DNA of 20,197 nucleotides from positions 1-20,197 of the forward strand of contig JAEOTP010000086.1 of assembly GCA_016839765.1 (NCBI GenBank), read 5' to 3'. The translations under genes and the position numbers were made by a program. This stretch comes from Promethearchaeota archaeon. GTDB taxonomy: Archaea > Asgardarchaeota > Lokiarchaeia > Sigyniarchaeales > SOKP01. Below are positions 1 to 20,197 of the stretch, piece after piece; position 1 is the stretch's first letter, and each line of letters starts with the position of its first letter. The notes under the pieces were generated by a model that was given only the letters and a program-made list of their open reading frames with translations, had not been told where the DNA came from and made no database searches.

Positions 1-1301
1 AAAAAGTTGCTCAATCATACACAGGTCAAGAACCTGCAGCAATGAGATCTATTCATAATAATTATGATTCATTTAAACAAGTACAAAGTAGAATTCAAGA
101 TTTAGAAGCAATTGGTCATGCTGTTGATAAAATTGAATTAATCATTATGGGAGGAACTTTTTTATCTACAAATTTAAATTACCAAAAAAAATTCATCAAA
201 GGTGCGTACGAGGGAATAATTAATAAAAAAGCCAAGACTTTAGACCAAGCAAAAAGATTAGCGGAAAAATCTAAAAGAAGATTAATAGGCTTAACAATTG
301 AGACAAGACCTGATTACTGTAAAGAAGAACAAGCGGATATGATGCTGAATTTTGGGGCTACGAGAGTTGAAATTGGAGTCCAAACAGTTTTTAATGAAAT
401 ATATGAAATAGTAAATAGAGGTCACACAATTAAAGACACCACTGAAGCTATTAGGATAGCTAAAGATGCAGGTTTAAAAGTCAATGCTCATATAATGCCT
501 AATTTACCTGGTTCTGATTATTCGAATGATATTCAAACCTTCGATATTTTATTTTCAAATCCAGATTTTCGACCAGATATGCTAAAAATATATCCTTGTT
601 TAGTTATAAAAGGTACTGAATTATATAATTGGTGGAAAAATGGAGATTACATTCCATATTCAGATGAAGAATTAATTGATTTAATAGCTAATGTCAAAGA
701 GAAACTACCTCCTTACGTCCGAATTCAAAGAATTATGAGAGATATACCTGCACGTCTAATAGAAGCAGGCTGTAAAAAAAGCAACCTAAGACAATTAGTA
801 CAAGAAAGACTAGCAGAACTCAATCATAAATGTAACTGTATTAGATGTAGAGAATTTGGAATTTCTAAGGGAATAGGAGCTCTAGATGATAATTCTCTTG
901 AGAACGTTTTATTAACTAGATTTGATTATGAAGCCTCTCAGAGTAAAGAAATCTTTTTATCTTATGAAAATAAAGAAGAAAACTATCTAGTAGGATATTT
1001 AAGGCTAAGAAAACCTTCAAAGTTTGCTCACAGGCCGGAATTAAATGATGGAAAAACAATGATAGTCAGGGAAATTAAAGTAGTTGGTGAATTAGTCCCA
1101 AAAGATTTAAAACCAAACCGTTATGCTCAAATTCAGCATCGTGGATTTGGAAAATTATTAATGCAAAATGCTGAAAGAATTTCCTCTCAAGAATTTAACG
1201 CTAAAAAAGTGGCAGTTATAAGCGGAATTGGAGCAAGAGATTGGTTTTATAATTTAGGATATAAATTAAACGGTCCATATGTTTCAAAAACTTTAAAATA
1301 A
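1..1301 (+). CDS. elp3: Elp3-family tRNA uridine(34) acetyltransferase (radical SAM + GNAT), 5'-truncated by the window edge
   Basis: The frame is open upstream of the ATG at 42 and reads KVAQSYTGQEPAAMR, a conserved Elp3 segment. Further motifs: IIMGGTF, IETRPD, RVEIGVQT, PDMLKIYP, RIQRIMRDIP, CNCIRCRE, GYLRLR and QHRGFGKLLM (GNAT motif A). Confidence 0.96.
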   Translation, partial: KVAQSYTGQEPAAMRSIHNNYDSFKQVQSRIQDLEAIGHAVDKIELIIMGGTFLSTNLNYQKKFIKGAYEGIINKKAKTLDQAKRLAEKSKRRLIGLTIETRPDYCKEEQADMMLNFGATRVEIGVQTVFNEIYEIVNRGHTIKDTTEAIRIAKDAGLKVNAHIMPNLPGSDYSNDIQTFDILFSNPDFRPDMLKIYPCLVIKGTELYNWWKNGDYIPYSDEELIDLIANVKEKLPPYVRIQRIMRDIPARLIEAGCKKSNLRQLVQERLAELNHKCNCIRCREFGISKGIGALDDNSLENVLLTRFDYEASQSKEIFLSYENKEENYLVGYLRLRKPSKFAHRPELNDGKTMIVREIKVVGELVPKDLKPNRYAQIQHRGFGKLLMQNAERISSQEFNAKKVAVISGIGARDWFYNLGYKLNGPYVSKTLK

Positions 1302-1319
1302 TTACTTTTAATTTACTTG

Positions 1320-1450
1320 CTTATTATAGATTCGGGATAATGTTGCATGAAAAATTTTCTAGATTTCGCCCTTTTCCCTAGTTCATTTCGTTAAGCCTTA
1401 CTGGCAGGAGTCTCCCATCTAAAAAGATTTTTACCCAATCCTCGACTAAG
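1320..1450 (-). ncRNA. Candidate structured non-coding RNA (family not recognised)
   Basis: GC-richer patch with no ORF. Nested complementarity: 1329-1340 with 1431-1440, 1351-1364 with 1417-1431, and hairpin GCC-N5-GGC at 1395-1405. TATA element TTTATATATAAA at 1466-1477 is spaced to initiate near 1450 on the minus strand. Confidence 0.45.
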
Positions 1451-1797
1451 TTTTATTACTTCAACTTTATATATAAACTAATATGTTATATAAAAAGTTT
1501 AAATATGTCATTTTATTTTTCTTATTCATTAAAATTATTGACTTGAAATAAATTTTAGAAATACGTTTTAACAATAATAACGATTGGGATTGAATTTCTA
1601 CTTAAATTTTAAGGACATTTTCTATTTTCTAATAATTTTTTATAATTAGATTTAATAACTCGAATAAAACAATTCTTAATAAAATGATTAAAATGTATTT
1701 CCAAATATAAAAATGAATCAAAATCTTTAAATTATATTTAAAACTGATATTTCTTTTAATAATTTTATATATAATAAGAATCTACTAAAAGATTGAC

Positions 1798-2886
1798 ATG
1801 ACTTCAAAAAAATTTTTATCTAATAAAAGAACAGCTCAACAAACAATATCAATTTCTCCAGCGTTAAAAGAGTGGATTGAAAGATATGTAAATGTGAATA
1901 GGAAAAAAAACCCCAAAGATTCTAGATTCAGTAGTATATCTTCTTTCTATAATAATATTATGGAAAAGAATATGGAAATCCTTGAACATGGTAAAACACT
2001 CGATGATTTTCAAAGATTTGTAGATAGTGGAACTAGAAACTTCTTTGACCGCATCACTTTCAGAGGTGTGATTCCCTTTCATGAAGATATGGTTAGAACA
2101 CATAGATATACCCACTTGAATTTTAAAAGATTGACAAGTTTTCTATTTGCTGTGAAAAATATATATCTTGAAGGTGTAGAACCCAATGATTACAATAAAC
2201 TTATGGAAAAATTTCAAATAATGAAAAATTTTTTCATAGAAAATAATATAGCAAAAGAAACTCGGATAGAATTCATTACTAAGGGAGATTCAAGATATCC
2301 AAAAGCCATATTTGAATTCATTGGGAACTATAAAAATTTATTCTGGGAAAATTGTAAATTAAATGCTGCCGTATTTGGGATAATAGGAGCAAAAATTACT
2401 GAAGTTATTTATTCAGATAAGGATCTATATTGTAGATTTAACCTTGATAGTACTGATTTAATCTTTAGGAAAGATTTAGCTAAAAAAGAGCGGATTAAGC
2501 TAGTAAATGATAATATGAGTCTTTTAATAAATTATAGACAAATCATTAATGATAAAGACTTCTATTTATGGATGAAATTGGCTGAGGATAAAGGGATTTA
2601 TATTAATTTTAATAATATTGATACACAGAAACGATGGCTAGAATTAATATCTGATGAAATAAAGGAGTTCGGGGAAACAACTGACATTGCATTAGATCTT
2701 CTGAAACTCTTTGAAAAATTGCATTGGATAGATATAGAGAGTGAAAAAGATTTAAGTTTCAGATTTAGATTATCAGAAGAAAAAAATCATGAAGAACTAC
2801 AATTTCTAGTAAATCTCCTTTCAGAATATTCAAAAATAACTCAACTAAACGGAATATACAATTTAGAGGAGATTATTACTTCTTAA
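1798..2886 (+). CDS. Hypothetical protein with probable N-terminal ribbon-helix-helix DNA-binding domain
   Basis: 362-aa ORF. N-terminal QTISISPALKEWIERYV...FSSISSFYNNIME has the beta-strand/helix/helix RHH pattern. The rest is not recognised. Confidence 0.6.
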   Translation: MTSKKFLSNKRTAQQTISISPALKEWIERYVNVNRKKNPKDSRFSSISSFYNNIMEKNMEILEHGKTLDDFQRFVDSGTRNFFDRITFRGVIPFHEDMVRTHRYTHLNFKRLTSFLFAVKNIYLEGVEPNDYNKLMEKFQIMKNFFIENNIAKETRIEFITKGDSRYPKAIFEFIGNYKNLFWENCKLNAAVFGIIGAKITEVIYSDKDLYCRFNLDSTDLIFRKDLAKKERIKLVNDNMSLLINYRQIINDKDFYLWMKLAEDKGIYINFNNIDTQKRWLELISDEIKEFGETTDIALDLLKLFEKLHWIDIESEKDLSFRFRLSEEKNHEELQFLVNLLSEYSKITQLNGIYNLEEIITS

Positions 2887-2986
2887 TAGAACTATTTGGA
2901 AATTTTAAAGAACCTTACTTAATTACATATTTTATCCACAATTCATTATATTATTATTAGAATCATTTTTAAGATTTTGATTTAAA

Positions 2987-4906
2987 ATGGAACATTTTGA
3001 TTATAAAAGCTTAGGGCTAAAATGTGGTTTAGAAATCCATCAACAATTAGATACTGAAAAAAAATTATTTTGTAGATGCCCCACTGTACTTCAAGGTACA
3101 AGGGAACCAGATTTTACAATAAAACGGTATATGAGACCTGTGTTGGGAGAGATGGGCACATTTGATAAAGCTATGCTAACAGAATACGAAAAAGGAATGG
3201 ATATAGTTTATGAGGGATATAATGACGTTATTTGTACTTATGAATTGGATGACACTCCTCCTTTTTCATGTAATCAGGAAGCTCGAAAAATCGCTTTACA
3301 AATTGCATTGCTTTTAAATGCTAATATTATTGAAGAGATGCATGTCTGTAGAAAAAATTATCTGGATGGAAGTGTTCCAAGTGGATTTCAGAGAACTATG
3401 ATTCTCGGAACTGATGGTTTTATAACTTTAGCAAGTGGAAAAAAGATTAGAATAGATATATTAAGTCTGGAAGAGGAGGCTGCTAGGAAGATAAAAACTG
3501 AAACTAAAACTAATTATTTTCGGTTAGATAGATTAGGAATCCCATTGATAGAAGTTACTACTAAACCAGATATATCTCATCCTGATGAATGTAAAGAATG
3601 TGCTGAAAGAATAGGATTACTATTCTGGTCAACTAAAGTAAAGAAAGTTTTAGGTTCTATTCGTCAAGATGTTAACGTTAGCATTAAATCTGGTACAAGA
3701 ATTGAAATAAAAGGAGTCCAAAAATTAAGCTGGATACCTTCATTAATTAATAATGAAATTTCTCGTCAAATTAAATTAATTGAAATTAAAAACGATTTAG
3801 CCAAAAAAAAAATAAGTTCGGATGATATTACTAAAGATTTTATAGATTTATCCGAAAAAGTGAAAAATTCAAAATCAAATTTTATTTCACAGGGATTAAA
3901 ATCTGGAAAGAAATTATACGGGATTAGTTTTAAAGGATTTAAAGGAATTTTTGGAAAAGAATTAATGAAAGACTATAGGTTTGGAACAGAAGTAAGTGGT
4001 AAAGTAAAAATACTAACTGGATTAAAAGGAATCATACATTCTGATGAGAATCTCGAAAATTATGGTATTCCTAAAGAAGAAACTGAAAAGTTTAGAAAAT
4101 CTTTAAAATCTAATCCAAATGATTGCTTTATATTAGTTCTAGGAATAGAAAAAAACGTAAATAAAGCAATAAAAGTAATTATCAAAAGAGTTCAAATGGC
4201 TTTTGAGGGTGTGCCCCCAGAAACGAGGAGAGCGCTTGAGGACGGAACAACAGAATTTTTAAGGGAATTACATGGTGGAGCAAGATTATATCCCGATACA
4301 GATTCTAAAGCTATAATTAATACAACTAGTGAAATCGAAGAAATTAAAAATACTTTACCAAAATACCCTTGGGAAGTTATTAAAGATTATTCGAAAAAAT
4401 ACAATACTGAAGAACGTATGATAAAAGAATTAATTTTTGATGGCAATTTAGCCTTATTTGAAAAATTAATAAAAATTTATCCTGAAAACCCTACAATTAT
4501 ATTTACTACACTTTTAGAAACTACCACAGCATTAAGACGTGAGGGAAAGGATATAGACATAATTTCTGATCAAGATTATTTGGAAATCTTTCAAGAATTA
4601 AAGGATAAGAATATTGGTAAAGAAGCTATTGAGGAAATTATGGCTAGTAAAGCGGATTTTCCTAACTTATCAATAAAGCAAATAAAAGAAAAACTTGAAA
4701 TTGAAAGCATTTCAACCGAAGAATTAGAGAAGATTATTCGAAAAATTCTAGAAAAAAATATACAGATAATAAAAGAAAGGGAAATGAGAGCATTAGGACC
4801 ATTAATGGGAGAAATTATGAAGGAAGTTAGAGGTAAAATAGATGGTTCTATAGTCTCTAAAGAATTAAAAAATCAATTAGAAAATAAATTGAAGGAGCTG
4901 AAATAA
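2987..4906 (+). CDS. gatE: Glutamyl-tRNA(Gln) amidotransferase subunit E
   Basis: GLKCGLEIHQQL, KLFCRCP, DGSVPSGFQRT, LEEEAARK, LDRLGIPLIEVTT, IRQDVNVSI, EIKGVQ, GVPPETR, ARLYPDTD and C-terminal YqeY-like LMGEIMKEVRGKIDG. Confidence 0.98.
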   Translation: MEHFDYKSLGLKCGLEIHQQLDTEKKLFCRCPTVLQGTREPDFTIKRYMRPVLGEMGTFDKAMLTEYEKGMDIVYEGYNDVICTYELDDTPPFSCNQEARKIALQIALLLNANIIEEMHVCRKNYLDGSVPSGFQRTMILGTDGFITLASGKKIRIDILSLEEEAARKIKTETKTNYFRLDRLGIPLIEVTTKPDISHPDECKECAERIGLLFWSTKVKKVLGSIRQDVNVSIKSGTRIEIKGVQKLSWIPSLINNEISRQIKLIEIKNDLAKKKISSDDITKDFIDLSEKVKNSKSNFISQGLKSGKKLYGISFKGFKGIFGKELMKDYRFGTEVSGKVKILTGLKGIIHSDENLENYGIPKEETEKFRKSLKSNPNDCFILVLGIEKNVNKAIKVIIKRVQMAFEGVPPETRRALEDGTTEFLRELHGGARLYPDTDSKAIINTTSEIEEIKNTLPKYPWEVIKDYSKKYNTEERMIKELIFDGNLALFEKLIKIYPENPTIIFTTLLETTTALRREGKDIDIISDQDYLEIFQELKDKNIGKEAIEEIMASKADFPNLSIKQIKEKLEIESISTEELEKIIRKILEKNIQIIKEREMRALGPLMGEIMKEVRGKIDGSIVSKELKNQLENKLKELK

Positions 4907-6265
4907 ATGGAAGATAAATTAAAAGGTTATAAAGGAAAAGCCAAGGAATTCCTTAAAAAAAACAAAATTAACATCTGGGATATTATTGTGTTAAAGACAA
5001 AAAAAACTCAATTAGAAGGGATATTATTACCTCGATATGAACATTCTGCTCCAAATCTTATAGAAATAAAACTTGAAAATAATTATAATATCGGAATAAA
5101 TATTAATGAAATTACTGAAATAACAAAAGTCGGAAAAAGGGAAGCAAAGTACAAAATCCCAGAAAAAACATTCCCTAAAAACGACAAATTGCCAAGAGTT
5201 GAATTACTTGGCACAGGTGGAACGGTTGCTTCGAGATTAGACTATACTACAGGAGCAGTTATACCATCATTTACTCCAGGTGAGCTATTCAGTTCTGTCC
5301 CAGAATTAGCAGAAATATGCAATCTTGAATGTGAATTAGTATTTGAAATATTGTCTGAAAATATGAAACCAGAATACTGGCAAAAGTTGGCTGATAAAGT
5401 CAAAGAGGCCGCAAATTCAGGAATAGAAGGGGTTATCATTGGACATGGAACAGATACGATGTCTATCACAAGTGCCGCATTATCGTTCATGTTAAAGAAC
5501 CTATCAATTCCAGTGGTTCTAGTAGGTAGTCAACGGAGTTCTGATCGTCCCTCTTCTGATGCTGCTCTGAATCTAATAAACGCTGCTGTTGTTGCTACAT
5601 ATGATATAGCAGAAGTTGTCGTAACAATGTTAGGATCACCTTCACATGATTATGGATTAATTCATAGGGGAACTCTTGTAAGAAAAATGCATTCTTCTGT
5701 CAGAGATACCTTTCGAACAATAAATGATATCCCATTAGGAATGATTCGAAATCGACAAATTAAAATGTTTAAAAAAGATTATAAAAAGAAAGATAAGCAA
5801 GAAACAATAGCTCTCACGAAATTTGAAAAGAAAATCGCCATAGTTTATTCATATCCCGGTGTTGAGAATGAATTAATTGATTTTTATATAGATAATGGAT
5901 ATAAAGGAATTGTATTTGCTGGGACTGGATTAGGCCATGTGAGTACCACTATTTATAAATCAATTGAAAGAGCGATTCAAGAGGGATTAATTATCTTGAT
6001 GACAACTCAGACGCTACATGGTTTTGTTGGTATGGATGTATATTCCACTGGGAGAGAATTACAAAATTTAGGAGTAATTCCCGGAAAGAATATTCTACCT
6101 GAAGTCGCTTACGTAAAATTAGGTTGGGTCTTAGGACAAACTAATGATAAAAAGCAAATAAAAGAATTGTTACTTCTTAATATAGCTGGTGAATTTATAG
6201 AAAGAGAAATTCCAATTGCATTTAATTATAATATCGATGAACTATTAGAAAAAGGAAAATTATAA
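4907..6265 (+). CDS. gatD: Glutamyl-tRNA(Gln) amidotransferase subunit D
   Basis: Asparaginase-type motifs GTGGTVASRLDYTTG, HGTDTM, GSQRSSDRPSSD, VRKMHSS and GTGLGH. N-terminal IKLENNYNIG domain. Abuts gatE (TAAATG). Confidence 0.98.
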   Translation: MEDKLKGYKGKAKEFLKKNKINIWDIIVLKTKKTQLEGILLPRYEHSAPNLIEIKLENNYNIGININEITEITKVGKREAKYKIPEKTFPKNDKLPRVELLGTGGTVASRLDYTTGAVIPSFTPGELFSSVPELAEICNLECELVFEILSENMKPEYWQKLADKVKEAANSGIEGVIIGHGTDTMSITSAALSFMLKNLSIPVVLVGSQRSSDRPSSDAALNLINAAVVATYDIAEVVVTMLGSPSHDYGLIHRGTLVRKMHSSVRDTFRTINDIPLGMIRNRQIKMFKKDYKKKDKQETIALTKFEKKIAIVYSYPGVENELIDFYIDNGYKGIVFAGTGLGHVSTTIYKSIERAIQEGLIILMTTQTLHGFVGMDVYSTGRELQNLGVIPGKNILPEVAYVKLGWVLGQTNDKKQIKELLLLNIAGEFIEREIPIAFNYNIDELLEKGKL

Positions 6266-6374
6266 ACTTCTTTTACCATTTTATCATAAAAATATTTAGA
6301 GAATGAGAAAAACAATAAAAAATTTAAACTTTCATTAATTACAAAAAAGTAATTTACTATTATCAGTGAATTAT

Positions 6375-7103
6375 ATGGGAAAACGGATATTGGCACAAAG
6401 AAAAGGACATGGAAACTTATGGGCACGTTCTCCAAGTCATCGACATGCAGGGGCAATTAAATATCGCCCATTCAAAGAGAAGGAAAAATTATTAAAATTC
6501 AAAGTAATAGAATTAATTCATTCACCTGGCAGGGGTGCTCCAGTAGCAAAAATCCAATATGAAGATGGTGTAAAAGGATTATGGCTACCACCCGAAGGTA
6601 TCTATGAGGGTGAAGAATTCTTGCAATCTAAGACAGGCTATGGTCAAGAAGTATCAATTGGAAATGTTTTTCCACTTAAGAAAATTCCTATAGGTACTCT
6701 TGTATTTAACGTCGAGGGAACACCTCAGGACGGAGGTAAATTTGCGAGAGCTTCTGGAGTTGCGGCAATTGTAAAAAACAAATCTAAAGGCAATGTAGAA
6801 CTGCTATTCCGTTCGAAAAAAACTAAATGGTTCAATGAAAATTGTCTATGCACGGTAGGAGTTGTCGCTGGAGGTGGAAGAACAGATAAACCCTTTTTAA
6901 AGGCTGGTAATAAATTCCATTATGTAAGATCAAAGGCTAAAAAATGGCCTATCGTTAGAGGCGTAGCTATGGTTGCCGCATCTCATCCATACGGAGGTGG
7001 TGCTAAGCAATCTCCTCATAAACCAACTACAACTTCTAGAAATGCTCCTCCAGGAAGGAAAGTTGGGCAAATAGCAGCAAGAAGAACGGGTTATAGAAAA
7101 TAA
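6375..7103 (+). CDS. rpl2: 50S ribosomal protein uL2
   Basis: MGKRILAQRKG start (ATG 6375 preferred over GTG 6366), HSPGRGAPVA, DGGKFARASG, GVVAGGGRTDKPFLKAG, WPIVRGVAM and APPGRKVGQIAARRTG. Confidence 0.98.
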   Translation: MGKRILAQRKGHGNLWARSPSHRHAGAIKYRPFKEKEKLLKFKVIELIHSPGRGAPVAKIQYEDGVKGLWLPPEGIYEGEEFLQSKTGYGQEVSIGNVFPLKKIPIGTLVFNVEGTPQDGGKFARASGVAAIVKNKSKGNVELLFRSKKTKWFNENCLCTVGVVAGGGRTDKPFLKAGNKFHYVRSKAKKWPIVRGVAMVAASHPYGGGAKQSPHKPTTTSRNAPPGRKVGQIAARRTGYRK

Positions 7104-7185
7104 CCCAGAATTATCTTTCTTATAAATTACTACTTTTAAGTAAATTAATATTTCACTTTAATTAAGTAAGAAAATAAAGGAAATC

Positions 7186-8076
7186 TTATTGACCCTTAAA
7201 ATTTAAGGTTATGTTTTTTAATAATTCTTTATATCTCGAACGTAGTGTTACCTCTGTAACACCAATTATTCGAGATATATCTTTTTGACTTACCTTTACA
7301 TTTCTAAGTTTTGAAACTAAATATAGAGAACCAGCACATAAACCTTTTGGATCTTTGCCAGATATTGATCTCTTATTGATATAATTCTGTAATACACGCA
7401 TTGCCTCTTTTTCAATCTCAATTCCTAAATTTAAATCAGCAGAATAACGAGGTATTAATGATACAGGATCTATGTGAGAAATTCTTAAATTTAATTCCCT
7501 TACTAAAATTTTGTAACATTTTTTTACGATATTATCGCTTATTGAAGCTTCATCCAATATTTCTTGAAGCGTTATAGGCACTCTCTCATCCTTACATGCA
7601 TAATAAGCACAAGCAGCAACCATACCATTAATAGATCTCCCCCTTAATAATTGTCTTTTAAATACCTCCTTATATAACCTGACTGCTGATTTTTTTACTC
7701 TCTCTGGAAAATTTAAATTTCCCCCAATTCTCTTCAATTCAGTAATAGCCATAAGCATATTTCGTTTTTCCCAAGATAGATGTGTATTCCATTTTGCTGC
7801 CCTCCTTAAATCTGGATTTTTAATCTTTGTTCTATCGATTACAGTACTTAAACCAATATCAGGCATTAAAATTGACATTGGTGATCCCGTTCTCTCTTTT
7901 TTATCTTTCTCGTGTTTTGAATATGCCCGAATCCCACTATGATTTATATCTAACCCCCTTTCTCCAACGACTAACCCACATTGCTTACAAACAGTTTCTC
8001 CTCTTTCTTGACTAATAATTGTAGCCCCTCCACATTCAGGGCAAGTATTAGAAACAATATCTATTTCAACAACCAT
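7186..8076 (-). CDS. tfb: Transcription initiation factor IIB (TFB)
   Basis: Zn ribbon CPECG...GETVCKQCGLV, B-reader ERTGSP, two cyclin folds (LLRGRS; GKDPKGLCAGSLY) and C-terminal HTH GVTEVTLRSRYKEL. Confidence 0.96.
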   Translation of the reverse strand: MVVEIDIVSNTCPECGGATIISQERGETVCKQCGLVVGERGLDINHSGIRAYSKHEKDKKERTGSPMSILMPDIGLSTVIDRTKIKNPDLRRAAKWNTHLSWEKRNMLMAITELKRIGGNLNFPERVKKSAVRLYKEVFKRQLLRGRSINGMVAACAYYACKDERVPITLQEILDEASISDNIVKKCYKILVRELNLRISHIDPVSLIPRYSADLNLGIEIEKEAMRVLQNYINKRSISGKDPKGLCAGSLYLVSKLRNVKVSQKDISRIIGVTEVTLRSRYKELLKNITLNFKGQ

Positions 8077-8343
8077 TTTTTTAAAACCTCAACCATATCC
8101 TTTAATTATCCATAAAAAATTTTTTGTCGCTTTTTTCATAGGACTTTGATAACAAAAATTTCTTTTTACACACACAAATTTGTTTTGTTATGATCAAATC
8201 TAGATTTTTTTATATTTAAATGTTATGGTAGTAACTGATAATTTATAAACAAAGTGTTTTAATTCCTTTTTTTACAACAAATTGAGATTTATCGTTATAA
8301 TAAATTATAGTATTATTTAGGTATTAATAAAATGCAGAAAAAA

Positions 8344-8444
8344 TAGCAAAATAACTTTTGCTAACTGTGATTTCACACACAATAGAAGATCTTAATTTTA
8401 CCACATTTTCATTTTATTCACACGAAATCTTCGATTTTGTCGAA
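8344..8444. promoter_or_regulatory. Cluster of short inverted repeats (candidate operators) in the divergent tfb / regulator intergenic region
   Basis: TAGCAAAA-taac-TTTTGCTA (8344-8363), TGTGA-tt-TCACA (8366-8377) and TTCGA-ttttg-TCGAA (8430-8444). Confidence 0.4.
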
Positions 8445-8642
8445 TTTTTATAAGGAAATTTTTTTCAGAAAATATTAAATAATTGTAGTTATACTTATGT
8501 GTTGTTAGAACTAGTTTAGTGGTAAAAATTTTTTTGTTAAAATATCCTCCATAAAGGTGAATAATAAATCACTAAGGCACCACATAAGTCTAATAACAGG
8601 GAAAAGGGTAAAGAGAAAGATTTAGATAAATCACAAAAGGAA

Positions 8643-9593
8643 ATGAATAATAAAGAACAAATAAGAAATGAAGATGATATTAGGAATTCACTTACTGATC
8701 ATGAAAAAGAAAATCTTGATTTAGAGAGTGAATTAGGAAAAAAACTAATATATTTATATGAACAACAAACGGAAAAACATGCTGTTTGGCGGAGTAATGT
8801 TACAGAAGCATTTAAAAAATGGTTAAGAGGAGAAAAAATTTATACTCGCGAAAAAGAGCGCATATCACTTTATGTATCAGAAGAAACTAAAAATGAATGG
8901 CAAGGTTTTATTAATCAAAACAAGGAGGAATTTCCCACTTTTTCCGAACTTATAAGACAGGGTGTAAAATCATTTATCGAGGATTCAGAAAAAGGAAAGA
9001 GTAATCTCTCAAAATTAAATCAACACACAATCTCTAATATCTCTCATGCGTTAAAAGAGCCCCTTACATCAATAAAAGGATATTCTCAATTTTTATTTGA
9101 AAATGAAAGCTATAAGGAAAAATTAACTGAAGACGTTCAAGATAAGCTCAAAAATATATTAGAGCAGAGCAATCTTCTTGAGAATAGAATAATTAGTTTT
9201 TTAGATAATATCAAAATTCAAAATCACGAATATGACATCTTATTAATTGAAGATGATTTAGCAACAATTCGATTAATCACAAGTTATTTTGATAGCAAAG
9301 GATATATTTGTAAGGGTGTTGTTAGCGGTTCAAAAGGTTTGGAAGAATTAGGTAGAGCACAACCAAAAGTAATTCTATTAGATATAATTCTCCCTGATTT
9401 AAGCGGATATGATATCTGTAAAACTATAAAATCAGACAAGGAATTTAGGAAAATTCCCACTTTCTTTTTAACAGCAATTTCTGGCTCAGAAGTTGAAAAG
9501 CATTTAAAAGAAACAAATGCAGATGGGTATATTTTAAAACCTTTTAACTTTTCTGATTTTGGAATAATTTTTGAGATACTAAGAGCTAGATAA
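8643..9593 (+). CDS. RHH - HisKA(DHp)-like - receiver fusion protein, paralogue 1
   Basis: RHH-like ERISLYVSEETKNEW...FPTFSELIRQGVKSFI. H-box SHALKEPLTSIKGYSQ (His135). REC domain with ILLIEDD, ILLDIILPDLSG, FLTA and YILKPF. No HATPase_c domain. Confidence 0.85.
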   Translation: MNNKEQIRNEDDIRNSLTDHEKENLDLESELGKKLIYLYEQQTEKHAVWRSNVTEAFKKWLRGEKIYTREKERISLYVSEETKNEWQGFINQNKEEFPTFSELIRQGVKSFIEDSEKGKSNLSKLNQHTISNISHALKEPLTSIKGYSQFLFENESYKEKLTEDVQDKLKNILEQSNLLENRIISFLDNIKIQNHEYDILLIEDDLATIRLITSYFDSKGYICKGVVSGSKGLEELGRAQPKVILLDIILPDLSGYDICKTIKSDKEFRKIPTFFLTAISGSEVEKHLKETNADGYILKPFNFSDFGIIFEILRAR

Positions 9594-9766
9594 AGTGCTA
9601 CTCCTATCGTCCTTACTCATAGGCGGTTATAAAATTAACATCATCCATATTTTATTTTTATAACTAAAAATGAAAAAAGATAAATTTGGTAAAAAACTAA
9701 TTTTTATCTGGTAATTAGTTTTATGTTTAAAACATTTTTTACAAAAATATCATAAATTGATACATA

Positions 9767-10729
9767 GTGATAATTTTGTCTGGAAAAGAAATTCAAGAGA
9801 ATAATCATAAAAATAAGGAAAATAATAATGTTCCCTTAATGACAGATGAAGAAATTGAAAATCTTGATATATCGAGTCAAAAAGTAAAGAAACTTATGGA
9901 AAAATATCAAAAAGAGACAGATAAATATGCAGTTTGGCGTGGTAATATAACAGAAGCATTTAAAAGATGGTTGAAAGGGGAAAAAATATATGACCGAGAT
10001 AAAGAAAGAATTTCTCTTTATGTTTCTGAAGACACTAAAGACGATTGGCAAACATTTATCAATCATAATAAAGAAACATATAATACCATCTCAAAACTTA
10101 TTCGTGATTCTGTTGATTATTTTATACAAGAAAAATCTAGTATTTTAAGTAATGGATTGAATAAACTGGATAATGAAGCTCTTGCGAATCTCTCTCATGC
10201 ATTAAAAGAACCATTAACCTCAATAAAAGGCTTTTCGCAATTATTATTAGAAAATTATCAAAGTGAATTAGATGAAAATATATTAACAACTATTCAGAAC
10301 ATCTTTGATCAGTCACTTCTTCTTGAAAACCGAATCATAAATATACTAGACAATATAAAAACCGAAACTACTCAATATGATATTTTACTTATTGAAGATG
10401 ATTTAGCAACTATAAGATTACTAACAAGTTATTTTGAAAGTAAAGGATATAGTTGTCAAGGAGTGGTAAGTGGCACTAAAGCAATCGAAGAATTAAGAAA
10501 TAATATTCCAAAATTAATCTTATTGGATATTATTCTTCCGGATTATAGTGGTTATGAAATTAGTAAAATGATTAAATCTGATGGCAAATTAAAAAGTATC
10601 CCTATATTTCTTTTAACTGCTATTCCTGGTTCTGAGGTTAAAAAACATCTGGAAGAAACTATGGCAGACGGTTTTATTCTAAAACCATTTGACTTTTCTG
10701 ATTTTGAAGTTATTTTTCAATATTTATGA
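9767..10729 (+). CDS. RHH - HisKA(DHp)-like - receiver fusion protein, paralogue 2
   Basis: Collinear with 8643..9593: ERISLYVSEDTKDDW...TISKLIRDSVDYFI, SHALKEPLTSIKGFSQ (His144), ILLIEDD, ILLDIILPDYSG, LLTA and FILKPF. The GTG start is uncertain. Confidence 0.85.
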   Translation: MIILSGKEIQENNHKNKENNNVPLMTDEEIENLDISSQKVKKLMEKYQKETDKYAVWRGNITEAFKRWLKGEKIYDRDKERISLYVSEDTKDDWQTFINHNKETYNTISKLIRDSVDYFIQEKSSILSNGLNKLDNEALANLSHALKEPLTSIKGFSQLLLENYQSELDENILTTIQNIFDQSLLLENRIINILDNIKTETTQYDILLIEDDLATIRLLTSYFESKGYSCQGVVSGTKAIEELRNNIPKLILLDIILPDYSGYEISKMIKSDGKLKSIPIFLLTAIPGSEVKKHLEETMADGFILKPFDFSDFEVIFQYL

Positions 10730-10840
10730 TTAGAAAAAAATTTGATATTTTCATATTTTATAATCATAAATACCTAAATAGAAGATTTCTTATATAATAT
10801 ATATTTTATCTTACTAGATATTAATATCCTTAAAATGAAT

Positions 10841-10946
10841 GGGCTATTGGCGCAGTCAGGTAGCGCAACCGGCTCTTAACCGGCAGGTCGGGGGTTCAAA
10901 AATTCGGTTAGAATCTCTCTAACGGTTGAAAATCCCCTATAGCCCG
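10841..10946 (+). tRNA. tRNA-Lys(CTT) with 32-nt intron at position 59/60 (10901-10932)
   Basis: Acceptor GGGCTAT/ATAGCCC. Anticodon loop CT-CTT-AA (10873-10879). The T-loop TTCAAA|T is restored after removing a BHB intron (central helix TTCA/TGAA, bulges AAA and AAT). Confidence 0.93.
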
Positions 10947-11003
10947 CATATTTAAATTTAATGAATTCAACTATTATTTTTAAATCTAGAATTCCTATTT
11001 ATT

Positions 11004-11921
11004 CTAAAAATTAAACAGTTTTTTCGTTTTATCAACTGTTTCAGAATCAAATTTTCTAAATAAGGAATAAGCAGTAATTGGTATAATACAACCACAATTG
11101 GAACATAAGAGTGATGAATTTCCCATGACACAAAACTTTTGCGTTCCATCAGGATAATAACTCCTTATTTCACCGGATTTAAATACACAATATGGTACAA
11201 ATTCTTTTGACATGTATACTTCTAACATTTTTTTGGAATAGAAAATAAAATCTCCATATTCACGCATTACTCTTAACATGGTTAAATTTGTTTTTTTTAA
11301 GATATTTCCTTTTAATAAAAGCGGGTCGTTAGGATAACCAGTATACATTAAGAAAACTAATCCAGAAGCACCATTCTCATAGGCAATTTTAGTAATATCT
11401 TCAATTTCATTATAATTTATTGCCATAATGGTTGTTGCAACCACCGGATTACTTTCCTGAACATTCTGTAAAACTTTGTCAAAAACCTTCACACCTCTTA
11501 TCTTATTATGAGTTTCCTTTGTACCATCTATACTTACCCAATATTTTGGTTGTTTATATCCATTAAATTGAGGTAACTTTATAACTCCATTTGATACAAC
11601 TTGAACTGAAGGGAAAACTTTAATCGCTTCTTTTATAACCTCTATTCTTAAAGTAGGTTCTCCACCAGTTAAAACAGCTACTTTTATTCCTAAATCTCTA
11701 TGATATTTAAAAAATTTAATCCATCCTTCTTTGGATAACTCTGTTCTTTTACTTTCTAATTCCATGGATGATAAGGAAAAATAACAATGCTTACATTTTA
11801 AATTACATTTCCAAGTTAAGTCATAATTCACATATAACGGAATTTTTTTTATTCTTGACTGTAAGATTGATAATCCCATAGAAATACTTCTTCTTATATT
11901 ATCTGGAGTAAAGAGTTTCAT
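11004..11921 (-). CDS. Radical SAM protein with C-terminal cysteine-rich (SPASM/twitch-like) extension; substrate unknown
   Basis: CNLKCKHC (CxxxCxxC), LTGGEPTLR, SNG, VSIDGTKETHNKIRG and C-terminal C...FCVMG...CSNCGC. Confidence 0.9.
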   Translation of the reverse strand: MKLFTPDNIRRSISMGLSILQSRIKKIPLYVNYDLTWKCNLKCKHCYFSLSSMELESKRTELSKEGWIKFFKYHRDLGIKVAVLTGGEPTLRIEVIKEAIKVFPSVQVVSNGVIKLPQFNGYKQPKYWVSIDGTKETHNKIRGVKVFDKVLQNVQESNPVVATTIMAINYNEIEDITKIAYENGASGLVFLMYTGYPNDPLLLKGNILKKTNLTMLRVMREYGDFIFYSKKMLEVYMSKEFVPYCVFKSGEIRSYYPDGTQKFCVMGNSSLLCSNCGCIIPITAYSLFRKFDSETVDKTKKLFNF

Positions 11922-12087
11922 TATAAATATTAAGTTTTAATGATTTAAAAATTAATTTACCACATTTCTATTTGTAGATTTATCAAATTATTCAAGATCT
12001 GTGTTGATATTATCAAATCCATAATTATCAGTGATTTTATGTCGGGCAATAGGACCAACTAAAGTCTTTTTTTTTAAAAAAATTAAA

Positions 12088-12188
12088 CGCAGACGGAGGG
12101 ACTCGAACCCCCGAGCGCTTACGCGCACCGGCTTACTTGAATGATATACTACTCAAGGCCGGCGTCTTACCAGCTAGGCTACGTCTGC
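12088..12188 (-). tRNA. tRNA-Ser(TGA) with 18-nt canonical 37/38 intron (12134-12151)
   Basis: Minus strand: acceptor GCAGACG/CGTCTGC, G discriminator, anticodon stem CCGGC/GCCGG, loop CT-TGA-G|A, BHB helix CTTG/CAAG, long variable arm GCGC-GTAA-GCGC and T-loop TTCGAGT. Confidence 0.95.
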
Positions 12189-12365
12189 GCATTAAAGATG
12201 ATAGATATCTTTTTAACCTAATTAGACTTTTAGTATTAAAATAGATTATATTTAATATAATAAATCTTTTTTTATTCTTCTCTTTAACGATGGAGAGCTT
12301 AGGCGTTATTTAGGGAAAAATATAAATTTTATAATACATTTAACCATAATTGAGATGGTGTTAAA

Positions 12366-12848
12366 ATGAGTGGTGCCAAAGATTTTAGATATCTAATACC
12401 ACAGCGAATTTTTGATGAGATTACTCAAAAAGCCGCTGAAGAATATCCTTTTATTATACATTTTTGGATATTTGCTGATAGAAAAGAAAATTTTGGTATT
12501 GTAAGTAAGTTTATAGTTAATACAGATCTACGTAAGACGAAAGCTCATGTAAAGCCAAGAAGTTGGATGCGTTATAAAAAATCAAAAATTTATAACATGC
12601 GTAAATTCAAACAAGAGCTTGGTGTTGATATTGTATGGCAAGCACACGTCCATCCTACAGGATCGGAAAAGCTTCATGCTATCGATAAGAGAATTCTGAA
12701 GTATTTATCAAATGGAGTCATGATAATTGTTATACCCCCTGTTCCAGATAAGGGACAAGAGGCACATTTAGTTGGCTGGTATTACGATAAGAGATATACT
12801 AAAAAACCAATTATAGAGAAGATGGTATTTGAGATAATCTCTGAATAG
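12366..12848 (+). CDS. Divergent JAB/MPN (JAMM-like) domain protein
   Basis: N-terminal LIPQRIFDEITQKAAEEYP, then AHVHPTGSEKLHAID with the HxHP-x6-(S)xxD spacing of JAMM, followed by a hydrophobic strand (VMIIVI). Confidence 0.7.
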   Translation: MSGAKDFRYLIPQRIFDEITQKAAEEYPFIIHFWIFADRKENFGIVSKFIVNTDLRKTKAHVKPRSWMRYKKSKIYNMRKFKQELGVDIVWQAHVHPTGSEKLHAIDKRILKYLSNGVMIIVIPPVPDKGQEAHLVGWYYDKRYTKKPIIEKMVFEIISE

Positions 12849-12903
12849 ACAAGATTGAAAAAATCTTCATTTTCACTTATTTTTTTATAGATAAATTTAG
12901 GTC

Positions 12904-13140
12904 TTGCCTAAAAAGAGCGATAATTTGTTCACAAAAGCTATTTCTATTATCGGAAAATCAACCTATCATATCCTCTTAACCCAAATTCTCTATTTCGCAA
13001 TAGTATTTTCTATATATGGTGATCATTATAATCTTTGGATATGCGTTTTATATTTGTTAATTAATTGGGGATGCTGTATTCCTTTTGGTGTAGTTTGGTG
13101 GTACGCAGAAAAGAAAATACGAAATTATCGAAAAAGATAA
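12904..13140 (+). pseudogene. Short membrane-protein ORF resembling the C-terminus of acyltransferase-3 family proteins; probable fragment
   Basis: IGKSTYHILLTQ resembles the LGxxSYxIYLxH motif of acyltransferase_3, followed by two hydrophobic segments and WWYAEKK. Only 78 aa with a TTG start, versus roughly 350 aa for full members. Confidence 0.5.
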
Positions 13141-13265
13141 AATAAAATTAAACTACATTTTTCTGAATAAAAAAGATTGAAGCCCATATGGTTTTTCTAT
13201 AAGAATTCTTTCATTAATTCTATTTCTATTTAAATGAGATTAGTAAATTTAAAAGGATTAATAAG

Positions 13266-13348
13266 CGCAAATGGAGGGATTCGAACCCTCGAGTCCATTG
13301 GACACCGGTTTAGCAGACCGGCGCTCTACCAAGCTAAGCGACATTTGC
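13266..13348 (-). tRNA. tRNA-Ser(GCT)
   Basis: Minus strand: GCAAATG/CATTTGC acceptor, G discriminator, CCGGT-CT-GCT-AA-ACCGG anticodon arm, variable arm GTCC-AAT-GGAC and T-arm GAGGG-TTCGAAT-CCCTC. Confidence 0.97.
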
Positions 13349-13406
13349 TTTATAACTCTATTTAATTAATAACACAGAAAAATTTTAATACTTTTTGGAT
13401 TAAATA

Positions 13407-14246
13407 TTATGTTTTATCATCTTTCAGACCTAATTCATGCTTTTTAGACCAATAACCTCTAGAAGGACTTATGATTCCTAATTTCCTACACCACTTTCCT
13501 ACCGTACTATCAGAGACATGATAAATTTTCGCAATGTTAGATTTTGGAAGCTTCCATACTAGATTTTCTAATTCAGTTTTAGTCATTTTTAACTTTCTTT
13601 TATGGCTTCCTTTCCATGCATTTTCTTTTATATTTGCTATTCTCTCTGAACCTGTAGAAAATATATGCCTTTTTCTAGTCAAACTATTTTTATAATTGTC
13701 CAACATTTCATTAAATAATTCCTTTCCCAAATATAAATCATATCCTACACCTTTTCCTTGTTTTTGATGAATTTTAAAATCTAATTTAAATACCATTTTA
13801 ATTTGTTCTAAGAACTTTCTACTTCCCGATGTAATTTTTGTAATTCCCTCTGTACCATCTCCATCAAAAAATCCTAAAAGAAACGCTAAATACAAATCAC
13901 GATTTTGCAACTCAGGTAATTTAATAACTTTAGATTTCCTAGGTACAACACCTTGATTCATTAAGTCGTTAGTTAATTCCTTATTTCCTAAAATGATCCT
14001 GAGCATTCCATTTTTATCATTTAACTGAATATATGATTGATTGAATCCAATTGCATTAGCAAATTGATCTATCAATTGCTTGTCATACCTTTTAATTCTA
14101 ATCATTAATCTCCTTGTTCCTGACTTCCTCTTATCAATATTTATACAGCCATCAGCATATAAGAAGCCGAGCCAGTATGCTTTCTCTTTTGAATTGATCT
14201 TCTTAAAGTAATCATAACGAAGATTGGGGTGAAATTTTGATTTCAT
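13407..14246 (-). CDS. Free-standing double-motif LAGLIDADG endonuclease with C-terminal helix-turn-helix
   Basis: Motif 1 KAYWLGFLYADGCI, motif 2 AFLLGFFDGDG and linker GVVPRKS. C-terminal ELENLVWKLPKSNIAKIYHVSDSTVGKWCRKLGI..PSRGYW HTH. It has its own ATG and stop, with no intein or intron host. Confidence 0.9.
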   Translation of the reverse strand: MKSKFHPNLRYDYFKKINSKEKAYWLGFLYADGCINIDKRKSGTRRLMIRIKRYDKQLIDQFANAIGFNQSYIQLNDKNGMLRIILGNKELTNDLMNQGVVPRKSKVIKLPELQNRDLYLAFLLGFFDGDGTEGITKITSGSRKFLEQIKMVFKLDFKIHQKQGKGVGYDLYLGKELFNEMLDNYKNSLTRKRHIFSTGSERIANIKENAWKGSHKRKLKMTKTELENLVWKLPKSNIAKIYHVSDSTVGKWCRKLGIISPSRGYWSKKHELGLKDDKT

Positions 14247-14479
14247 ATAACTTATGAGTTAAATTTATTTTAAAAATTAAGTCTCTGTTTTGATTTTTCA
14301 ATAAATTTCTCTATTTTAGCTAAGAAGGATAACGTCTTACCAAAATTAATGGATTTGCTTAGAAAAATTAACATATATTTCTTTAGAGTGCAAATAAAAA
14401 ATAAAAAATAATTAATGTTTTGAATAATTAAACACAAATAACATTAAAATCATAATCAATACAAAATATAGGAAAATAA

Positions 14480-14555
14480 GGGCCCGTGGTCTAGTGGTTA
14501 TGACGTCGCGCTTACACCGCGAAGGTCCGGAGTTCAATCCTCCGCGGGCCCACCA
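14480..14555 (+). tRNA. tRNA-Val(TAC), CCA encoded
   Basis: GGGCCCG/CGGGCCC acceptor followed by ACCA. TCGCG-CT-TAC-AC-CGCGA anticodon arm. T-arm CGGAG-TTCAATC-CTCCG. Confidence 0.97.
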
Positions 14556-14562
14556 TTCTTTT

Positions 14563-15363
14563 CTAATTCTCTATTAATTTTTTAATATTGATTGGTCTTA
14601 TGGCGCTTAATTTGCAATTTCTTAAATTTTTTCCAATATCTGCAATAATACCAGGTGCCGAAGTATTATCTTTAAAAATAATTATATTTTCTAAAAATCC
14701 GTATCTATCTATTGCTACAATATCACGAAGATGACCTTTTCTTATCAAAGCTTTTTTAACTTGCCCTTTAGTTTCACCACTTACAAAAACAGCTTCAATA
14801 TTCTCATTTAAAATCTTTCTATAGAAATTTAAGGTTTTATGATCAATCTTACCTTGAATTTGCTTTTTCTCTCTATCAATATGCGTAATTTCAAAATATA
14901 TAGGAAAATTGTCAATAAAATCAAAAGCTTTTATAATTTCTTTTAAAGATTTTTCTTTACCATCACATAACTGTTCTCTTAAAACATGAAGGTTAATTAA
15001 AACATCGAGTTTGGGATTTAAAATCCCACAATCCACAAAAATTCCGAATCCAACCTTCCCCACATCTACCATTAATCCCTTATAGATATTGCCAACTGAC
15101 ACTTGATCATATTGATAAATTGTTCCAAATTCTTTTTTTAATAAGTTATAGACGAATAGTTCTTCTGGACCAAATATTTCTACTTCAAATCTATTGTCAA
15201 AGCTTCTTAACTTCTTTATTTTTACTTTTGTATTTGAAAAACCCTGTGTTTTCTCATTTAAATATTTGGAATACCTTAAGAATATATTTTTTCTTCTTTC
15301 TTTTGATGTAATGTTATAGATTTTATCGTTAAGTACTAGTTTTTTAACCATGAATAATAACAA
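14563..15363 (-). CDS. Conserved archaeal protein, DUF2110-like (S1/OB-fold-like central region)
   Basis: 266-aa ORF (likely start 15351, MVKKLVL). VGNIYKGLMVDVGKVGFGIFVDCGI and C-terminal KGHLRDIVAIDRYGFLE...APGIIADIG resemble DUF2110 from memory. Confidence 0.7.
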   Translation of the reverse strand: MLLFMVKKLVLNDKIYNITSKERRKNIFLRYSKYLNEKTQGFSNTKVKIKKLRSFDNRFEVEIFGPEELFVYNLLKKEFGTIYQYDQVSVGNIYKGLMVDVGKVGFGIFVDCGILNPKLDVLINLHVLREQLCDGKEKSLKEIIKAFDFIDNFPIYFEITHIDREKKQIQGKIDHKTLNFYRKILNENIEAVFVSGETKGQVKKALIRKGHLRDIVAIDRYGFLENIIIFKDNTSAPGIIADIGKNLRNCKLSAIRPINIKKLIEN

Positions 15364-15519
15364 GACTTTAGATTTTAATTGAGATAAATAGCATAATAAA
15401 TTGAACGTAAAATACTTTACTTAGAAATAGAATCCAAATTTTTGTTCTAATAAGATTTAAATTTAAATAATTTATGTTAAATTACACTATAATAAAAATT
15501 ATTAAATTTGATATAAGTT

Positions 15520-15891
15520 ATGGATGAGCAAAGATTTTATGATTTAGTTGCAGCTTTAAGGGAATATGAAGGAACTGAAGAAATCTTTTTATTAAGCCCT
15601 AGTGGGGAAATACTCTTTAAATCTGAAAATTTTCCCTTAACAAATGAAGAAGCCAAAGGAATTCTTACTGCATGGAAAGAAAAAGAACCCGCTCTTATAT
15701 TTCAGAATTATAGGTTCGCAATTTTAAAAAATGATGAAATTCAACTAGCAGCGAAAAATGTTACAGGTGGTAAAGGGAATATTGTTGGGTCAATAACGAA
15801 AGAAGGAGATTATCTTGTTGCCCACACTAGAGATGAGGGAATGATCTTAATAGAATGGTCAATTTTCATTAACAAAGTTGCATGGAGTTAA
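15520..15891 (+). CDS. Asgard profilin-like protein
   Basis: 123 aa. The order helix - IFLLSPSGEILFKSENF - helix - EPALIFQNYRFAILKNDEIQLAAKNVTGGKGNIVG - YLVAH - C-terminal helix matches the remembered pattern of Asgard profilins (GEIIYQSxNW...EPSIIIQGVKY...RLIATNVGGQGHIVG). Confidence 0.8.
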   Translation: MDEQRFYDLVAALREYEGTEEIFLLSPSGEILFKSENFPLTNEEAKGILTAWKEKEPALIFQNYRFAILKNDEIQLAAKNVTGGKGNIVGSITKEGDYLVAHTRDEGMILIEWSIFINKVAWS

Positions 15892-16058
15892 AATAATTTC
15901 TCTTTTAAAATTATCTAAATCATAGGGTATTGAATAAGTATTGTCTTTTTTTTAAAAAATTAAAAAAAAATATAAATTGAATTATTTATTACTTCAATTT
16001 AATTAGTAAAAAAATAATGTAAATAAATTTTAATTAAAAAATATAAAAGGAGATTATC

Positions 16059-16784
16059 ATGTTCCAGCAAGCAGGAAGAGGTTATGATATGGCAATAACT
16101 CAATTCTCACCTGAAGGGCGTCTATTTCAAGTGGAATATGCAATAGAAGCGGTTCGTAGGGGTACAACCGCAATTGTTTGTAGAAATAAACAATCTGTTG
16201 TATTTGCTGTGGAAAAAAAAAGTTCTGAGTTACAAGAAGTCTTAGGCTCAGAAAAAATATTTAAAATTGATAATCACATTGGAGTAGCTATTGCTGGACT
16301 TACAGCAGATGCTCGTGTTTTGGTAGATAGAGCTAGAGTACAAGCTCAGGTAAACCTTCTCAATTATGATGAAACTATCTCAGTGAAGGATTCTACTTTA
16401 AATATTTGTGAATATCTACAATTATTTACCCAAAATGCGGGCGTTAGACCTTTTGGAGTGAGTTTCCTGATAGCTGGAATAGATTCCGATGGAAAAGCTT
16501 CCTTGTATCTAACAGACCCAAGTGGAGCTATGTGGGGATATAAAGCTTTTGCAATTGGTTCAGGAGCGTCTGAAGCAAGAGCTTACCTTGAAGAACATTA
16601 TAATGAAGATATTAATGATGAGGATTTGAAATTACTACCTTTAAGAACCCTAAAAGAATTAATGGGTGATAATTTAAATAAAAACACATGTGATGTAGCT
16701 TATATTTTAAAAGATGATGAAAAATTTAAATTATTGAATTTGGAAGAAAAGGAAGAATTATTAAATAAATTACAAAGTTCTTAA
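16059..16784 (+). CDS. psmA: 20S proteasome alpha subunit
   Basis: GYDMAITQFSPEGRLFQVEYAIEAV signature, AGLTADARVL, GVRPFGVSFLIAG, TDPSG and AIGSG. Upstream AGGAG Shine-Dalgarno-like sequence. Confidence 0.98.
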   Translation: MFQQAGRGYDMAITQFSPEGRLFQVEYAIEAVRRGTTAIVCRNKQSVVFAVEKKSSELQEVLGSEKIFKIDNHIGVAIAGLTADARVLVDRARVQAQVNLLNYDETISVKDSTLNICEYLQLFTQNAGVRPFGVSFLIAGIDSDGKASLYLTDPSGAMWGYKAFAIGSGASEARAYLEEHYNEDINDEDLKLLPLRTLKELMGDNLNKNTCDVAYILKDDEKFKLLNLEEKEELLNKLQSS

Positions 16785-16914
16785 AGATATTTTAAAAATT
16801 TCAGGGTTATCCCCAATAAATAAATAACATTTATCTCATAATTGAAGGATATTATAAAGGGAAAAAGACGAAATAGCAGGTTTCTCGATATATATAAAAG
16901 GGTTATTAGTATAG

Positions 16915-17706
16915 ATGATAGATAGAGCAAGAATAGACTTAGGAGATTACATTGTGGGGCGTATTGAAAAAGAAGGCAGAGTGTTTGAAATGTTATTAGA
17001 CCCCCATCAAGCATGGGAAGCTAAAAAAATAATACGAGATGAAATTAGTAAACGCTTTAAAGAAGGAAGCGAAAAATCTCGTCTTACTGTTGAAGAAATC
17101 TTGAATAACCCTCAGATTTCAATAGATTTGATTTTTGAAAGTTTTACTGTATTTGAGGATTTAAGGCGTGGAAAAAAAGCTACTGATGGTGATATGGAAG
17201 TAATTTTTAACACCACAGATGGAAGAACTATAGCATGTCATGTTTTATTAGAAGGAGATATCCAATGGACTAAAACTCAAAGAGAAGAAGAAAAAGAAAA
17301 AAAACTAAAAAAAATAATCGCAATTATTACAAAAAATGCAATAAATCCCCAAAATAAAAAGCCCCATCCTTATCAAAGAATTGAAAAAGCAATTGAGGAG
17401 GCTAAAATCAAAATTGATTTGATGAAAAATGCTGAGGAACAAGTTGATGACGTAGTTAAGAGCATAAGAGCTATAATACCAATTAGAATGGAACAAGTGG
17501 AAATGGCAATAAAAATTCCCTCAGCATTTACAGCAAAAGGTTATAATATCGTTGCTCAATTAGCTCATATTAAGAAGGAAGAGTGGCAATCGGATGGCTC
17601 TTGGGTTTCAGTTGTGAATTTACCTGCAGGATTACAAATGGAATTAATAGATAAATTAAATAAGTTAACCCATGGAAGAGTTCAAACTAAATTATTAAAA
17701 TCCTAA
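16915..17706 (+). CDS. Ribosome maturation factor SBDS/Sdo1
   Basis: RFE-like RVFEMLLDP, INPQNKKPHPYQRIEKAIEEA, EEWQSDGSW, PAGLQMELIDKLNKLTHG, and the conserved position between psmA and rrp4. Confidence 0.95.
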   Translation: MIDRARIDLGDYIVGRIEKEGRVFEMLLDPHQAWEAKKIIRDEISKRFKEGSEKSRLTVEEILNNPQISIDLIFESFTVFEDLRRGKKATDGDMEVIFNTTDGRTIACHVLLEGDIQWTKTQREEEKEKKLKKIIAIITKNAINPQNKKPHPYQRIEKAIEEAKIKIDLMKNAEEQVDDVVKSIRAIIPIRMEQVEMAIKIPSAFTAKGYNIVAQLAHIKKEEWQSDGSWVSVVNLPAGLQMELIDKLNKLTHGRVQTKLLKS

Positions 17707-17798
17707 CCTCCTTAAAATTTATGCTAATTTTTGTTTATATTATTTTTTTATTGGTTAGGTTTGATATAGAAACAACAAAATAAAAGTGAAAAATAAAA

Positions 17799-18572
17799 AT
17801 GGAAAATGATGAACTCGATTCAGAAGAATTCGAAGATTTTGAAGATGAAGAATTTACAAGAGATCTGGTTGTGCCAGGAGAAATCTTAACAGAAGATACA
17901 GAAAATTTCCTTCCTGGAAGAGGCACAATTTTAAACGAGAAGAAGAATAAAATCATTTCTTTAAATATTGGGTTAAAAAAAATTACGAAGAATTATATAA
18001 ATGTTATTCCTCTTAGAGGTTTTTATACGCCGCGACCCGGAGATAAAGTAATAGCTCTTATTGTTGATAAAAATCCAGTAAAATATAGATGTGATATCAA
18101 TGCAAAAGATTTTGCAATTTTAAAACCTAAAAATACTTTTAAGAGGAGTAAGATTAGAACTAGAGGCGCTGAGAAGGATATTGGAGATACCTCGACAGAA
18201 AAATATTCGATTGGAGATATTTTAATTACAAAAATTATTTCTGCCGATCGTCTAAATATGCCTGAATTAACAACGGTTGGAAAATATTTGGGAAAAAGAT
18301 CAAATGGGATTGTTATATCAATAGATACACCCAAAATTCCACGTGTGATTGGGCGAAGTGGTTCAATGATTAAATTATTAAAAAATTTGACTAAGTGCCA
18401 CATTTTTGTTACGCAGAATGGGCGCATTTGGTTAAAAGGAGAAGATCTTGCTCATGAAAAATTATTAATTGATGCAATAAAAAAAATTGAAAAGGAAGCC
18501 CATACTGTGGGATTGACAGATAGAATGTCAGAATATATTGAGAATGAGAAAAAAAAAAGAGGTATAAATTAA
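17799..18572 (+). CDS. rrp4: Exosome RNA-binding subunit Rrp4
   Basis: LVVPGEIL, VIPLRGFYTPRPGDKVI (S1), KIPRVIGRSGSMI (KH), QNGRIW and EAHTVGLTDRM. Confidence 0.96.
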   Translation: MENDELDSEEFEDFEDEEFTRDLVVPGEILTEDTENFLPGRGTILNEKKNKIISLNIGLKKITKNYINVIPLRGFYTPRPGDKVIALIVDKNPVKYRCDINAKDFAILKPKNTFKRSKIRTRGAEKDIGDTSTEKYSIGDILITKIISADRLNMPELTTVGKYLGKRSNGIVISIDTPKIPRVIGRSGSMIKLLKNLTKCHIFVTQNGRIWLKGEDLAHEKLLIDAIKKIEKEAHTVGLTDRMSEYIENEKKKRGIN

Positions 18573-19340
18573 ATGACTTTATTAATAAAAGATGAATATC
18601 CAGAAAAACTATTTAGAGAAGATGGTAAAAGACTAGATGGTCGAGATCTTAAAGAATTAAGACCAATTAAACTGGAAGTTGGTATACTTAATAATGCTGA
18701 TGGATCTGCTTATTTAGAATGGGGAAATAATAAAATTTTTGCAGCTGTATATGGTCCAAGAGAGGTTCATCCACATCATTTAGCTAAGCCAGATAAAGGT
18801 ATTTTAAGGGTATTTTATAGAATGGCTACTTTTTCTGTTTTTGAAAGAAAAAGACCTGCGCCTGGTCGTCGAGAAAAAGAAATATCCATGATAATAACAG
18901 ATTGCTTAGAACCTGTTCTCTTTCTTGAACTTTACCCAGGAACTAGCTTTGAGGTGTTTATCGATGTTCTAGATGCTGATGGAGGTACAAGATGTGCGAG
19001 TACTACTGTTGCAGCATTAGCCTTAGCAGATGCAGGGATTCCAATGAAGAGTTTAGTAACATCAGTAGCAGTAGGGAAAATTGATGGAAAAATAGTAGTT
19101 GATTTATCGGGTGTCGAGGATAAAGCAGGAGAGGCTGATTTACCATGTGCAATTACTTGGTTTAATGAAGAAATCTCTTTGTTACAGTTTGATGGTGATA
19201 TGGATCTAAATGAGCTAGATACTTTCCTTAAGTTAGCAAAGGATGCATTAAAAGAAATTTATGAAATGCAATTAAACGCTTTAAAAAGTAAATACATTAC
19301 TATACAAGAAAAATATAATGGAGGTCAAGTTAAACAATGA
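18573..19340 (+). CDS. rrp41: Exosome catalytic RNase PH subunit Rrp41
   Basis: RLDGRDLKELRPI, ADGSAYLEWG, VYGPREVHP, YRMATFS..ERK, ADGGTRCAS, ALADAGIPM and EDKAGEADLP. Confidence 0.97.
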   Translation: MTLLIKDEYPEKLFREDGKRLDGRDLKELRPIKLEVGILNNADGSAYLEWGNNKIFAAVYGPREVHPHHLAKPDKGILRVFYRMATFSVFERKRPAPGRREKEISMIITDCLEPVLFLELYPGTSFEVFIDVLDADGGTRCASTTVAALALADAGIPMKSLVTSVAVGKIDGKIVVDLSGVEDKAGEADLPCAITWFNEEISLLQFDGDMDLNELDTFLKLAKDALKEIYEMQLNALKSKYITIQEKYNGGQVKQ

Positions 19341-20164
19341 TGAATATAAGAAGAGTAATTTCTAAAATTGAACGAAATTATATCATTAATAATTTAAAAA
19401 ATGAAGAGAGAATTGATGGTAGAGGCCTATGGGATTATCGAGAATGGAAAATAAAACACAATCTTGTTGCTTCTGCAGAAGGTTCTGCTGATGTATGTCT
19501 AGGAGATACAAGAGTAATAACTGGATTAAAGTATGAAGTTGGCGAACCATTTCCAGATGTTCCGGATGAAGGAGTTTGTACAGTAATGGCAGAATTATTA
19601 CCTTTAGCTTCACCATTGTTTGAAAGAGGTCCTCCTGATGAACAGTCTATTGAACTTGCTCGTGTAGTAGATAGAGGAATAAGACATGCAGATTGTATCC
19701 AAACAAAGAAATTATGTATAAAAGAGAATCAAGCTGTATATATTCTTTTTGTTGATATATATGTAATTAATTATTCAGGAAATTTAATTGATGCGGGAGG
19801 TATAAGTGCATTAACAACTTTAATTTCAAGTCAGATTCCTGAAGGTAAATGGGTGGATGATCATGTTGAATGGACTGGTGGCTATTTAACGGGAGAAACC
19901 ATTGTAAAAGAACTTCCAATTGTTTTAACATTTGGAAAAATTGGTGATATAATCTTTATAGATCCTAGCTTACCGGAAGAATTAATTTGTGATGGAAGAA
20001 TTTCAATTTCGGTCACCAAGGATAAAATTACTTCAATTCAAAAAAGTGGACCTGCTACATTTTCAATTGATGATATACAAATGCTAAACAAAAAAGCGAT
20101 GGAATTAGGTAATCTATTAAGAGATAATCTAAATCTTTGGCAATATAAAGTGAATATTGAATAA
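19337..20164 (+). CDS. rrp42: Exosome subunit Rrp42
   Basis: RIDGRGLWDYR, AEGSA, GEPFPDVPDEG, PLASPLFERGPPDEQSIELARVVDRGIR, GNLIDA and IQKSG. Overlaps the rrp41 stop (ATGA). Confidence 0.97.
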   Translation: MMNIRRVISKIERNYIINNLKNEERIDGRGLWDYREWKIKHNLVASAEGSADVCLGDTRVITGLKYEVGEPFPDVPDEGVCTVMAELLPLASPLFERGPPDEQSIELARVVDRGIRHADCIQTKKLCIKENQAVYILFVDIYVINYSGNLIDAGGISALTTLISSQIPEGKWVDDHVEWTGGYLTGETIVKELPIVLTFGKIGDIIFIDPSLPEELICDGRISISVTKDKITSIQKSGPATFSIDDIQMLNKKAMELGNLLRDNLNLWQYKVNIE

Positions 20165-20197
20165 TTTTTTCTATTTTTTCTAATTTAATTTTATTTT
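20164..20197 (+). terminator. T-rich archaeal terminator-like tract after rrp42
   Basis: TTTTTTCTATTTTTTC immediately after the stop codon. Confidence 0.4.

Follow-up and report, generated by a model that had tools for sequence, protein, structure and literature searches.

Few archaeal response regulators bind DNA, and archaeal two-component systems are therefore thought to act chiefly by contacts between proteins (Galperin, Makarova, Wolf and Koonin 2018, J Bacteriol 200:e00681-17; PMC5847659). In that census, HisKA domains found without HATPase in archaeal response regulators were read as dimerization modules, and contamination was left open as the origin of such "bacterial-type" regulators. 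An architecture combining a ribbon-helix-helix (RHH) domain, HisKA and a receiver (REC) was listed there for Lokiarchaeum GC14_75 as uncharacterized. The two proteins described here, A and B, share the domain order and lineage of this "Arc-type RHH-HisKA-REC" entry and belong to the same protein family; a first-pass annotation of the locus had taken the architecture for undescribed, and in this it was mistaken. The census mention runs to one sentence and gives no function, N-terminal module, H-box analysis, tandem or tfb context, or phyletic limits.

Several better known systems share parts of this design. Archaeal REC-(PAS)n-HisKA proteins without HATPase, such as A. fulgidus AF_1472 (PMC5847659), likewise join a HisKA lacking a CA domain, read as a dimerization or protein-interaction module, to a receiver, but their REC is N-terminal, in the reverse order, and they have neither a DNA-binding domain nor the N-terminal module. 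In Thermotoga maritima HK853-RR468 (PDB 3DGE, 2C2A), the kinase has Glu at H+1 and Thr at H+4 of the H-box, where A and B have Ala and Glu; A and B have no CA/HATPase domain and, unlike this pair, carry DHp and REC on a single chain behind a DNA-binding domain. NikR (PDB 1Q5V, 2CA9) and the RHH of PutA (2RBF) resemble A and B in placing an N-terminal RHH under the control of a C-terminal sensory or oligomerization domain, although the control module is a metal-binding ACT-like domain in NikR and an enzyme in PutA rather than DHp plus REC. Spo0B (Bacillus) and ChpT (Caulobacter) have a DHp hairpin with its histidine and no kinase activity. Both retain a pseudo-CA alpha/beta domain and are fused to neither a REC nor a DNA-binding domain.

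We consider it somewhat probable that A and B are atypical DNA-binding response regulators that are dimerized by a degenerate DHp, and not kinases.

The locus and the gene pair

The window, meaning the whole stretch of 20,197 nucleotides that was analyzed, comes from contig JAEOTP010000086.1 of a Promethearchaeota archaeon. The features that concern us are as follows.

7186..8076, minus strand: tfb paralogue, with a TFIIB zinc ribbon and two cyclin repeats, divergent from gene A
8077..8642, no strand: divergent control region, 566 bp between tfb and gene A
8643..9593, plus strand: gene A, 316 aa; N-module, RHH, DHp and REC response regulator
8724..8846, plus strand: A N-module, residues 28-68, core YEQQTEKHAVWRSNVTEAFKKWLRGEKIY
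8847..8996, plus strand: A RHH, residues 69-118; strand ERISLYV, helices 80-92 and 100-117
9012..9212, plus strand: A DHp (HisKA), residues 124-190; His135 codon 9045-9047; no CA/HATPase after it
9231..9590, plus strand: A REC, residues 197-316; D247 codon 9381-9383
9767..10729, plus strand: gene B, the same four modules as A, 320 aa from GTG 9767
9872-9994, plus strand: B N-module
9995-10144, plus strand: B RHH
10196-10198, plus strand: codon of B H-box His144
from about 10379, plus strand: B REC; phospho-acceptor D254 codon 10526-10528

An internal ATG at 9839 offers an alternative start for gene B and would give 296 aa. The two proteins are 63% identical over 298 residues, and the motifs by which they were first recognized as paralogues were located in both sequences. 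Each has, in order, the N-module, the RHH, a HisKA DHp that lacks the ATPase domain, and an intact REC; the AF2 model of A has a mean pLDDT of 86. Neither protein has a Pfam match to HATPase_c at E<=1, so that A and B do not qualify as sensor or hybrid histidine kinases. The absence of HATPase_c had been noted from the sequence, as had that of any kinase elsewhere in the window, which a Pfam scan of the window ORFs bears out. Approximately eight kinase-like ORFs with HATPase_c lie on other contigs of the source genome. Rfam detected three tRNAs only in the window and nothing on the gene A leader.

A ribbon-helix-helix DNA-binding domain

The segment that had been called RHH-like from its sequence has the RHH fold, according to structure searches with VIA-align and Foldseek. 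Almost all of the best 46 of 50 VIA-align matches listed for the A domain are RHH DNA-binding domains, with Z scores of 3.8-5.8 and rmsd of 0.8-2.2 Å across the whole domain; they include ParD2 (Z 5.8), TacA1 (5.4), NikR (5.3) and PutA (5.0, rmsd 0.9). NikR and PutA are thus among the best structural matches (Z 5.0-5.3, rmsd 0.8-1.3 Å). The tight Foldseek matches of this region were to ParD and HicB only, with TM(target) of 0.73-0.76 for ParD2 and ParD1. Pfam RHH families gave no match to A or B at E<=1, and the NCBIfam CdrS model matched weakly (E 0.027), below its cut-off. The strand ERISLYV is identical in the two proteins (A 72-78, B 80-86) and is unpaired in the AF2 monomer model. One JGI record labels a homologue "Arc/MetJ-type RHH regulator."

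Distribution, relatives and the question of a heterodimer

The pair is kept in 23 of 25 sampled genomes of one GTDB family, spanning six genera, and was found in none of 126 sampled genomes from 26 other Asgard families. A survey of Asgard genomes had been proposed with the first annotation, and in the genomes sampled the architecture was found in this single family only. Homologues number more than 1,400. Because they are conserved in 23 genomes, we argue that these regulators are native and not contamination. The family is a well-conserved, lineage-specific exception, within Loki-type Asgard archaea, to the rarity of archaeal DNA-binding response regulators. NCBI labels would have given a wide distribution (Thor-, Heimdall-, Hod- and Hermodarchaeota, "Nanopelagicaceae"), which conflicts with the GTDB-based scan and was rejected; we take the labels on these 65-97% identical homologues to be unreliable MAG labels and not evidence of distribution.

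The A/B pair is an old tandem duplication. Copies proximal to tfb form an "A" clade (support 96/90) across five genera, and the distal "B" copies fall in clades apart from it. In the sixth genus, g4, the copies cluster together and not with the A and B clades; there the pair lies not beside tfb but among PAS histidine kinases and RagA-like GTPases, and genes for three PAS histidine kinases and two single RECs are interspersed with the two copies. Solitary paralogues of a further type, C, also exist. In Lokiarchaeum GC14_75, the HisKA-REC protein KKK46010 is numbered beside a 132-kDa PAS kinase, KKK46009.

A and B might form an obligate heterodimer in which the DHp hairpins cross-pair, giving an asymmetric dimer whose two receivers could integrate the inputs of two kinases. 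The genes lie in tandem in every family-bearing genome (23 genomes, six genera), A and B on the same strand and 173-245 bp apart, and the two clades have stayed distinct across five genera; since their RHH strands are identical, a mixed dimer would still read one type of operator. Arguing against an obligate pairing are the g4 copies, which group with each other outside both clades, the genome G040, where a kinase gene on the opposite strand separates the two copies, and the solitary C-type paralogues. We regard a heterodimer as possible but lean against it. It would fit either of the mechanisms weighed below, a DHp-dimerized regulator or a phosphorelay.

A regulator-type receiver

Both receivers are intact, as was first claimed. 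Pfam Response_reg (PF00072) scored 66.6 bits for A (E 2.6e-18) and 66.2 for B against a cut-off of 30.2, and the motifs IEDD, LLDIILP, LTAI and ILKPF are present in both. The full residue set of A comprises E202, D203, D204, the phospho-acceptor D247, T277, the switch residue Y296 and K299, with equivalents in B; D204, D247 and K299 are invariant in 38 aligned sequences. Foldseek with the whole A model returned REC matches only (TM about 0.9 to RR468, PhoB and DivK), and a profile search of the PDB with the family alignment was dominated by REC matches and gave no information on the N-terminus. The A receiver superposes on RR468 with a TM of 0.91 and rmsd of 1.6-1.8 Å.

Receivers of the regulator type can be told from relay intermediates by an aromatic switch residue in beta5 that is paired with Thr and by the lack of a FATGUY motif in beta4 (PMC9981736). 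By these criteria, A and B have regulator-type receivers: they carry LTA at beta4 and an aromatic residue at K-3 (Y296 in A, F in B), and FATGUY is absent. Among 30 scorable members derived from the loci, 28 have F[FL]LTA together with an aromatic K-3; the other two are B copies with L or I at K-3.

A DHp hairpin whose histidine is not always kept

The DHp is genuine and keeps the H-box histidine, as had been read from the sequence. Pfam HisKA (PF00512) scored 38.4 bits for A (E 1.3e-9) and 35.6 for B against a cut-off of 26.9. The DHp of A, with AF2 helices at 127-158 and 163-188, aligns over its full length (70 residues) to that of HK853 (E 8.5e-8 to 3e-6), which places His135 on the phospho-acceptor His260. 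Only about 10 residues separate DHp helix 2 from REC beta1, with no HATPase_c in this position at E<=1, and neither the Pfam scan nor the AF2 model revealed a pseudo-CA alpha/beta domain in A or B.

In HisKA domains, an acid at H+1 serves autophosphorylation and a Thr or Asn at H+4 serves phosphatase activity. The H-box, within SHALKEPLTSIKG at A 134-146 and B 143-155, reads H-A-L-K-E-P in both proteins, which departs from H-[ED]-x-x-[TN] with Ala at H+1 and Glu at H+4. The reading HALKEP and the loss of both residues, as first reported, hold for A and B themselves; the Ala is not general, because Asp takes its place in 11 of 120 close homologues and some orthologues have Thr or Asp there. At H+4, every A/B-clade and g4 member examined has Glu, as do most of the divergent members.

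Conservation within the protein peaks at the H-box, whose surface SHALKEPLTSIKGYSQ is nearly invariant. Loss of the histidine among homologues had been named at the outset as a result that would count against a phosphorelay, and the family is divided on this point. The histidine is kept in 24/24 A/B orthologues examined and in 120/120 close homologues. In paralogue C of the source genome, however, it is Phe (SFILKEPLT), and two of the three g4 species have Tyr in copy 1 (SYVLKEALT). About 10 of 38 aligned members lack the residue altogether or carry F, Y, L, R, E or K instead, and the REC is intact in all of these. Strict retention within the A/B clade could mean that the residue is used chemically there. 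Entire sister clades do without the histidine, which is therefore probably a relic of a kinase ancestor and not generally required. This pattern of retention and loss among clades offers a natural experiment on what a DHp does after loss of the ATPase.

An alternative hypothesis, put forward with the first annotation, is that each protein is a self-contained phosphorelay node, akin to a Spo0B-Spo0A fusion, in which a kinase or single receiver would phosphorylate His135, the phosphate would pass to Asp247, either within that dimer or on the paralogue, and the RHH would respond. The retained histidine of the A/B clade and its alignment with the HK853 phospho-acceptor agree with this, as do the two single-domain REC genes and PAS kinases that flank the g4 genes, and the changes at H+1 and H+4 would suit a DHp that only transfers phosphate, without autophosphorylation or phosphatase activity. 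DHp helix 2 appears, from the AF2 model, to end level with the histidine, so that the tethered REC could reach it. The census allows phospho-acceptor and phosphotransfer roles for HATPase-less HisKA proteins (PMC5847659). What weakens the hypothesis is that the histidine is replaced or missing beside an intact REC in paralogue C, in other members and in g4 copy 1 of two species, where kinases adjoin, and that the REC is of the regulator and not the relay-intermediate type. Spo0B and ChpT, the work-alikes under this hypothesis, also differ from the family, which lacks their pseudo-CA domain and in several clades dispenses with the histidine. We judge an internal His-Asp relay to be unlikely and a weaker rival than the DHp-dimerized response regulator.

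The CA-less DHp could instead dock receivers or the DHps of kinases as a phosphatase, sink or competitor, with DNA binding secondary. Phosphatase activity has been raised for HATPase-less HisKA proteins (PMC5847659), and a docking role would be in keeping with the extreme conservation of the H-box surface. However, the Thr or Asn needed at H+4 for phosphatase activity is Glu in the A/B-clade and g4 members examined and in most of the divergent ones, and conservation extends beyond the DHp to the RHH and to a REC of the allosteric type, which makes such a modulator quite improbable.

We give almost no credence to the remaining readings, a decayed hybrid histidine kinase or an antitoxin-like RHH protein without a signaling role. 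The HisKA-REC order does resemble that of a hybrid kinase stripped of its CA domain, partial hybrid-kinase matches were found, and the best structural matches of the RHH are the antitoxins ParD, TacA and MazE. Yet there are hundreds of intact homologues at 65-97% identity, with purifying conservation across six genera, and the roughly 10-residue DHp-to-REC linker holds no CA remnant, which led us to reject a truncated or pseudogenized hybrid kinase. The antitoxin reading was rejected because the neighborhood contains no toxin partner.

The tfb neighbor and a model of regulation

The gene on the other side of the control region encodes a TFB (Pfam TFIIB 2.7e-39, Zn_Ribbon_TF 1e-9), one of seven tfb copies (TFIIB-repeat loci) in the source genome. 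Its divergent placement was described correctly at the outset, and the linkage is kept in five of the six genera (g1, g2, g3, g5 and g6). This may reflect shared ancestry and not function, since the surrounding block is broadly syntenic among these closely related genomes.

In a multi-locus alignment, TATA-like blocks of the spacer (about 8211-8222 and 8468-8482) are conserved across genera. The words ACACACAA at 8170-8177 and 8375-8382 are candidate operators; ACACACA/CACACAA is enriched 8- to 10-fold and TTGTTAT 6.5-fold over the locus background. The 3.32-Mb genome contains the exact word ACACACAA 30 times; only six of these copies lie outside long ORFs, two of them in this spacer. The enrichment of the exact word is local, with no regulon elsewhere in the genome. 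Allowing one mismatch, no window-wide enrichment was seen (15 found, 9.6 expected). The rare words of the spacer also precede g4 copy 1, which has no tfb beside it. We treat these words as a weak statistical lead.

Returning to the DHp-dimerized response regulator, we postulate that the DHp forms an obligate four-helix-bundle dimer that would unite two RHH half-domains into a DNA-reading beta-ribbon. Cytoplasmic PAS histidine kinases acting in trans would phosphorylate the REC, about 10 residues beyond DHp helix 2, at Asp247 in A and Asp254 in B. The kinase-like ORFs on other contigs, the PAS kinases around the g4 genes and the PAS kinase numbered beside KKK46010 speak for this. Phosphorylation would shift the packing of REC against DHp, and the helical bundle would relay this change to the RHH geometry or to a higher-order assembly on DNA; the surface SHALKEPLTSIKGYSQ of the H-box would serve mainly for REC docking and transmission. 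The likely targets are in the shared 566-bp control region, and thus the transcription of the pair itself and of one tfb paralogue; kinase signaling would in this way tune how much of an alternative basal factor is available. Because A and B adjoin the gene for such a factor, the locus permits a direct test of whether kinase signals reprogram TFB usage. To our knowledge, an RHH dimerized by a kinase-derived DHp is an output design that has not been studied in any organism.

An order-specific N-terminal module

The N-terminal module of about 35 aa is new, as first claimed: it matched no Pfam or NCBIfam family and had no usable ESM Atlas match. Its core (A residues 39-67, B residues 47-75) has the consensus Y-E-x-E-T-G-K-x-A-[IV]-W-[RK]-G-x-[IV]-T-x-x-F-x-x-W, and the A module is predicted by AF2 to form a helix, a small hairpin and a short helix (pLDDT about 86-93).

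A profile of the module also found the C-terminus of RNA polymerase A', Ras/Arf GTPases, a gelsolin-repeat fusion protein, LRR proteins, an ABC ATPase and membrane proteins, with the module N-terminal, C-terminal or internal. All carriers belong to the order of the source genome (Sigyniarchaeales). The most widely conserved is the RNA polymerase A' subunit, in which a Lys/Glu-rich tether holds the module at the A'/A'' split. Within the literature searched, we found no description of the module, of this Lokiarchaeia RNA polymerase A' tail or of the GTPase fusions.

The module is a separate mobile mini-domain. It probably serves as a docking tag that binds nucleic acid or a partner common to its carriers; if it is such a tag, it may show how signaling, cytoskeletal and transcription proteins are wired in the archaeal lineage nearest eukaryotes. 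More specifically, we speculate that its carriers compete for, or assemble on, one partner, through which the RHH-DHp-REC pair would contact the transcription machinery, much as bacterial activators contact the tethered alpha-CTD. Candidates for the partner are the tail of the polymerase, a hub protein and DNA. This extension is a long shot; if true, it would mean that, in a close relative of eukaryotes, two-component and small-GTPase signaling have a direct link to RNA polymerase.

A precedent is the "Zn domain" of lokiarchaeal gelsolins, a small, Loki-restricted terminal module common to unrelated multidomain proteins whose partner is not known (Akil et al. 2022, Commun Biol 5:890; PMC9433394). 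That report does not mention the N-module, which differs from the Zn domain in having no Cys or His ligands and in not being confined to one terminus. Two N-module proteins, P0206 and P0229, terminate in a CxxC...HxC ribbon of the Zn-domain kind.

Organization and domain architecture of the locus

The genome holding the window (3.3 Mb, 96% complete) encodes two neighboring paralogs, A and B, that are 63% identical across 298 residues. The window is its contig C73, and close homologs carry database labels that put it with Loki-type Asgard archaea.

Genes of the locus
7186-8076, upstream of A and divergent from it: tfb (Pfam)
8643-9593, plus strand: ORF A, 316 aa
9767-10729, plus strand: ORF B, 320 aa
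11004-11921, downstream of B: radical-SAM gene (Pfam)
12366-12848: orf160, 160 aa, a conserved neighbor downstream of B in five genera
12088-12188, 13266-13348 and 14480-14552: tRNAs, flanking the radical-SAM gene

Pfam detected two domains above gathering scores in each protein, HisKA at residues 129-188 of A and 137-194 of B and Response_reg at residues 199-305 of A and 206-313 of B, and found no HATPase_c in either, in agreement with the first-pass annotation of paired paralogs that carry a receiver (REC) and a HisKA dimerization hairpin (DHp) without a catalytic domain. No Pfam or NCBIfam family matched residues 1 to 125, for which the sole hint was a sub-threshold match (E = 0.027) to CdrS, a haloarchaeal ribbon-helix-helix (RHH) regulator. 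The product of orf160, which had no Pfam match, carries a HVHPTGSEKLHAID motif that looks similar to a JAB/MPN metal site.

Predicted folds

In an AlphaFold2 model of A (alignment of 38 sequences; mean pLDDT, 86), the ~35-aa N-terminal module shared with B (N-module) is predicted to form a helix, a small hairpin, and a short helix (residues 30 to 61). The RHH region follows, with ERISLYV extended and helices at 80-92 and 100-117, and then the long helical hairpin of the DHp (127-158 and 163-188), joined by a linker of ~10 residues to a (beta/alpha)5 receiver. Residues 25 to 121 were modeled separately (pLDDT, 90.6) and compared with the PDB; the only low-rmsd Foldseek matches were ParD2, ParD1, and HicB. 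In an independent search of 48,161 chains with VIA-align, nearly all of the best 46 of 50 matches listed were RHH DNA-binding domains (Z, 3.8 to 5.8), including ParD2, TacA, NikR, PutA, MazE, CopA, Arc, Omega, AmrZ, ORF56, and SvtR. The rmsd for RHH matches was as low as 0.8 to 1.3 Å, and all matches spanned model positions 45 to 97 (protein residues 69 to 121). The absolute Z values are modest for a domain of this small size, but the hit list is uniform, and we therefore regard the RHH assignment, made on predicted structure, as secure at the fold level; the RHH-like segment first read from the sequence is borne out to that extent.

The DHp aligned with Thermotoga HK853 over 70 residues (E = 8.5e-8 to 3e-6), with the phospho-acceptor His260 falling on His135 of A and helix 2 of A (ILEQSNLLENRI) on IIDQSNHLENLL of HK853, which confirms a hairpin retaining the H-box histidine. 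The REC of A superposes on RR468, PhoB, and DivK with TM scores of ~0.9.

Distribution and history

A phylum-wide scan of 151 sampled genomes (query residues 1 to 196, E <= 1e-10) found matches in 23 of the 25 sampled members of the GTDB family to which the window belongs, spread over six genera (g1 to g6), and in 0 of 126 genomes from 26 other families. The architecture, put forward as one to seek across Asgard genomes, was found in a single GTDB family among the genomes sampled. When 1.84 billion representatives were searched exhaustively, 59 clusters matched at E <= 1e-10. Each genome having the regulator family carries two adjacent copies, and some have extra solitary paralogs. In a maximum-likelihood tree, the tfb-proximal copies of five genera form one clade (support, 96/90) apart from the distal copies, and the duplication is therefore older than those genera. 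The two copies of genus g4 cluster together (100/99), and paralog C, a third copy in the window's genome on contig C6, falls in a clade lacking the histidine (100/98).

H-box, receiver, and a model of function

The HisKA H+1 acid and H+4 Thr/Asn have established functional roles. The former is mostly missing from this family, and Glu takes the place of the latter in most divergent members and in every A/B-clade and g4 member examined. The H-A-L-K-E-P box originally noted in both copies varies at one position: L-K-E-P is fixed in the A/B-clade orthologs examined, and H+1 is A, T, or D. The histidine itself is kept in 24 of 24 A- and B-clade orthologs (12 genomes), and close homologs (n = 120) read SHALKEP (109) or SHDLKEP (11). 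Elsewhere it varies: paralog C reads SFILKEPLT with an intact REC, the box of g4 copy 1 is SYVLKEALT in two species and SHVLKEALT in the third, and in ~10 of the 38 sequences of a conservation alignment (29 to 84% identity to A) the histidine is either absent or exchanged for Phe, Tyr, Leu, Arg, Glu, or Lys. REC residues D204, D247, and K299 are invariant in the same alignment, as expected of the intact receiver described earlier. The A/B receiver, which has LTA at beta4, lacks a FATGUY motif, and carries an aromatic residue at K-3, classifies as regulator-type under the scheme of Bruderlin et al. 2023 (PMC9981736).

The histidine and its surroundings are under strong constraint in the A/B clade, where the self-contained, possibly heterodimeric His-to-Asp phosphorelay of the first-pass annotation may operate as a less likely alternative; the repeated loss of the histidine while the receiver stays intact, and the regulator-type receiver, both count against such a relay as the general mechanism of the family. 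The simplest model fitting all data is that A and B are response-regulator transcription factors, in which the kinase-derived DHp would act as a dimerization and transmission element linking the C-terminal receiver with the N-terminal RHH. Dimerization, DNA binding, and phosphorylation are predicted here from folds, motifs, and context.

Contrary to the initial description of the architecture as undescribed, RHH-HisKA-REC was recorded, without characterization, by Galperin et al. 2018. What is new is the confinement of the architecture to one family, the antiquity of the tandem pair and the tfb or kinase/GTPase settings in which it lies, the H-A-L-K-E-P signature with the pattern of histidine loss, the regulator-type receiver, and, above all, a mobile N-module common to the regulators and RNA polymerase A'.

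Genomic neighborhoods

When the window's proteins were compared by tblastn with 14 fetched loci, the order tfb (divergent), A, B, orf160 was found to be kept in g1, g2, g3, g5, and g6 as part of a larger syntenic block, so the proposed tfb linkage stands in five genera and fails in g4. The radical-SAM gene was found at none of the 13 orthologous loci examined; it is window-specific and therefore a recent insertion beside the tRNA cluster. The window's genome has seven tfb paralogs on seven contigs, and the one beside A and B is therefore one of several alternative basal factors.

In g4 (genome G040, locus L004, 1-16000), the locus end truncates a REC-PAS-HisKA kinase, after which come a REC, an 874-aa PAS kinase, a 122-aa REC, copy 1, a 668-aa PAS kinase (opposite strand), and copy 2; two Gtr1/RagA-type GTPases and then a metallophosphoesterase follow. 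Three PAS histidine kinases and two single REC genes are interspersed with the two regulators in a compact cluster uniting two-component and Rag-like GTPase genes. Elsewhere in the window's genome there are ~8 kinase-like HATPase_c ORFs. In a published table, Lokiarchaeum KKK46010 (HisKA; REC) appears beside KKK46009, a 132-kDa PAS kinase.

The tfb-A control region

Two TATA-like blocks in the 566-bp spacer between the divergent tfb and A are shared across genera, and a TTTTTACACACAA block near tfb is conserved as well. When 7-mers in 11 orthologous spacers were counted without bias, ACACACA and CACACAA were enriched 8- to 10-fold and TTGTTAT 6.5-fold relative to locus background. ACACACAA occurs 30 times genome-wide, and two of its six copies outside long ORFs lie in the spacer (8170 and 8375); a further copy lies inside gene A (9023). 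These words are also present ahead of g4 copy 1, which has no tfb beside it. We consider them a putative operator, as a candidate only; a whole-genome scan revealed no wider regulon for ACACACAA. The ~150 nt upstream of A (8488-8625), which matched no Rfam family, contain blocks that are conserved in genomes of the same genus: GGTAAAAA..., AAGGTGAA...TAAAT...CACTAAGGC.

A mobile N-terminal module

Some proteins from the representative search match only residues 14 to 75 of A; their contexts were established by Pfam scans and direct sequence reading. A profile of 123 N-module instances, searched against six-frame ORFs of the window's genome, identified four carriers besides A, B, and C.

N-module proteins
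P0197: Arf, N-module, REC
P0206, P0214: Ras, N-module
P0229: Ras, gelsolin (repeat), N-module
P0183: N-module, Ras
P0173: REC, N-module
Window's genome, ABC ATPase: N-module at N-terminus, 47 bits
Window's genome, RNA polymerase subunit A': N-module at extreme C-terminus, 43 bits, E = 1.5e-11; contig C57:84275-87208 (locus L018), tail at L018:2791-2925
Window's genome, 156-aa ORF: N-module
Window's genome, multi-pass membrane protein: N-module in cytoplasmic tail
Fusion loci: L016:432-1607 (minus strand), L020, L019
Sister genus (G008), 443-aa protein: L017:4709-6037, minus strand, immediately adjoining the tfb that flanks the A/B pair

The A' subunit comprises Rpb1 domains 1 to 5, a Lys/Glu linker, and ...YEEETGKNAVWRGKTTKGYLDWKK before the stop codon, with rpoA'' (AAQSIGEPGTQMT) directly after it. 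An N-module-only profile (alignment A3) detected the module in 25 of 25 genomes of the window's family, in 2 of 2 of the sister family, and in 0 of 124 from the other 25 families, with 3 to 14 copies per module-bearing genome. The sister-family hits lie within RNA polymerase A' frames of 1187 and 1217 aa; the tail aligns over its full length only in the window's GTDB family.

No description of the N-module was found in the literature searched. The closest precedent is a C-terminal domain of gelsolins that is restricted to Loki, the 'Zn domain' (PMC9433394); P0206 and P0229, both N-module proteins, also end in that ribbon. There is a minority chance that the N-module could reveal something categorically new.

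In the 443-aa protein of the sister genus, leucine-rich repeats come after two N-module/RHH-like units. P0176 (4917 aa) has five stretches matching residues 91 to 132 of A (RHH helix 2 plus linker), matches that may be compositional.

Follow-up and report, generated by a model that had tools for sequence, protein, structure and literature searches.

In phages and organelles, free-standing homing endonucleases that drag neighboring genes along with them are textbook examples. SegB of phage T4 is a free-standing GIY-YIG homing endonuclease encoded within the T4 tRNA gene cluster. Its homing carries the nuclease gene together with neighboring tRNA genes and displaces markers of the recipient tRNA region, and its site takes in a tRNA gene's conserved T-arm motif (PMC2330249). 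In fungal mitochondria, the mORFs (e.g., those of Allomyces atp6 and of Glomus atp6, atp9, cox2, and nad3) are endonuclease open reading frames (ORFs), often of the LAGLIDADG type, that carry with them a substitute for the end of a gene; this replacement has diverged more than the native copy (PMC3630166). At the gene for tRNA-Thr(GGU) of Caldiarchaeum subterraneum, a small mobile element that codes for a recombinase and leaves behind a 5' fragment of a tRNA has given rise to population-level heterogeneity of the locus, with alleles differing in intron content (PMC3293823). Our literature search found no paper on free-standing homing endonucleases at Asgard archaeal tRNA genes.

Here we describe a locus in a 20,197-nt stretch of DNA (referred to as the window) from a Promethearchaeota genome (contig JAEOTP010000086.1). 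With moderate confidence, we interpret positions 13163 to 14463 as a cassette in which a free-standing homing endonuclease is accompanied by a complete replacement tRNA. Like segB, the nuclease gene of the cassette is free-standing and lies between tRNA genes. Unlike the GIY-YIG enzyme of a phage, its predicted product combines LAGLIDADG and helix-turn-helix (HTH) modules and is encoded on a cellular archaeal chromosome, and the linked tRNA is inverted and is the sole copy of an essential gene. The cassette resembles the mORFs in pairing an endonuclease ORF with a foreign replacement of host gene sequence, but what the mORFs replace is confined to the C-terminal portion of a protein gene, with the native end staying in place, whereas the cassette holds a complete inverted tRNA gene and no native remnant is left. 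As in C. subterraneum, alleles at one tRNA locus differ in intron content; unlike the element described there, the cassette has a LAGLIDADG nuclease, no recombinase, and no supported tRNA fragment.

A predicted LAGLIDADG nuclease with an HTH module

The endonuclease ORF (positions 13407 to 14246, minus strand) encodes a free-standing, single-chain LAGLIDADG protein of 279 amino acids (aa) with a C-terminal HTH (Pfam LAGLIDADG_3, E = 2.6e-10; LAGLIDADG_1, E = 3.4e-7); NCBIfam assigned no family to it. The putative catalytic acids are D32 (YADG) in motif 1 (14148 to 14180, minus strand; aa 23 to 33, AYWLGFLYADG) and D130 (FDGDG) in motif 2 (13854 to 13889, minus strand; aa 120 to 131, LAFLLGFFDGDG), each of which was kept in at least 90% of the 38 homologues aligned. 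The alignment also showed G33 of motif 1, G129 and G131 of motif 2, K104, C253, P261, and W266 to be invariant and the SLPRKR/HTH tail to be conserved. In an AlphaFold model (pLDDT, 89.8), two alpha-beta-beta-alpha-beta-beta-alpha domains form a pseudo-dimeric fold to which the HTH is added, and motifs 1 and 2 lie within helices 20 to 32 and 116 to 130, respectively. The modeled HTH (13482 to 13580, minus strand; aa 223 to 255) consists of three helices (residues 223 to 232, 235 to 241, and 246 to 255); the match of the protein to Pfam HTH_6 was weak. The ORF call, Pfam, the alignment, and the model together bore out the sequence-only reading of this DNA that preceded our analysis, which had recognized a free-standing LAGLIDADG ORF with both motif acids and a C-terminal HTH.

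Foldseek best matches were I-AniI, PI-PfuI, I-Tsp061I, and I-DmoI (E = 1e-6 to 1e-4), and the closest solved relatives were 1mow (E = 2e-4) and 2dch (E = 4e-3). The protein has the same fold and catalytic motifs as I-DmoI, I-Tsp061I, and PI-PfuI; unlike those intron- or intein-encoded enzymes, it is encoded outside an rRNA intron or intein, carries an extra C-terminal HTH, and adjoins tRNA genes. It matched phrog_4645 (endonuclease; 1.7e-30), and residues 175 to 266 aligned with the C-terminal portion of the HNH endonuclease family phrog_15471. A viral origin was rejected, the nearest IMG/VR relative being just 35% identical. The protein is probably an active nuclease of the single-chain LAGLIDADG type to which an HTH DNA-binding module has been added. 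Where intact, the gene is under purifying selection (dN/dS range of 0.14 to 0.23, from values of 0.23 and 0.14).

Purifying selection across long divergence would also suit a domesticated DNA-binding protein, i.e., a regulator resembling bacterial WhiA that acts, for example, on the adjoining tRNA genes and is not a nuclease. WhiA is itself derived from LAGLIDADG proteins and has two LAGLIDADG-like domains followed by an HTH; its fold matches that of the cassette protein, and WhiA structures appeared at Foldseek ranks 32 and 33. The catalytic acids of WhiA have reportedly been lost (Kaiser et al., 2009), whereas both are retained in the cassette protein and in the great majority of its homologues, and the Pfam domains WhiA_N, LAGLIDADG_WhiA, and HTH_WhiA are absent.

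Replacement of the resident tRNA-Ser(GCT) gene

The normal layout in the genus comprises an acyltransferase gene or its remnant (o10b), a tRNA-Ser(GCT) gene with a D-arm intron of ~20 nt, a spacer of ~18 nt, a tRNA-Val(TAC) gene, and a DUF2110 gene. Cassette genomes lack both the resident tRNA-Ser gene and the spacer upstream of it and have the cassette there instead, in the opposite orientation. Empty alleles, which the sequence-only reading proposed to look for in relatives, were found in nuclease-free close relatives (e.g., G022 and G065), and comparison with these two placed the breakpoints at 13162/13163 and 14463/14464. In a BLAST comparison of the window with G022, homology stops at 13162 and restarts at 14464, which delimits a cassette of 1,301 nt to which no strand is assigned; the same block is unaligned to the window in G065. 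The cassette takes the place of 205 nt of the nuclease-free relatives (L071, 1194 to 1398) containing the resident tRNA-Ser(GCT) gene with its D-arm intron, in tandem with tRNA-Val, and the right breakpoint falls within a few nucleotides of the resident tRNA-Ser 3' end.

On the left, homology to nuclease-free alleles extends to 13162 and includes a 78-aa ORF (12904 to 13140, plus strand), the remnant of an Acyl_transf_3 membrane-protein gene whose intact counterpart is a 391-aa homologue in G004. The right flank, common to cassette and resident alleles, is tRNA-Val(TAC) (14480 to 14555, plus strand), which starts 16 nt past the cassette end. The cassette itself contains the nuclease gene, the spacer upstream of the nuclease gene, and an inverted tRNA-Ser(GCT) gene (13266 to 13348, minus strand; acceptor GCAAAUG; Rfam, 61.5 bits) without a D-arm intron. 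As stated in the earlier reading, 58 nt separate the nuclease stop codon from the start of the co-oriented tRNA-Ser(GCT). This spacer (13349 to 13406, minus strand) is conserved in G019, G063, and G026 and includes an AT-rich box (~13359 to 13372) that is probably the tRNA gene's own promoter; a deletion in G063, whose edge is at 13467, spares it. Neither inverted nor direct terminal repeats were found at the cassette borders, where only AT-rich noise was seen; the borders therefore have no transposon-like ends.

BLAST comparison and nhmmer searches of both strands of 13141 to 13265 and 14247 to 14479 revealed no remnant of the resident tRNA-Ser(GCT). A plus-strand leftover beside tRNA-Val was considered and rejected, as nothing was found. 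The resident gene was replaced whole, neither split nor duplicated here. Of the earlier proposal of a tRNA-targeting element that split or duplicated a tRNA-Ser gene and supplied its own copy, the carriage of its own tRNA-Ser(GCT) stands; the splitting or duplication does not, with no fragment present.

The tRNA carried by the cassette is the single Ser(GCT) gene found in the genome, which is 96% complete. All five cassette tRNAs lack the D-arm intron, which is present in 22 of the 24 cargo-free resident alleles. The acceptor stem of each cassette tRNA differs from that of its nearest nuclease-free kin. Acceptor stems were rejected as a cassette-specific mark, since each of the three acceptor types is shared with resident alleles. 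In three lineages, the linked tRNA-Ser differs from the copy in the nearest nuclease-free relatives, consistent with cotransfer; judged by these sequence differences, all three lineages carry a foreign linked tRNA.

Resemblance of an upstream segment to tRNA-Ser

Upstream of the nuclease gene, the earlier reading had proposed a possible decayed tRNA-Ser 5' half at 14315 to 14360 (minus strand), the leftover of an insertion into, or a duplication of, a tRNA-Ser gene by an element that supplied an intact downstream copy. The string that it quoted is present, and AAGCAAAT, TGGTAAGACG, and GCTAAA do occur in the tRNAs that it named. The 10-mer TGGTAAGACG lies in tRNA-Ser(TGA) (12088 to 12188, minus strand), a gene with an 18-nt anticodon-loop intron that was found by Rfam and went unreported in a default ARAGORN run. 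We evaluated the segment using Smith-Waterman alignment against dinucleotide shuffles, a genome-wide ungapped scan, Rfam, nhmmer, and orthologue comparison.

The proposed match to the Ser(GCT) start failed the shuffle comparison, being no better than shuffles (p = 0.4 to 0.9), with ~1.0 such match expected per spacer in the genome-wide scan. The shuffle results for the Ser(TGA) 5' half were mixed: the 10-mer and the 19/34 ungapped match, which has the correct D-loop spacing, were nominally rare (p of ~0.001 to 0.005; 0.005 expected per spacer), but over all four references tried, p rose to 0.06 to 0.33. Moreover, the likeness is to Ser(TGA), whereas the replaced gene is Ser(GCT). The segment gave no match in the Rfam scan (E ≤ 10) or with a tRNA-Ser profile in nhmmer --max (E ≤ 100). 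The orthologous 34-mer in G019 (a 90%-identical orthologue) matched at 15/34 positions, which is the chance level (1.1 such matches expected), and the segment is missing from G026 (a 70% orthologue). A tRNA pseudogene or fragment was therefore rejected, as the likeness was neither beyond chance nor reproduced in orthologues; it is probably a chance resemblance in a fast-evolving spacer. Although tRNA fragments beside mobile elements have been described (Sugahara 2012; PMC3293823), the resident gene was on the opposite strand, adjoining tRNA-Val, and left no trace. An origin by insertion or duplication is largely refuted and retains hardly any probability.

Homologues in other Asgard lineages

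The wider family comprises 854 homologues, and all source-given names among the 120 matches listed are of Asgard lineages. A tRNA gene was located within 1.4 kb in 19 of 80 homologue loci, against a chance expectation of ~4 by our estimate. The closest homologues (47 to 55% identity), in records labeled Hodarchaeota, Helarchaeota, and other Promethearchaeota, occupy the same Lys(CTT)/Ser(TGA)/Ser(GCT)/Val(TAC) cluster. The tRNA adjacency that the sequence-only reading had pointed to in this genome thus recurs among the closest homologues. Some family matches lie within long open frames that, we presume, could be inteins.

Two candidate cases of interrupted tRNAs were rejected. At L132, ARAGORN reported a tRNA-Ile split by a 2,451-nt insert containing a homologue; on inspection, this was not a giant intron but a complete two-intron tRNA misjoined to a separate 3' tRNA fragment whose acceptor strand is the same. 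The partial tRNA match upstream of the homologue at L107 was not a remnant but a complete tRNA-Lys(CTT) containing an intron in the T-loop.

Distribution and decay of the cassette

Among the 32 genomes compared at the locus, the cassette was found only in G000, G019, G063, G026, and G034. It is complete in G000, G019, and G026. Any family member was detected in 23 of the 36 genus genomes, with a copy at this locus in 5. The five cassette genomes belong to three separate lineages of the genus, and at least four changes are needed to explain the distribution on the local protein tree. In a DNA tree of 3.9 kb of flanking sequence, G065, which bears a resident allele, was sister to G000 plus G063, and a single clade of cassette genomes was rejected (AU test, p = 5e-5). 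Presence and absence of the cassette at one fixed site are therefore patchy and discordant with the phylogeny of close relatives.

The nuclease gene has decayed in two lineages. In G063, a 925-nt deletion (13467 to 14391) removed much of the cassette, and in G034 the nuclease is reduced to residues 192 to 268, with a stop codon; the tRNA is retained in both. A gene that is missing from most genus genomes and is lost while its tRNA is kept, with many family matches per genome (0 to 8), is unlike the universal, conserved single-copy WhiA in being patchy, multicopy, and decaying. These observations upheld the earlier view of a selfish element as opposed to a housekeeping regulator, and the domesticated-regulator explanation is accordingly very unlikely.

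Other cargo was observed in the same spacer, i.e., a 450-aa ORF in G029 and G017 and a 630-aa LAGLIDADG_3 protein in G004. Given this unrelated cargo, the tRNA-Ser/tRNA-Val spacer may be a hot spot for insertions in general. Indel genes are present in further spacers of the cluster as well (e.g., a radical SAM gene at 11004 to 11921).

The sole clear recombination tract (14480 to 16350), over which G000 and G019 are 98.8% identical, adjoins the cassette without including it. It was rejected as a homing footprint because the cassette itself is only ~92% identical between the same pair.

Such features would be expected if the nuclease gene, whether inactive or active elsewhere, were a passive passenger that landed once in a generally recombinogenic or insertion-prone spacer, the two allele types having since been shuffled among species by ordinary homologous recombination or incomplete lineage sorting at a locus that the enzyme does not cut. 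The varied cargo of this spacer, the indel genes in other spacers, and a tract that abuts the cassette but does not carry it all fit this explanation. So does the dS of the nuclease gene, which equals that of the flanks (0.19 versus G019 and 1.37 versus G026). This equality counts against homing, because much of the pattern could have arisen with no active homing, through vertical inheritance over a long time combined with allele sorting or ordinary recombination; the recombination tract and the limited number of independent cassette lineages (only three) count against it as well. On the other side, two of the three cargo types contain LAGLIDADG domains, which points to endonuclease targeting, and the catalytic acids are conserved in a gene under purifying selection. 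The same tRNA cluster houses the closest homologues in other Asgard lineages, and a foreign tRNA is linked in each of the three cassette lineages. We consider passive carriage unlikely, although it carries more weight than the other alternatives.

A model of whole-gene replacement and its implications

Under the favored interpretation of a homing cassette, the nuclease would cut alleles that lack it, either within the tRNA-Ser/tRNA-Val tandem or next to it. Repair would then copy the cassette from a cassette-bearing genome, with the acyltransferase-gene remnant and tRNA-Val/DUF2110 serving as homology arms. Because such a break would destroy an essential tRNA gene, the cassette would supply a substitute; once the substitute is in place, later deletions could take the nuclease gene only, as in G063.

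It is conceivable, but we put it forward only tentatively, that whole-gene-replacement homing of this kind drives the turnover of tRNA alleles and introns in Asgard archaea, with the resident tRNA-Ser(GCT) destroyed and a substitute lacking the D-arm intron installed. If so, the D-arm intron could be either the feature recognized by the enzyme or a resistance determinant that breaks its target, in keeping with the idea of Randau and Söll that tRNA introns act as resistance determinants (cited in PMC4090602). Several nuclease families would then be competing for the tRNA-Ser/tRNA-Val junction, making tRNA clusters homing arenas. Homing would also offer a way for tRNA introns to be lost and gained, one outside the tests of a 2026 census of Asgard tRNA introns (10.64898/2026.10.13.758758).

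The locus provides a natural experiment: genomes that are nearly identical have one of two alleles, a resident tRNA-Ser(GCT) with an intron or a foreign sole copy that is linked to the nuclease and lacks the D-arm intron. It bears on the gain and loss of introns in Asgard archaeal tRNA genes, which are heavily interrupted, and on whether tRNA introns shield against elements that target tRNA genes, and it presents a selfish gene that would be made hard to delete through its physical tie to an essential tRNA.

A nuclease gene and a tRNA gene in place of the resident allele

The window, an entire 20.2-kb contig of a 3.32-Mb genome (G000; 29.7% G+C, 96% complete), encodes a 279-aa nuclease (13407..14246, minus strand). 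A tRNA-Ser(GCT) gene (13266-13348, minus strand) begins 58 nt past the nuclease stop codon, and tRNA-Val(TAC) lies at 14480-14555 on the plus strand. The coordinates and sequence strings quoted in the sequence-only reading agreed with the window sequence and with our gene and tRNA calls. We compared the locus among 32 genomes of the genus. The resident order, found in 24 of them and in a further 3 whose spacer holds other cargo, is an acyltransferase gene or its remnant (plus strand), tRNA-Ser(GCT) (plus), a short spacer, tRNA-Val(TAC) (plus), and a DUF2110 gene (minus).

Two very close relatives of G000, namely, G022 and G065 (93 to 98% nucleotide identity in the flanks), have the resident order. 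Their tRNA-Ser(GCT) carries an insert of approximately 20 nt where the D-stem meets the anticodon stem, and its acceptor stem reads GCUCAGG. Because homology to these genomes ends at 13162 and restarts at 14464, 1,301 nt in the window stand in place of 205 nt in the relatives, with the right breakpoint within a few nucleotides of the resident tRNA-Ser 3' end. The 1,301-nt block (here, the cassette) comprises the nuclease gene and an opposite-strand tRNA-Ser(GCT) with no insert and the acceptor sequence GCAAAUG; no terminal repeats were found at its ends. For the selfish element proposed from the sequence alone, G022 and G065 provide nuclease-free alleles, with the resident tRNA-Ser(GCT) in place.

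The noncanonical insert of approximately 20 nt was observed at L071:1292-1397 (a contig of a nuclease-free close relative) and in 21 other genomes of the genus; a repeated GCG leaves its exact position ambiguous. In some genomes, this tRNA has an additional insert in the T-loop. ARAGORN assigns the insert-bearing genes wrongly, to Gly, Arg, or Ser(GGA). A D-loop intron in tRNA-Val(TAC) was present in G026 (L065) and G011 (L088) and absent from G032 (L094) and G000, and so differs between the sister genomes G026 and G032.

Other genes near the locus also vary. The window carries tRNA-Lys(CTT) (10841-10946) and tRNA-Ser(TGA) with an 18-nt intron (12088-12188, minus strand), the latter matched by Rfam and not called by a default ARAGORN run. 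Between them lies a 305-aa radical SAM gene (11004-11921, minus strand), a further indel gene in a tRNA-cluster spacer: it occurs only in G000 and G019, a 39-aa fragment is left in G063, and the two tRNA genes are separated by 31 nt in G026. A 78-aa ORF (12904-13140, plus strand) corresponds to the surviving C terminus of a 391-aa Acyl_transf_3 membrane protein, and G000 has a 30-nt deletion compared with its close relatives; the gene is whole in G004 (L266:3324-4499) and in two pieces in G029.

The nuclease protein

Pfam searches identified LAGLIDADG_3 (2.6e-10) and LAGLIDADG_1 (3.4e-7) domains and a weak HTH match at residues 232 to 258. In an alignment of 38 free-standing homologues, the catalytic acids D32 (YADG) and D130 (FDGDG) were kept in at least 90% of sequences, and K104, S188, R191-K192-R193, C253, P261, and W266 were invariant. 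An AlphaFold model (pLDDT 89.8) showed two alpha-beta-beta-alpha-beta-beta-alpha domains, a linker helix, and a three-helix HTH (residues 223 to 255). These three lines of evidence bear out the original description of a LAGLIDADG nuclease with both motif acids and a C-terminal HTH. The gene has no Hint or intein features. The C-terminal part of the protein resembles the end of a PHROG annotated as a phage "HNH endonuclease," suggesting that this part is a DNA-binding module of nucleases. The nearest solved structures were an I-DmoI/I-CreI chimera and I-Tsp061I by sequence and I-AniI, PI-PfuI, I-Tsp061I, and I-DmoI by fold; WhiA ranked further down the fold list, and a WhiA-like regulator is an unlikely identity for this protein. 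A TATA-like box 17 to 30 nt upstream of the nuclease ATG is a putative promoter.

Patchy occurrence, decay, and selection

The cassette layout occurs in 5 of the 32 genomes. The nuclease gene is intact in G000, G019 (90% aa identity), and G026 (70%). A 925-nt deletion of 13467-14391 in G063 kept the last 20 codons (including the stop), the spacer, and the tRNA, and G034 retains only residues 192 to 268 (53% identity), with a stop codon. At least four changes of the cassette were required on a protein tree of three neighboring genes. Resident alleles are found in G032 (the sister of G026) and in G011 and G031 (sisters of G034), and a tree of 3.9 kb of flanking DNA (genes 1.6 to 6 kb away) placed resident G065 as sister to G000 plus G063; on this tree, a constraint grouping the three cassette genomes was rejected (AU test, P = 5e-5). 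As judged from dN/dS ratios of 0.23 (versus G019) and 0.14 (versus G026), the nuclease gene is kept functional where intact.

No Ser(GCT) gene besides the linked one was found in the G000 genome, so this tRNA should be essential for AGY codons. Its acceptor stem was unlike that of the nearest nuclease-free relatives in all three cassette lineages: GCAAAUG in G000 versus GCUCAGG in G022 and G065, GCAAAUG in G026 versus GCUCAGG in G032, and GCUCAGG in G034 versus GCAAUCG and GCAAAUG in G011 and G031, respectively. These differences indicate that the tRNA arrived with the cassette. The D-arm insert was absent from all five cassette tRNAs and present in 22 of 24 cargo-free resident alleles, an association rather than proof because only three independent lineages are involved.

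The comparisons above show the replacement, the mobility pattern, the decay, and the selection, and we consider it fairly probable that this is a free-standing homing cassette. The nuclease would cut nuclease-free alleles in or beside the tRNA-Ser/tRNA-Val tandem, repair would copy the cassette into the cut allele, and the linked tRNA, presumably immune to cleavage, would substitute for the essential tRNA destroyed. The main rival, to which we assign a minor share of probability, is that the cassette sits passively in a hot spot for recombination or insertion. Three observations favor such a passenger role. First, the nuclease dS values (0.19 for G019 and 1.37 for G026) are similar to those of neighboring genes; the age of the nuclease gene is compatible with long residence and allele turnover, recent jumps not being needed. 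Second, a recombination tract (14480-16350) did not include the cassette. Third, the same Ser/Val spacer holds unrelated cargo in other genomes.

The tract was seen as a mosaic flank: G000 and G019 are 98.8% identical across 14480-16350 against a background of 92 to 96%, and identity between G000 and G063 falls from 97 to 99% to approximately 94% across 14563-15720. These shifts place its start at tRNA-Val, at the right edge of the cassette.

Regarding other cargo, the G004 spacer (L266:1155-3047) encodes a 630-aa protein with a C-terminal LAGLIDADG_3 domain, missed by our homologue search query, beside an intron-bearing tRNA-Ser(GCT). The G029 spacer (L264:1198-2550) and its equivalent in G017 (L265) hold a 450-aa ORF with weak HTH matches only, no PDB or PHROG match, and no assigned family; there, tRNA-Ser(GCT) keeps the resident orientation, has no D-arm insert, and carries the foreign acceptor GCUCAGG.

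The wider nuclease family

At E values of ≤1e-10, we found 854 homologues (0 to 8 family matches per genome); the names given among the 120 homologues listed were all of Asgard lineages. Some matches inside long open frames could be inteins. The proposed tRNA association extended to the family: among the best 80 loci in representative genomes, 19 had a tRNA within 1.4 kb, against approximately 4 expected by chance by our own estimate. The closest homologues in other Asgard lineages lie in the same tRNA cluster. Those on contigs L106 and L107 (54 to 55% identity) follow tRNA-Ser(TGA) and tRNA-Lys(CTT), approximately 1.2 kb from the Ser(GCT)-Val(TAC) pair; two copies in a Helarchaeota-labeled genome (47 to 49%) adjoin tRNA-Val(TAC) and tRNA-Ser(GCT), respectively; and one on L144 adjoins tRNA-Ser(TGA). 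Other subfamilies adjoin tRNA-Phe, tRNA-Ala, tRNA-Arg, or tRNA-Leu.

In these stretches of L106 (3603-3850) and L107 (3623-3850), from two other Asgard genomes with the closest outgroup homologues, the tRNA-Lys(CTT) has a T-loop intron and matched Rfam only partially. At L132:3303-5827 (Promethearchaeati LC30), a 40%-identical homologue (ORF 3794-4918) is flanked by a complete tRNA (two introns, encoded CCA) and a separate tRNA 3' fragment, which share the same acceptor strand and lie on the strand opposite to the homologue. The ARAGORN call of one tRNA with a 2,451-nt intron was a misjoin of these two.

The proposed tRNA half upstream of the nuclease gene

The sequence-only reading suggested that a selfish element had split or duplicated a tRNA-Ser gene, with a possible decayed 5' half at 14315-14360 (minus strand). 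Its resemblance to tRNA-Ser(GCT) was at chance level (shuffle P = 0.4 to 0.9; approximately 1.0 equal match expected per spacer in a genome-wide scan). The segment shares the 10-mer TGGTAAGACG with tRNA-Ser(TGA) and matches 19 of its first 34 nt ungapped; this match is nominally rare (0.005 expected per spacer; shuffle P = 0.001 to 0.003), with P values of 0.06 to 0.33 once all four references tried are counted. Neither an Rfam scan (E ≤ 10) nor nhmmer --max with a tRNA-Ser profile (E ≤ 100) gave a match there. In the orthologous, 90%-identical cassette of G019, the same 34-mer matched at 15 of 34 positions (chance level; 1.1 expected), and the entire segment is absent from the 70% orthologue in G026. 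A tRNA relic is thus not supported by these comparisons. The resemblance is probably due to chance, a heavily degraded Ser(TGA)-like fragment being a remote possibility, and the split-tRNA version of events is very unlikely.

Relation to known systems

The closest functional analogue of the cassette is T4 SegB (PMC2330249). This nuclease is likewise free-standing among clustered tRNA genes; its 27-bp site takes in the T-arm motif of a tRNA, and tRNA genes travel with it during homing. In fungal mitochondria, mORFs supply a substitute for the end of a gene while the native end stays behind (PMC3630166); in contrast, the cassette supplies a whole gene and leaves no native remnant. Heterogeneity at a Caldiarchaeum tRNA-Thr locus is due to a recombinase element (PMC3293823). 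The idea of Randau and Soll that tRNA introns block elements targeting tRNA genes has been reviewed (PMC4090602). In a 2026 census of tRNA introns in Asgard archaea, a test for mobile elements around gained introns showed no enrichment, and homing endonucleases go unmentioned (10.64898/2026.10.13.758758). We found no description, in the literature searched, of a nuclease with a whole replacement tRNA at an Asgard tRNA locus. The locus offers a clean, testable system tying homing endonucleases to the turnover of tRNA alleles and introns in Asgard archaea.
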